Below are positions 1 through 35,321 of a DNA stretch of 35,321 bases, piece by piece. The stretch is taken from the IMG/VR virus record IMGVR_UViG_648276647_000008. One strand, written 5' to 3'. This stretch comes from a virus (lineage: Duplodnaviria; Heunggongvirae; Uroviricota; Caudoviricetes). The position numbers were made by a program, and so were the translations under genes. Numbering within the stretch: position 1 is the first letter of the stretch; every line of letters begins with the position of its first letter. Below the pieces are notes generated by a model. The model made no database searches. It was not told where the DNA came from and saw nothing but the letters and a program-made list of their open reading frames with translations.

Positions 1-1747
1 CTGATGATGCTGGAACATAATCGCTATTATTTCCTGCTTTAGGATTAGCAGGGTTTCCAACAGTTATAACAGAATCAGCAGTAGCATAAGCGATACCTAC
101 TTTGACATTAGTATTCAGATCGTAACCGTAATAATCCTGCAAAGCTGTACGAATAAATGTTGCAGTCTGACCACTTAGCAATGAACGCCCTGTATCAATC
201 CCTCTCGAATCATCCCAACCACGGATAAACTCACCGCGTAAATCAGGTAATTTTAACGTTGGGTAAACCTTTGCCAGATTTGGGTACTTTTCAGAAGAAA
301 ATGCTGCTCCGTTACATTTCAGCCACCCCGTTGGCGGTGTGGCTGAGGGCCACGGAACAGGTACACCAACGGGCAGCGCCGAGCCTTCCCCCAAACCAAG
401 GTAATCAAGAACGCTCTGAATACTGGTCTTACCAAGAATGGCGCGTCCAACACTTGTCAATGCAGTTAACGCGGCACGATCAACACCTGTGAAATAAGGG
501 AGTTTATCTGCTGCTGTAGCTAGTGCCGCTAGAGCAGTGAGCGTAGCGTCTGCCGCTTGCTTTCCATTAGCCAAATCATATGCAGCCTTGACAGCTTTCG
601 GTGTGGCGGCCAGCACTTCGGACGTGCTATTGGTAGCACTGCTGAGTTGGACTATCCCTTTTTGAGCCGTGGTTGCATCCTGGGCTGTATACTTCCCGTT
701 AGCCAGGTCATATGCAGCCTTGACAGCTTTCGGTGTGGCGGCCAGCACTTCAGACGTGCTGTTAGTGGCACTACTGAGCTGAGTGATGCCTTTCGCTGTC
801 AATGAAGCTGTTGGCACACCAGTGATCTGATTCCAGGGATGTGTATGACTGGATGGTGCCTTTCCGGCTGCTAGATCGTATGCAGCTTTAACCGCTTTTG
901 GAGTTGCAGCTAATGTTTCAGAAGTGCTGTTGGTGTCGCTACTGAGCTGAACTATCCCTTTTTGTGTCGTGGTTGCATCCTGGGCTGTATACTTCCCGTT
1001 AGCCAGGTCATATGCAGCCTTGACAGCTTTCGGTGTGGCGGCCAGCACTTCGGACGTACTGTTAGTGGCACTACTGAGCTGAACTAATCCCTTTTGCGTT
1101 GTGCTTGCATCCTGCGCCGTATACTTGCTTTTCGCCAGATCGTAGGCTTTTTTAACTGCCAGCGAACTCGCAGCAACATCACTTCTGGTACTGGTTACAG
1201 AGTCTGAAATATCAATGCCGATCGTGCGGTTGATACGCTCGGATGTATCAATCATCTCTTGAGTAATGGTAGATACGCCAGCAGGGATATTCACCGTACA
1301 AACCAGCAGTTCCCCATCACCTAACTGATATGAATCGGTATAGGTTCTGGCAACAAATTCAGCTGCATGAATATGTGACGCGGTATTCACCTGATAGGTA
1401 TCTTCTCCAAGAAGGTATCTTCCCTTCAGCACAATTGCATATTTCTTGCCTGCGTTAAGTGCAAGAGATATATCCTTACGATGCTGAATAGTTACCTGGT
1501 AGAATTCACCAATATCCACTGACGCCGCGCCAGCGGTTTTATCTCCATCCACTGAGGTGATTAACAGGTTCATCCCACCGCCAGGCTTAGGCAAGAAACC
1601 AGCATAAAATCCCGGGTCAACAATTCCCCTGAATTTTCGGTTTAGAGCGGCTGACAGATATGGTTCGTGGTATTGCACATCAGCCACCAGAGCCAACGAC
1701 TCGGGTGATGGGTAAGTAACCGATGTAACAACTGTAACGTCATTCAT
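1..1747 (-). CDS. S: Tail fibre protein, N-terminal/constant part (5' partial; runs off window start)
   Basis: Minus-strand frame open from ATG at 1747-1745 (RBS-like AAGGA upstream) to the window edge. Region ~555-1200 holds about five tandem ~150-nt coding repeats translating to ...KAAYDLANGK...SSATNSTSE.LAATPKAVKAAYDLA..., the classic phage tail-fibre repeat. Sits downstream of R/baseplate genes as in P1. Confidence 0.75.
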   Translation of the reverse strand, partial: MNDVTVVTSVTYPSPESLALVADVQYHEPYLSAALNRKFRGIVDPGFYAGFLPKPGGGMNLLITSVDGDKTAGAASVDIGEFYQVTIQHRKDISLALNAGKKYAIVLKGRYLLGEDTYQVNTASHIHAAEFVARTYTDSYQLGDGELLVCTVNIPAGVSTITQEMIDTSERINRTIGIDISDSVTSTRSDVAASSLAVKKAYDLAKSKYTAQDASTTQKGLVQLSSATNSTSEVLAATPKAVKAAYDLANGKYTAQDATTTQKGIVQLSSDTNSTSETLAATPKAVKAAYDLAAGKAPSSHTHPWNQITGVPTASLTAKGITQLSSATNSTSEVLAATPKAVKAAYDLANGKYTAQDATTAQKGIVQLSSATNSTSEVLAATPKAVKAAYDLANGKQAADATLTALAALATAADKLPYFTGVDRAALTALTSVGRAILGKTSIQSVLDYLGLGEGSALPVGVPVPWPSATPPTGWLKCNGAAFSSEKYPNLAKVYPTLKLPDLRGEFIRGWDDSRGIDTGRSLLSGQTATFIRTALQDYYGYDLNTNVKVGIAYATADSVITVGNPANPKAGNNSDYVPASS

Positions 1748-1758
1748 CAAGCATATCC

Positions 1759-2193
1759 TTATGCTGTAGTCGAGTTTATGGCCATAACTGCGGTATATGT
1801 TTTGCCCACATACAGCGAGTCTTCTTGGACACAAATAATGGCGATTGGCTTATTCTCGTTATCCAGAACAACCAGAGTGTTGAATGGGTAGTTTTTCCCT
1901 TCCTGCAACTGACTTTGATCAAGGTCCATTCGGACAGTAATTATCCCGCCTGAGTAGGTTGGGACGAGGTTGATGGTGCAAAATTGACTGGTCAGTTCTG
2001 CCAGATCGAAAGCCTTTGGCAGTTCTCCAATCTCATAAGTGCCATCTCCTTTCTTAGTAACCAGTGAACTGGTACCGAAAACGGCCTTGCTGATTAAAAA
2101 TCGAGAGCCTTTGTTAATGGACGATTCAGCGCGCCGCTGATAGTAATAGTCCAACAACTGACTCTTATAGAGGTTTGTTGAGACGTCAGACAT
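1759..2193 (-). CDS. Tail fibre-associated protein (P1 R-like, by position)
   Basis: 144-aa ORF directly upstream of the tail-fibre gene on the same strand; assignment is by synteny with P1 (16-R-S) only. Confidence 0.4.
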   Translation of the reverse strand: MSDVSTNLYKSQLLDYYYQRRAESSINKGSRFLISKAVFGTSSLVTKKGDGTYEIGELPKAFDLAELTSQFCTINLVPTYSGGIITVRMDLDQSQLQEGKNYPFNTLVVLDNENKPIAIICVQEDSLYVGKTYTAVMAINSTTA

Positions 2194-2271
2194 GATTTTC
2201 CCTAATCAATGTTGTGAAGCCTCATTGTAAGATAAGTAACTTGTCACCCCGCCCTGCGGACGGGGTGATTG

Positions 2272-3111
2272 TCACGCATCGCTATCCAACAGCAAATCAT
2301 CTGCGCGGGTGCGATCAAACGTAGGCGTTGCTTTCACAATAGTGCCGCCCGGCGTTGCAGTGATCGGGGCGTTAATCGACGTAACTTCAGTAAGCGAAGT
2401 TGTATCCGAAGTTTCAAACCAGCAGAATGCTTTTTCGGTATCAGAAATCTCATTCAAAGTGATCATGTCGGCCTGTTCATTTACAACAACCGACAAATAG
2501 AGCGTAAGCCCATCAAACACTATATGCAGTGGCAGTAGAGGCTTTACGAACTGATTAAACTTTCTGAGAATTTCTTCTGTAATTGCGGACTGATCTATCG
2601 TTCCAGTAATACCCATTGTCCGGGCCAGGTCGTTTATGGGAATACTGATCATTCCTCTGGAAGTCAGAAACATCTCACCGAATGTGCCGCCGGTGGTTTC
2701 CAGTGTGCTTTCTGGAATCAGGACCGTGCCATAGGGATGACGTTCAAAGTCCACCGGAGCATATATGGGATCCCATAAAACCGATATACCGTTAAATTCG
2801 CGATAAATTGTCTGGTTTATAGGGCGTTCAGTACCCTTAAAATGGATCTCATCAAACCGCTGTTGTAACAACATCGGAACGGAAGATGAATTCGACGTTC
2901 TGATAGTAAAAAACTGGCCAAGTTCATTTGTCCTGGTCTCCAGATCCTCCTTGCTCATGGAGAAAATAGACTTCCGGTTGGTAATTCGCTCCAACCATGG
3001 GTCAACAAAGGTGTCCATCATTGACTGAACCAAATCAGCCAATGATTTATAGAGCAATGACTTTTGCTTAGCTGATGTAAGCCGGTTATTAAACCAGGAA
3101 CGTTGCATCAC
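2272..3111 (-). CDS. Baseplate/tail-fibre attachment protein (P1 gp16-like, by position)
   Basis: 279-aa ORF whose start overlaps the stop of the upstream baseplate gene (ATGA-type coupling); synteny only. Confidence 0.4.
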   Translation of the reverse strand: MMQRSWFNNRLTSAKQKSLLYKSLADLVQSMMDTFVDPWLERITNRKSIFSMSKEDLETRTNELGQFFTIRTSNSSSVPMLLQQRFDEIHFKGTERPINQTIYREFNGISVLWDPIYAPVDFERHPYGTVLIPESTLETTGGTFGEMFLTSRGMISIPINDLARTMGITGTIDQSAITEEILRKFNQFVKPLLPLHIVFDGLTLYLSVVVNEQADMITLNEISDTEKAFCWFETSDTTSLTEVTSINAPITATPGGTIVKATPTFDRTRADDLLLDSDA

Positions 3112-4541
3112 TCCTCCTCATACGAAATATTGAAGGTGGAGTTTCCTGTATCCAGATAAACGAAATCGTAAAAGCCGTTGGACTCATTCCACTCGACAAA
3201 CTCCAGATAAAAGTCGCGGAAATAGCTCAACGTTTCGATAAACGCCCAAACGTCTTTTTTCTTAATCAGGATGTACTTTCCGACGCGGTTCGGATCAAAG
3301 AAAGTTGAGTCGCGCCCAAATTTTGTTTCCAGTGCCGACTTCAGCTCATCGGTCACGTTCTCAATGGTCAGGCTTGCCGATATCCGTCCGGTGATGGTTA
3401 TCTTAAATGGTAGTTTTCTGACCTCTTTATAAGAGAATTTCTTGTTCAGTTCATTCGGTACCTTCTTAAAGGCAGTCAGGATCATTTCTTCAAGCTCTGA
3501 CTGGCTTTTATTTGGATGCCATCCTGAAATAAATATCTTATTGATATTCTGAACATTATAAGCACCATCTAATTTCTCTTGCTGGCCTTCGCCCCATGCC
3601 TTTACCCAGGACAGCCCCGGGATGTTACGAACCAGAAAATACGTATAGTCCCCGCCCCATACAACCTGATCATCATAGGCAAGGTAATATTGTGCACGGT
3701 TACGTGTGATCTCCGTTGTTTCAGCATCGGTACCTGCGGTTATAGGTGTCGTTGTCTTAACTGAAATCAAATTAGCTAAATTAGCCGCAGAATCGACAGG
3801 CGTCAGGTTTTGGCCAGCAACCAGGGTTATATCGCCGTTGGTGCACCATACCTTAAGCGTAATTGTCGAGCCTTCTGGCGGTATTTGCCCAATTAGCCCA
3901 TCGCCGAATCGAACACCCAACTGTTCGGATGGTTTATAAAACTCAACGTAGACCTGGCTTTTACTACCAGCTAACCGGAACATTGTGCTGGAAGACCACT
4001 GCGTGGTCTTACCATCGGTCGTCACGAATACTTCCAGCTTATAGCAGACAGCAGTGAGAGCCTTTGATAACACGACTTCCAGAAATTCTTTGGCTGCCGT
4101 AACGGTATATGTCACCTCCTGGATTTCCAACTGTGCCACTTCTACCGTACCGGTGCCGTCAACCAACCTGCATACATCCATAGTCATGTAAGGGTACTGG
4201 TCGTCAGATATTAAAGGCGTGTTTTTGGGGATTACCGCTGGAGCATCTTCACTTGTGGCTGTGATCTCAACCATCCCGGATGACGGTGTTGGCTTGGTAC
4301 CAACGTAACTATTCGTTTCTGCCGCTGCCAGGATAGAGGAACGCCGCGTCGCGGTCGATATAAAGCCTTCAGCCAGTGCCGCATCGGCATACTGAAAGCA
4401 CCTGTAGACAATCTGGGTAATAAACAATGTCAGCATCGAGACAAATTGAGAGCCGACAAACTTCGACCAGAATGAATCTTTCTCGACAAGCTCTTCAAAC
4501 TCTGCACGAATACTGTCTTTAGTCGGTGTTGTTTTACTCAT
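3108..4541 (-). CDS. Baseplate wedge protein (J/gp6-like; P1 bplA-like)
   Basis: 477-aa ORF translationally coupled between a gp25/W-like gene and the gp16-like gene; size and position typical of myophage baseplate J-like protein. Not verified by alignment. Confidence 0.45.
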   Translation of the reverse strand: MSKTTPTKDSIRAEFEELVEKDSFWSKFVGSQFVSMLTLFITQIVYRCFQYADAALAEGFISTATRRSSILAAAETNSYVGTKPTPSSGMVEITATSEDAPAVIPKNTPLISDDQYPYMTMDVCRLVDGTGTVEVAQLEIQEVTYTVTAAKEFLEVVLSKALTAVCYKLEVFVTTDGKTTQWSSSTMFRLAGSKSQVYVEFYKPSEQLGVRFGDGLIGQIPPEGSTITLKVWCTNGDITLVAGQNLTPVDSAANLANLISVKTTTPITAGTDAETTEITRNRAQYYLAYDDQVVWGGDYTYFLVRNIPGLSWVKAWGEGQQEKLDGAYNVQNINKIFISGWHPNKSQSELEEMILTAFKKVPNELNKKFSYKEVRKLPFKITITGRISASLTIENVTDELKSALETKFGRDSTFFDPNRVGKYILIKKKDVWAFIETLSYFRDFYLEFVEWNESNGFYDFVYLDTGNSTFNISYEEE

Positions 4542-4897
4542 AGCACCACGTCCTGTGTGATAGTTATATCCCTGATACGAATGGATATTTTCAACTTATC
4601 AAAAGCATCTCCCTCGGCTACTGACAAGCCAGAAATCGGTATGTCAGGTAAATCTACCGTCAGTTTTTGCAACAGCATTGCCTCAACCGCAATTTGAACA
4701 TGCGACAAGTTGGTCGGTTCGTGTTTAAACTGCGGTAAAACATTGCCCCATGACGGATCTCCGTATACCTCACCCTGATAAGTGTTTAGCCACTCATATA
4801 AACGAGCGCCCCAGGCCTCCTCCTGGGACTCATACGTTTTTACGCCGGATAACTCCAGCGTCAGCAAAGGATCAATTTCGTTATTGTTGGCCATCAA
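4538..4897 (-). CDS. Small baseplate protein (gp25/GPW-like; P1 pmgA-like)
   Basis: 119-aa ORF overlapping the sit stop and the bplA-like start; position typical of a GPW/gp25 baseplate wedge subunit. Confidence 0.4.
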   Translation of the reverse strand: MMANNNEIDPLLTLELSGVKTYESQEEAWGARLYEWLNTYQGEVYGDPSWGNVLPQFKHEPTNLSHVQIAVEAMLLQKLTVDLPDIPISGLSVAEGDAFDKLKISIRIRDITITQDVVL

Positions 4898-7800
4898 TCA
4901 ACTCTCGCGTAGTCATTCATCAACGGATCATCAATTGACAGTGGTACCGTGCGCATAACGCCCGGCTGAGGCGTGCTGACCTTTACGACAGTTCCCTGGC
5001 CTTTCGCCGAGTCTTTGGTGTGCTCTTCAATCCTGGCAAGCAATGAGGTCATCTGCGCAAACAGCCGCTTCGTTTCACCATCAAGTGAAACGGTATTATC
5101 AGCCAACTGCATTGTCGGCTTGGCACCGGAACCGCCAAGGTCACTAATAACCTGCCCGTCTATCTGCATACGACCGGTTGGTTGCTGCAAATCGTTGGCG
5201 GCAGTCGTCACCTGGGACGTGGAGGCTGGTTCAGGCGCATTATTTTTCCGCATCCCCGGCGAGTTGCGGAGTTTATCGAATAGTCCATCAATCCCCATTT
5301 GTGCGCCGAGTTGGTCAAAGTAACTTGAGTTGCTGGCCACCGGACGCGCCTCTTCAACTGGCATCGGAGTATCAACATACACATTGCCAGCTGCTGTTGC
5401 GGTCCCCTTCCCTCGTGCACGTTCTTCGAGCGTTCCCTGAACGACTTCCCGACGCATACCCCGGCCATTCATGAATTTGTTGACCAGATCGTTAACGCCA
5501 ACAGCATTGCCGATTTTGTCTACCAGACCGCCTTTCTCAAACGGGCTATCACCAGGGGTAAACGCCAGACCAGTAGACTGATCGATAACGGCGTTATCAG
5601 GCAGTTGTCCCCTCACTCCATATTGCGCCCCACCCTGTGCTCCTGCTCCAGGTGTATAGATTTCACCACCTAAATAGCGAGCACGATGAGTATTGACCTT
5701 GATCGCGTACTCACGGTTTTCCTTCGATAAGTCACCGGTGCCTTTTTTCCACTTATTAATAGTGCCAAACCCAGCGTTATATGCAGTGATGGCCTCGTTT
5801 AAGTCTCCATTGGCTTGCTTCAGATACTTGCTCATGAGAAGAGCCGCAGCTTCTGCCGATTTCACAGGATCAAATGCATCCGGTTCCGATATCCCTGTCT
5901 CTTTACGAGCAATACTCGTGAACTGGAACATCCCGAGTGCGCCACCACTTAACTTTCCATCTGGTGATCTTGTAAGCGGAGACTTTGCGTTAGGATCCCC
6001 TCCTGATTCAGTTGCAGCAATCGCGTAAAGAGTGCCTTCTGGAAGACCATATTTATTCTCTAGTTCAGCAAAATATGGAGCCAACTTATCGAGATTTGCC
6101 TTACCTTCAGCGCCAAGACTTCCTACTTTTACATCCAAGTTGCCATTGTTGTAGGTATCCGCAGCTTTCTGAATGTCATTCCTGGTGCCAGTGGTATTAA
6201 GCGACGATGATGACGAGCTATTTTGACCAATAGCTTTATCAATTTTCTGCAACGCGCTATTGCCCGTTTCTACGGCATTTGCATTGATAATCTGATTGGC
6301 AGTTTGTTTAACTGTTTTATTGCTATCTTTCGCCGTGTCCAGTGCCGCATTTATCACGCGGGTAGCAATATTACTCTGTTTGGCATCGGATTCAGTTTTA
6401 GAATTAGACGTCTCCTGGTGGCTATTAACCGGAGCTTTTAACTCTGGAATGATTTCTTTCGCATTAGCCTCGCCGATCGGATTGGGTATTTTTGATACAA
6501 TCATTGCCGCAGGGGTATTTTTAACGGCATCAACCGCTGCATCTAATGCTTTACCGGGTAAATTTTTAACCCCATCCCAAATATTACCAGCCGCCTCTTT
6601 AATGTGTTTCCCTGGGTTCTTAATGAAGTCAATTGCACTATCAATTGCATCACTGAAAACCTGTTTCAGGTTATCGACAGTAAAGAAGTCTTTTATGGCA
6701 TCCAGCTTTTCAAGCAACTTATTAGATGTATCGCTAAACCATGCTGAAACAGCATCACCAATCTTTGCTGTGTAATCATCGAACTTGGTAGAAATGGTGT
6801 CGCCAAGGTTAGAAATATATGTTTCTAAGTTGGTAACCCCGCTATCAATGGCCTGGGCAATACTTTCCGTCGAAAATGATTGCAACATATTGCCGATATC
6901 CTCAAATCCAAGTGATTTGAGAACATCACCAATAGCACTGCTAATACCAGATACCAGTCCCCCCAAATCAAGAACATTGGCTAACGTATAAGCGGCTTTT
7001 TGCTGGAATGATGGATCTTGTCCTGATTTAAGCCCAAACGCTCGACGTTGCGCTTCTGTATCATTCCAACCGGTTACCGCATCATAAATACCTCCAGCCA
7101 CTGTGCCGACTAGGGGAATTGCGCGTAACGCCCCTTTACCAACTGCCTTTAATCCAAGTTTACCTGCTGCCCGGGCAGCCAAATCTCCGCCTTCATGGGC
7201 GAGAGTCTTCTTGCCCCCACTGCGTAGCATTCCTACGAGTCTCTTTGCCCCCAGAGCGCCAAAAGCGAGTGCTCCAGCTTTTTTCAGCATGCCACGCCCC
7301 ATTAACAACGACGCGACGCCACCGGCCCCCTTCCCTAACAGGCTAAATAGTTTGGACAGCAAGCCGCCCTTCTTTTTCCCGGTGTTTTTGGCTATCTGAT
7401 CAAGGGCGCTGAGAATCTTGTCATTGCCCTCTTTAATTTCGCTGGTCTGCTCCTGAAGTTCCTGAACCGTCCGTTTTTGGGTGTTAACCTGAACGACATC
7501 GGCACTATTTTGCGATTTACGCCTAAAAAAACCTTTTCTACGGCTGTTATCGTCATTGCCACGAATCACATCGGCAATAGACTTTCTGGCACCATTAAGC
7601 GATCCACCAACTTCTTTTGATATCCCGCCAAGCTCCTTCCCTGCTGCCCACAATGGACCAGCAACGGCATAACCTAACGCATCGACGGCACGAGTCTCTG
7701 AAGGGTTACCTATGCCTTCAGCTACTTTTGACAGTTTTTTTAATAAACCTGATTCAGCATTTAGACGCTCATCATCCTCTTTGCGCCTGGCCTTTTCAGC

Positions 7801-8316
7801 ACGTTCAGCACGGGCATCTTCCGCTGCGGCCTTACTCCCTGACTTTCCAATAAAACGACCACGCGCATCGCGTTGGTTTTGGCTTTTTTGCGCACCGCCT
7901 TTTTGACCGAACATTTCGCGAGCGTGTTCGGCTGCTTCGGTCCGTTGCGCCTTTACATCTTCTGTTATAGCCTTCTTGCGTCGTTTTTTACCCTTTCGCG
8001 TAGTTGATTTGGCCTGCGGTTCCTGTAGAGCAACATCCTCCTGAACTACACGAGAAACGTCCCCTAAATTAAGCCGTTTCATTGCCTCAACAATAGGGTC
8101 CACTGATGGCGCATTGGCCACAAAGTCTGGCCGGGAATTTTCGATTGTGCGATTTAATGCCGACACACTGCGAGAGACAGGATCAACAGTTGCAACGCGT
8201 CCCCCTTTCAAATCTTCAACAGCTTCCCGGATACCTGCAAGCTCTTCCAGCTCTTTTGCGCTGGCGGTTTCAACTGTCCTTATAACATCGTCAATGTTGG
8301 CGTTTTTTCTTTCCAT
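4894..8316 (-). CDS. sit: Structural injection transglycosylase / tape-measure-like protein with lytic transglycosylase (SLT) domain
   Basis: 1140-aa ORF (same length as recalled for P1 Sit), ATG at 8316. Contains an SLT-like segment (...AIAATESGGDPNAKS...GALGMFQFTSIARKETGI...AITAYNAGFG...) and long Ala/Gly/Lys-rich coiled-coil-like regions. Confidence 0.8.
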   Translation of the reverse strand: MERKNANIDDVIRTVETASAKELEELAGIREAVEDLKGGRVATVDPVSRSVSALNRTIENSRPDFVANAPSVDPIVEAMKRLNLGDVSRVVQEDVALQEPQAKSTTRKGKKRRKKAITEDVKAQRTEAAEHAREMFGQKGGAQKSQNQRDARGRFIGKSGSKAAAEDARAERAEKARRKEDDERLNAESGLLKKLSKVAEGIGNPSETRAVDALGYAVAGPLWAAGKELGGISKEVGGSLNGARKSIADVIRGNDDNSRRKGFFRRKSQNSADVVQVNTQKRTVQELQEQTSEIKEGNDKILSALDQIAKNTGKKKGGLLSKLFSLLGKGAGGVASLLMGRGMLKKAGALAFGALGAKRLVGMLRSGGKKTLAHEGGDLAARAAGKLGLKAVGKGALRAIPLVGTVAGGIYDAVTGWNDTEAQRRAFGLKSGQDPSFQQKAAYTLANVLDLGGLVSGISSAIGDVLKSLGFEDIGNMLQSFSTESIAQAIDSGVTNLETYISNLGDTISTKFDDYTAKIGDAVSAWFSDTSNKLLEKLDAIKDFFTVDNLKQVFSDAIDSAIDFIKNPGKHIKEAAGNIWDGVKNLPGKALDAAVDAVKNTPAAMIVSKIPNPIGEANAKEIIPELKAPVNSHQETSNSKTESDAKQSNIATRVINAALDTAKDSNKTVKQTANQIINANAVETGNSALQKIDKAIGQNSSSSSSLNTTGTRNDIQKAADTYNNGNLDVKVGSLGAEGKANLDKLAPYFAELENKYGLPEGTLYAIAATESGGDPNAKSPLTRSPDGKLSGGALGMFQFTSIARKETGISEPDAFDPVKSAEAAALLMSKYLKQANGDLNEAITAYNAGFGTINKWKKGTGDLSKENREYAIKVNTHRARYLGGEIYTPGAGAQGGAQYGVRGQLPDNAVIDQSTGLAFTPGDSPFEKGGLVDKIGNAVGVNDLVNKFMNGRGMRREVVQGTLEERARGKGTATAAGNVYVDTPMPVEEARPVASNSSYFDQLGAQMGIDGLFDKLRNSPGMRKNNAPEPASTSQVTTAANDLQQPTGRMQIDGQVISDLGGSGAKPTMQLADNTVSLDGETKRLFAQMTSLLARIEEHTKDSAKGQGTVVKVSTPQPGVMRTVPLSIDDPLMNDYARVD

Positions 8317-8397
8317 GATCTTATCGCCTACCGTTTCGGTTTAAGTTTTTCTTCCAGTTTCTCCAACAGGAAAAACGCATAGGATTCAGTAAGCCTT

Positions 8398-9279
8398 TCA
8401 GCGTCCTGAATCGGTATACCCCCATACAAAACCAGGTTGGACACTAAGGTCTGATAGCTTTTCAATCCCCACCTGTGGAATGAAGTCGGTAGCCCGAAAG
8501 GGCACCCACAGACGGGTATATGCACCCTCTGTGGACTCCTTTTTATCCTGATTTGGGCATTTATGCGGCGGGAGACGAAGACGCATTTCACCTTTATCGA
8601 TGTAGCACGGTAAACCATGTTCGAGCTTTTCATGAGCCAGTCGGATGTGTGCCGCCAGCTTCATAAATTCAGTATCAATGGCCATCCGTTTAATCGTTTC
8701 ATAACGACGCTCAGCCTGATCTTCACGAGTACCGCTAACATCGTTATAAAGCTCACACTGATAAGCGAATTCCCAAAAACGCAAATCAACGATCGCTTCT
8801 TTGAATTCCGCGTCGTCTTCAGGTGGCAATGCTGCACGGCGCATCTCCAGCATTTCCATTGCCCAACCATCAAGCGGCACGATACGCCATTGATAAGGTA
8901 CACCCTCTACAGACACCTCAATATCGTCAATGAAAGGTTCCACTTCCAGGACCTGGATATCTTCAGCCAGAGCATTCATATCGCAATCGTAATAATGCTC
9001 TTTACCGCAATGTTTACAGGTGTAGGTGAATGTCTCGACCGGTGTTTCACGGGAGCCGGTAAATATCCACCATAACGCGGTAATCCGGTCCTGCGCCGTC
9101 CATGTCAGGGGATCATGTTTCGCGGGTTCAGCCAGCAAGGCTTTTAAATACGCCGTTGTCTGTTGTTCTTGTTCCTCCGGTGTTATCGAGTTGAAACGCA
9201 TCGCATCAGCAATATTTGGCTGACGGAACTGGATCAATTCAGTTGGCCGCGATGGTAGCGGGAAAAGAGGTAAAAGCAT
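8398..9279 (-). CDS. Putative morphogenetic protein (P1 pmgB-like, by position)
   Basis: 293-aa ORF with a good RBS (AAGGAG 5 nt before ATG at 9279); contains a CxxC...C cluster (CKHCGKEHYYDCD); function unknown. Confidence 0.4.
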   Translation of the reverse strand: MLLPLFPLPSRPTELIQFRQPNIADAMRFNSITPEEQEQQTTAYLKALLAEPAKHDPLTWTAQDRITALWWIFTGSRETPVETFTYTCKHCGKEHYYDCDMNALAEDIQVLEVEPFIDDIEVSVEGVPYQWRIVPLDGWAMEMLEMRRAALPPEDDAEFKEAIVDLRFWEFAYQCELYNDVSGTREDQAERRYETIKRMAIDTEFMKLAAHIRLAHEKLEHGLPCYIDKGEMRLRLPPHKCPNQDKKESTEGAYTRLWVPFRATDFIPQVGIEKLSDLSVQPGFVWGYTDSGR

Positions 9280-9293
9280 CCTTGCTCCTTAAT

Positions 9294-9905
9294 TCAAAGA
9301 GAAAAGCTAAAGCCCAGAAGGGAAGCCAAAGAACTTGAGGATTGGTTAAACGTGCTGTGCAATGCGAAGGTCATTGGGAATGACTTAAATTCAGTAACCT
9401 GATCTCGCGCATAGGTGACATCGCCGGTAGTGACCGGGAATACCGTCATCTCATTTTCCAGTTTGGTTAAGCCGGAAGACAGCAACCGATAAATACGCAC
9501 ATTGAGCAAATATTTAGACGGTATATTCCCGGTACCGTCCGGATTGATCACCCGACTTTTTGCCGTCTTAAACCAGTCCAAAACGAGGCCATCAACGGTA
9601 TCCCTGACCATCATTGTTATCTGCCCTGGCGAGCGCTCCGTTGGTTGAAGGATATTCCCTCCGCCGATTTTAATCGTTTCATATTCGATGCTGTAATCGT
9701 GGTAGGTAATATCTTTGGCAAAGAAGTCTGCCCCCTCCAGTCCATCAACTTCGACAGAGAACTGCCATCCTTGCGCGAACAGCATTTTGTTCATGATGAT
9801 TGACGTCAGCTTACCAACTTCCCGTTCACCAACGCCGGAGCCAAATAATGTCGTCGTTAATGCCGAAGATACATAAGACTTTACTGAAGCAACATTAAAC
9901 CCCAT
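9294..9905 (-). CDS. Putative tail protein (P1 tub-like, by position)
   Basis: 203-aa ORF tightly packed between the pmgC-like and pmgB-like genes on the minus strand. Confidence 0.35.
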   Translation of the reverse strand: MGFNVASVKSYVSSALTTTLFGSGVGEREVGKLTSIIMNKMLFAQGWQFSVEVDGLEGADFFAKDITYHDYSIEYETIKIGGGNILQPTERSPGQITMMVRDTVDGLVLDWFKTAKSRVINPDGTGNIPSKYLLNVRIYRLLSSGLTKLENEMTVFPVTTGDVTYARDQVTEFKSFPMTFALHSTFNQSSSSLASLLGFSFSL

Positions 9906-9915
9906 ATCAGCCCTC

Positions 9916-10523
<608 letters not shown>

Positions 10524-10636
10524 TTGTCATTTGTTACCGGTCAGTCTACACATTTCAGATACTATGTTAAAACAACTCAAGTGCTTCAAGTAGCACATCG
10601 TCATCAACACCCAGCCCCAAGATACGGTGATAAAAT

Positions 10637-11671
10637 TCAAGCCTTAAGAGGCTTTGTGTATGTTCGTGTAATCCATCCAGTAATAAACTCGTCCCCTGAT
10701 TTAACCTGCACGAAAAGCCATTGGCGATCTTTTTTATCTAAAACAGCCACTATAGTATTTTTGCCAATGCATTCAATCACCTCACTATTTATAGAAGGAC
10801 TGACGTGTAATCTTACGTTCTCACCAGTTATAAAACGAAAACCATTGAGATCTTCCCAACTAATTTCTTTGTTTTCTTTAATTAATTGTTGTTTTGATAT
10901 TGGTTTATCCTCAAACAGAGATATAAAATATGATTCTGCCTTGTGTATTCCCAGCAAGGTTTTCTCTTTTCCGTAATCAATAAAAGCACCAAACACAACT
11001 TGAGAAAATATAACCATTAGTAACCATTGCAGTGGATAAGGAAGCTCTTTAAATGAATCAACAAACTTTGAGCTAGGTTTATTTAATCCTTTATTTTGAA
11101 CATTACTTTTGGTGTGTGATGTTTCAGTAGCACCTTCAGCATAAGCCTGCGCAATAGATGAAATCCCCTGCTCTATTATTTGATGTAATGAAGCATTTCT
11201 TGTTCTAGCATAGTGATCTAGTACTTTCTTTATGTCTTGGCTTACATCTATTTTATAACTTGCACTTTGTTGTAATTCTTTAAGTATCGCTTGCATGTTA
11301 TTTAAACCAGCTTGCTTATTAAGCACCTCAAGCTGTTTTCGTAATGGCATAGCTATTTCGGCCTGTTTCCTTAGAATTTGAATATATCTATTTGCGTCAT
11401 GAGGGAAAAGAGCCTGAGTCTGTTTCTGTAAAATCGCGATATGTTCACGATACTTGCTGCCTATTCCAGCCAAGTTCGGTATACTAGCCAATTGTTTTCG
11501 AAGAGAGTTACTAATTACAGCTTGTCTATTCAATCTTGTCATATTTTGAAAAGAATGTTTTTCTATTCCTAATTGTTTTTGCAAGATCGCTACGTGATCT
11601 TTGTATGATGGAATGAGCACTGACTGTTTATACAGTAACTTCAACTCATTAGAATTAGTAATTTTTGTCAT
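10637..11671 (-). CDS. Membrane-anchored protein with N-terminal ~45-aa repeats and C-terminal SH3b-like domain
   Basis: ORF track gives 355 aa from a TTG; the first ATG (MTKIT...) is at 11671. Repeats (HVAILQKQ... / HIAILQKQ... / YIQILRKQ...), one hydrophobic helix (LQWLLMVIFSQVVFGAFIDY), C-terminal segment resembling bacterial SH3. Markedly AT-rich relative to flanking phage genes. Confidence 0.5.
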   Translation of the reverse strand: MTKITNSNELKLLYKQSVLIPSYKDHVAILQKQLGIEKHSFQNMTRLNRQAVISNSLRKQLASIPNLAGIGSKYREHIAILQKQTQALFPHDANRYIQILRKQAEIAMPLRKQLEVLNKQAGLNNMQAILKELQQSASYKIDVSQDIKKVLDHYARTRNASLHQIIEQGISSIAQAYAEGATETSHTKSNVQNKGLNKPSSKFVDSFKELPYPLQWLLMVIFSQVVFGAFIDYGKEKTLLGIHKAESYFISLFEDKPISKQQLIKENKEISWEDLNGFRFITGENVRLHVSPSINSEVIECIGKNTIVAVLDKKDRQWLFVQVKSGDEFITGWITRTYTKPLKA

Positions 11672-11745
11672 ATTATTCCATTTATATAATAGAATATTAC
11701 GCAACCAATGTTTTATTGATTGCGTTAATCTTTAACACAGAAAGA

Positions 11746-12222
11746 TCATTTGCCTCGTTTAATACATCCATCCATTTTGGCTTGTTGATACAACTTACTT
11801 AGCCCAGAAAGAGGGAATGTAGCAATTTTTTCATTATCAACATAAGCATCAATCATATTAGCATTTGAATCTGCTGCATCTTGCCAAAAGGCATACCACC
11901 AAGAATCTCCAACCATTGATCCAAGATTGCTAAAAGGATATTGCTCACCATCTATAGTTAATACTATTTTATTCTTGTCAGCATTATACTCTTTTTTATT
12001 ATTCGACGAACTTAGCAACAAGCCTAAACTACCTGCACTATCTGGTGAACCATACATGAATCCCATATCACATAAAAAACTTATCTTATCACCATTATGA
12101 TTATGGATTGTATATTCTCTCCCCCCTCTCTCTTCAATTACATTCCATTGTAGAGGATCAATTTTTGCAAATGTTCCTGCTGAAACTAACGATACAAATA
12201 ATAAAAACCATCTCATATTCAT
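11746..12222 (-). CDS. Secreted/periplasmic protein with N-terminal signal peptide
   Basis: 158-aa ORF; N-terminus MNMRWFLLFVSLVSAGTFA is a typical Sec signal peptide; AT-rich; no recognisable catalytic motif. Confidence 0.5.
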   Translation of the reverse strand: MNMRWFLLFVSLVSAGTFAKIDPLQWNVIEERGGREYTIHNHNGDKISFLCDMGFMYGSPDSAGSLGLLLSSSNNKKEYNADKNKIVLTIDGEQYPFSNLGSMVGDSWWYAFWQDAADSNANMIDAYVDNEKIATFPLSGLSKLYQQAKMDGCIKRGK

Positions 12223-12244
12223 TCTTTTCGCTTCTTATCTGTAA

Positions 12245-12595
12245 TTATTCTGCAATATCATTTGCCCATTGCACGGCAGCAAAATGAGTACCCAAACCAC
12301 TCAGGAAAGCAATTACCCCCAAAACAATACTTGCTGCTGTTGATTCAAACAAAGTACCAATACTATAGCCAATAGCTCCCCATACTAAGCTAAATACAAT
12401 CATCAATGGTATTGCCAGAAATTTTATTCTTAAACTAAAAATCAGTCCAAGAAAAGAACCGCCAAAGGCCCACCATGATTTAGACATTAAACCTATCAGT
12501 ATTGACAGAATTCCTATTTCAATAAAGAGAATATTAGATTGCTCTTCATTGAATTTCGCATTTGTTACACCTTTACGAACATGTTCAGATGACAT
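12245..12595 (-). CDS. Small polytopic inner-membrane protein
   Basis: 116-aa ORF with 3-4 predicted TM helices; ATG at 12595 preceded by AGGAGA RBS. A TTGACC-17-TATGCT promoter-like element lies upstream on the minus strand at ~12640-12670. Confidence 0.5.
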   Translation of the reverse strand: MSSEHVRKGVTNAKFNEEQSNILFIEIGILSILIGLMSKSWWAFGGSFLGLIFSLRIKFLAIPLMIVFSLVWGAIGYSIGTLFESTAASIVLGVIAFLSGLGTHFAAVQWANDIAE

Positions 12596-12678
12596 GATTA
12601 ACTATCTCCTGCCACAGATAAAACGTCTTAAAATAACATTTTGTAGCATAAAGTTTCACCATGCAATGGTCAAAATCT

Positions 12679-12707
12679 TTGACCCATATCAATTAAACTC
12701 ATACATT
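12679..12707 (+). promoter_or_regulatory. Sigma70-like promoter (TTGACC-17 nt-TACATT) directed towards the immI operon
   Basis: Hexamers and 17-nt spacer read from the sequence; positioned like the P1 c4/icd/ant promoter upstream of the operator motif and candidate c4 RNA. Confidence 0.45.
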
Positions 12708-12741
12708 TTAGTTACCAGAGAAATAATTTACATGGTTGCAA

Positions 12742-12758
12742 ATTGCTCTAATTATTTT
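12742..12758 (+). promoter_or_regulatory. C1-repressor-operator-like 17-mer (ATTGCTCTAATTATTTT)
   Basis: 15/17 match to the asymmetric P1 C1 operator consensus ATTGCTCTAATAAATTT as recalled; three more copies occur in the window. Confidence 0.5.
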
Positions 12759-12831
12759 ATTTTTTTAGCTTCATATGCTACATTAACTTGCTTGCGTGCT
12801 AATGCATTTTCGGTTTATCCTAAACAGGCAT

Positions 12832-12908
12832 CTTAGTAAAACGGATGCCGGGATTGGAACCCCGGATAATGCAAAAGGCGACATAGACGCCAAAAGCGTC
12901 TTTTTTTT
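12832..12908 (+). ncRNA. c4: Candidate c4-like antisense RNA (immI repressor RNA)
   Basis: Non-coding segment between promoter/operator and icd. Hairpin GCCGGG-ATTGGAA-CCCGG presents ATTGGAACC in its loop; a second hairpin GACGC-CAAAA-GCGTC is followed by T8 (intrinsic terminator). Complement GGTTCCAAC occurs ~13010 and a second ATTGGAACC copy at ~13045. Boundaries approximate. Confidence 0.4.
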
Positions 12909-13093
12909 GTGTCATGCCATCGCACAACCATACGTAGCACATAGCTCCGAGATCAATGGTAGTGCTGGCTGGGCTGCCGAAAGGCAGGCCGGTTCCCTTT
13001 TGCGCCGGTAGTTCCAACCCAGTCAGTGCTACCGCCATTGAGATTGGAACCTCACGCGGTAGCTCCTTAAATTAGCAAAAGGAGGCTGCCATT

Positions 13094-13315
13094 GTGGCTA
13101 CTATCCCTACCCCTACTCATCCTGAATTTATCTGGCGCTTTTACTCCTGCCAAAAACACCACTATCACTTCGTTATCGCAGCAACAGAAGACGAAGCACG
13201 CTCTCAATTGCCTGATGGCCCCTGCATTTTTACAGCCCGTTTTTCAACTAACTCGCGCAATTCACTTAGTTACTGGAGCCTCCCCTTCTCTGCCGACGTT
13301 CAGGGGGGTTTATGA
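13094..13315 (+). CDS. icd: Small protein overlapping the ant start (Icd-like cell-division inhibitor)
   Basis: 73-aa ORF with GTG start at 13094 and AAGGAGG RBS ~10 nt upstream; its stop overlaps the ant ATG. Size and position match P1 icd as recalled. Confidence 0.55.
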   Translation: MATIPTPTHPEFIWRFYSCQKHHYHFVIAATEDEARSQLPDGPCIFTARFSTNSRNSLSYWSLPFSADVQGGL

Positions 13316-14715
13316 AAACACCTCTCGTCACCCGTAATGAAATAGCCGAAGCGATCGCCCTGCATACTGCCTGTATGCCGACACGGGAGATCCCCGGCGC
13401 AATTGCCAACTATTTCATGATAACCAGACGTTTTTATACCCGAACAGATAAGGCTGTGATCAACAGGCTACTGATAGCCGAGATCAGGGATTATTTGATT
13501 GAACAAGGACGTCTACGTTACGCAACAGTGGCAGCAGAAATGAGAAAGGAGGCACACAGAGTGACCGGTAATAATTTGAATGTTGAAAAAACAGCACCTG
13601 TTACGTCAGCTACGCCAGCACCAGCCGTGAATATCATCCCCAACACCGGAGACACAATCGACAGCCTGACACTGTTAAAGATGGTCAATGAAGCGCGTAA
13701 GTTATGTGGGGAACCAGAGGTTCGGAACAACAAATTCATCGAAAAAATACTCGATGAGCTTGATGGTGAGCACTACACAAAAAGTGTAGTGGAAAAAATG
13801 AACAAAACATCAATGCTTGTCATAACCATGACATACAAACAAGCCCTGCGCGTTGCTGCTCGCGAATCGAAAGCGGTCCGCCGTTCGCTACATACCATGA
13901 TTCAGGCATTGGAACCTATAAATGTTGAAAATCATCCTGATGAAATTCCCGTTCTGGAATGGCAGGGAGTACGCGTCGTGACAACCGAGACTCTTGCTAG
14001 AGGGTATGGCACTACACCTATTCGTATTCAGCAGAACTACAATCGCAATGAAGAACGATTTGTAGAGGGTAAACACTTCTTTAAAATCAAAGGAGATGAG
14101 ATAAAAAGTTTGCGACTATCTTTTAGCGAGTTGCAAATTTCCCCCAAGACCAGATCCTTAATACTCTGGACCGAACGCGGAGCGGCACGCATGTCTAAGA
14201 TCGTAGACACAGAGCAAGCGTGGGCATTCTTTGAAAAACTGGAAGACAGCTACTTCCGGCAAAAAGAACAGCAACCGGTCGCAATCCCCCAGACGCTTCC
14301 CGAAGCTCTGCGCCTGGCTGCCGAGCTGGCTGAACAAAAGCAGCTACTGGAACAGAAAACCCACCAGCTAAATCAGCAGCTGGTGGCCGCAGCCCCTAAA
14401 GTCGATTTTGCCGACCGGGTATCAGTGGCTAATGGAATCCTGATCGGGAACTTTGCAAAGGTCGTTGGACTTAAGCAAAACGCCCTTTTCTCATGGTTGC
14501 GCCAGAACGGCATTCTCATGGCTTTTGGTGCGCGCAAAAACGTACCGCGCCAACAGTACATCAACGCCGGGTATTTCACGGTGAAAGAAGTGGTGCTGGA
14601 TGATGAAAATGGCTACCAGATACGGCTGACGCCCCAATTAACGGGTAAAGGCCAGCAGTGGTTAACTCGCAAGCTACTTGATGCTGGTTTGTTAAAACCA
14701 GTAGCAATAGGTTAA
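13312..14715 (+). CDS. ant: Antirepressor (Ant; AntA-like N-terminal region plus KilAC/ANT C-terminal domain)
   Basis: 467-aa ORF; C-terminal ~140 aa are ~65% identical to the C-terminus of the downstream KilA-like protein (read from the translations). Internal in-frame Met residues could give a shorter Ant2-type product. Confidence 0.75.
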   Translation: MKTPLVTRNEIAEAIALHTACMPTREIPGAIANYFMITRRFYTRTDKAVINRLLIAEIRDYLIEQGRLRYATVAAEMRKEAHRVTGNNLNVEKTAPVTSATPAPAVNIIPNTGDTIDSLTLLKMVNEARKLCGEPEVRNNKFIEKILDELDGEHYTKSVVEKMNKTSMLVITMTYKQALRVAARESKAVRRSLHTMIQALEPINVENHPDEIPVLEWQGVRVVTTETLARGYGTTPIRIQQNYNRNEERFVEGKHFFKIKGDEIKSLRLSFSELQISPKTRSLILWTERGAARMSKIVDTEQAWAFFEKLEDSYFRQKEQQPVAIPQTLPEALRLAAELAEQKQLLEQKTHQLNQQLVAAAPKVDFADRVSVANGILIGNFAKVVGLKQNALFSWLRQNGILMAFGARKNVPRQQYINAGYFTVKEVVLDDENGYQIRLTPQLTGKGQQWLTRKLLDAGLLKPVAIG

Positions 14716-14728
14716 CAAAAGAAAAAAA

Positions 14729-14754
14729 CCTGCCAGCAAACTGGCAGGTTTCTG
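14729..14754 (+). terminator. Intrinsic terminator-like hairpin after ant
   Basis: CCTGCCAG-CAAA-CTGGCAGG stem-loop followed by TTTCTG; the U-tract is short, so this may be a partial terminator. Confidence 0.45.
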
Positions 14755-14773
14755 AGCAGATCGACCAACCCGA

Positions 14774-14790
14774 TCTGGATCGAGTCAGAA
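14774..14790 (+). promoter_or_regulatory. C1-operator-like 17-mer (TTTGCTCTAATAAATTT) upstream of kilA
   Basis: 16/17 match to the recalled C1 operator consensus, ~90 nt upstream of the kilA start, consistent with a C1-controlled kilA-repL promoter. Confidence 0.55.
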
Positions 14791-14879
14791 AAATTTGCTC
14801 TAATAAATTTCGTTTTCTAAGTGCAAAGAATCACCATTTCGAGCTGGTGATTGAAGGTTGATGCAAATTTGGAGAAAAA

Positions 14880-15680
14880 ATGCAACAAACATTCAATGCG
14901 GATATGAATATATCAAACCTTCATCAAAATGTCGATCCTTCAACCACTCTGCCTGTTATTTGTGGTGTTGAAATTACGACCGACCGCGCTGGCCGTTACA
15001 ACCTTAATGCTCTACACAGAGCGAGCGGACTCGGTGCCCATAAAGCGCCAGCTCAATGGCTAAGAACGCTGTCAGCAAAACAGCTCATCGAAGAGCTTGA
15101 AAAAGAAACTATGCAGAATTGCATAGTTTCGTTCGAAGGCCGTGGCGGCGGCACTTTTGCCCATGAATTGCTCGCTGTGGAGTACGCAGGCTGGATTTCT
15201 CCCGCGTTTCGGCTGAAGGTAAACCAGACATTTATCGACTATCGAACCGGAAGATTACAACCTGCTATTCCGCAAAGTCTCCCTGAAGCTCTCCGTTTGG
15301 CTGCCGACCTGGCAGAGCAAAAGCAACGGCTGGAGCAAAAAATGCTGATGGATGCACCTAAAGTCGAATTCGCCGAACGCGTTGCTACCGCCAGCGGGGT
15401 TCTAATCGGCAACTATGCCAAAGTGCTCGGCCTGGGCCAAAACTATCTCTTCACCTGGTTGCGTGATAACGGAATTCTGATCGCAACCGGTGAACGCAGG
15501 AACGTCCCCAAACAAGAATACATATCCCGTGGGTATTTCACCCTTAAAGAAACCGTGATCGATACAAGCAATGGAAGCAGGATTTCTTTCACGACTCGTA
15601 TAACCGGCAAAGGTCAGCAGTGGCTGATGAAGCGATTGCTTGATGCTGGTGTGCTGGTACCTGTCGCGGCAACGCGCTAA
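14880..15680 (+). CDS. kilA: KilA (KilA-N DNA-binding domain plus KilAC domain)
   Basis: 266-aa ORF, ATG with GGAGAAAAA RBS; N-terminal KilA-N-like segment and C-terminus paralogous to Ant; length matches P1 KilA as recalled. Confidence 0.7.
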   Translation: MQQTFNADMNISNLHQNVDPSTTLPVICGVEITTDRAGRYNLNALHRASGLGAHKAPAQWLRTLSAKQLIEELEKETMQNCIVSFEGRGGGTFAHELLAVEYAGWISPAFRLKVNQTFIDYRTGRLQPAIPQSLPEALRLAADLAEQKQRLEQKMLMDAPKVEFAERVATASGVLIGNYAKVLGLGQNYLFTWLRDNGILIATGERRNVPKQEYISRGYFTLKETVIDTSNGSRISFTTRITGKGQQWLMKRLLDAGVLVPVAATR

Positions 15681-15709
15681 CAGACGTAGTAAGAACCACC
15701 AGCATTGTA

Positions 15710-16554
15710 ATGCTGGCTAAAGTCACTTTCCTGAGCTGTATAACGATGAGCGATTTTACTTTTTCTGGCTATGAATTGGCCTGCTTTGTAACACACTCCG
15801 GTCTATCCCGTAGCGCCGGGCATATCCTGTCGCAATGTGCAAATCTCGCGGCAACAACCAGTGAATACTTCATTCACAAGCCTCACCGCCTGATCGCGGC
15901 AGAAACCGGTTATAGCCAATCAACCGTCGTTCGTGCATTCCGTGAAGCTGTAAACAAAGGAATCCTGTCTGTAGAGATTGTTATCGGCGATCACCGTGAA
16001 CGTCGCGCTAACCTGTACCGGTTTACACCATCCTTTTTGGCCTTCGCACAACAAGCCAAAAATGCGCTGATTGAAAGCAAATTAAAGATCTCTTCAGCGG
16101 CAACCAAGGTTAAAGCTGTTCTCGCTAAGACATTGGCTTTATTTAATTTTTTATCCACACCCCCATGTCAAAATGATGCCCCCTCCCCCTGTCAGGATGA
16201 CGTGGCAATAAAGAATAAGAAGTCACAAATAAAAAAACAAAAAGATCAGTTTCCGGCGGTGCCGAAACGACCAGCCTCAAAAAACTGACTTCATGGATCG
16301 CCGAGGCAAAAGCAAAGGCTGACAATCTGCGGTTATCCAAAAAACGCGCTCAAAAACATGAGTTCAAGCAGAAAGTAGAGGCGGCAGCGCGGAAATATGC
16401 TTACCTGAAGAACAAGCGTTCTCCTGATATTGGCGGGATATCAAACTTCGATAATCTGCCGCATTGCATGACGGTAAACGAAGCTCTTAATGCGGTTTTA
16501 GCCAAAAATAAAGATAACGAACAATGGGGTATACCGGCAGGATTCAGAGGGTGA
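15710..16554 (+). pseudogene. repL: Lytic-replicon initiator RepL-like gene interrupted by an apparent -1 frameshift in an A-rich tract
   Basis: Frame 1 (15710-16288, 192 aa) has an HTH-like segment GYSQSTVVRAFREAVNKGIL. The overlapping frame is open from 16219 to the stop at 16552-16554 with no ATG until late. Joining them through AAATAAAAAAACAAAAAG (16228-16245) gives ~281 codons, the length recalled for P1 RepL. Confidence 0.45.
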
Positions 16555-16601
16555 TAGATTGCTCTAATCTGGAGTCACCTGGCATTTTCAGTTTGAGGTC
16601 G

Positions 16602-16850
16602 GAGATGCAATCTGATTTTTTACAGTTAGCGATCGCTTTTGCAGGATATGTTTGTATTGGCTTCTGTGTATACATGATCAGCCGAAAAATGCTTGTCGAT
16701 ATCGACCGCAAAGAACAAGCAGAGGAGATCTTAGAATGGATTTTCTTTGGCGCGGTCTGGCCATTAGGGATCATGTTTGCTGCAACGTTTCTTCTGATGT
16801 GGATATTCACCCTTCCAGGTGATTTATATAGAAAAAAAGCCAGACATTGA
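16602..16850 (+). CDS. Small two-TM membrane protein
   Basis: ORF track starts at 16524, but that overlaps the repL C-terminal frame; ATG at 16602 (MQSDFLQLAIAF...) has a GAGG RBS. Two hydrophobic helices. Function unknown. Confidence 0.35.
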   Translation, partial: EMQSDFLQLAIAFAGYVCIGFCVYMISRKMLVDIDRKEQAEEILEWIFFGAVWPLGIMFAATFLLMWIFTLPGDLYRKKARH

Positions 16851-17032
16851 TACAATCGCTGCGGGTGCTTGAGGCTATCTGCTTCAGGCATTACCCGACA
16901 AGCAGACAGAAGAAAGCCCCAGATAACATTACGCGTCCTGCAAGACGCTTAACATTAATCTGAGGCCATATCTATGCTTAGCATACGTAGATTAGCCCTC
17001 TCCCCTTTTTAGGAGCAAGGAATTTTTTACTG

Positions 17033-17629
17033 CTATGCCGCCTTTCCAATTATGGATTCAGCGACCAGAACAACCCCATGCTTACTTCGATCTGGGTGTT
17101 CACTCCATATCTCGGATTCAGGAATACTTACCCCGTCATAGCAAACACGTTCGCCGTCAAACGGGTAATACTGAGCGGCATCGGTGTCGAGGATAAACAC
17201 TTTTAGCTCGGAAGAGCGACGGGCGATGTGTTGCCAAAGAGCTTTTCCACCTTCGTATTGCTCATTATCACTGAGCAAAACAACACCAGCTTTTGAGGCT
17301 ACGGTTTCGTAAACAAAAGTAGCTAAACCGACATCCCGGACGGTTCCATCAACCACGATACCTTCAATCTGGGCAACATCGCTATCCTCCCAGAACTTCC
17401 TTACCAGTACGCCTTCAAGCTGCGGGCGACGTTGAAGTTCAAGAGTAGCGACAACCTTATGGCGCATATCACCATCGATAACAGAAGGCGCAGCCTCTAT
17501 TACAGCTGCAAATGGGGTTTTGGAATCCCATATAACCTGGTAAAGCACACCCTGGATGGTAACTCCGTCCAGGATCGAAAATCGACGAGCGACAGTACCC
17601 GGGGAGTACGACATTGGAATCACAGCCAT
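17033..17629 (-). CDS. Hypothetical protein
   Basis: ORF track gives 210 aa; ATG at 17629 (MAVIPMSY...) has an AAGGGGGA RBS. An operator-like variant (revcomp of GTAGTTTATTAGAACA, 17683-17698) lies upstream on the minus strand. Confidence 0.4.
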   Translation of the reverse strand: MAVIPMSYSPGTVARRFSILDGVTIQGVLYQVIWDSKTPFAAVIEAAPSVIDGDMRHKVVATLELQRRPQLEGVLVRKFWEDSDVAQIEGIVVDGTVRDVGLATFVYETVASKAGVVLLSDNEQYEGGKALWQHIARRSSELKVFILDTDAAQYYPFDGERVCYDGVSIPESEIWSEHPDRSKHGVVLVAESIIGKAA

Positions 17630-17754
17630 TTTAGAGTCCCCCTTTAACAGTACAGGCACAAACATCTACCTCAATAATTGTAGTTTATTAGAACATTAAT
17701 AATCTAACATAAAACTCAAGACAATGTTATCGATGCATTCTTATATAAAATAGT

Positions 17755-17780
17755 TATAAAAAAAGCTCCCGAAGGAGCTT
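17755..17780 (-). terminator. Intrinsic terminator ending the minus-strand structural operon
   Basis: AGCTCC-CGAA-GGAGCT hairpin; on the minus strand it is followed by a run of 7 T (A-run at 17754-17762 on the plus strand), directly downstream of the 169-aa gene stop. Confidence 0.6.
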
Positions 17781-17800
17781 AAAAATACAAGGGATGACAC

Positions 17801-18310
17801 TTAATCCCACTCAATCCAGTTGTAGACGATACGAAGTGACGGGCGCACAGCGGCAGTCACATCTTCGGTACTAAAGTCGATTGCATCACTGTAGATTTTG
17901 CAGTCCAACATTTCAATTGTTGTAGCAGCTTTTGTCACGGCGTTAACCCCGGAAGATTTGGACTCAGGGGTCGCAGCCATCGTGATATCAACATAGTCCT
18001 TCGCCGCAATGCGATCTTTAATGAACTGAAGAATATCACCTTCGATAGTCTCCACGCACTGGACCTGGATTTCCCCGGAGTTACGGATTGGACCGTGCTG
18101 GTTGAACTTCACACCATTCGGACCATAGTCCTCCACATCCTCGCGGGTCATTTCAGGAATTTGCGACGTGCGAACCAGTACGCTGATATCTTCATGGCCT
18201 GCAAAAGTGAGCTGGAATTCAGAAGATACCAGTCGTTCGCCTTTGGCCGCGTTGGCAGTATAGCGGCCCTTAATAAATTTACGGTTTCCCTTAGTGTTAT
18301 TGTGCCCCAT
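17801..18310 (-). CDS. Putative tail/virion structural protein
   Basis: 169-aa ORF, last gene of the minus-strand capsid/sheath operon; no motif recognised. Confidence 0.35.
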   Translation of the reverse strand: MGHNNTKGNRKFIKGRYTANAAKGERLVSSEFQLTFAGHEDISVLVRTSQIPEMTREDVEDYGPNGVKFNQHGPIRNSGEIQVQCVETIEGDILQFIKDRIAAKDYVDITMAATPESKSSGVNAVTKAATTIEMLDCKIYSDAIDFSTEDVTAAVRPSLRIVYNWIEWD

Positions 18311-18321
18311 ATAAAATCCTT

Positions 18322-18903
18322 TTACTGGAACGCCCGAACAATATCGGAGCTGTTATATATCGAAGAACCGGTCAACTGGAGGTTGACGGTGTTTTTCAGG
18401 AAATATCCATTACTGTCCCTTGGCGCATCGAGATCAAAACTTAAGTCCTGGATAGCGACATCGGTGATGTTGATCCGGCGACCAATGTTTAGCGTCACAC
18501 GTTCCGGGATTCGACCACCAACATTGGCCGCTTTTAGTTCCGGGCTAATCATGGCTGTCAACGCGGCGATAGCGCCTGAAACTTCAATGAATGGATTGTT
18601 CAAAGCAATGAAAGTTACGGGCAGCGTGAACGTCGGCGGTGTCCCCCCTTCCCAAACCATTAAGCTATTCCAACGGGCAACCGACGTTGTTTCAGTACCT
18701 ACTTGCACAAAACCACCCAGAGCACCAGAAACAGACCCCATGGACATACCAGTAAACGGTGCTTCCCAATTCTGGGCCATGTTCATTGCCGCCCCCTGGC
18801 TGATATATCCGGTAACCTGGTACTGAGAGTTCGTTAAAGTAACTTTCAGATATGGCGATACACCGTCAGCCTGGCTGTAAACCCCATAAGCTATAGGAGC
18901 CAT
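18322..18903 (-). CDS. Putative virion structural protein
   Basis: 193-aa ORF, tightly packed in the same operon. Confidence 0.35.
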   Translation of the reverse strand: MAPIAYGVYSQADGVSPYLKVTLTNSQYQVTGYISQGAAMNMAQNWEAPFTGMSMGSVSGALGGFVQVGTETTSVARWNSLMVWEGGTPPTFTLPVTFIALNNPFIEVSGAIAALTAMISPELKAANVGGRIPERVTLNIGRRINITDVAIQDLSFDLDAPRDSNGYFLKNTVNLQLTGSSIYNSSDIVRAFQ

Positions 18904-18938
18904 TCAAGTTAAAGGCCGGAGTTCTCCGGCCTCCTCCT

Positions 18939-19754
18939 TTAGCCAAGGCGCTTACGGCGCAGTTTCATTGACTTTTTGCGGGCAAGTTTTGCCGCGCCGG
19001 TCTGGGCTTTTCGACGCGCTTTTTTCAGCGCCGATTTTTGAGCCGCAGTCAGACGTTTTTTACGCAGGCGTTTACGGATGAGTTTGATCTCACCGTTACG
19101 AACAACCTTCTTAAATGCTTCAGTCAGCATTTCATCAGAAGTGCCAGCAACAACAAACGCCGCTTCCAGTTCGTCACGGTCGTCGCTATCTAAACCAGCG
19201 ATAGAGGCACCAACATCAGCAGCTGCGTCGTCGTCTTCATCGTCAGCCAGTGCTTCGATCAGGTCATCATCTACACCGCATGCTGCGAGGAAGTCAGCAA
19301 CATTTGCCCATGCTTCGTTATAGGCATCGTCCTGTTCTTCTGTAACTTCGGAGTCGTCGTCATCAGAGATACCAGCGATAGCCTGAACGAAACCATCAAG
19401 GGAGTCGAAAGTCAGATCACCGCTATCAGCCCAGGCGAAAACGGCGTCGGCCGCATCACTCAACGCATTCTGCATAGCACTTCGATTTGCAGCTTCCAGA
19501 ATCATCTGGTGCGCCTGTTCGACGGTCCATTCTTTACCGTCTTTCCCTTCCAGGATTTGCTCAGGAGCCGTGGCAGATGGAACGTTATCGTTAGTCTGTG
19601 CCGCCGGTTCCGGATTATTATTAATAACCGGATCTGTTGTCGGTTCGGCGCTTGCTCGGGCAGACTCCATCAACTGCACAGGATCAGAGTTCAAAGCGAA
19701 ACGAGACAGTCCATTCCCCAAAAATGCCCCGGATTGAAAAAAGTTTTTGCTCAT
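18939..19754 (-). CDS. Bipartite protein: strongly acidic core with highly basic Lys/Arg-rich C-terminal tail
   Basis: 271-aa ORF; Asp/Glu-rich stretches (DDDSEVTEEQDD..., DDEDDDAAAD) and C-terminus KKRLTAAQKSALKKARRKAQTGAAKLARKKSMKLRRKRLG; immediately downstream of the sheath-like gene. Confidence 0.4.
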   Translation of the reverse strand: MSKNFFQSGAFLGNGLSRFALNSDPVQLMESARASAEPTTDPVINNNPEPAAQTNDNVPSATAPEQILEGKDGKEWTVEQAHQMILEAANRSAMQNALSDAADAVFAWADSGDLTFDSLDGFVQAIAGISDDDDSEVTEEQDDAYNEAWANVADFLAACGVDDDLIEALADDEDDDAAADVGASIAGLDSDDRDELEAAFVVAGTSDEMLTEAFKKVVRNGEIKLIRKRLRKKRLTAAQKSALKKARRKAQTGAAKLARKKSMKLRRKRLG

Positions 19755-19763
19755 TGTATTTCC

Positions 19764-21353
19764 TTACTTAATAAGCAGCGGTACGCCCTGGATACGACGG
19801 GCTACGCCAGTCGGGCAGCAGGCCCAGACTACTTCCCATTTATCGAATTCCGCCTGCGTAACTTTCAGCACATACGGTTCTGTACCGTCAGCATCAGGAT
19901 CACGAGGAGCCACCAGAGCGCCGGAGGCGACAAAGCGATCCAAAAGTTTGGTCATCCCTTTAGTCAGGCCAGACTCAGTAATGCCGTCCGGGTTATGCTT
20001 CATCTGTCGGGCTAACTGGACAAAGAAACGGCTGATTGCGTTCATCAGGGATGGGACGTGCTGGAAATGCAGATAGTTGTCCTGCGTGCAGCAAGTTAAA
20101 GCATCATCGATGATCATCTGGCCCGAAGTACCTACAGATACTTTATTGAGTCGGCCCTTGACCATAGCTTCTTCGTCCGGGGTGTCTTCAGGATACAGCG
20201 GCTGAAGTGATGCACGAGCTATGACGGCACGTTCTTCACCAGCCGGTGAGTAATGCCAACCGCCGACATCGGAGTTTTTCTTGACGCCACGAGCTTTCGC
20301 CGCATACGCCGCGCCAGACAGACCGAAGACCACGCGGGATTGGGTCCATTTGTCTTTGCAGGAGAACGGGAAATGATAGACAGCACAGCTTACATAATCG
20401 GTACCAAGTAAACCGGTATCTTCAACAGCAGAGATCGCTTCCGTGTACGTCAATGTCGGTTTGACATCAAAGAAGCCATCAATCAGGCGATCAGAACAGA
20501 TATTACCTAACGCAGTGATCGCCGCATTGTCATAGCACCCCAGGCCGAGAACAGCGGTGTACATGTACGGCGCATTGTTCAGCACTTTCACCGCACGCAG
20601 GTACGCAGCGGTTGAGATTTTCGACTGATCGCCGTTGGTACCGCCAGTGAACGCCAACGATTTTTTGTTTGTTACTTTCGCTGTCGAAATCAGCTCTTCA
20701 TTAACAACCGCGCGCAGATATTTAGAACGGGCTTCCAGAGCCGTAGGCAGATAACACAAGCGGCCCATGTCATCTTTCGCTTCTTCCGCCAAAGACACAG
20801 TGTGTGTCTCCAGGGTCGTTACCACGCCGAGCGAAGTCGTCTGGGTCAGTTTTAAGAGGAAGCGTTCATTACCCGCGCTGTCCGCTGTTGCCGTTTCGAT
20901 GGTTAACTCACGGGTAGGTGAAATACACGGATCACCATCATCAACGTAGATAGCAAAGGCTTCGCCACTATCAAGTTCAATTTCAGAACCGTATGGCAAC
21001 GCACTGTAAGCCGGTTCGCCTGATTCATCGAACATAATAATCGGGAACTTCGCATCATCCGGAACAGCGCGAACAACATAACCAGACGTTTGCTGAATAG
21101 CTTCGTATACATGGCGAATTGGTTCGAACTGTGAGCCGGAAGACGGCTTCAGCGGTTCGCCGAGAACATCTTCGTAATTGGACTCAGTAACCGCAAGAAC
21201 AGTAAACGGCTTGCCACGCGCAAATACGCCAATACCAGCCCACAAGCTGCTATTTAATGCAACACCGGTAGATAACGTCGCATCGGCATTGATCGGGCTA
21301 ACCGCGACGCCGGATGCATTACCTAATGACTGTTGAATTGAATATTGAGACAT
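19764..21353 (-). CDS. Tail sheath protein candidate (P1 gp22-like)
   Basis: 529-aa ORF with ATG and RBS; size and position in the operon fit a contractile-tail sheath. Assignment by synteny, not alignment. Confidence 0.5.
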   Translation of the reverse strand: MSQYSIQQSLGNASGVAVSPINADATLSTGVALNSSLWAGIGVFARGKPFTVLAVTESNYEDVLGEPLKPSSGSQFEPIRHVYEAIQQTSGYVVRAVPDDAKFPIIMFDESGEPAYSALPYGSEIELDSGEAFAIYVDDGDPCISPTRELTIETATADSAGNERFLLKLTQTTSLGVVTTLETHTVSLAEEAKDDMGRLCYLPTALEARSKYLRAVVNEELISTAKVTNKKSLAFTGGTNGDQSKISTAAYLRAVKVLNNAPYMYTAVLGLGCYDNAAITALGNICSDRLIDGFFDVKPTLTYTEAISAVEDTGLLGTDYVSCAVYHFPFSCKDKWTQSRVVFGLSGAAYAAKARGVKKNSDVGGWHYSPAGEERAVIARASLQPLYPEDTPDEEAMVKGRLNKVSVGTSGQMIIDDALTCCTQDNYLHFQHVPSLMNAISRFFVQLARQMKHNPDGITESGLTKGMTKLLDRFVASGALVAPRDPDADGTEPYVLKVTQAEFDKWEVVWACCPTGVARRIQGVPLLIK

Positions 21354-21413
21354 AACTTTCCCTGTTATGCGCCCCGCACGGGGGCGCTATGTTAAACGGA
21401 GAACTTCCCCTGA

Positions 21414-23120
21414 TTACTCAGAGTCACCGGCATCAATCGTGTCGCCGCTAATGAAGTTAAGCCCGCCTTTTTTGGCCATTGTCAGCGTTACACGAGTGAA
21501 GTAATCAGCGCCGTTGCGTGGGTGCATATCGTTGATAGCCGAACCCCACAGTGTGGTACGGTTGACCAGCGCCGGAGTGGTCGGATGCTGGAACGGGATA
21601 GCCGGGACAGCATCACCAGTCACGAAGCCTGCTTTACCCGGATTTTCATCACGGACGTAGCACAGCACATCCATCGAGCTGAACTGAATGTTCTCTGTCG
21701 TTAAGTTCTTACAAATACCAGCAGGTACTTCGTACACTTTCACGTTACCGAACAGGGTACCGATGTAGTGAACATACGGAGTCTGGATATAGTCTTCGGC
21801 TGGCTGGAAGAAATCCTTCGGCAACTGTTTGAAGAAAGATGCTGCATCAGCACCAGCAAACATCCCCATCGCACCAGAAGATTTAACGCGCTCAATAATG
21901 TCGCGATATACAGTCTGGAATTTGCCACGAATGATGGTTGCCCATACATCAAAGGACTGGTTAACCGGCAGAGCGATGTCAAAGGTGTCGGTCGCAAGAG
22001 TACGCCAGATCATGATGCGAAGACGCAGCATATCCTGTTCATGAGACAGGTATTCCTTCAGGGTGCGGAACTGTAGGGAACCCAGGTCCAGACCAAATTC
22101 ACGCTGTGCTTCATACGCCGCCTGTACCGTGTGCTCAGCCGCGATAACGAACTGACTTGGGAACAGGGTGTATTTCTTCATTTCGTGGTTGATCAGCGGG
22201 ATCAGCTCAGGAGCGGCTTCAATATTGATTTCCGTCTCAATTGCGATCTCAGTGCCTTTATCCGGCGCTTTGGAGAACGACAGGGCAATCTGACCAATGT
22301 TGTAGTTCAGAGAGCAGGTAACAGTGATTTGCTCACCAGCAGCATTAGTAAACGAGTGAAGTAGGCTGCCGGAACCGTTATCAACAACAGACTTAATACG
22401 GTTAACGTAGATGTTAGTGCGACCTTTTCGGATTGGTACATTCTGGCCTTCGAAGTCTTCCATCTTGAAGGTTGCGGTTTTGCTAGTGCCATCGGAGCTT
22501 GCCACCAGCACATAGCGGCGACGTAACTGGCTGTACACACCGACGGATTGCATGTCCAGAACATCACCAGCAGCATAAGAACCAAAAGAGGAACCTGCCA
22601 CGTTAAAGACTTCATAGATGTCGGACTGGTCACGCGTAACCGGAATGAAGGTACACGCATCAGCGGTAGCTGCCCCCAACTGAACAGGCAGGATCATCGC
22701 GAGGAATAAAGGCAGACGCATAACACCGTCAGAAACGCTCATCATCTCTGCTGCGACGGATTCCAGCATCGCTTTATTAGTGGCATCCATGCTATTGCGG
22801 GTGGACTCTATCAGGCAGTTTTCCAGCGTCTGGTGGCAGGAGGCCAGAATTTCCGGACGCGGCATAGATTTATGTGCTGCGGCGTAGTCAGCCAGTGCAC
22901 TTGCCCACGCTGTAGCGATTTGAGCGGTGGCATTATCAGAGATACCCGCAAAAACCGGGTCTTTACGTGCAGCTTCAAGGATAGATGCGGCACGCGCGGC
23001 ATCATCTTTAATGAATTGGTTATCAGTACCGAACTGCGCAGTGCTTGCCCAGCCAAGCACAGCTTTAGAGCGTTTTGCGATATCTGCAATACGATTCTGG
23101 TATTCGCGTAAGTTACTCAA
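21414..23120 (-). CDS. Major capsid protein candidate (P1 gp23-like)
   Basis: Long ORF with no Met in the first ~90 residues of the track translation, which starts at a TTG at 23141. A second TTG at 23120 is preceded by AGGAAG at 6-nt spacing and is the more likely start (~568 aa). Confidence 0.45.
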   Translation of the reverse strand: MSNLREYQNRIADIAKRSKAVLGWASTAQFGTDNQFIKDDAARAASILEAARKDPVFAGISDNATAQIATAWASALADYAAAHKSMPRPEILASCHQTLENCLIESTRNSMDATNKAMLESVAAEMMSVSDGVMRLPLFLAMILPVQLGAATADACTFIPVTRDQSDIYEVFNVAGSSFGSYAAGDVLDMQSVGVYSQLRRRYVLVASSDGTSKTATFKMEDFEGQNVPIRKGRTNIYVNRIKSVVDNGSGSLLHSFTNAAGEQITVTCSLNYNIGQIALSFSKAPDKGTEIAIETEINIEAAPELIPLINHEMKKYTLFPSQFVIAAEHTVQAAYEAQREFGLDLGSLQFRTLKEYLSHEQDMLRLRIMIWRTLATDTFDIALPVNQSFDVWATIIRGKFQTVYRDIIERVKSSGAMGMFAGADAASFFKQLPKDFFQPAEDYIQTPYVHYIGTLFGNVKVYEVPAGICKNLTTENIQFSSMDVLCYVRDENPGKAGFVTGDAVPAIPFQHPTTPALVNRTTLWGSAINDMHPRNGADYFTRVTLTMAKKGGLNFISGDTIDAGDSE

Positions 23121-23257
23121 TTTACTCTTCCTTAAACACAAGGCACTTGTGTGAATCCCTTTTCGGAAGAGATTTTATTGAAAGTCACTTGTTGACTTTC
23201 TCGTGACAAGCAAATTTTTTATTTTTTTCGGGAGGAGGGGAGGAAGGTAAAATCCAA

Positions 23258-23341
23258 GGTGAAATCGTGGCGATTTCACCTTGAAATTTTAGAGTAATTT
23301 ACTTTAAAAACAGTCAGTTAATAGTGAAATTTGAATGGCGA
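23258..23341. promoter_or_regulatory. parS: Partition site parS (ParB heptamer/hexamer boxes)
   Basis: Directly downstream of parB: GGTGAAATCGTGGCGATTTCACC and TAGTGAAATTTGAATGGCGA carry ATTTCAC-type box A and TCGCCA-type box B flanking an AT-rich spacer, as in P1 parS. Confidence 0.7.
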
Positions 23342-23345
23342 AAGT

Positions 23346-24347
23346 TTAAGGCTTCGGCTTTTTATCGAGGCTCTTTCTAAGGATATGCCCAATCATCCTG
23401 TCGAGTTCTTCCTGTAACTCTTTTGAGAGTCGATTAAACTCATAAGAAAATGCACGGCCTTTCACGCGCTTCCTTGCAAAGCGATCCTTGTCCTCAAATT
23501 TCCATAATTCAGTAACTACGGACTTATCTTTAGAACCTTTATCCGTGAGTAGTGAGGCTTCCTTTGTTATCAAGCGCAGGATTTTATTTTTAACTTCATC
23601 TTCGGCCATTTCTTCAATGGATAAGATGTCGTTTATTTCCGGGGATATGTTTTGAATAAGCTGATCAAACTCTAAATTCTTGTTCCCCATTTCGTCGCCA
23701 ACAGCACAAAGCGTTTTGTAGTCCGAAAAGGTTAATTCCGACTGCACAGGGAAAAGGGCGACTAATTCTTCCGGAGCACTCGCTGCCTGGAGAGCACGCG
23801 TGACCTTCGCCTGAGACAGCCCTTCTTTGGCTGCAATATCCTTCTGACTCATCCCATCATTTTTCATTCGCATCAAACGCAGACCTATTTCTCGAATGCT
23901 GTGCTGCAATGCTGTCTGAACGTCTTTCGCTAAATTTTGCGCTTCCTGAACGCTGATCTCCTGGTCCGTGACTAAAACCCGCAACCCTACGTTCTCTAAG
24001 ATGGCAGAAGCTCGACGCCGGGAACCATCCAAAATTTCAATTTTCCCTGTAGCCCGTCTAACACCTATTGCAGGGTAAAATTGCTGATGCTTAATAGTGC
24101 TTCGGATACTTTTTAATGATTTTGGCGTAAGAGATGCCTGGTCACGCCCGTTGTTATGCTGATCAACAAAGGTATCGCTTTCTACCTGGTTCGGAGGTAT
24201 TACCTCTTCAATAAATGTGGCCTGGCGACCAGTTGATAACTTGAATACCTGCTCGACTCGATCGCCAGAGGCTGAAGAACTATCAAATCCGCTTAATATT
24301 GAAGGATTAAGGGTTCGCCCAATTGTTGGTCTGTTTTTCTTTGACAT
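23346..24347 (-). CDS. parB: Partition protein ParB
   Basis: 333-aa ORF immediately downstream of parA; HTH-like region and length identical to P1 ParB as recalled. Confidence 0.85.
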   Translation of the reverse strand: MSKKNRPTIGRTLNPSILSGFDSSSASGDRVEQVFKLSTGRQATFIEEVIPPNQVESDTFVDQHNNGRDQASLTPKSLKSIRSTIKHQQFYPAIGVRRATGKIEILDGSRRRASAILENVGLRVLVTDQEISVQEAQNLAKDVQTALQHSIREIGLRLMRMKNDGMSQKDIAAKEGLSQAKVTRALQAASAPEELVALFPVQSELTFSDYKTLCAVGDEMGNKNLEFDQLIQNISPEINDILSIEEMAEDEVKNKILRLITKEASLLTDKGSKDKSVVTELWKFEDKDRFARKRVKGRAFSYEFNRLSKELQEELDRMIGHILRKSLDKKPKP

Positions 24348-24363
24348 GGGGGTTTCTTACTCC

Positions 24364-25560
24364 TCAGTTAGATCTGATAAATTCAATACGGTCAAAAACT
24401 GCTTTAGCAAAATCTTCCGCGGCAATTCGCGCGTTCTTCAATGCATCAGCACTACCAACATACGTTGCCGGGTTAGCTGAAATAACAGTGTCAAAAGACT
24501 CGCCGCAGCGTTCAAAACCGTCAAGGCGAGGGAGGACGACATCAAGCATATCCCCACCGAACACTTCTTTAGCCAGGCTATGGCAATACTTATGGTCTGC
24601 CTTGTTACTCAACTTGGACATAAAACCAATGTTAGTCGCAAGCTGGCACTCGCAGCCTTCATCCGAAATGAGTTTCACCAACTCAGGAAGGCGGGCAACG
24701 TATTTAAGCGATGAGTGGAAATCAACCGTTGCAGGCGGCAGAGGTGTAAACAGTATATTGGCCGAGGCCAAAGCATTTTTCAGGAAGGCGTCAAGGTGAG
24801 GACCACTATCAACGAGGATAAAGTCATAATCGCTCTTCAGCTTATCAATCACATTTTCTTTCAGGACTGCATGGATGTTCTGACCCGGTAGATGCTCATT
24901 GCACAGCTCTCTCCAATCGGATGCAATAAAGGCATCGTCAATCGACGCAGGCATAACGTCAACCCCAGGTACAACAGAAGGAACAATAAACTCCTCTAAC
25001 AGCTCTTCACGGCTTACATTCTGCAACATAGCCTGTGCAGATGTTGCGTTTACGATACCAATAGAGTGTTTATGGCTTAAAAACATCGTTGCTGAAGATT
25101 GCGGATCAAGGTCAATAACCAGAATTCTTAAATCTTCCATCAGAAGATGAGGGTGGGCACGCATTGCATGCGCCAGAGAAACCGTCGATACAGTTTTTGA
25201 CACACCGCCTTTAAGATTGGAGATGAAAATCACATACGCTTCGCTGTAGCGATCCCGGTATTTTGGCACTCCGCGATGTTCATATATGTCAATGATGTTC
25301 TGAATTGACATCGCATATTTCATTGAAGAGCCAGCAGGGCGTTTATCGAAAACATAACCCTTTTCTTCCATTTCACTTACGGCATAGTCAACGTTCGCTC
25401 GAGTCAGTAGAGGCAATTTTGCCAGTGCCGCTTTCGCATAGACCTGGTAAAACTCGTTCGCGTGTAGCTCATCCTTTTGCAACTGTACTTGTTCAGTCAG
25501 AACATTGAGCATTCTGTTTGCTCTTTGAGCAACCTTGTGAAGCTGGCTGGAATCACTCAT
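24364..25560 (-). CDS. parA: Partition ATPase ParA (type Ia, with N-terminal regulatory domain)
   Basis: 398-aa ORF with deviant Walker A (NLKGGVSKT); length identical to P1 ParA as recalled. Confidence 0.9.
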   Translation of the reverse strand: MSDSSQLHKVAQRANRMLNVLTEQVQLQKDELHANEFYQVYAKAALAKLPLLTRANVDYAVSEMEEKGYVFDKRPAGSSMKYAMSIQNIIDIYEHRGVPKYRDRYSEAYVIFISNLKGGVSKTVSTVSLAHAMRAHPHLLMEDLRILVIDLDPQSSATMFLSHKHSIGIVNATSAQAMLQNVSREELLEEFIVPSVVPGVDVMPASIDDAFIASDWRELCNEHLPGQNIHAVLKENVIDKLKSDYDFILVDSGPHLDAFLKNALASANILFTPLPPATVDFHSSLKYVARLPELVKLISDEGCECQLATNIGFMSKLSNKADHKYCHSLAKEVFGGDMLDVVLPRLDGFERCGESFDTVISANPATYVGSADALKNARIAAEDFAKAVFDRIEFIRSN

Positions 25561-25833
25561 CGAAAGTCATCCTTTATGCTGTATTTTTGAATTTAATTAA
25601 AAATGCTGCATAAAATAATAATGTATGCGTAGATGCTTGTACATAGCATTCCCTGCATGTTTACTCCTTTGCCAAGTGTGTCACAACATGCTTTGGCATC
25701 CTCCACGCATAAAGGACGCGGATTTCTTTTATGTTCAGGTTGTAGCCTGAATCATTTTGGTGATTTCCTGCTTCAACGGGCAGCCCGGCTTCACTCTCTA
25801 TCAACTGGTGAGAACGGCTTGCCCGGCAGCTTC

Positions 25834-26120
25834 GATGTGTGCTGGAGGGAGAATAAAAGTCTAAGATGTGCGATAGAGGGAAGTCGCATTGAATTATGTG
25901 CTGTGGAGGGATCGCTGGTATCAAATATGTGTGCTGGAGGGAAAGACAGAGAATTACATGTGCACTGGAGGGAAAAACGGATGGACAGATGTGTGCTGGA
26001 GGGAAAGTCTGAGCAAGCTGCGGGGCGTCCCCCTCCAGCGCACATCAAAAACGGGAAATTGGACAAGCCTTCCCGGCAGCACACATTTTTTGAATGCAGC
26101 AGCCCTCCAGCACACACTTA
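25834..26120. repeat. incA iteron array: nine ~19-bp RepA-binding iterons, six direct and three inverted
   Basis: Copies of GATGTGTGCTGGAGGGAAA-like sequence at ~25834, 25865, 25906, 25925, 25956, 25988 and inverted at ~26031, 26072, 26103, abutting the repA 3' end. Confidence 0.85.
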
Positions 26121-26978
26121 TTCGGGGAGTTTCAGCTTTGGATTGCGAGAATGGACGATTACAAAACTTTCCCGGCCTTTCTTCTCAATTGAACAGTCGA
26201 GATAGCCGATTGTTTTAAGCTGTTCTATCGCTTTCTTAATGATACGGTTTTGCTCGCCAACAGCTGACTGCAAAGCCAGGCGCTCACGGATTCGCGCGAA
26301 CGATAGCGGCAACGGGTTCTGCGGAAGGCTTTCGATGAAAGTGTAAATGGCTTGTGCAGCTTCTTTCTTCGGAAGGGCACGCAAGGCGTGGTGTTGCAAC
26401 AGAACGCGATAATCAAGCTGGAACAGCTCCCACAGCTTCGAATCAGCCTCCAGCTCTATCAGATCAAGGTCAGCATCAAAACGCCCGACCTTCAGCAGAC
26501 CAGTCTGATAGCCGCCTTTAGCATCTTTTCCGCGCTTAAAAGCGATACCCTTGTTACGCAAGCGTCCAAGTGATTCATGAATGGTTAAACGCAGTTTCGC
26601 ATCCAGACGTTTTGAGGGGAAACCACAGGCTTTAGCGAATTCCTGAAACGATAACTGGATGGTGTTTGAGGACAAGCCGTATTTGCTGAACGCGTAGATG
26701 ACACCGATCCACGTTTTGAAATCAGTATCCATATCGAGTCGAGGACCGGTGATTTTAATATCATCGTAACCCTCGGCTTTAGCTATCTCCAGCTGGGAAA
26801 ACGCTTTGGTGGCATCAATCTCTTTACTTTCTCCTTTGCTCTTTGATGGCTTCGGCACGAATACCCCCAAGCGCATCAACGCTACAGGCTGCACAGTGTT
26901 GTTTGAATTAACTGTTAGTTCTTTTGCCTTACTTTCAATGTCTGCGTAAAGAATATCGGAGATAAAAGATTGATTCAT
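26118..26978 (-). CDS. repA: Plasmid replication initiator RepA
   Basis: 286-aa ORF flanked by iteron arrays on both sides (incC upstream, incA downstream), the P1 R-replicon architecture. Confidence 0.85.
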   Translation of the reverse strand: MNQSFISDILYADIESKAKELTVNSNNTVQPVALMRLGVFVPKPSKSKGESKEIDATKAFSQLEIAKAEGYDDIKITGPRLDMDTDFKTWIGVIYAFSKYGLSSNTIQLSFQEFAKACGFPSKRLDAKLRLTIHESLGRLRNKGIAFKRGKDAKGGYQTGLLKVGRFDADLDLIELEADSKLWELFQLDYRVLLQHHALRALPKKEAAQAIYTFIESLPQNPLPLSFARIRERLALQSAVGEQNRIIKKAIEQLKTIGYLDCSIEKKGRESFVIVHSRNPKLKLPE

Positions 26979-27037
26979 ATTACTTTTTCCGAATTATGTG
27001 GATAGTTTTTATAAGCGGTGATAACTACCCGGGCTTT

Positions 27038-27138
27038 CCCGTCAGCACACATCCTATATCCCGCCAGCACACATTAGCAACCCGTCAGCACACATTTTTA
27101 TCCCGTCAGCACACATCGTTTTCCCTCCAGCACACATC
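27038..27138. repeat. incC iteron array: five direct iterons (CCCGTCAGCACACAT) at ~21-22 bp spacing in the repA promoter region
   Basis: Five copies at ~27038, 27060, 27081, 27102, 27123. Confidence 0.85.
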
Positions 27139-27174
27139 GCGATACACTTCTAAGCCAGACGTGGCGCGGCCTGC

Positions 27175-27260
27175 AACGATCAGGGATCTATATGGATCTA
27201 ATTGGGATCTGTATGGACCTAATTATTGGATCTACCCAGTGGATAATGTGGATAAGTGAA
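27175..27260. promoter_or_regulatory. oriR core: five clustered GATC sites in heptamer repeats plus DnaA box
   Basis: GATC at ~27178, 27185, 27195, 27206, 27230; DnaA box TGTGGATAA at 27247-27255 (another TGTGGATA at ~26997 near the repA start). Confidence 0.7.
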
Positions 27261-27295
27261 AAACCGGCCAACATAGCCGGTTGGAAGGAAGGGTA

Positions 27296-27688
27296 TTATT
27301 CTACGCTTTCGATAAGAAGACCATGTTCATAACATTTAAGCTCATCGCCTTCGTACAGGAATTGGTATCCAATACCACCATTTTCATGGACATTAGGGAA
27401 TAACTCATAACTCACTGAAGAGCAAATCACACCAATGCAACGATCAACGCCTTCTCGTTCTTCAGTGCTGAAAAAATCCTCTTCGGTAAGAACATGAGTA
27501 CATTGCTCATCAGCATAGGTCGGAAATACATGCTCGATGCAATCCGGGTGTTTTAAACCAAGCTGATCGGCAAGCTCGAAAGCATGACGGTATTGTTCAG
27601 ATCCTGGCTTGCCAACAGTGATGTGCTCAATTTTGTAGATTGAAGTCGCTTTGTTGATAGTTTGCTTTACTGTTACTTTATCAGACAT
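27296..27688 (-). CDS. Hypothetical Cys-containing protein (P1 upfA position)
   Basis: 130-aa ORF with ATG start, adjacent to the replicon; no motif recognised. Confidence 0.45.
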   Translation of the reverse strand: MSDKVTVKQTINKATSIYKIEHITVGKPGSEQYRHAFELADQLGLKHPDCIEHVFPTYADEQCTHVLTEEDFFSTEEREGVDRCIGVICSSVSYELFPNVHENGGIGYQFLYEGDELKCYEHGLLIESVE

Positions 27689-27699
27689 AAAAATCCCTT

Positions 27700-28032
27700 T
27701 TAGTTACCGCTGATAGCGCGGTTGTAATCATTAACGTTGCGATTCTTCCTGTTAATCCCCATCAGCATCGTTTCTGTATCGAGGATATACGCTGGCAGAT
27801 CATCAAAATATTCACTGCTAAACTCTGGCATCCTGCACATAAATGCACTTTTTGGGGCAGGGTGGTTAACCTTTGTCGGCGTCGGCGTTAAATTCGCTGA
27901 TCGACTCCCGGAGCAACCGCTGAGTGTCAGCAGGAATACGCTGGCGAACATTACCCGCCGCAACAAGTTGTTTCTGAACTTCAGCTTTTCGTTCCATTTG
28001 CCTGTCAGCATACTTGGCTTGTTCTGATTCAT
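27700..28032 (-). CDS. Lipoprotein precursor; candidate outer-membrane spanin subunit (P1 mlp position)
   Basis: 110-aa ORF with AGGAAG RBS; hydrophobic stretch ending in lipobox LSGC, then a Pro/Thr-rich mature part (TPTPTKVNHPAPK). Its start lies inside the 3' end of the upstream gene in another frame. Confidence 0.5.
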   Translation of the reverse strand: MNQNKPSMLTGKWNEKLKFRNNLLRRVMFASVFLLTLSGCSGSRSANLTPTPTKVNHPAPKSAFMCRMPEFSSEYFDDLPAYILDTETMLMGINRKNRNVNDYNRAISGN

Positions 28033-28288
28033 TTTTCACTTCCTGGCTGTGAAAATGTTGCTCTGCTTTGTTCATCGTCTCAATGGTCTGGTTAAGATCC
28101 ATTATTGACTTATCACGTTCCTTAACAGCCTGATCAAGACTGCCAATTTTCTCCATGGCTTGCTTTAGCTGATGACGTTCCCACGCAAACCCAGCACCAA
28201 CAAGTGCGCAAATCAGAACAAGAACACCAGTAGCAGCAAGTTTCTCCTTCAAAGACAAAGCTGTTTTTAATGTAGAAAAGAATGACAT
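27866..28288 (-). CDS. Type-II membrane protein with coiled-coil periplasmic domain; candidate inner-membrane spanin subunit (P1 ppfA position)
   Basis: ATG at 28288 (MSFF...) with GGAGG RBS at 6 nt; the track's upstream start is a TTG. N-terminal TM helix (ATGVLVLICALVGAGFAW) then a charged helical region; the 3' end overlaps the lipoprotein gene by ~165 nt. Confidence 0.5.
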   Translation of the reverse strand: MSFFSTLKTALSLKEKLAATGVLVLICALVGAGFAWERHQLKQAMEKIGSLDQAVKERDKSIMDLNQTIETMNKAEQHFHSQEVKNESEQAKYADRQMERKAEVQKQLVAAGNVRQRIPADTQRLLRESISEFNADADKG

Positions 28289-28327
28289 GTCTTCCTCCTG
28301 AAGAAAAATTATCAATGAAGTCCTTTG

Positions 28328-35321: not shown

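Follow-up and report, generated by a model that had tools for sequence, protein, structure and literature searches.

What do three small, AT-rich genes do at the position that the superimmunity (sim) genes occupy in phage P1, and are they sim homologues or unrelated cargo swapped into the same place? We addressed this in a P1-like phage-plasmid, for which the window, the whole stretch of DNA analysed, comprises 35,321 nucleotides. The three genes, here called A, B and C, are co-directional on the minus strand and are flanked by pmgC/LPsit and the c4 immunity region, with the tail-tube/sit late operon on one side and the immI (c4-icd-ant) region on the other (Table 1). Their GC content (A 0.356, B 0.340, C 0.345; whole cassette 0.343) is far below that of the left (0.474) and right (0.479) flanks, confirming the contrast in composition described in an earlier note on this DNA. 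Comparison of the window open reading frames and flank homology with the P1 annotation placed the trio where simC, simB and simA sit in P1, between pmgC/LPsit and Oc4/c4 and on the strand opposite c4. At positions 10536-13120 lies the form that the P1 sim hot spot, a low-GC recombination slot, takes in this element. The sim region counts among eight variable low-GC regions (PMC9603915; PMC6906374), it is non-essential (PMC10695390) and, according to the title of Kliem & Dreiseikelmann (1989) as given in a citing paper, it causes superinfection exclusion.

Table 1. Coordinates of genes, signals and recombination modules at the sim slot of the window.
Feature	Position	Strand	Description	Evidence
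Gene A	12245..12595	-	116 aa, about four TM segments	ORF
Gene B	11746..12222	-	158 aa, signal peptide	ORF
Gene C	10637..11671	-	344 aa from ATG; 355 aa from upstream TTG at 11704	ORF
Promoter upstream of A	12645..12673	-	TTGACC-17-TATGCT, sigma-70-like	consensus scan, 9/12 matches
Palindrome	12668..12684		GGTCAAAATCTTTGACC, two back-to-back -35 TTGACC boxes	sequence and scan
Hairpin right after B stop	11699..11725	-	11-bp stem	terminator-like scan
Short hairpin overlapping C stop codon	10639..10654	-		terminator-like scan, weak
C1-operator-like site	12742..12758	+	Oc4 equivalent, ATTGCTCTAATTATTTT	two mismatches to consensus
isrK-like sRNA element, then C4 antisense RNA	12828..13039	+	12828-12906 and 12952-13039	Rfam
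Module 1	11752..13120		B, A, promoter, C1 operator, isrK-type/C4 leader	blastn
Module 2	10536..11616		C from codon 19 to stop, with 3' hairpin	blastn
Joint between modules	11617..11751		135 bp, unique; first 18 codons of C and post-B hairpin

The trio resembles simA-simB-simC of P1 in map position, strand, GC content (0.336 in P1 vs 0.343), small secreted or envelope products and its nature as non-essential accessory cargo. However, it includes membrane proteins of two kinds absent from P1, one polytopic and one bitopic with SH3, and it is built of two modules rather than one operon. BLASTP comparisons of A, B and C with SimA, SimB and SimC (word size 2) all gave E-values >1, and hhalign of the YfjT profile, to whose family B belongs, against SimC and SimB returned probabilities of 0.5% and 0.8% with only the signal peptides aligned. 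Homology to Sim is rejected on these results. That the three are highly diverged Sim homologues, as the shared map position and gene number and the presence of signal-peptide proteins in both sets might suggest, has a negligible probability: sequence and profile comparisons refute the idea, the lengths and architectures differ (52/111/264 vs 116/158/344 aa), and the true SimA relatives are the X genes found in other alleles of the slot, not A. Of the two readings left open in the earlier note, the genes are thus swapped-in cargo and not the known sim locus. No family in PADLOC-DB v2 matched any of the trio at E<=1, nor any of the other slot occupants; SimC itself is without a match, so the library does not register exclusion genes of such a type and its silence on the trio is uninformative. 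NCBIfam likewise gave no match for the trio, and recent phage-plasmid surveys, in the passages covered, looked for defence systems already known and made no mention of the slot cargo.

The earlier note had treated the locus as one three-gene cassette under one promoter, a view that blastn comparisons with other alleles do not support. Module 1 shared 91.6% DNA identity over window positions 11752-13429 with L019, an allele carrying A, B and a DUF4760 gene, and the interval from 11617 to about 13120 had no blastn similarity to P1, P7, L010, L013, L016 or L020. Module 2 was common to the X+YfjT+SH3 alleles L010, L013 and L016 (86.6-93.7% identity over 9900-11616, or 9900-11454 for L013), and homology to P1 and P7 ended at 10535-10537. 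Within the joint, blastn found no similarity to any of the alleles compared, and C aligned only from residues 60/65 on of the 389-394-aa proteins of other alleles, its own 5' end having been cut back and substituted where the modules meet. Identity between C and the SH3 genes in the other slot alleles is 61-83%. C alleles differ from one another by a dS of 0.26-0.71, well above the 0.05-0.08 of neighbouring pmgC, a sign of old alleles swapped by recombination. The same A-B block also occurs with a DUF4760 gene in the place of C, YfjT genes are also found without SH3, and each family occurs alone. The trio is a mosaic of two independently swapping modules.

At least seven fillings of the slot were seen, among them upf50.5/upf50.0 of P7, which occupy the same pmgC-to-Oc4 interval. 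The other alleles (P7; X+YfjT; X+YfjT+SH3; A+B+DUF4760) share with the window low GC and envelope-targeted products; a signal peptide, lipobox or hydrophobic segment stands at the start of every slot product read, save the SH3 and DUF4760 proteins. Compared with the X-bearing alleles, the window has A in the place of the SimA-like X gene. An Escherichia albertii allele stacks the cargo of several alleles, a truncated YfjT gene included, and the P7 lipoprotein in the slot bears a sub-threshold resemblance to TraT (E=7e-5). Among the 541 PLSDB records that bear the flanks, the B family was the most persistent occupant, present in 182 (about one-third), followed by the C family (64) and A (53). 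The 53 A records essentially coincide with the roughly 55 that carry B at >=90% identity, so A and B always accompany each other in P1-like plasmids; C is missing from about half of the A carriers. Carriers were isolated from gut, urine and blood.

The regulatory signals follow the same division. The promoter proposed in the earlier note is present, back to back with a plus-strand TTGACC box, and an AGGAG ribosome-binding site precedes the ATG of A; promoter-like sites are not enriched in the AT-rich stretch (8 found vs 11.1 expected). In L019 the -35 box and 5' UTR are conserved, but the -10 box reads TGTGCT. One box of the palindrome belongs to the cassette promoter on the minus strand and the other to a promoter-like site on the plus strand, and the palindrome is imperfect in L019. 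The hairpin after B is kept in L019 by compensatory changes (C-G to T-A, A-T to C-G and T.G to C-G) and is probably the end of an A-B transcription unit, whether terminator-like or as a stabiliser. The position of this conserved hairpin between B and C suggests that the promoter drives A-B rather than, as had been proposed, all three genes. The hairpin at the C stop codon possibly insulates the locus from LPsit/pmgC. A scan with what we take to be the C1 operator consensus, with the P1 Oc4 annotation for comparison, found five C1-operator-like sites in the window against 0.19 expected, with a perfect consensus match at 33337-33353; the site at the slot lies some 70 bp from the cassette promoter, which makes C1 repression of that promoter unlikely. 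The leader elements were recognized by Rfam (RF01394, 58.3 bits, GA 50; RF01695, 76.7 bits), and the isrK leader is confined to two of eight alleles, those of the window and L019, with c4-a1b1 in its place in the others.

All three products are predicted to be envelope-targeted, in agreement with the earlier note. Kyte-Doolittle peaks at residues 20-38, 44-62/57-75 and 85-108 give A about four hydrophobic segments, and it is predicted to be a polytopic inner-membrane protein with many glycine-zipper-like motifs. A matches phrog_15014 (PHROG 15014, to which no function is assigned there; E=1e-75), and searches of Pfam, NCBIfam and PADLOC found no match. Its homologues (58-72% identity) are solitary genes in unrelated contexts; the one in Vibrio sits after an AAA_15/AAA_21 ATPase gene.

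B begins with a classical signal peptide (MNMRWFLLFVSLVSAGTFA, followed by K) and has no further hydrophobic segment; it is a predicted secreted protein of the periplasm. Its cluster representative (P0049, 99% identical) carries a precomputed match to Pfam PF27224, YfjT, and BLASTP aligned B with Escherichia coli K-12 YfjT at 28% identity over 143 aa (E=1.1e-9); by sequence, B is a distant member of this family. C51 and W109 never vary across 15-18 family members, K-12 YfjT included, and C153 and W26 rarely do; B is probably disulphide-bonded via its conserved cysteines. The AF2 model is confident (pLDDT 87.4) and has about nine strands and a long helix. Identity to the YfjT genes of X-bearing alleles is only 27-37%. 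Even where P1-like elements and phages have diverged (L018, Cronobacter phage JK004 and Ro157c2YLVW), a YfjT-family gene adjoins pmgC-tub-pmgB-sit. Besides the PLSDB plasmids, family members occur in two P1-like phages and in jumbo phages of Serratia/Pectobacterium, the latter a genome type where a secreted protein could serve exclusion. Deposited phage records yielded only distant B homologues, none having the cassette, C or A, and a profile search of genome contigs with a tighter B-family alignment gave no match. K-12 YfjT, from the CP4-57 cryptic prophage, resembles B in length, signal peptide and conserved Cys pair and Trp, and its gene, too, is preceded by genes for a small glycine-rich membrane protein (ypjK) and a lipoprotein; it differs in being chromosomal and prophage-borne with other neighbours, and A is not similar to YpjK. 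In the literature found, no phenotype is reported for K-12 YfjT, and we found no functional work on YfjT, DUF4760 or the slot cargo.

C is predicted to be a bitopic membrane protein with a single TM helix (213-233). Residues ~1-200 form a Q/K/L-rich helical repeat region in which the motif [LI][QRN]KQ occurs six times (0.08 expected; six or more in 0 of 5000 shuffles). The repeats and single helix described in the earlier note were borne out. At the C-terminus, which the note called SH3b-like, residues 285-338 match Pfam SH3_3 (PF08239) over profile positions 2-52 of 54 with E=1e-5, at 26.0 bits just below the cut-off of 27.0. PF08239 is precomputed on 46 of 48 homologue clusters of C, and RefSeq names the protein 'SH3 domain-containing'. 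Distant homologues retain 21% identity in the N-terminal part, 43% in the TM helix and 72% in the SH3 domain; they are solitary genes, some in clearly non-phage chromosomal settings. The AlphaFold model, built from a 33-sequence alignment, is too poor to show the SH3 fold (pLDDT 41.5), and the sole match of the C profile among PDB sequences was compositional, to a helical repeat protein. dN/dS was 0.08 for A (vs L019), 0.21 for B and 0.38-0.43 for C overall, with 0.18-0.20 in the SH3 domain; this purifying selection indicates that all three genes are functional.

Our leading explanation, a tentative one, is that the trio is interchangeable envelope cargo of the sim slot, expressed in the lysogen and providing superinfection exclusion after adsorption. 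Judged from position, localisation and analogy, an exclusion or anti-phage role is most likely. The A-B unit travels with its own sigma-70-type promoter, C1 operator and isrK-type c4 leader, and is closed by the hairpin; from the promoter and ribosome-binding site we infer expression in the lysogen. A, a glycine-rich protein with about four TM segments, would reside in the inner membrane, and B, as a secreted YfjT-family beta-protein that is probably disulphide-bonded, in the periplasm. The fast-evolving helical repeat region of C would most likely face the cytoplasm and its near-invariant SH3b domain the periplasm, where it may bind a conserved ligand-type target, probably peptidoglycan. DNA entry by P1-like or other phages would then be blocked at a periplasm, peptidoglycan or inner-membrane step. 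Our working analogy is with T4 Spackle and Imm, HK97 gp15 and lactococcal Sie2009, superinfection-exclusion proteins of the periplasm or inner membrane. These phage proteins are small, are periplasmic or anchored by one TM helix, and block DNA entry after adsorption; C differs from them in its long N-terminal repeat domain. Against exclusion, comparison with Sim and a search of PADLOC turned up no proven exclusion protein that the trio resembles in sequence or profile, the homologues of A and the distant ones of C are solitary, some in chromosomal settings that are plainly not phage, and the papers found report no phenotype for K-12 YfjT.

The three genes might instead have no joint function and be unrelated hitch-hiking 'moron' genes gathered in an AT-rich slot permissive to recombination, whether or not each brings a benefit of its own. 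The occurrence of each family without the others, the module boundary between B and C with the altered 5' end of C, and the stacked E. albertii allele speak for this rather unlikely reading. Yet A and B are always paired in P1-like plasmids (53 vs ~55 records) and share one promoter-to-hairpin unit, all three genes are under purifying selection, and the slot occupants, as far as read, are all envelope proteins, which points to a common selective theme. An abortive-infection system, in which C would sense envelope or peptidoglycan damage through SH3 and signal through its cytoplasmic repeats to A as a membrane-disrupting effector, is very unlikely. A small glycine-zipper polytopic protein may well be of a type often toxic when over-expressed, C is predicted to have a domain on each side of the membrane, and the Vibrio homologue of A follows an ATPase gene; but A and C come from different modules, with C absent from about half of the A carriers, PADLOC gave no match and A, B and C have no enzymatic or nucleotide-binding domain, and A, strongly conserved by purifying selection and probably expressed constitutively, fits poorly with a toxin lacking an evident antitoxin.

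It is also unlikely that the genes serve lysogenic conversion for the animal or environmental niche of the host, with B, for example, inhibiting host lysozyme in the periplasm in the manner of MliC/PliC/ACP, and with C and A stabilising the envelope. The lead came from the depositors' HHpred note on a 25%-identical jumbo-phage homologue, which matched Neisseria ACP (5MY7), a lysozyme inhibitor (PMC5507604). MliC, PliC and ACP are, like B, small secreted beta-proteins with a disulphide from an early strand to the C-terminus, the cysteine pair of B being placed as in MliC/ACP, and they show a weak co-linear hhalign match; B differs in its extra strands and long helix. The YfjT profile matched E. 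coli MliC with a probability of 46% at full length but 1.4% when only the mature sequences were compared. The mature score, 15.8 over 56 columns, was reached by 1 of 300 shuffles and exceeds those of real secreted decoys (8.7-14.7). A fold search with B did not recover MliC/PliC/ACP, and B was not superposable on their eight-stranded beta-barrel; no YfjT-family member matches Pfam MliC, and the signature motifs SxSGAxY and YxxxTKG (PMC5507604) are not kept in the aligned segment of B (LGSMVGDSWWYAFWQDA). The MliC signal is partly a signal-peptide artefact and for the rest weak, and a lysozyme-inhibitor-like role for B is a weak lead. The sources of the carriers (gut, urine and blood) and the faint resemblance of the P7 occupant to TraT, a serum-resistance protein, would suit a niche function.

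Returning to exclusion, Spackle inhibits tail lysozyme, and a speculative and rather improbable extension is that the YfjT family constitutes an unrecognised class of phage periplasmic exclusion factors that would neutralise, in the manner of Spackle, the peptidoglycan-cutting (SLT) domain of Sit, the tape-measure/injection protein, when P1-like phages enter. A, in the membrane, and C, tethered to peptidoglycan, would be swappable partners, and A-B with the isrK leader would mark co-inherited immunity/exclusion specificities. An anti-Sit function would account for the YfjT gene immediately upstream of pmgC-tub-pmgB-sit across divergent elements and for its recurrence in jumbo phages.

Resistance genes are carried by P1-like phage-plasmids, which are common among Enterobacteriaceae of clinical and food-chain origin; to our knowledge, what sets the co-existence of these elements or their displacement of one another is poorly known, and we know of no P1 site other than the sim slot with a demonstrated exclusion function. 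As a series of unrelated envelope-protein sets, the slot offers concrete, cheaply testable candidates for new exclusion mechanisms, which would also provide a first entry into the function of the E. coli y-gene yfjT. Should the genes prove inert against phages, the locus would be another low-GC moron hot spot, as already described in the literature.

The window belongs to a P1-like phage-plasmid: its left flank (pmgB, tub and pmgC) shares 97-98% identity with P1 and P7, and on the right the gene order is c4-icd-ant-kilA-repL. About 27 PLSDB plasmids of ~90-100 kb, mostly from E. coli with one Salmonella and one Klebsiella record, cover at least 80% of positions 10400-12900 at 97.7-99.4% identity. 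Between the flanks we recovered three minus-strand ORFs, here called A, B and C, exactly matching the description in an earlier note on this DNA, and the AT-richness reported there was borne out (GC 0.34 for the cassette; flanks, 0.474 and 0.479). The ORF at the ant position has 467 aa (P1 Ant1, 347 aa), and the near-identical plasmid L003 is annotated there with a 272-aa KilAC-domain protein whose start lies further downstream. In the window's immI variant, the antirepressor region may be organised differently.

Features of the locus in window coordinates
Feature	Coordinates	Strand	Remarks
Module 2	9900-11616		common to X+YfjT+SH3 alleles; pmgC and C from codon 19
C	10637-11671	-	ORF, 344 aa
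Joint	11617-11751		135 bp, unique among compared alleles
Hairpin	11699-11725		directly 3' of the B stop codon
B	11746-12222	-	ORF, 158 aa
Module 1	11752-13429		single block, 91.6% identity to A+B+DUF4760 allele
A	12245-12595	-	ORF, 116 aa
Plausible promoter of A	12673-12645	-	TTGACC-17-TATGCT; consensus scan; AGGAG RBS before A
Palindrome	12668-12684		GGTCAAAATCTTTGACC
C1-operator-like site	12742-12758
c4 leader	12828-13039	+	isrK-like sRNA element (RF01394, 58.3 bits), then C4 RNA (RF01695, 76.7 bits)
ORF at ant position	13312-14715	+	467 aa

The same interval (the slot) holds simC, simB and simA in P1 and upf50.0 and upf50.5 in P7, and the earlier note had hesitated between sim homologues and swapped-in cargo. 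Searches against the slot proteins decided for cargo at the sim slot: BLASTP of A, B and C against the P1 and P7 slot proteins gave only E-values >1, and hhalign of the YfjT profile, the family of B, against SimC and SimB gave probabilities <1%, which speaks strongly against sim homologues. A contains some four hydrophobic segments. B starts with a typical signal peptide, predicted to be cleaved, and is otherwise free of hydrophobic stretches; it belongs to the YfjT family as a distant member (Pfam PF27224; K-12 YfjT, 28% identity, E=1e-9). This family is small: an exhaustive HMMER search of 50%-identity representatives gave 21 matches at E<=0.001, of which a few are to repeat proteins or fragments; species-representative genomes scanned with motifs of B's close lineage gave no match. 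C has one predicted TM helix (residues 213-233), six copies of an [LI][QRN]KQ motif within the first 200 residues (six were reached in 0 of 5000 shuffles) and a C-terminal SH3_3 match slightly short of the Pfam threshold (26.0 bits against 27); its family is narrow, with 48 clusters, Enterobacteriaceae throughout.

The earlier note had treated the genes as one cassette; all three are present, but blastn against other slot alleles splits A+B from C, with sharp edges, and by this comparison the trio is a two-module mosaic. Module 1 carries B, A, the promoter, the C1-operator-like site, the isrK-like element and C4 RNA. The joint encodes C codons 1-18, so that C has 344 aa in the window against 389-394 aa in the alleles that share module 2. 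The hairpin after B is kept in the DUF4760 allele (L019): two pairs have changed with full compensation and one has gone from wobble to Watson-Crick, an argument for a functional element that closes an A-B unit. The promoter proposed earlier was found again; its -35 box and the 5' UTR are conserved between the window and L019. Since the -10 box differs (TATGCT vs TGTGCT in L019) and promoter-like sites are not enriched in the cassette's AT-rich DNA, it is plausible rather than proven. The palindrome comprises two back-to-back TTGACC -35 boxes of divergent promoter-like sites, one serving the cassette on the minus strand and one on the plus strand toward c4; it is imperfect in L019, and could also be a regulator binding site.

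Tracing homologues brought out at least seven slot fillings: simA/B/C in P1; a lipoprotein and a DUF5384 protein in P7; X, a SimA-related gene, with a YfjT-type gene directly abutting pmgC (L018, L020); X, YfjT and an SH3 protein (L010, L013); A, B and C in the window; A and B with a DUF4760 gene on the opposite strand (L019); and, in E. albertii (L016), a 107-aa hydrophobic protein with the P7 pair, truncated forms of X and YfjT, and SH3. Every slot product read, the DUF4760 protein not being among them, begins with a signal peptide, lipobox or hydrophobic segments, except the SH3 protein, whose N-terminus lacks a signal sequence. The E. albertii stack (GCA_050851655.1; L016 1904-6170), in which the homologues of the P7 pair are 88% and 81% identical and the YfjT gene is 5'-truncated, as X is truncated, illustrates cargo accretion by recombination. 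P1 SimA (52 aa; L001 3413-3571) matches the 5' part of longer X genes of 163-215 aa with a weak PTP-like phytase resemblance, which stand at the head of the slot in other alleles (L013 3901-4419, L010 3928-4419, L020 2802-3449). Residues 1 to 41-51 of these X products, and of X in L018, are 92% identical to SimA, so P1 simA appears to be what is left of the 5' end of a longer gene. Roughly half of the A-B carriers have, in place of C, the opposite-strand DUF4760 gene (297 aa; L019 4029-4922, NZ_CP023961.1 21587-22480; Pfam E=8e-14), for which we found neither a PADLOC match nor a functional paper in the literature.

All three are real genes under constraint, as judged by dN/dS: 0.08 for A and 0.21 for B (window vs L019), and 0.38-0.43 for C overall, with 0.39-0.51 for its repeat region and 0.18-0.20 for its SH3 domain. 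These averages gave no sign of positive selection. Across 9916-11671, synonymous divergence from L010, L013 and L016 was 0.26-0.71 for C against 0.05-0.08 for adjacent pmgC, a 5-10-fold jump inside one continuous blastn alignment, which shows a sharp boundary between young backbone and old cargo alleles that have been exchanged onto it.

A tblastn census of PLSDB (541 flank-bearing records in total for comparison) found B-like genes in 182 records (27 at >=95% identity, 28 at 90-95%, 1 at 80-90% and 126 at <60%), C in 64 (24 at >=95%, 35 at 60-80%) and A in 53 (50 at >=95%), nearly all P1-sized non-mobilizable plasmids of Escherichia, Salmonella, Klebsiella and Citrobacter. A is accompanied by B in P1-like plasmids; outside them its homologues (58-72%) are solitary and in unrelated contexts, including one Vibrio contig. 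One (62%; L009, Vibrio metschnikovii) lies directly 3' of an AAA_15/AAA_21 ATPase gene, and another (45%) is on a plasmid of the Gram-positive thermophile Anoxybacillus caldiproteolyticus (NZ_CP064061.1 11573-11914); judged by homology, A is spread unexpectedly wide for a 116-aa membrane protein. Distant C homologues (40-45%, 397-481 aa; L004 6001-7446, L006 6001-7350, L005 6001-7194) are solitary genes with different repeat units, for example ADSVSLSERITKLAQGSTI; those of Citrobacter/Salmonella P1-like elements have a 2262-aa DarB-like gene a few kb away, and the Yersinia gene directly follows umuD/umuC-like genes. The YfjT family occurs in two deposited P1-like phages, there too adjoining the tail operon, and at ~25% identity in a ~275-kb Serratia and Pectobacterium jumbo phage clade. 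The jumbo-phage genes (Serratia phage Moabite gp315, L022 2974-3417, and 8 related records) are labelled 'adhesin' by their depositors from an HHpred match to Neisseria ACP (5MY7), a label that is probably misleading.

Our preferred reading, held tentatively and at rather less than even confidence, is that the locus encodes lysogen-expressed envelope proteins that exclude superinfecting phage in a Sim-like manner. Such proteins, made in the lysogen from the sim slot, would block the incoming phage after adsorption, at a periplasmic, peptidoglycan or inner-membrane step. The grounds, all circumstantial, are where the trio sits, seven unrelated fillings that keep strictly to an envelope theme, YfjT genes that persist beside the tail-tube/sit operon in divergent P1-like elements, their presence in jumbo phages, a C1 operator that does not overlap the promoter, and the maintenance of old alleles by recombination. 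Unrelated morons with no joint role are an unlikely alternative, and diverged sim genes are effectively refuted by the searches. A, B and C match no PADLOC or NCBIfam model, and an abortive-infection system is very improbable; PADLOC has no SimC model, and its negative result is therefore uninformative on exclusion genes.

Host-directed lysogenic conversion, for example lysozyme resistance, seems doubtful, a shade more so than unrelated morons. Its lead is the depositor's note on the jumbo-phage homologue, since Neisseria ACP is described as an MliC/PliC-like lysozyme inhibitor (PMC5507604). In hhalign the YfjT profile matched E. coli MliC at 46% probability, much of the score coming from signal peptide against signal peptide; the mature regions alone scored 15.8 (probability 1.4%), a value that 1 of 300 shuffles attained and that slightly exceeds those of six real secreted decoys. 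In the B model the stretch that lines up with MliC's motif region is helical, fold searches did not recover MliC, PliC or ACP, and YfjT family members did not match Pfam MliC, so a lysozyme-inhibitor-like B is kept as a weak lead.

Variability of the slot is already published, simABC being described as one of eight highly variable, low-GC regions in P1-like phage-plasmids (PMC9603915; PMC6906374) and the sim genes as non-essential in a CRISPRi screen (PMC10695390). RefSeq annotates the three genes as hypothetical or SH3-domain proteins, and each has a single dedicated PHROG of unknown function. Here the cargo is newly shown not to be sim, and the trio to have a two-module anatomy; further additions are the allelic series of the slot and the assignment of B to the YfjT family, with YfjT as the slot's common denominator. 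Also new is the link between A-B and an isrK-type immI leader, which is confined to the two A-B alleles (2686-2895 in L019), whereas P1, P7 and four other alleles carry c4-a1b1; it may represent a different immI specificity co-inherited with A-B.

Follow-up and report, generated by a model that had tools for sequence, protein, structure and literature searches.

A complete P1-type immI leader with its own recognition alleles: the c4 antisense RNA, its target sites, and an upstream IsrK-like a1/b1 element

Ahead of icd in the virus record IMGVR_UViG_648276647_000008, a short motif is displayed in a hairpin loop, recurs before the icd ribosome-binding site and is accompanied by a complementary copy in between. 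Which of these elements is an antisense RNA, on which sites would it act, and what is the role of the others? The window (the whole stretch of 35,321 nucleotides that was analyzed) contains a complete P1-type immI leader, with the elements in the order operator-like site, a1/b1 leader RNA, c4, a2, b2, icd, and ant (Table 1), and its a/b recognition sequence is unlike those of P1 and P7. Judged from these sequences, the region is very probably the regulatory leader of the P1-type immI operon (c4-icd-ant) of a P1-like plasmid prophage and operates by the same mechanism as in P1. It represents the known antisense-RNA switch that keeps the antirepressor silent in P1-like plasmid phages, of which, so far as we found, only the specificity allele is experimentally uncharacterized. 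In P1 and P7, the c4 RNA is cut out of the operon transcript, pairs through its a' and b' sequences with the sites a2 and b2 and blocks the translation of icd together with that of the coupled ant gene, and the a and b sequences set the heteroimmunity of the two phages. This mechanism is said to have been worked out by Citron and Schuster in 1990, Biere and colleagues in 1992, and Hartmann and colleagues in 1995. Later accounts likewise describe c4 as blocking ant via sites around the ribosome-binding site (PMC12197685; PMC8198154).

Table 1. Elements of the immI leader and operon, with positions counted from the first letter of the window.
Feature	Position	Strand	Description
C1-repressor operator-like site ATTGCTCTAATTATTTT	12742-12758	+	Putative equivalent of P1 Oc4/Op51, by sequence similarity
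Candidate leader promoter TTGCGT - 18 nt - TATCCT	12792-12821	+	Predicted from alignment; start near 12828
a1/b1 leader RNA, IsrK-like	12828-~12908	+	Hairpin 1, hairpin 2, single-stranded spacer, intrinsic terminator
a1, TTGGAAC	12854-12860	+	Loop of hairpin 2; exact complement of a'
b1, GCAAAAGG	12871-12878	+	Single-stranded spacer directly 5' of the terminator; exact complement of b'
Intrinsic terminator, AGACGC-CAAAA-GCGTCT + T8	12885-12908	+	Found by terminator scan; forms the last hairpin in the isrK model
c4 antisense RNA gene	12952-13039	+	Rfam C4 (RF01695), 76.7 bits against a gathering threshold of 45, full model
b', CCTTTTGC	12996-13003	+	12-nt loop of c4 hairpin 2
a', GTTCCAA	13011-13017	+	Single-stranded junction of c4
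a2, TTGGAAC	13044-13050	+	Target site 5 nt past the end of the c4 model; exact complement of a'
b2, GCAAAAGG	13075-13082	+	Exact complement of b'; overlaps the icd Shine-Dalgarno sequence (13079-13085)
icd, cell-division inhibitor	13094-13315	+	First ORF of the operon; GTG start, 73 aa; NCBIfam phage_ICD_like, 52.8 bits
ant, antirepressor	13312-14715	+	467 aa; Pfam ORF6N and ANT/KilAC domains; DNA match to annotated P1/P7 ant1

The repeats are real and not the product of chance. The motif ATTGGAACC occurs exactly on the + strand at 12853-12861, where it fills the 8-nt loop (AUUGGAAC, 12853-12860) of the hairpin at 12849-12864, and again at 13043-13051, just as a sequence-only reading of this DNA had located a loop-presented copy (~12853) and a second direct one (~13045). 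For the complement that it placed at ~13010, the 7-mer GTTCCAA is indeed present and exact, but the literal GGTTCCAAC is absent, positions 13010-13018 reading AGTTCCAAC. All these copies lie, as claimed, between the operator-like site and the ribosome-binding site of icd. The motif shows no overall enrichment in the window (12 occurrences with at most one mismatch versus 9.4 expected), and the significance of the repeats resides in their arrangement and not in their frequency, since none of 20,000 flank shuffles yielded together all four complementarities of a' and b' to the flanking sequences, each of which alone arises in 0.5-1.2% of them. A third exact copy of ATTGGAACC, at 13908 inside ant, was considered as an extra c4 site and rejected, since its presence does not follow the c4 allele: it is found as well at a locus whose 'a' allele is of the P7 type, although this stretch of ant is common to only a few loci.

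A scan of the whole window with Rfam places the C4 and isrK families side by side on the + strand, and it is the second of the two elements that is c4, because the complement GTTCCAA lies within it. This RNA has an MFE of -46.4 kcal/mol (z = -5.46), a stability reached by none of 200 shuffled sequences, and its MFE fold is the Rfam consensus, with a long closing stem, two inner hairpins, and a single-stranded junction. By comparison with the annotated 77-nt c4 of P1, the mature RNA is predicted to span ~12958-13036 (79 nt), and its end would come from excision out of a read-through transcript and not from the terminator at 12885-12908. The a2 site has the same position as the annotated a2 of P1 and lies in an 8-nt loop when the leader is folded in isolation; the annotated P1 b2 is likewise found just 5' of icd. 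The layout of a c4-type antisense RNA in the leader of its own operon, which the sequence-only reading had recognized, is thus borne out by the Rfam match, the exact complementarities and the icd-ant genes downstream, and to it must be added a second set of sites that had escaped that reading, b1, b', and b2 (GCAAAAGG at 12871 and 13075, CCTTTTGC at 12996), of which b2 covers the icd ribosome-binding site.

What does not hold is the identification of c4 with the first hairpins and their terminator (~12832-12906), according to which the loop ATTGGAACC would act on the downstream copies and repress ant. One can plausibly see in this element a terminated RNA of ~80 nt that displays the motif in a loop, and downstream of it there is one complementary site, at 13011-13017, but that single site with which it can pair sits inside the 76.7-bit C4 element. 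The a1 and b1 of the first hairpins repeat the sequences of a2 and b2 instead of complementing them, and an RNA of the same sense as these sites cannot pair with them beside the icd ribosome-binding site. Moreover, the annotation of P1 labels the homologue of the upstream element as a1/b1 and the downstream element as c4, and the homologous short RNA of the Gifsy-1 prophage activates antirepressor translation. We consider a repressor role for the first hairpins extremely unlikely. The terminator probably does set the 3' end of a small RNA, as had been suggested, of ~80 nt (12828-~12908), but this RNA carries a1/b1 and not c4; by its sequence, it is the homologue of the 'putative a1/b1 target sites' annotated in P1.

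The upstream element matches the full isrK model (RF01394), including its terminator hairpin and U-tail, at 12828-12906 on the + strand with 58.3 bits (gathering threshold, 50). Hairpin 1 (12828-12848) adjoins hairpin 2 (12849-12864), b1 begins 6 nt past the latter, and the terminator stem (12885-12901) is followed by a run of eight T. Its context is also that of isrK, with c4 45 nt downstream on the same strand and then icd-ant. With the c4-a1b1 model (RF03163) the score is only 18.1 bits (E = 0.037 when 451 nt are searched), under the gathering threshold of 46.7, even though the register is correct (12815-12868) and the layout is that of the motif, namely two adjoining hairpins 5' of c4, a1 in the second loop and b1 3' of it. 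P1 and P7 show the reverse: their upstream elements, with which that of the window can be aligned, reach 51-55.5 bits with c4-a1b1 and a sub-threshold 35-44 bits with isrK at the same place, whereas those of the window type are above the isrK threshold and below that of c4-a1b1. Among 15 variants of the element, compensatory changes affect 6 of the 12 hairpin pairs.

Upstream of the a1/b1 element, the operator-like sequence ATTGCTCTAATTATTTT matches the annotated P1 operator AATGCTCTAATAAATTT at 14 of 17 positions and is a candidate C1 binding site; the modules of JL22 and RCS47 keep TTTGCTCTAATAAATTG at the aligned place. The candidate promoter aligns with TTGCGC-N17-TATGCT in JL22 and RCS47 and is placed, relative to the a1/b1 element, as the promoter P1c4 (P51b) annotated in P1. 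It falls under the threshold of the promoter scan, which reports a weaker TTTACA-17-AATTAT at 12727-12755, overlapping the operator; between the terminator and c4 (12909-12951), the same scan found no separate c4 promoter. Downstream of c4, the Shine-Dalgarno sequence AAGGAGG of icd (13079-13085) lies 8 nt 5' of the GTG start, and the start of ant overlaps the stop codon of icd (ATGA), an overlap common to P1, P7, and the window. From position 13121 onward, the DNA of icd and ant is 95-96% identical to that of P1 and P7, whereas in megablast the sequence of the leader and c4, through position 13120, does not resemble P1 or P7. This leader is 92.5% identical to that of D6, 87.6% to that of JL22, and 85.2% to that of RCS47, and it matches 339 plasmid records, mostly from E. 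coli and Salmonella, with an identity of at least 99% in 21 of them (that of pFORC64.1 is 99.4% identical). The a/b allele of the window is common.

The annotated P1 record (AF234172) lists, in order, Oc4, the promoters P2c4 and P1c4, a 'putative a1' of 7 nt, a 'putative b1' of 8 nt, a c4 of 77 nt, a2, b2, icd, and ant1. Both P1 and P7 (AF503408) follow the same plan as the window element for element: b1 is followed by a terminator-like hairpin and its U-run, the sites have equal lengths (7 nt for a, 8 nt for b), and the c4 fold is the same, hairpin 2 holding b' in its loop and the junction holding a'. They differ in the sites themselves, the a allele being TTGGAAC in the window, TTGACAG in P1, and TTAGCAG in P7 and the b allele GCAAAAGG, GTTAGTGA, and GATTGTGA, respectively. 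Unlike in P1 and P7, b2 overlaps the Shine-Dalgarno sequence directly in the window, where ant is also longer. The c4-icd modules of D6, JL22, and RCS47 have the same architecture and leaders 85-92% identical to that of the window, nearly invariant outside the recognition sites, which change together. Thus, D6 and JL22 have the b allele of the window but an a allele, TTGAGAC/GTCTCAA, that differs at all three sites (a1/a'/a2 being TTGGAAC/GTTCCAA/TTGGAAC in the window and TTGAGAC/GTCTCAA/TTGAGAC in D6, JL22, and RCS47), whereas RCS47 differs in both a and b at all three sites each, its b1/b'/b2 having switched together to GTCAAAGG/CCTTTGAC/GTCAAAGG. In JL22 and RCS47, this module adjoins pacB, precedes a Roi-type antirepressor and is the second module in the genome.

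We extended this comparison to 90 related loci overall, with 80 loci encoding Icd relatives taken from IMG/VR and two non-P1 phages added to the allele table. Alleles were called from nhmmer anchors and explicit complementarity searches, since a MAFFT alignment of the c4 sequences of P1/P7 and of the window type shifted the 3' strand by 1 nt. An isrK-like element and c4 both lie 5' of icd in 86 of 86 sequences, which comprise 30 distinct leader variants. The table, with the two non-P1 phages, contains 6 a' alleles and 10 b' alleles, which form 14 combinations, some of them reassorted (the P1 a occurs with the P7 b, for example); the pair found in the window, GTTCCAA/CCTTTTGC, is common to 16 sequences. 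Both a2 and b2 are fully complementary to c4 (by Watson-Crick or G-U pairs) in all 16 allele sets, a1 is fully complementary to a' in 14 of the 16, and b1 pairs with b' at 7-8 of its 8 positions in every set, counts that were reached in none of 10,000 permutations. The two exceptions for a1, L012 and L014, form five Watson-Crick pairs and one G-U pair with their own a' and contain one mismatch, so that a perfect match of a1 is not obligatory in nature; by their sequences, they look like recombinants in which the upstream element was swapped. For the leader, these data demonstrate the anatomy, the family matches, the complementarity of the sites and their co-variation.

The co-variation of a1/b1 with c4 speaks for the importance of their pairing. 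One could suppose instead that the upstream copies are a functionless remnant of a duplication of the target sites, given that the P1 record calls a1/b1 only 'putative' and that two natural variants tolerate a mismatch in a1. This is very unlikely: a1 tracks a' through 6 alleles and b1 tracks b' through 10 while the flanking stems stay constant, a behavior that the permutations did not reproduce once; both hairpins show compensatory changes; the element is present in 86/86 loci and in unrelated phages; and its homologue in Gifsy-1 is functional by demonstration (PMC4825925). The natural allele series is strong comparative evidence that the a1/b1 sites, long 'putative', are functional.

The c4 region raises a different question, since positions 12956-13075 are also open as a 39-aa reading frame that might code for a real 'Ash family' protein, instead of or besides an RNA. 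The frame scores 33 bits with Pfam Phage_ASH (cut-off 26), an 'ash family protein' is annotated by RefSeq in near-identical plasmids, and in Gifsy-1 the start codons of the equivalent frame, orf45, contribute to antirepressor activation (PMC4825925). Against a protein stands the variability of the product, as the frame that opens at the same AUG encodes 14 aa in P1, 31 in P7, 39 or 41 in others, and a fusion with icd in yet others; a real protein is unlikely because the reading frame is not conserved. In addition, the changes between alleles within this ORF are those that RNA pairing requires, the annotated 5' end of the mature P1 c4 falls inside its AUG, and the nucleotide sequence of orf45 is reported to be conserved but its amino-acid sequence variable (PMC12197685). 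We regard a genuine Ash protein at this place as improbable.

Outside the P1-like phages, too, isrK, C4, and an antirepressor gene follow one another in this order, and the a and b sites match. In phiV10, TL-2011b, and two Klebsiella prophages, matches to isrK (75-80 bits) and c4-a1b1 (40-46 bits) are followed, 25 nt past isrK, by a C4 match (66-78 bits) and then by the antirepressor gene, with a1/a' and b1/b' matching. The same layout occurs in Gifsy-1, a phage otherwise unrelated, where an isrK match of 79.3 bits coincides with a c4-a1b1 match of 48.1 bits, above the gathering threshold, and precedes a C4 match of 69 bits. Gifsy-1 shares with the window the terminated small RNA, of the same isrK family, the C4-family RNA, a2, b2 over a Shine-Dalgarno sequence, and the antirepressor. 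It differs in being a lambdoid prophage without icd, in which b2 covers the Shine-Dalgarno sequence of the antirepressor itself (orf45-anrP), and in its alleles, UUGGCGU and UCACCG. When a collection of genomes was scanned for the a1 hairpin of IsrK, no Salmonella genome was among the hits, most of which were chance matches in GC-rich genomes.

Gifsy-1 makes it possible to compare the a1/b1 element with an experimentally studied RNA base for base. When residues are counted from the +1 of IsrK (L162 position 34316), the bases at C18, G28, and G31, which were mutated in the IsrK paper, agree with those given there. The a1 site corresponds to U26-U32 (UUGGCGU), which holds G28 and G31, and a' to A158-A164 (ACGCCAA), which holds C159 and C162. 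The pairs G28:C162 and G31:C159 have been validated by experiment and are needed for the activation by IsrK in trans (PMC4825925), and they are exactly a1:a' pairs. Of the other residues, A107 marks the AUG with which orf45 first opens, and this coincides with the AUG conserved at the 5' end of c4; G114 and C175 pair within the closing stem of c4. Downstream, a2 (UUGGCGU) is followed by b2 (AUCACCGGAGG), which overlaps the Shine-Dalgarno sequence of the antirepressor. Because the validated pairs and the AUG map base for base, IsrK corresponds, at the level of sequence, to the a1/b1 element, the ~80-nt processed STnc1160 to c4, and orf45 to the 'ash' ORF.

Antirepressor translation rises 139-fold when short IsrK is provided in trans (Hershko-Shalev 2016, PMC4825925). 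It is in Gifsy-1 alone that an RNA of this Hfq-binding family has been shown to accumulate as a short, Hfq-bound species and to activate the antirepressor in this way. The authors of that study explain the Gifsy-1 system by the translation of orf45 and alternative folds and not by antisense repression by c4; they call IsrK a structural homologue of SeqA, and their comparison is restricted to P4 seqA/CI, with P1 unmentioned (PMC4825925). A 2025 review gives IsrK and c4 separate entries (PMC12197685), Rfam keeps isrK outside its C4 clan, and in the papers that we examined the P1 and IsrK literatures run separately. In favor of the sequence-only reading, it may be said that Gifsy-1 IsrK is a terminated small RNA acting within the leader of the operon from which it is made, at a site complementary to itself, even if what it does there is to activate antirepressor translation and not to repress it (PMC4825925).

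From the work on P1 and Gifsy-1 we infer how the switch of the window may function as regards transcription, promoter use, terminator efficiency, c4 processing, repression, and the role of a1/b1. Transcription would start downstream of the C1-operator-like site, and the leader would be made first, with a1 in a hairpin loop, b1 single-stranded and the intrinsic terminator at its end. Terminated transcripts would yield an IsrK-like RNA of ~80 nt, and those reading through would contain c4, which, by homology with P1, would be excised (by RNase P at the 5' end) as a three-helix RNA of ~79 nt. The sequences a' (GUUCCAA) in the junction of c4 and b' (CCUUUUGC) in the loop of its hairpin 2 would then pair with a2 and b2 in the mRNA of the same operon and, because b2 covers the icd Shine-Dalgarno sequence, the translation of icd would be blocked. 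The translationally coupled ant would be switched off too, via lost coupling and polarity, as in P1; the prophage would stay repressed, and a phage entering with the same a/b type would be silenced too.

In this scheme, the a1/b1 RNA, which shares the sense of the target and can pair with c4 alone, most likely competes for the a' and b' of c4, tuning or relieving the block both as the short RNA, in trans, and as part of read-through transcripts, in cis. The supplement of Weinberg 2010, citing Citron & Schuster 1990, includes the proposal that a1/b1 compete with a2/b2 for c4 and thereby permit ant expression. When c4 is cofolded with either the a1/b1 RNA or the target leader, the ddG is about -3 to -4 kcal/mol and only the ends pair, a result that we set aside as uninformative, MFE calculations being blind to loop-loop contacts. 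Part of the Gifsy-1 evidence is at odds with pure competition, as mutations of a1 in cis raise the basal translation of the antirepressor (PMC4825925, Table 1D); a simple cis decoy predicts no such rise, so that the role of a1/b1 is probably more complex than competition alone.

This leads to a serious alternative or addition, in which a1/b1 would act mainly in cis or co-transcriptionally, either as a silent a1/b1:a'/b' lock in read-through transcripts or because the binding of c4 to nascent a1/b1 alters termination in the manner of P4 CI and seqA, with autoregulation of c4 and ant. The position of b1 directly 5' of the terminator, with whose U-run it pairs in the MFE fold, would suit such a role, as would the wild-type Gifsy-1 transcript, in which a1 and a' are paired in cis in the inactive 'structure A' and a1 mutations in cis raise expression; the analogy with P4 seqA/CI was raised by the IsrK authors themselves (PMC4825925). 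It is less easily reconciled with the finding that short IsrK in trans is sufficient for the 139-fold activation, for which a1 is required (PMC4825925), and with the MFE fold of the whole leader of the window, which contains no cis a1:a' pairing (MFE being a weak guide here). A predominantly cis role is, in our judgment, appreciably possible though not probable, and it is compatible with competition in trans. Returning to the latter, we tentatively propose, as a reading that we rate only slightly below even, that the a1/b1 element of P1-type immI operons, including that of the window, is an IsrK-type trans-acting 'anti-antisense' small RNA that counters c4, and that specificity is a three-part code (a1b1, c4, and a2b2) whose parts change in concert and are orthogonal where two modules share one genome. 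Its two components differ in strength: the structural equivalence of IsrK, STnc1160, and orf45 with a1b1, c4, and the 'Ash' ORF of P1 is established here by sequence correspondence, and the trans action may also take place in P1-like phages.

Two other phage systems offer partial parallels. The immunity system of P4 resembles the window in having a small RNA processed from the leader (CI) with complementary sites up- and downstream (seqA and seqC). P4 CI acts by premature transcription termination, P1 c4 by blocking the translation of icd. The sar RNA of P22, like c4, is a small RNA that limits antirepressor synthesis at the translational level (PMC12197685), but it is read off the strand opposite its target, whereas in the window the regulator and its target share one strand and one transcript, and their pairing is confined to two short sites.

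Taken by itself, the feature in the window matters little, being the immI switch that one would expect in a P1-like plasmid prophage, with parts that Rfam already contains. Its annotation matters more: here and in hundreds of RefSeq plasmids, the c4 gene is annotated only as a CDS for an 'ash family protein', likely a mis-annotation, and the RNA genes and their target sites are unannotated. By-products of the comparison are the co-evolution of a1/b1 with c4, the mapping of IsrK, STnc1160, and orf45, and the orthogonal alleles of genomes with two modules. The allele series ties a1/b1 to the experimentally studied IsrK small RNA and makes the competition hypothesis of 1990 directly testable; if the anti-antisense reading is true, IsrK, STnc1160, and orf45 of Gifsy-1 would be the same things as a1b1, c4, and the 'Ash' ORF of P1. 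Finally, the a/b alleles (here TTGGAAC/GCAAAAGG) predict mutual immI immunity among P1-like phage-plasmids, a prediction that bears on how these elements, many of them carriers of resistance genes, reside together and spread.

The conserved 5' AAUGG of the c4 RNA contains an AUG from which a 39-aa reading frame runs (Table). This frame is matched by Pfam Phage_ASH at 33 bits, and near-identical plasmids in RefSeq have it labelled as 'ash family protein' with c4 left without annotation; orf45 of the Salmonella prophage Gifsy-1 occupies the same position. The length of the frame opened by the conserved AUG is 14 aa in P1, 31 aa in P7 and 39-41 aa in others, and in still other relatives it continues into icd as a fusion. 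The 'ash' frame looks like an RNA gene read in translation. Further downstream, within ant, lies a third exact copy of ATTGGAACC, which is probably just coding sequence, since a locus whose 'a' allele is of the P7 type has it too.

Features located in the window and in related loci
Feature	Position	Strand	Details
39-aa 'ash' ORF	12956-13075	+	start at the c4 AUG
ATTGGAACC, third copy	13908-13916	+	within ant
hok/sok-type antitoxin RNA	16863-17037	+	Rfam sok, 86.3 bits; 3' of the ant-kilA region
tRNA gene 1	34022-34094	+	Rfam tRNA, 74.5 bits
tRNA gene 2	34100-34172	+	Rfam tRNA, 72.9 bits
Second C4 match, phage D6 (L003)	474-553	+	40.2 bits, below gathering 45
Second a1/b1 element, L032 (one IMG/VR contig)	2523-2601	+	~1.1 kb 3' of icd

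In the interval between a2 and b2, GCGGTAGC (13056-13063) complements the 3' strand of the c4 closing stem (13028-13035); it is kept within the leader family of the window, and the family of locus L015 has GCGGTGG instead. When the leader is folded in isolation, the icd Shine-Dalgarno sequence pairs with CUCCUU (13064-13069), located upstream of it, in the stretch 13058-13090. Together, this predicted pairing and the complementarity of GCGGTAGC to the closing stem suggest that the unprocessed transcript may adopt alternative structures. The GGAACC present in both a1 and a2 (12856-12861 and 13046-13051) also complements GGTTCC in the 5' strand of the second c4 hairpin (12991-12996), a possible second pairing register that is specific to the a allele of the window.

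The window also encodes a sok RNA and two tRNA genes (Table), the latter forming an adjacent pair as in P1-like genomes.

Several P1-like genomes, JL22 and RCS47 among them, carry two a1b1-c4-icd modules each. In all four contig pairs checked (L017/L054, L021/L047, L023/L071 and L042/L073, each pair on a single contig), the paired modules have different a alleles as well as different b alleles, as expected if co-resident systems must avoid cross-talk. A second c4-icd region has been reported in D6-like prophages (PMC6799933). The sub-threshold C4 match in phage D6 sits ~550 nt upstream of its main c4, and the second a1/b1 copy in L032 is possibly the beginning of a further module.

Two IMG/VR contigs, L012 and L014, are natural variants in which a1 is mismatched to its own a' and a2, pairing through five Watson-Crick pairs and one G-U with one mismatch. 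Both look like recombinants that exchanged the upstream element relative to c4, and both are candidate cases of altered regulation. The window itself has a mosaic junction at ~13121, inside icd: sequence 5' of this point is D6/JL22-like, and from 13121 on it shares 95-96% identity with the icd-ant of P1/P7. Recombination inside icd seems to have swapped the specificity module.

Follow-up and report, generated by a model that had tools for sequence, protein, structure and literature searches.

The window analysed here is a stretch of 35,321 nucleotides that corresponds to positions 2389-37709 of scaffold GL883903.1 (assembly GCA_000176555.2) of Escherichia coli M605, a commensal B2 strain (PMC4182557). 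The gene for lytic replication, repL, is located in the window downstream of kilA, under the C1-controlled promoter PkilA with its operator Op53 (Table 1). The ORFs for plasmid maintenance, repA (286 aa), parA (398 aa) and parB (333 aa), are intact. In P1, kilA and repL reportedly form one operon, with the origin oriL inside repL. The DNA of the repL region is 98-99% identical to repL of P1, P7, other Punavirus records and about 500 P1-like plasmids, which indicates that the split gene described below is a homolog of repL and not a chance resemblance. This identity, and the position of kilA upstream as in P1, confirm the assignment to repL made in a preliminary description of this DNA.

Table 1 Features of the kilA-repL region, with positions in the window.
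Feature	Position	Strand	Remarks
PkilA (P53) promoter and C1 operator OrepL/Op53	14776-14810	+	Identical to P1; P1 annotation transferred by alignment
kilA	14880-15680	+	Intact, 266 aa; first gene of the kilA-repL operon, directly upstream of repL
repL, 5' frame	15710-16288	+	ATG start, 192 codons, TGA at 16286-16288
Private substitution A to G, Thr157Ala	16178	+	Sole mismatch to 22 relatives; in the Pro/Cys-rich linker of RepL
Putative equivalent of element AT2 of oriL	16206-16247		42 bp, 79% A+T; 43 bp in P1
Lesion site	16229-16231	+	A-T-A, compared with A-T-T-A in nearest relatives (alignments, repaired query)
A7 run	16231-16237	+	Read from the sequence; length unchanged relative to every relative examined
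repL, 3' remnant, -1 frame	16237-16554	+	105 codons (TKRSVSGG...GFRG) and TGA

An ORF of 108 codons (16524-16850), in a frame different from that of repL, overlaps the 3' end of the gene. At this position relatives are annotated only with an 81-aa hypothetical protein, WP_001426344.1, which starts downstream of repL, while P1 has a C1 operator (Orlf/Op55) at the equivalent position; homology to P1 stops at about 16568. The segment 17001-17759 is missing from both close relatives, which have hokD there, and from P1, which has rlfA/rlfB; an ORF of 210 aa on its minus strand (17033-17665) has no match in Pfam. The Dam/Dmt-like methyltransferase ORF (30758-33346) has 862 aa, compared with 754 aa in plasmid pFORC64.1; within it, 750 nt (31480-32230) stand in place of 426 nt in the relative without aligning to them, an in-frame mosaic replacement. 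The Ant1-like antirepressor (13312-14715) has 467 aa with ORF6N and KilAC (ANT) domains, and its strong divergence from both relatives at about 13770-13820 indicates that the ImmI region is mosaic. The lengths of intergenic homopolymers also vary among relatives (T8/T7, A7/A6 and A6/A7 at 12901-12908, 14722-14728 and 33688, respectively); at 14722 the window agrees with P1.

In the window, repL can be described as composed of two overlapping frames. The 192-codon ORF consists of 176 native RepL codons, which include the winged-helix domain, followed by 16 out-of-frame codons (QKDQFPAVPKRPASKN) and a TGA. The second frame (register 15712) stays open between 16220 and the TGA at 16552-16554 and reads ...TKRSVSGGAETTSLKKLTSWIAEAK...IPAGFRG. 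The string AAATAAAAAAACAAAAAG is located at 16227-16244. Joined, the two frames make 281 codons, equal to P1 RepL, and the same start-to-stop span is 845 nt in the window and 846 nt (281 codons) in P1 repL. The preliminary description had reported an N-terminal frame ending at 16288, an overlapping frame with a long C-terminal extension but no start codon, a split by a frameshift, and a joined length of about 281 codons; all of this was borne out, the frameshift being of one nucleotide. In the alignment to P1 RepL that it had proposed, the N-terminal winged-helix region is 94-97% identical to P1 RepL and to the representative of the RepL cluster, the -1-frame remnant and the C-terminus of P1 RepL share 97% identity, and the gene as a whole shows a 1-nt length difference. 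A continuous ORF of about 281 codons with the conserved C-terminal helical region is not present in the window, where the frame stops after 192 codons.

Family assignments follow the split. The precomputed Pfam assignment of the 192-aa product is PF26868 (Phage_P1_RepL), and local Pfam and NCBIfam scans of RepL gave sub-threshold HTH hits only. The 192-aa product is matched by phrog_8046 over its full length (1-192/192) and by phrog_2418 over residues 1-180, while the 3' remnant matches phrog_7057 and phrog_2418 (179-291). PHROGs thus keeps separate families for split RepL halves, phrog_8046 and phrog_7057, the latter being the 89-aa C-terminus. The list of ORFs of at least 30 aa contains none in the frame of the remnant, which has no usable start codon of its own. 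Separate expression of the remnant was considered and rejected, because the TTG used by gene callers in relatives is a CTG here.

The reading frame is broken by the loss of one base. The allele in the window is ATAAAAAAAC, whereas intact relatives carry ATTAAAAAAAC. One T of a TT pair is lost between 16230 and 16231 (about 18618/18619 on scaffold GL883903.1), which changes the codons ATT-AAA-AAA-ACA to ATA-AAA-AAA-CAA. The missing T lies directly 5' of the A7 run, and the run affected is therefore the one of two nucleotides and not the A7 run itself. The preliminary description had placed the frameshift in a poly-A tract; this localisation was not upheld, the A7 run having the same length in all relatives examined. 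The nearest relative, plasmid NZ_JBWDPX010000002.1 of strain HCP17S3_I4, is 99.4% identical over repL and reads CACAAATTAAAAAAAC, which encodes ...KSQIKKTKRS.... A repaired query, composed of 202 nt around the lesion with one T re-inserted, aligned without gaps to 22 complete E. coli records with 99.5% identity (1 mismatch in 202 nt). Aligned with P1, Ro157c2 and 673R5, the window has CACAAA-TAAAAAAAC at the place of their CACAAGTTAAAAAAAC. A first reading of this alignment as a complex GT-to-A change was dropped after the alignment to the nearest relative and the search with the repaired query: the G-to-A difference is an inherited Val174Ile polymorphism, and the sole frame-breaking event is the deletion of a single T. 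Two private substitutions, T to C at 15907 and A to G at 16178, are found in none of the seven aligned relatives, and they represent real private divergence of the M605 copy of repL besides the deletion.

The allele is restricted to one assembly. The 192-aa protein (EGI16477.1 / WP_001311685.1) is recorded on a single contig, GL883903.1. No identical allele was found among the 514 PLSDB plasmids and the 518 records of complete E. coli genomes that match the repL stretch, and the exact mutant 37-mer was absent from collections of viral genomes, species-representative genomes and metagenome contigs. An allele private to one assembly excludes a conserved programmed arrangement.

The RepL cluster contains 5,340 member sequences and has a representative of 281 aa. 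Homologs with 47-50% identity, from Enterobacter and others, have 261-283 aa and retain the C-terminal region, which includes an invariant E..ARKYA.L block (ARKYAYL). All intact relatives have 281 aa as well. The 192-aa form is thus not the normal form of the protein, a possibility that the preliminary description had named as an objection to its own reading. In the AlphaFold model of RepL (mean pLDDT 63), a confident winged-helix domain spans residues 15-145 and is followed by a disordered linker, rich in Pro, Cys and Lys, that consists of residues 148-190. The lesion is located in this linker, at codon 176/177. Beyond it, the model has a long helix (186-236) and a short helix (256-270). Foldseek returned only generic winged-helix regulators of the MarR type, which matched the N-terminal part of RepL, and nothing for the C-terminal helices; a sequence search for solved structures related to RepL found none. 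Based on this model and on the alignments, the 192-aa product is predicted to keep the putative DNA-binding winged-helix domain and to lose the conserved C-terminal helical region. We infer that the loss of the C-terminal 105 residues would inactivate RepL.

The lesion may also affect a site in cis. Replication driven by P1 RepL depends in cis on AT2, an A/T-rich stretch of 43 bp within repL (Huan et al. 2023, PMC9948254). At its 3' end, on the bottom strand, AT2 has a 13-mer-like motif, GATCTTTTTGTTT, and a truncated non-coding repL fragment with AT2 as its sole mapped element is still a working target; single substitutions in AT2 gave graded reductions with only mild effects (PMC9948254). 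The boundaries of the equivalent element in the window were set from this published description, that is, 43 bp with the 13-mer at the 3' end. The motif GATCTTTTTGTTT is intact in the window (bottom strand, 16235-16247). The missing T lies 4 nt upstream of it, within the putative AT2, which is 1 bp shorter than in P1. One deletion thus alters the reading frame of RepL and, with AT2 placed in this way, the spacing in a putative cis site.

Is the deletion present in the cell or only in the record? We give an even chance to a genuine and recent private mutation that breaks repL in the P1-like plasmid prophage of M605, and a chance a little better than even to a real mutation of any kind, the leaky variant discussed below included. 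When about 30 kb was compared with two relatives, no private indel other than the repL deletion fell inside a conserved gene. Homopolymers of at least 6 nt number 52 in the window, and runs of at least 5 nt number 13 in repL; none of them breaks a gene. The position of the deleted base in a run of only two nucleotides, the two private substitutions in repL, and the frameshifted or missing repL of other plasmids described below count on the same side. Correct long homopolymers and the lack of any other broken gene in about 30 kb point to a good local consensus quality.

The main rival, to which we assign a substantial chance that stays short of even, is an artefact of sequencing or assembly: the cell would have an intact repL of 281 codons (ATT AAA AAA ACA), and the consensus would have dropped a T beside the A7 run. 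More than 500 relatives were compared and the allele occurs in none of them; putting one base back gives a perfect ORF, which then differs from the nearest relatives only by Thr157Ala. No decay is seen in the downstream frame, as would equally be expected of a very recent event. Moreover, the assembly is old, from about 2010-2011; we take it to be a 454-era assembly of the Broad Institute, and the 454 platform is prone to indels near homopolymers. Indel errors are also known in public P1-like records, with about 25 in pFORC64.1 and three in repL of 813R1. However, a base missing from a run of two nucleotides is not the classical kind of homopolymer miscall, none of the long homopolymers in the window appears miscalled, and the rest of the genes over about 30 kb are unbroken. 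The proposal of a homopolymer sequencing error in the preliminary description is accordingly weakened in its simple form, with the A7 run unchanged, while an artefact as such is retained as a serious explanation.

The pFORC64.1 record (NZ_CP023732.1) deserves a separate remark. Its positions 710-4900, aligned to 1059-5263 of the window, show about 25 single-base indels in tail and baseplate genes. The R, gp16, bplA and pmgA ORFs are intact in the window over this segment, and HCP17S3 agrees with the window. These indels seem to be errors in the pFORC64.1 record, which would also explain a gap in its gene table. A general signature of indel errors in the window was considered and discarded, since the 1-nt gaps at 1059-4700 were traced to this record.

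A real deletion need not be a complete loss of function, because it changes the register of the A7 run. After the deletion, the A7 run (16231-16237) is in register A_AAA_AAA, with zero-frame codons AAA at 16232-34 and AAA at 16235-37. The zero frame at the lesion, AT A_AAA_AAA C, is a canonical X_XXY_YYZ slippery heptamer for -1 frameshifting. A tandem -1 slip there would give Q-I-K-K-T-K-R-S..., i.e. the ancestral 281-aa protein, and the -1 frame runs on to 16554. We consider it quite unlikely that repL is, on this basis, a leaky 'pseudo-pseudogene', in which -1 ribosomal slippage or transcriptional slippage from A7 to A8 gives a working, attenuated lytic replicon. In its favour, IS elements make use of A_AAA_AAA, which is prone to frameshifting in E. 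coli; without stimulators the motif gives more than 0.10% frameshifting, compared with a background of 0.055% (PMC4066793). Slippage rescue of indels has been documented (PMC1088944, PMC5009743), and little protein may suffice if high RepL activity is toxic, as PMC9948254 suggests. However, the ratio of motif to background without stimulators is at most 10 (PMC4066793), which limits the expected efficiency to a few tenths of a percent. The downstream RNA folds no better than shuffled sequence (z of -1.4 to -1.5, and likewise for the helices), so a stimulator was not detected there, and upstream only a weak AAGAAG is found and no good SD-like sequence. Transcriptional slippage is efficient at about 9, sometimes 8, A or T (PMC1088944), whereas the run here has 7 A. 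The cis element AT2 is altered too. A trace of full-length RepL by slippage is plausible, while a designed or substantial rescue is not supported.

A combined variant, which we regard as very unlikely, is that the replicon is throttled: full-length RepL would be made only by rare slippage, the abundant 192-aa fragment would compete at an oriL with a shortened AT2, and the prophage would be largely locked in with occasional escape. If true, this would be a one-step route from a phage-plasmid to a domesticated plasmid.

Programmed and selected recoding, in which repL of this lineage would normally give two products by a conserved frameshift, has hardly any chance and is rejected on the alignments: the slippery register and the split-RepL families in PHROGs (phrog_8046, phrog_7057) speak for it, but the arrangement is common to no relative, the ORF is continuous in the 22 nearest plasmids and in the other sampled copies, a stimulatory structure was not detected, and other split copies are broken elsewhere (C-tracts, an A5 run, A7 to A6), which indicates independent lesions or errors and not a conserved signal. 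The preliminary description had likewise ranked this reading as the least likely.

If the deletion is real, translation would end after 176 native residues and a 16-residue out-of-frame tail. The winged-helix domain would be kept, the C-terminal helical region lost, and AT2 of oriL shortened by 1 bp. The lytic replicon, in which RepL acts on oriL inside its own gene, would then be inactive or strongly weakened, and the element would persist by its intact plasmid replicon (repA, parA, parB). We predict a plasmid prophage that is stably maintained, with poor or no amplification from oriL on induction, and rare -1 slippage on A_AAA_AAA could still yield traces of full-length RepL with the ancestral sequence. 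For P1, repL is counted among the genes known to be essential for lytic growth, and in one screen CRISPRi knock-down of repL caused no drop in P1 plating (PMC10695390). Cultures induced for wild-type repL reached an about 4-fold lower OD600, and the same source suggests that high RepL activity may be cytotoxic (PMC9948254). Such cytotoxicity offers a plausible selective reason for the loss of repL.

The M605 element would thus probably be a plasmid prophage defective in lytic replication, and one more case of the lytic-replicon decay already seen in other P1-like plasmids. If the deletion is an artefact, the 192-aa entry (EGI16477.1 / WP_001311685.1) is a mis-annotation, and fragments of this kind seed spurious 'families', such as phrog_8046 and phrog_7057. 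In either case, this is a well-known gene in which one draft assembly alone shows an ordinary deletion of 1 nt, with no new system and no recoding signal, and it has little significance beyond annotation. Of use are the definition of the exact lesion, the unchanged poly-A run, the placement of the lesion in the putative AT2 of oriL and in a slippery register, and the recurrence of frameshifted repL in public data. A single base change touches three things, the RepL frame, the cis-acting AT2 and the register of the A7 run, and repL alleles should therefore be scored for effects on the protein and on the origin together.

Broken or missing copies of repL are found in other records. Complete E. 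coli genomes, sampled evenly, gave 57 full-length repL hits, of which 2 were flagged as 'frameshifted' by PGAP, both at a C-tract. Plasmids pTET-GZEC065 (NZ_CP048027.1) and EC_T6 p3 (NZ_JBWGHW010000004.1) have the same C5-to-C4 frameshift (alignment column 451) with identical flanking SNPs, which suggests that repL is broken in a small lineage of P1-like plasmids. A related 154-aa form of RepL is present on dozens of contigs (at least 28). The repL of phage record 813R1 (ON470617.2) has three homopolymer deletions, C5 to C4, A7 to A6 and A6 to A5, and that of 673R5 (ON470615.2) has one, C5 to C4; sequencing errors may account for them. We did not retain 673R5 and 813R1 as proof that a frameshifted repL still yields virions: they seem to be phages located in genomes of clinical isolates, not isolated virions, and give no functional evidence (10.1101/2022.06.29.498070). 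Plasmid pJIE250-3 is entirely without repL (PMC6906374). Loss of RepL function is tolerated in nature, as frameshifted repL in complete plasmids and pJIE250-3 indicate, and repL is repeatedly frameshifted in public data, partly through sequencing errors.

The frameshifted copies in pTET-GZEC065, EC_T6 p3, 673R5, 813R1 and a 180-aa Shigella form (WP_284527060.1) resemble the M605 allele in having 1-nt indels in the Pro/Cys- or A-rich middle of the gene, which leave the winged-helix domain and remove the C-terminal helices. They differ from it in that their lesions are changes of homopolymer length at other sites (C5 to C4 at two tracts, A5 plus or minus one, A7 to A6), and none of those compared has the T deletion of M605. 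The heptamer is of the same type, and in the same register, as that of the IS1- and IS3-family transposases and of dnaX, in which -1 frameshifting takes place at A_AAA_AAA or A_AAA_AAG. However, those signals are conserved among homologs and usually come with SD-like and stem-loop or pseudoknot stimulators, whereas in repL a private deletion created the register by chance, no stimulator was detected, and the homologs do not share a two-frame organisation, the 22 nearest plasmids having a single ORF.

The closest known system is the lytic replicon of P1 (NC_005856, P1_gp050; PMC9948254). The window has the same gene order (ant, kilA, repL), an identical PkilA/Op53 region, 98% DNA identity and a putative A/T-rich AT2 with the same 13-mer-like motif. 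It differs from P1 by the absence of one T, which results in a 192-aa ORF and an orphan remnant of 105 codons, and by a putative AT2 of 42 instead of 43 bp. Downstream of repL, P1 has rlfA/rlfB, whereas the window has other small ORFs. Among the P1-like plasmids, those of the Ile174 sub-lineage (NZ_JBWDPX010000002.1, NZ_CP021336.1) are the most similar, with 99.4% identity over repL and the same Ile174 context, but they carry ATTAAAAAAAC and a continuous ORF of 281 codons. Judging from these alignments, the intact repL of the Ile174 sub-lineage evidently represents the ancestral state of the M605 allele.

Follow-up and report, generated by a model that had tools for sequence, protein, structure and literature searches.

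Does gene 21 of bacteriophage P1 encode a component of the tail, as its annotation states, or a protein of the assembling head? A paradigm among phages, P1 is also the founding member of a very large phage-plasmid group. Its gene 21 has been annotated as "baseplate or tail tube" for 40 years, and the label has spread into many records as "tail tube protein." The classical gene 21 amber mutants, which are said to date from the work of Walker and Walker in 1983, are recorded in the annotation as "baseplate or tail tube" defective. We addressed this question using a viral DNA stretch of 35,321 nucleotides, referred to here as the window, which represents a P1-like phage-plasmid. The region from 17000 to 23200 was 98.5% identical to RCS47 and SJ46 and 98% identical to P1. 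The ORF at 18939..19754 starts with ATG and is the orthologue of P1 gene 21 (YP_006524.1); its product, gp21, was 96-99% identical to gp21 of the P1-group phages. The late operon is ordered 23 (capsid), 22 (sheath), 21, pmgG, and bplB, so that the gene directly follows the sheath gene in a capsid/sheath operon, as a sequence-only reading of this DNA had stated. The features of the locus are listed in Table 1.

Table 1. Features of gene 21 and of the surrounding late operon (positions in the window).
Feature	Position	Strand	Basis
Complete ORF, P1 gene 21 orthologue, 271 aa plus stop	18939..19754	-	ORF list, identity to P1-group gp21
RBS TAAGGAA overlapping the stop codon of the sheath gene; translational coupling to gene 22	19760..19766	-	Sequence
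Predicted N-terminal propeptide (residues 1-30) with QLME30|S at its end; modeled as low-confidence/disordered	19665..19754	-	AlphaFold2 model, motif
Variable linker rich in Pro/Ala (residues 31-87), containing the motif copies QILE69|G and MILE87|A	19494..19664	-	Alignment, motif
Residues 88-212, compact all-helical acidic domain, net -35; internal motif LIE167|A	19119..19493	-	Charge count, AlphaFold2 model, motif
MLTE212|A, putative site of protease cleavage within the flexible linker (pLDDT <50); adjoins the basic module	19116..19130	-	Alignment, model, motif, covariation
Residues 213-271, conserved polybasic module, 59 aa, 6.8 kDa, net +25	18942..19118	-	Alignment, model
Gene 23, major capsid protein; opens the late operon that contains gene 21	21414..23141	-	Cleaved N-terminal segment with three motif copies
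Capsid maturation site AMLE|S; E120|S121 in P1 numbering, E127|S128 from the TTG start used here	22758..22772	-	PMC9024508
Tail sheath gene 22, directly upstream of gene 21	19764..21353	-	Annotation, profile match
pmgG (tube-linking protein), directly downstream of gene 21; essential for tails	18322..18903	-	Literature
bplB, true major tail tube protein	17801..18310	-	Literature

The gp21 encoded in the window contains 33 Lys and Arg residues and 50 Asp and Glu residues, with a pI of 4.55. These charges were sharply segregated along the chain: residues 100-205 carry a net charge of -33 (1 basic, 34 acidic), and residues 222-271 carry +22 (23 basic, 1 acidic). Neither extreme was matched in 20,000 shuffles of the protein's own composition, confirming the acidic stretches followed by a basic tail that the sequence-only reading had described. 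The anatomy of the protein was defined from an alignment of 23 diverse homologues and an AlphaFold2 model (mean pLDDT 70.7), structure and disorder prediction being a check proposed in the same reading. Residues 1-75 form a variable, disordered N-terminal region with a Pro/Ala-rich spacer, of which residues 1-30 were poorly conserved outside the enterobacterial P1 relatives. The acidic domain (approximately residues 77-202) was predicted to be compact and all-helical, with a pLDDT of about 90, and was followed by a flexible linker (residues 208-223, pLDDT <50). The basic module (residues 213-271) was modeled as a beta-hairpin, KVVRNGEIKLI, and a basic helical hairpin.

The basic module was the most conserved part of gp21, with a mean column identity of 61% among the 23 homologues versus 40% for the whole protein, and its conserved columns included uncharged positions. 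Two copies of the module were present in tandem in the homologues P0188, P0209, and P0223. The conserved uncharged positions and the duplication indicate that the basic part is a discrete module rather than a low-complexity tail, and the tandem copies, together with the extensions added in P0209, imply that it is portable. The earlier estimate of a basic tail of ~40 aa was therefore correct as to the tail and too short as to its length, since the conserved module spans about 57-59 aa. The alternative that the charged regions are low-complexity linkers was contradicted by the confident fold of the acidic part and by the conservation of the basic part. The extensions of P0209 comprise a Cys-rich N-terminus and an unrelated C-terminal segment.

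Database searches gave little indication of function. No Pfam or NCBIfam match was obtained with gp21, with the 23 alignment members, or with the basic module alone, and neither sequence nor profile searches retrieved a PDB relative. The sole reproducible PHROG was PHROG 1053, which is described as "unknown function"; weak PHROG matches to "tail protein" and "head scaffolding protein" were each confined to one of the 23 members and were dismissed as noise. No known scaffold family, tube protein, or assembly chaperone gave a fold match. Thus, a homologue or fold match among the canonical tail-tube proteins or assembly chaperones, which the sequence-only reading had named as counter-evidence to its view, was not found in Pfam, PHROGs, NCBIfam, or the PDB. 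When the basic module alone was used as a query for other architectures, just short fragments of the gp21 family were returned. The P7 annotation, with placeholder names for genes, was uninformative. A full HMMER scan yielded 606 family representatives at 50% clustering, almost all of 215-260 aa and with the same architecture. On the sequence evidence, gp21 is best described as a member of a previously unannotated family with a new architecture, consisting of an acidic domain, a putative cleavage site, and a conserved polybasic module.

We then compared the gene order in 35 divergent loci. These were obtained with a scan led by a divergent sequence; a P1-type lead gave near-identical P1 relatives alone. 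The order was invariant: capsid, a short gap or small ORF, sheath, gp21, PmgG, BplB, PmgC, Tub, PmgB, and Sit. All lineages examined had gene 21 between the sheath gene and the tube-type genes; in the ancestral order it precedes sit by five genes and is outside the interval between tube and tape measure. No frameshift extension of gene 21 was found: both alternative 3' frames closed rapidly, and pmgG starts 35 nt downstream. The position by itself suggests a role in the tail. However, gene order alone does not discriminate between head and tail functions: the same operon begins with the capsid gene and supplies the most abundant virion proteins.

Several other features of the locus were observed during this comparison. 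In the divergent relatives, an ORF of 70-216 aa lies between the capsid and sheath genes (L002 7924-8235, L004 7823-8371, L005 7952-8377, and equivalents in L087-L106). At the N-terminus, its product has a small conserved domain ("..v.NNS.g.."), and the remainder is a low-complexity tail that is acidic, Pro/Ala-rich, or basic; the product may function in decoration or be some other head protein. This ORF is missing from the window (gap 21354-21413) and from the P1 clade, where about 60 bp separate the two genes. In the divergent lineages, pmgC, tub, pmgB, and sit directly follow bplB, whereas in the window and P1 about 7.3 kb (10482-17801) containing ant, kilA, and repL-like genes separate bplB from pmgC. 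Given the contiguity in the divergent lineages, this arrangement apparently arose when an immunity/lytic-replication block inserted into a late tail operon that was originally contiguous. Within this block, 15710-17760 of the window matches RCS47 and SJ46 and not P1; its RepL-like ORF has 192 aa versus 281 aa in P1, and rlfA, rlfB, and pmgF are replaced by a 108-aa membrane-like ORF (16524-16850) and a 210-aa ORF (17033-17665; PHROG 7522, weak GNAT-like match, E = 0.06). The RefSeq names "PmgG-," "PmgB-," and "PmgC-like head morphogenesis" (18322-18903, 8398-9279, and 9916-10482) conflict with the published roles of PmgG as tube-linking protein, PmgB as candidate tape-measure chaperone, and PmgC as head-tail adaptor. 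The PmgC mass of 31.9 kDa in the 2022 proteome table fits a 293-aa ORF better than the 188-aa ORF annotated as pmgC.

The published P1 virion data were compared with the tail labels. Several P1-like GenBank and RefSeq records list gp21 as "tail tube protein" or "baseplate," and the gene 21 record itself reads "baseplate or tail tube." By cryo-EM, the P1 tube has been assigned to BplB, the tube initiator to Tub, the tube-linker to PmgG, and the tape measure to Sit (PMC10304247, PMC12810830); the baseplate proteins were all assigned to other gene products, and gp21 is not among the modeled proteins. In the LC-MS/MS table of the P1 virion, the neighbors at gene positions 54, 55, 57, and 58 are present and position 56 (gp21) is missing (PMC9024508). 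As an intact protein, gp21 is thus absent from both the mature-virion proteome and the cryo-EM model. The predicted all-helical fold, without a beta-sandwich of the tube type, likewise disagrees with a tube protein. The absence of homology, the cryo-EM assignments, and the virion proteome leave the "tail tube" and "baseplate" labels unsupported, and the earlier doubt that gp21 is a tube protein was well founded. We therefore rejected gp21 as a structural tail tube or baseplate protein, a reading that the database labels favor and that we find scarcely credible. In a dCas12a CRISPRi screen, gene 21 was scored as essential; the authors warn that such calls are polar, and this result is confounded by polarity onto the downstream pmgG and bplB. 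Because pmgG is essential for tails and directly downstream, it is a target of polar effects of gene 21 mutations, and polarity on pmgG and bplB, both essential, could explain the tail defect of the gene 21 amber mutants.

A different relationship was indicated by sequence motifs. The P1 capsid maturation cut was mapped by Edman sequencing to AMLE|SVAAEM (PMC9024508). We searched for motifs of the same kind, defined as two hydrophobic residues and Glu followed by a small residue. gp21 contains five copies (QLME30|S, QILE69|G, MILE87|A, LIE167|A, and MLTE212|A) versus 0.37 expected, and none of 5,000 composition-matched shuffles reached five. Among 31 window and P1 proteins, the motif was enriched in gp21 and the Pro protease alone. 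Pro, which belongs to the T4 gp21 protease/assemblin fold class, has seven copies versus 0.90 expected. The three copies in the capsid protein all lie inside the removed N-terminal segment. No copy was present in BplB, PmgG, Tub, or PmgB, and there was one each in Sit (1,140 aa) and DarB (2,255 aa).

In gp21, the sites bracket the acidic domain: MILE87|A marks its N-terminal boundary and is conserved family-wide, and MLTE212|A is located four residues before the basic module, a placement held in 127 of the approximately 143 recognized modules of the family. E212 was nearly invariant in the alignment of 23 homologues, and one to three N-terminal motif copies were present in nearly all homologues. 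In DarA, the predicted site DLLE68|A coincides with the start of the cryo-EM density; residues 1-69 are absent from the density and have been presumed to be removed by Pro. The motif gave additional predicted sites in further P1 proteins. These were a second DarA cut at LMTE42|S (P1 darA, L166 19905-21824), possible C-terminal trimming of the portal at QILE559|S, 10 aa from the end (prt, L166 9313-11022), and possible C-terminal trimming of DarB at WIIE2239|T, 16 aa from the end (darB, L166 2470-9237). The extra copies in the capsid N-terminal segment (window 22758-23141) are SILE56|A and CLIE112|S in TTG-start numbering. An upstream capsid site (PMFE|S, PMFD|S, or PLYA|S) is conserved and covaries in other lineages; P1 has PVFA|G at this position and appears to have lost the site.

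We next asked whether the capsid and gp21 sites change together. The position of the capsid site was conserved across lineages, and the residue before the cut was E in 20, D in 9, and A in 2. The gp21 site preceding the basic module had E in 20/20 E-type lineages and D in 8/9 D-type lineages; the two non-acidic lineages had A or S there. In L096, the capsid site and both gp21 sites share the tetrapeptide LMLA. The switch at the capsid site was paralleled at the N-terminal gp21 sites and at a second site in the capsid N-terminal domain. Other conserved Glu columns of gp21 and the capsid protein remained Glu in all lineages, which excludes a general drift from E to D. In a comparison of the sister lineages L105 and L113, Asp had replaced 4 of 5 motif Glu residues and 2 of 43 other Glu residues (Fisher p = 0.0004). 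On the capsid+sheath tree, the coupled changes represent at least three independent events, a small number drawn from related sequences that are not independent; the one uncoupled case, L104, has D at the capsid site and E in gp21. No Pro or DarA homologue was found within the divergent loci examined, and a Vibrio fluvialis Pro (P0382), which comes from a different assembly than L005, retained Glu at the motif sites within its own sequence. The most economical explanation is a single protease that reads both the capsid and gp21 sites and whose specificity drifted between lineages, as has been documented for homologous giant-phage proteases (PMC5694885). A cleavage rule for P1-type proteases would then read hydrophobic-hydrophobic-E/D|small.

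These results suggest, with moderate confidence, that gp21 is not a tail component but a prohead-internal core or scaffold-type protein processed by Pro. The sequence-only reading had listed a scaffold or internal protein among several options, and the motif enrichment and the covariation lend this option new support. gp21 would be made in quantity from the capsid late operon and would enter the assembling prohead, where its conserved polybasic C-terminal module is probably the anchor, attached either to the capsid shell or to a different core component, and the acidic helical domain would fill the interior. Activated Pro would then cut gp21 after Glu30, Glu69, Glu87, possibly Glu167, and Glu212, at sites of the same kind as those in the capsid protein (AMLE|S) and DarA (DLLE68|A). 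With the cut at Glu212, the basic module would be freed from the acidic domain. Before or during DNA packaging, the acidic fragments 88-167 (-20) and 168-212 (-15) may be cleared, and cleavage would also release small N-terminal peptides and the 59-aa, 6.8-kDa, +25 peptide, which could be lost, shell-bound, or DNA-bound. Within this core-protein model, what becomes of the conserved polybasic peptide and what it binds are the points of greatest interest. Trypsin would leave LTAAQK and AQTGAAK as the longest products of the processed basic module, and computed digestion of processed gp21 left only NFFQSGAFLGNGLSR (in the propeptide) and AQTGAAK (646 Da) as fully tryptic peptides of usable size. 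With so few usable peptides, the gap in the tryptic virion proteome does not show that gp21 fragments are absent from heads.

Several observations do not fit easily with a head-core role. The classical amber label describes a tail defect, which conflicts with an essential scaffold unless polarity or a mis-assigned allele is involved. The 2022 proteome paper and the 2026 whole-virion structure identified no separate scaffolding protein in P1; both proposed the cleaved N-terminal 120 residues of the capsid protein, with DarA, as the scaffold. gp21 is a candidate for the separate scaffold or core protein that P1 is said to lack, and an existing proposal for the capsid's own domain counts against it. 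In addition, the acidic domain is predicted to be compact, in contrast to the elongated coiled coil of classical scaffolds. The constant location between the sheath and tube-type genes and the uncoupled lineage L104 also weigh against the core-protein model.

The protease sites would serve equally well for a protein with a different destination. In this alternative, gp21 is the precursor of a head-internal cargo: Pro frees the 59-aa polybasic peptide, which stays on the packaged DNA in a protamine-like manner and may be injected, and the acidic domain acts as a built-in chaperone that masks or neutralizes the basic module until cleavage. We regard this as possible, if unlikely. A net charge of +25 in 59 aa and a cut exactly 4 residues before the module across the family are consistent with it, and precedents are known in the basic internal proteins of T4 and in adenovirus pVII and mu. 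The processed module would escape tryptic LC-MS/MS and be disordered in cryo-EM; nevertheless, a small basic peptide in P1 virions has not been reported in the P1 virion literature examined, and a column identity of 61% that includes non-charged positions argues for a specific protein partner over non-specific DNA binding.

Two further readings place gp21 outside the head. As a non-virion tail assembly chaperone, its acidic domain would bind tape measure or tube subunits and its basic tail would enter the tube lumen, after which the protein would depart from the completed tail. The invariant gene position in the 35 loci, the classical label, the negatively charged lumen of the P1 tube (PMC10304247), and the combination of acidity and absence from virions, as in lambda gpG or P2 gpE, are all in accord with this role. 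We nonetheless judge it rather improbable, because it leaves the protease-type motifs, their enrichment, and the covariation with the capsid site unexplained, and the true tail proteins show no gp21-like motif enrichment. Moreover, gene 21 is not beside the tape measure gene, has no frameshift extension, and shows no similarity to a chaperone family, and PmgB already occupies the chaperone position upstream of sit. Charge segregation of this type also occurs in DNA mimics and nucleic-acid chaperones, so that gp21 might be a cytoplasmic DNA mimic or a nucleic-acid-binding regulator or chaperone, with the motifs being coincidental. This is very unlikely in view of the shuffling result, the fixed placement of the motifs at domain boundaries, and the covariation with unchanged control columns; the gene is also part of a structural late operon whose synteny is conserved.

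Should gp21 prove to be a core protein processed by Pro, a widespread annotation would be corrected, and P1 head assembly would be more T4-like than supposed, with a T4-type protease, a separate acidic core protein, and a capsid N-terminal domain. gp21 would also be a new candidate for involvement in the unusual head-size polymorphism of P1. If the peptide instead remains on the DNA as cargo, it would be a P1 component missed by tryptic proteomics and cryo-EM, and the >600 family representatives would constitute a widespread system of DNA-condensing-peptide precursors in P1-like phages and phage-plasmids.

The proposed role can be compared with several known assembly systems. The lambda gpG/gpGT and P2 gpE/E+E' chaperones resemble gp21 in being acidic, non-virion, and encoded within the tail gene cluster; gp21 differs in lacking tape measure adjacency, a frameshift product, and homology to them, and in carrying head-protease motifs. 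In adenovirus, the polybasic DNA-condensing peptides pVII and pX (mu) are freed from precursors by the virion protease, although this is another virus lineage with another protease class, and retention of the gp21 peptide on DNA is speculative. P22 gp8 has an acidic helical body and a basic C-terminal helix-loop-helix that binds coat electrostatically. In contrast to the predicted fate of gp21, it is recycled rather than proteolysed, its basic domain is far less charged, and no homology was detected. In HSV-1, an assemblin-fold protease cuts the scaffold pre-VP22a/UL26.5 at the M-site near the C-terminus, uncoupling the capsid-binding tail. P1 Pro shares the assemblin fold, and the corresponding gp21 site lies just before the C-terminal module; however, the HSV-1 tail is about 25 aa long, is not polybasic, and is cut at Ala|Ser.

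Further parallels come from T4. The internal proteins IPI-III and Alt lose a capsid-targeting N-terminal propeptide at an x-X-E site, to which the predicted site QLME30|S of gp21 may correspond, and are basic and retained in the head; in gp21, the basic part is the C-terminal fragment. Alt undergoes C-terminal trimming as well, at an LTE site (PMC5694885) resembling MLTE212 of P1 gp21. In its proposed function, P1 gp21 is most closely matched by T4 gp22, which acts with gp67 and gp68 as the major scaffolding core protein of the prohead. T4 gp22 is cut at multiple positions after Glu by the T4 gp21-type prohead protease that also trims the capsid (PMC9958956, PMC5694885). Both proteins are about 270 aa long, strongly acidic, helical, and absent from the mature virion. 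No sequence or fold similarity between them was detected, the cleavage in P1 is predicted, and gene 21 lies among tail genes, whereas the gp22 gene lies beside the portal and protease genes. To our knowledge, T4 gp22 carries no polybasic C-terminal module of this kind; P1 gp21 is distinguished from it by a compact acidic domain joined to a discrete, conserved polybasic module at the C-terminus.

Follow-up and report, generated by a model that had tools for sequence, protein, structure and literature searches.

What does a pair of overlapping reading frames beside the replicon of a virus-derived sequence encode? The pair lies in a stretch of 35,321 nucleotides, all of which was analysed and which we call the window. 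An earlier note made from the sequence of this DNA had placed the two open reading frames at 27866-28288 and 27700-28032 and had proposed that they resemble a two-component spanin, with the inner-membrane partner (i-spanin) and the outer-membrane lipoprotein (o-spanin) encoded in overlapping frames. We recovered both open reading frames, which are on the minus strand, and asked which element they belong to, whether both frames are translated, and whether the spanin reading or some other function best accounts for them.

Identity of the element and of the two genes

The 1.5 kb around the pair is 96-98% identical in nucleotide sequence to P1, P7, RCS47, SJ46, and other Punavirus records. The first 25 kb of the window matches the same phages, and the window as a whole is collinear with RCS47 except in known variable islands, which are the repA/incA island, the immunity/sim region, and the tail-fibre end. 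In the window, tail-fibre and baseplate genes are followed by sit, tub, c4-icd-ant, kilA, repL, genes 21-22-23, parB, parA, repA, and oriR, and beyond oriR by upfA, mlp, ppfA, upfB, upfC, and then the divergent uhr-hrdC-dmt genes. The order parB-parA-repA-oriR-upfA-mlp-ppfA-upfB-upfC is kept relative to P1, P7, and RCS47. By these matches the whole window is assigned to a P1-like Punavirus phage-plasmid of Enterobacteriaceae, and the two flagged reading frames are identified as the P1 genes ppfA (P1_gp064) and mlp (P1_gp063). The pair is present in 646 of 5,426 complete E. coli genomes, nearly always on P1-like plasmids of approximately 90-100 kb. A scan of species-representative genomes found only three near-identical loci and no extra diversity.

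Predicted features of PpfA

The gene ppfA (27866-28288, minus strand) is predicted to encode a type II inner-membrane protein of 140 amino acids, the candidate i-spanin; this assignment draws on the reading frame and its start, a match to PHROG 89, identity with P1, and Table S1 of Kongari et al. 2018. The start codon is ATG and is preceded, at a distance of 5 nt, by the Shine-Dalgarno sequence AGGAGG (28294-28299, minus strand), which is kept in 9 of 9 relatives. A longer reading frame with a TTG start at 28315 also exists and lacks a ribosome-binding site. PpfA differs from the P1 protein at one of its 140 residues (M45 versus I45; 99% amino acid identity).

PpfA has a single hydrophobic segment at amino acids 17-35 (mean Kyte-Doolittle value 2.35), and the 16 amino acids before it carry a net charge of +2. 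Taking together the Kyte-Doolittle profile, the AlphaFold2 helix, and the start of the periplasmic domain at E37 in Kongari et al. 2018, we place the predicted transmembrane segment at amino acids 17-36, LAATGVLVLICALVGAGFAW (28181-28240, minus strand). The hydrophobic character of this segment is kept in the 19 homologues with a preserved N-terminus; one other aligned homologue, P0012, has a different N-terminus. The periplasmic part comprises 104 amino acids, of which 36% are charged, with one Pro and no Cys, and the sole Cys of PpfA is in the transmembrane segment. AlphaFold2, given an alignment of 20 sequences, modelled a helix at 13-110, a break at 111-119 (AAGNVRQRIP), and a second helix at 120-139, with a mean pLDDT of 71. 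By a crude count, 75-88% of the heptad a and d positions over amino acids 37-78 are hydrophobic, and a similarly crude test over the whole of amino acids 37-110 gave a best-register fraction of 0.57 (P=0.035 versus shuffles). The model thus describes PpfA as a type II membrane protein with a periplasmic domain predicted to consist of two helices and a short linker. This is in keeping with the N-terminally anchored coiled-coil protein described in the earlier note, given its one hydrophobic segment, the AlphaFold2 helices, and the crude heptad count.

A sequence search of the PDB found no solved relative of PpfA, and Pfam returned only sub-threshold coiled-coil noise. When 1.84 billion representative proteins were searched with a PpfA profile, there were 37 matches at E<=1e-3, mostly fragments or generic coiled coils. 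Three of these (P0078, P0084, and P0093) are full-length remote relatives that also match spanin PHROGs. The PpfA family is narrow and small.

Predicted features of Mlp

The gene mlp (27700-28032, minus strand) is predicted to encode an o-spanin precursor, an outer-membrane lipoprotein of 110 amino acids with a mature form of 71 amino acids. Evidence for this comes from the reading frame, PHROG matches, an alignment with LysC of phage P2, and a coding signature past the ppfA stop. Translation is predicted to start at an ATG at 28032, which is 6 nt after the Shine-Dalgarno-like sequence AGGAAG (28039-28044, minus strand). This motif is located within the PpfA codons for Q-E-V-K, and the same motif is marked in Table S1 of Kongari et al. 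2018. In relatives the site reads cAGGAGGtgaaag, and the ATG comes after it, shifted downstream by one codon; the Shine-Dalgarno sequence of the distant clade is conserved and stronger (AGGAGG).

Several other Met codons were considered as starts and rejected. No Shine-Dalgarno sequence precedes Met8, which is not conserved. Relatives have Leu in place of Met28, and a start at this codon would leave a signal of 12 amino acids with no basic residue. Met65 and Met68 are downstream of the lipobox, and Met65 is conserved in relatives. The earlier note had allowed for a true lipoprotein start outside the overlap that would lack a processed Cys; we found instead that the ATG and Shine-Dalgarno sequence inside the overlap are kept and that Met28 is not.

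The n-region of Mlp is basic, with seven K or R residues in amino acids 1-27, and is followed by a hydrophobic core (VMFASVFLLTL) and the lipobox TLSG-C40. A signal peptidase II site is predicted before Cys40 in the motif L37-S38-G39-C40 (27913-27924, minus strand) from a PROSITE-type pattern, from conservation, and from the LipoP result in Kongari et al. 2018. The form L-[SN]-[GA]-C is kept in 9 of 9 sequences, and the residue at +2 is Ser in all nine, so the lipobox reported in the earlier note is both present and conserved. The signal, at 39 amino acids, is unusually long. It matches the PROSITE-type pattern and fails the PROSITE rule only because the Cys is beyond position 35. Kongari et al. 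2018 (PMC6139136) likewise recorded a "Too long signal sequence" for Mlp, with LipoP cleavage at the 39th position and no Prosite hit. Because the residue at +2 is Ser and not Asp, Mlp is predicted to be sent to the outer membrane by the Lol system.

Mature Mlp contains six Pro (8%), five of which are in its first 30 residues. The description of Mlp as proline-rich in the earlier note therefore suits the N-terminal half of the mature protein and not the remainder. Apart from the lipobox Cys, mature Mlp has one further Cys, C65 (FMCRMPE), which is conserved; with no periplasmic Cys in PpfA, this would fit covalent homodimers of the o-spanin only. Pfam gave no match at all for Mlp. The protein differs from P1 Mlp at one of 110 residues (L23 versus W23).

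Both frames of the overlap are under selection

The overlap is 167 nt long (27866-28032, minus strand), in good agreement with the approximately 165 nt in different frames given in the earlier note, and places PpfA amino acids 86-140 over Mlp amino acids 1-56. Read in the +1 frame, mlp begins 256 nt after the start of ppfA and continues for 166 nt beyond the stop of that gene. We analysed the overlap in nine sequences with amino acid identities down to 59%. The distant relatives in this set (59-64% amino acid identity in PpfA) are contigs from Cronobacter sakazakii, Salmonella enterica, and Klebsiella aerogenes, together with metagenome and run-assembly contigs. The contigs of the relatives span 2-95 kb, and the complete ones are approximately 90-95 kb long.

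In each of the nine sequences, the block from ppfA to the mlp stop aligned without gaps across 586-589 nt, and the +1 frame is open from the conserved ATG. The distant clade has this ATG at a site one codon downstream. There are no stops in this frame in the 56 codons of the overlap versus 4-8 in the 85 codons that belong to ppfA only. Third positions of ppfA are variable at 74 of 85 codons in the ppfA-only part and at 25 of 27 codons over the n-region of Mlp. Over Mlp amino acids 28-56, which contain the hydrophobic core, the lipobox, and the mature N-terminus, the wobble positions of ppfA are frozen, with only 10 of 29 variable (Fisher p=1.6e-7 compared with 74 of 85). Past the ppfA stop, variation was seen at 43 of 55 third positions of mlp versus 35 of 108 first and second positions (p=2.7e-8). 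Both the ppfA and the mlp frames are under purifying selection, and the overlap is a case of true dual coding. The mlp frame has a conserved ribosome-binding site of its own within ppfA, from which its translation is predicted to begin. The layout is economical in that the conserved C-terminal helix of PpfA overlies the signal-peptide n-region, which is the most change-tolerant part of Mlp.

These results bear on a different annotation of the locus, according to which only ppfA and a reading frame of 43-46 amino acids starting at Met65 or Met68 are real and the overlap is an accident of an open alternative frame. The phage records MH422554 and RCS47 contain mlp in this short form, and one RefSeq (PGAP) plasmid record cuts mlp to a frame of 46 amino acids with no lipobox and calls ppfA a "hypothetical protein". 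Gene callers applied to metagenome contigs likewise give the short mlp frame or no call. However, the short frame has neither a signal peptide nor a lipobox. It also leaves without explanation an upstream frame that stays open in nine divergent sequences, the frozen synonymous sites of ppfA over Mlp amino acids 28-56, the conservation of the upstream ATG and Shine-Dalgarno sequence and not of Met28, and a homology with P2 LysC that begins at the signal peptide. Upstream of Met65, the wobble sites of ppfA are under additional constraint, which shows that translation of Mlp begins before this codon. The dual-coding statistics refute an annotation with the short frame only, and we consider it extremely improbable that the overlap is accidental.

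Approximately eight public protein clusters are PpfA::Mlp fusions of 193-195 amino acids that arise via 1-nt indels in the overlap. These fusions show that the pair gets inactivated in nature or in assemblies. In the window itself, repL, the lytic replication gene, has a 1-nt deletion that truncates RepL to 192 of 281 amino acids; a sequencing error is possible at this site. The fusions and the truncated RepL would fit a reading in which the plasmid is a defective P1-like prophage with disused lysis accessory genes and the pair a decaying relic. Against this, both reading frames are intact in the window and their products are 98-100% identical to those of P1, many plasmids of approximately 90-100 kb carry identical copies of the pair, there is purifying selection across the family, and the indel in repL may not be real. 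We therefore regard decay of the pair as very unlikely.

Homology with phage lysis proteins and prior annotation

PpfA matched PHROG 89 ("Rz-like spanin") over nearly its whole length (1.2e-25). Mlp matched PHROG 30284 (2.6e-77) and, weakly, PHROG 456 (2.8e-5), both of which are also annotated as "Rz-like spanin". LysB of phage P2 is in PHROG 89 (5.8e-61), and P2 LysC is in PHROG 456 (1.7e-31) and cross-matches PHROG 30284. By pairwise BLASTP, Mlp and P2 LysC are 37% identical over 68 amino acids that include the signal peptide, the lipobox, a P-T-P stretch, and the Cys of a C-x-M-P motif. Alignment of PpfA with the single P2 LysB sequence by hhalign was not significant (probability 1%), so the link between PpfA and LysB rests on PHROG 89. 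The LysB and LysC models were the sole NCBIfam matches and scored well below their cut-offs, at 19 versus 92.75 bits for PpfA (TIGR03495) and 14.7 versus 27 bits for Mlp (NF038368). Pfam at E<=0.1 gave no match to a lysis family (Rz, Rz1) for either protein. By these matches, the P1 genes are distantly homologous to P2 LysB/LysC and are not equivalogs.

As far as sequence can tell, the pair has every feature of an overlapped two-component spanin as laid out by Summer 2007 and Kongari 2018. PpfA has a predicted type II topology and a helical periplasmic domain, Mlp has a lipobox Cys and a residue other than Asp at +2, the start of mlp is in the +1 frame, and the host is Gram-negative. Several results were counted on the other side, namely the weak NCBIfam scores, the null hhalign result, the long signal, and, as described below, the CRISPRi result and the lack of an Lpa promoter and of significant induction at 10 and 20 min. 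On balance, ppfA and mlp very probably encode the i-spanin and the o-spanin, respectively, of a two-component spanin of a P1-like phage-plasmid, with a predicted function in lysis.

Comparison with curated spanin sets, which the earlier note had suggested, leads to the same answer. Kongari et al. 2018 (PMC6139136, Table S1) list P1 (NC_005856) as "ovl", with gp064 as the OIS i-spanin and gp063 as the OOS o-spanin of a family called "P1". The table marks the same Shine-Dalgarno motifs, begins the periplasmic domain of the i-spanin at E37, and gives no periplasmic Cys for the i-spanin and one for the o-spanin. Bednarek et al. 2022 (PMC9025707) refer to the P1 pair as a predicted spanin and credit this to Summer et al. 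2007. The overlapped i-spanin/o-spanin architecture proposed in the earlier note thus agrees with the sequence features, the PHROG matches, and both of these papers. The pair is already published, and the finding is a correct rediscovery of a catalogued spanin.

Annotation of the pair is uneven. In the RefSeq records of P1 and P7, mlp is named "Rz-like spanin", and some GenBank records of P1-like phages use "Rz/Rz1". Among the RefSeq matches listed, "hypothetical protein" was the only label under the match. The labels "i-spanin" and "o-spanin" of the P1 pair are swapped in two recent papers. The practical value of the analysis is therefore annotation repair, covering the truncated mlp, the "hypothetical" ppfA, and the swapped labels.

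Genomic context and expression

The earlier note had remarked that the pair is next to the replicon rather than next to a lysis gene. This holds, as oriR and repA adjoin the pair and no holin or endolysin genes were found in the window. The sit gene encodes a virion transglycosylase and is not the endolysin gene. The informative neighbours of the pair are not the replicon genes and are instead upfC and upfB, which are directly upstream on the same strand. The upfC gene (29125-29409, minus strand) encodes a PAAR-like spike tip, and upfB (28328-29173, minus strand) encodes the tail-tip "tripod" and ends 39 nt before ppfA. Both proteins have been placed in the P1 baseplate by cryo-EM (PMC12810830; also PMC9024508). 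The block PAAR-upfB-ppfA-mlp-(upfA or a gp49-like gene)-repA-parA is kept in all distant relatives. After upfA and just before oriR, a consensus scan found a terminator-like hairpin (27262-27282, minus strand) with a 9-bp stem that contains five GC pairs, followed by a T-run. This hairpin, a pattern match only, is the probable end of an upfC-upfB-ppfA-mlp-upfA transcription unit. The gene arrangement suggests that ppfA and mlp are probably co-transcribed with upfC and upfB, so that their products would be made late.

We searched for Lpa late promoters with a box derived from the annotated LP23, AAGTGACTT, 4 nt, and TAAAAT (AAGTnACTT plus TAnnnT). The sites that precede genes 23 and R were recovered with this box. 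With up to two mismatches, there was nothing upstream of upfC and nothing convincing upstream of upfB or ppfA. With the spacer relaxed to 3-6 nt, only two boxes with two mismatches appeared, one at 29135 and one at 28326, within upfB or at its end, and the one at 28326 precedes the ppfA ATG by approximately 20 nt. Upstream of upfC, this wider search gave two candidates with three mismatches, at 29460 and 29467. We found none of these four convincing. The only promoters that the P1 record gives upstream of ppfA are predicted sigma-70 promoters (P1ppfA and P2ppfA), which are inside upfB. According to the supplementary table of a P1vir RNA-seq preprint, ppfA and mlp were not significantly induced at the sampled times of 10 and 20 min. 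In a genome-wide CRISPRi screen (PMC10695390), the EOP was 0.19-0.24 on knock-down of mlp and 1.2-1.3 on knock-down of ppfA; neither was taken as a reduction in plating, and both genes were scored as non-essential. Such a score is expected, because spanins are dispensable under standard laboratory plating (PMC9025707).

The location and expression data could also be read in another way, with the pair as an envelope module of the plasmid prophage that is expressed from sigma-70 promoters in the lysogen and acts in superinfection exclusion, serum or envelope resistance, or some other lysogenic conversion. Lambda Bor and TraT-type lipoproteins are models for a role in serum or envelope resistance. 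The position of the pair beside oriR/repA and far from lyz and lydA/B would fit such a module, as would the sigma-70-type promoters with no Lpa-type promoter found, the absence of a significant rise in expression 10 and 20 min into lytic growth, and the finding that neither gene is essential for plaques. Yet PpfA and Mlp have homologues in the LysB/LysC lysis pair of P2, with which they share lengths and the overlapped layout, and the genes immediately upstream on the same strand encode late virion tail-tip proteins. The lack of an effect on plaques carries little weight against a spanin, since it is known that phages can do without spanin genes when plated in the laboratory. We also know of no lysogen in which a functional spanin is expressed constitutively. 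We thus assign only a slight probability to an envelope module of this kind.

A broader form of this idea is that the P1-type pair is not a conventional late lysis set and is expressed in the lysogen or on an unusual schedule, with an envelope role beside or instead of lysis. Such a role could be envelope priming, exclusion, or vesicle formation. Expression of this kind is conceivable because no Lpa promoter was found, sigma-70 promoters are predicted, the pair abuts the origin, and no significant induction was seen at 10 and 20 min. Here too we judge the proposal very unlikely, and we favour a spanin that functions in lysis.

Proposed mechanism and comparison with known systems

The predicted topology of the two proteins and the division of labour between them are as in lambda Rz/Rz1, and this, together with the homology with P2 LysB/LysC, leads us to infer the same mechanism for the P1 pair. 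In the mechanism we propose, Cys40 of Mlp would receive the lipid, signal peptidase II would remove the signal, and the Lol system would place the lipoprotein in the outer membrane's inner leaflet. C65 probably forms a disulfide-linked Mlp dimer, PpfA having no periplasmic Cys. The periplasmic part of Mlp would bind the C-terminal part of PpfA, itself anchored in the inner membrane, and the resulting complexes would span the periplasm through the peptidoglycan mesh. The murein would hold them until it is degraded by the SAR endolysin Lyz, which the P1 holins (LydA, LydC, and LydD) release when they trigger. No longer confined, the PpfA-Mlp complexes may then change conformation or collapse and fuse the inner and outer membranes, which would remove the last barrier to virion release.

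The pair in the window and the P1 pair show only allelic differences (96-99% nucleotide identity). The catalogued P1 PpfA and Mlp have the same lengths, the same 167-nt overlap, the same Shine-Dalgarno motifs, and the same neighbours.

The P2 lysB/lysC pair is similar in construction. It encodes a type II protein of 141 amino acids and a lipoprotein of 96 amino acids in the +1 frame with an overlap of 146 nt, and LysC, like Mlp, has a lipobox, a Pro/Thr-rich stretch, and a single periplasmic Cys. The two systems differ in location. The P2 genes are in a lysis cassette after the holin gene Y, the endolysin gene K, and lysA, whereas in P1 the holin and endolysin genes are not linked to the pair, which comes after tail-tip genes beside the plasmid origin. 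P1 is a rare case in which holins, endolysin, and spanins are in separate operons. Mlp also differs from LysC in its signal peptide of 39 amino acids with a long basic n-region.

Lambda Rz/Rz1 resembles the P1 pair in its predicted topology, which combines a helical inner-membrane protein with an outer-membrane lipoprotein encoded in the +1 frame. However, no sequence homology with the lambda pair was detected, and Rz1 is wholly embedded in Rz, whereas mlp overlaps ppfA and extends 166 nt beyond it. Two Cys of lambda Rz are periplasmic, and 25% of the 40 amino acids of mature Rz1 are Pro. By contrast, the periplasmic part of PpfA lacks Cys, and mature Mlp is longer, at 71 amino acids, with 8% Pro.

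Annotation and naming of the spanin genes

The o-spanin was misannotated in all of the automatically annotated records that we checked. MH422554, RCS47, and the RefSeq/PGAP annotation of one plasmid record show only a short ORF of 43-46 aa that starts at Met65 or Met68 of Mlp, downstream of the lipobox. In the window, this short ORF region is at 27700-27840 on the minus strand. The corresponding region in other compared loci is at 1949-2089 (L019), 1957-2097 (L002), and 28492-28623 (L009). The short ORF is at times named "outer membrane lipoprotein Rz1" and the ppfA product is mostly labeled "hypothetical protein". On metagenome contigs, gene callers give the same short mlp ORF or none. Among 5,426 complete E. 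coli genomes, 646 carry ppfA/mlp.

The names given to the pair in the literature also vary. The introduction of PMC9025707 calls ppfA the o-spanin and mlp the i-spanin, as does the supplement of bioRxiv 10.64898/2025.12.28.696737. Judged by the sequence, the labels in both texts are reversed because the lipobox is in Mlp and the N-terminal membrane anchor is in PpfA. Table S1 of Kongari 2018 has the i-/o-spanin labels of the P1 pair the correct way round.

Fusions of PpfA and Mlp

Approximately eight protein clusters in public data (including P0003, P0010, P0039, P0041, P0046, and others) are PpfA::Mlp fusions of 193-195 aa with differing junctions. Every fusion is accounted for by a 1-nt indel within the overlap (window 27866-28037), such as a single missing A in the A5 run directly upstream of the mlp ATG, or a single missing G in the AAAGG ahead of the ppfA stop codon. 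These fusions may reflect real mutations that inactivate the pair in nature or artifacts of assembly; some of the clusters have 18-31 member sequences.

Comparison with RCS47 and the surrounding genes

We compared the window with RCS47 using blastn (E<=1e-20) and found matched blocks that were 89-99% identical. Five segments had no strong match to RCS47 at this threshold, and outside of these the window is collinear with RCS47. By position, they were assigned to the tail-fibre end (1-1058), the immunity/sim-region island (10535-13123), part of ant (13890-14373), the incA-repA replicon island, which is P1-type in the window (25663-27246), and part of dmt (31481-32229). The unmatched segments are probably mosaic islands of the kind usual in P1-like plasmids. 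The lytic replication initiator gene repL (15710-16555, plus strand) has a 1-nt deletion near 16230 relative to RCS47, resulting in a product of 192 aa instead of 281 aa. Lytic replication may be defective in this element; alternatively, the missing nucleotide may reflect an error in sequencing.

Relatives differ in gene content between mlp and the replicon. P1-type elements have upfA at this position (window 27296-27688, minus strand), a member of the unknown-function family PHROG 1453. In several distant relatives, a Pfam PF13876 (Phage_gp49_66) protein either replaces it or is added; the gene at this position is at 6600-6959 in L003, 6600-6953 in L004, and 3597-3962 in L015.

In the divergent upfC/uhr intergenic region (29410-29640), which lies ahead of upfC-upfB-ppfA-mlp-upfA, we found no good -35 or Lpa box on the upfC strand. 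The sole promoter-like element there is a TAAAAT -10-like hexamer on the upfC strand, approximately 35 nt upstream of the upfC GTG. In P1, the C1-controlled Pdmt is located within this intergenic region according to the P1 record.
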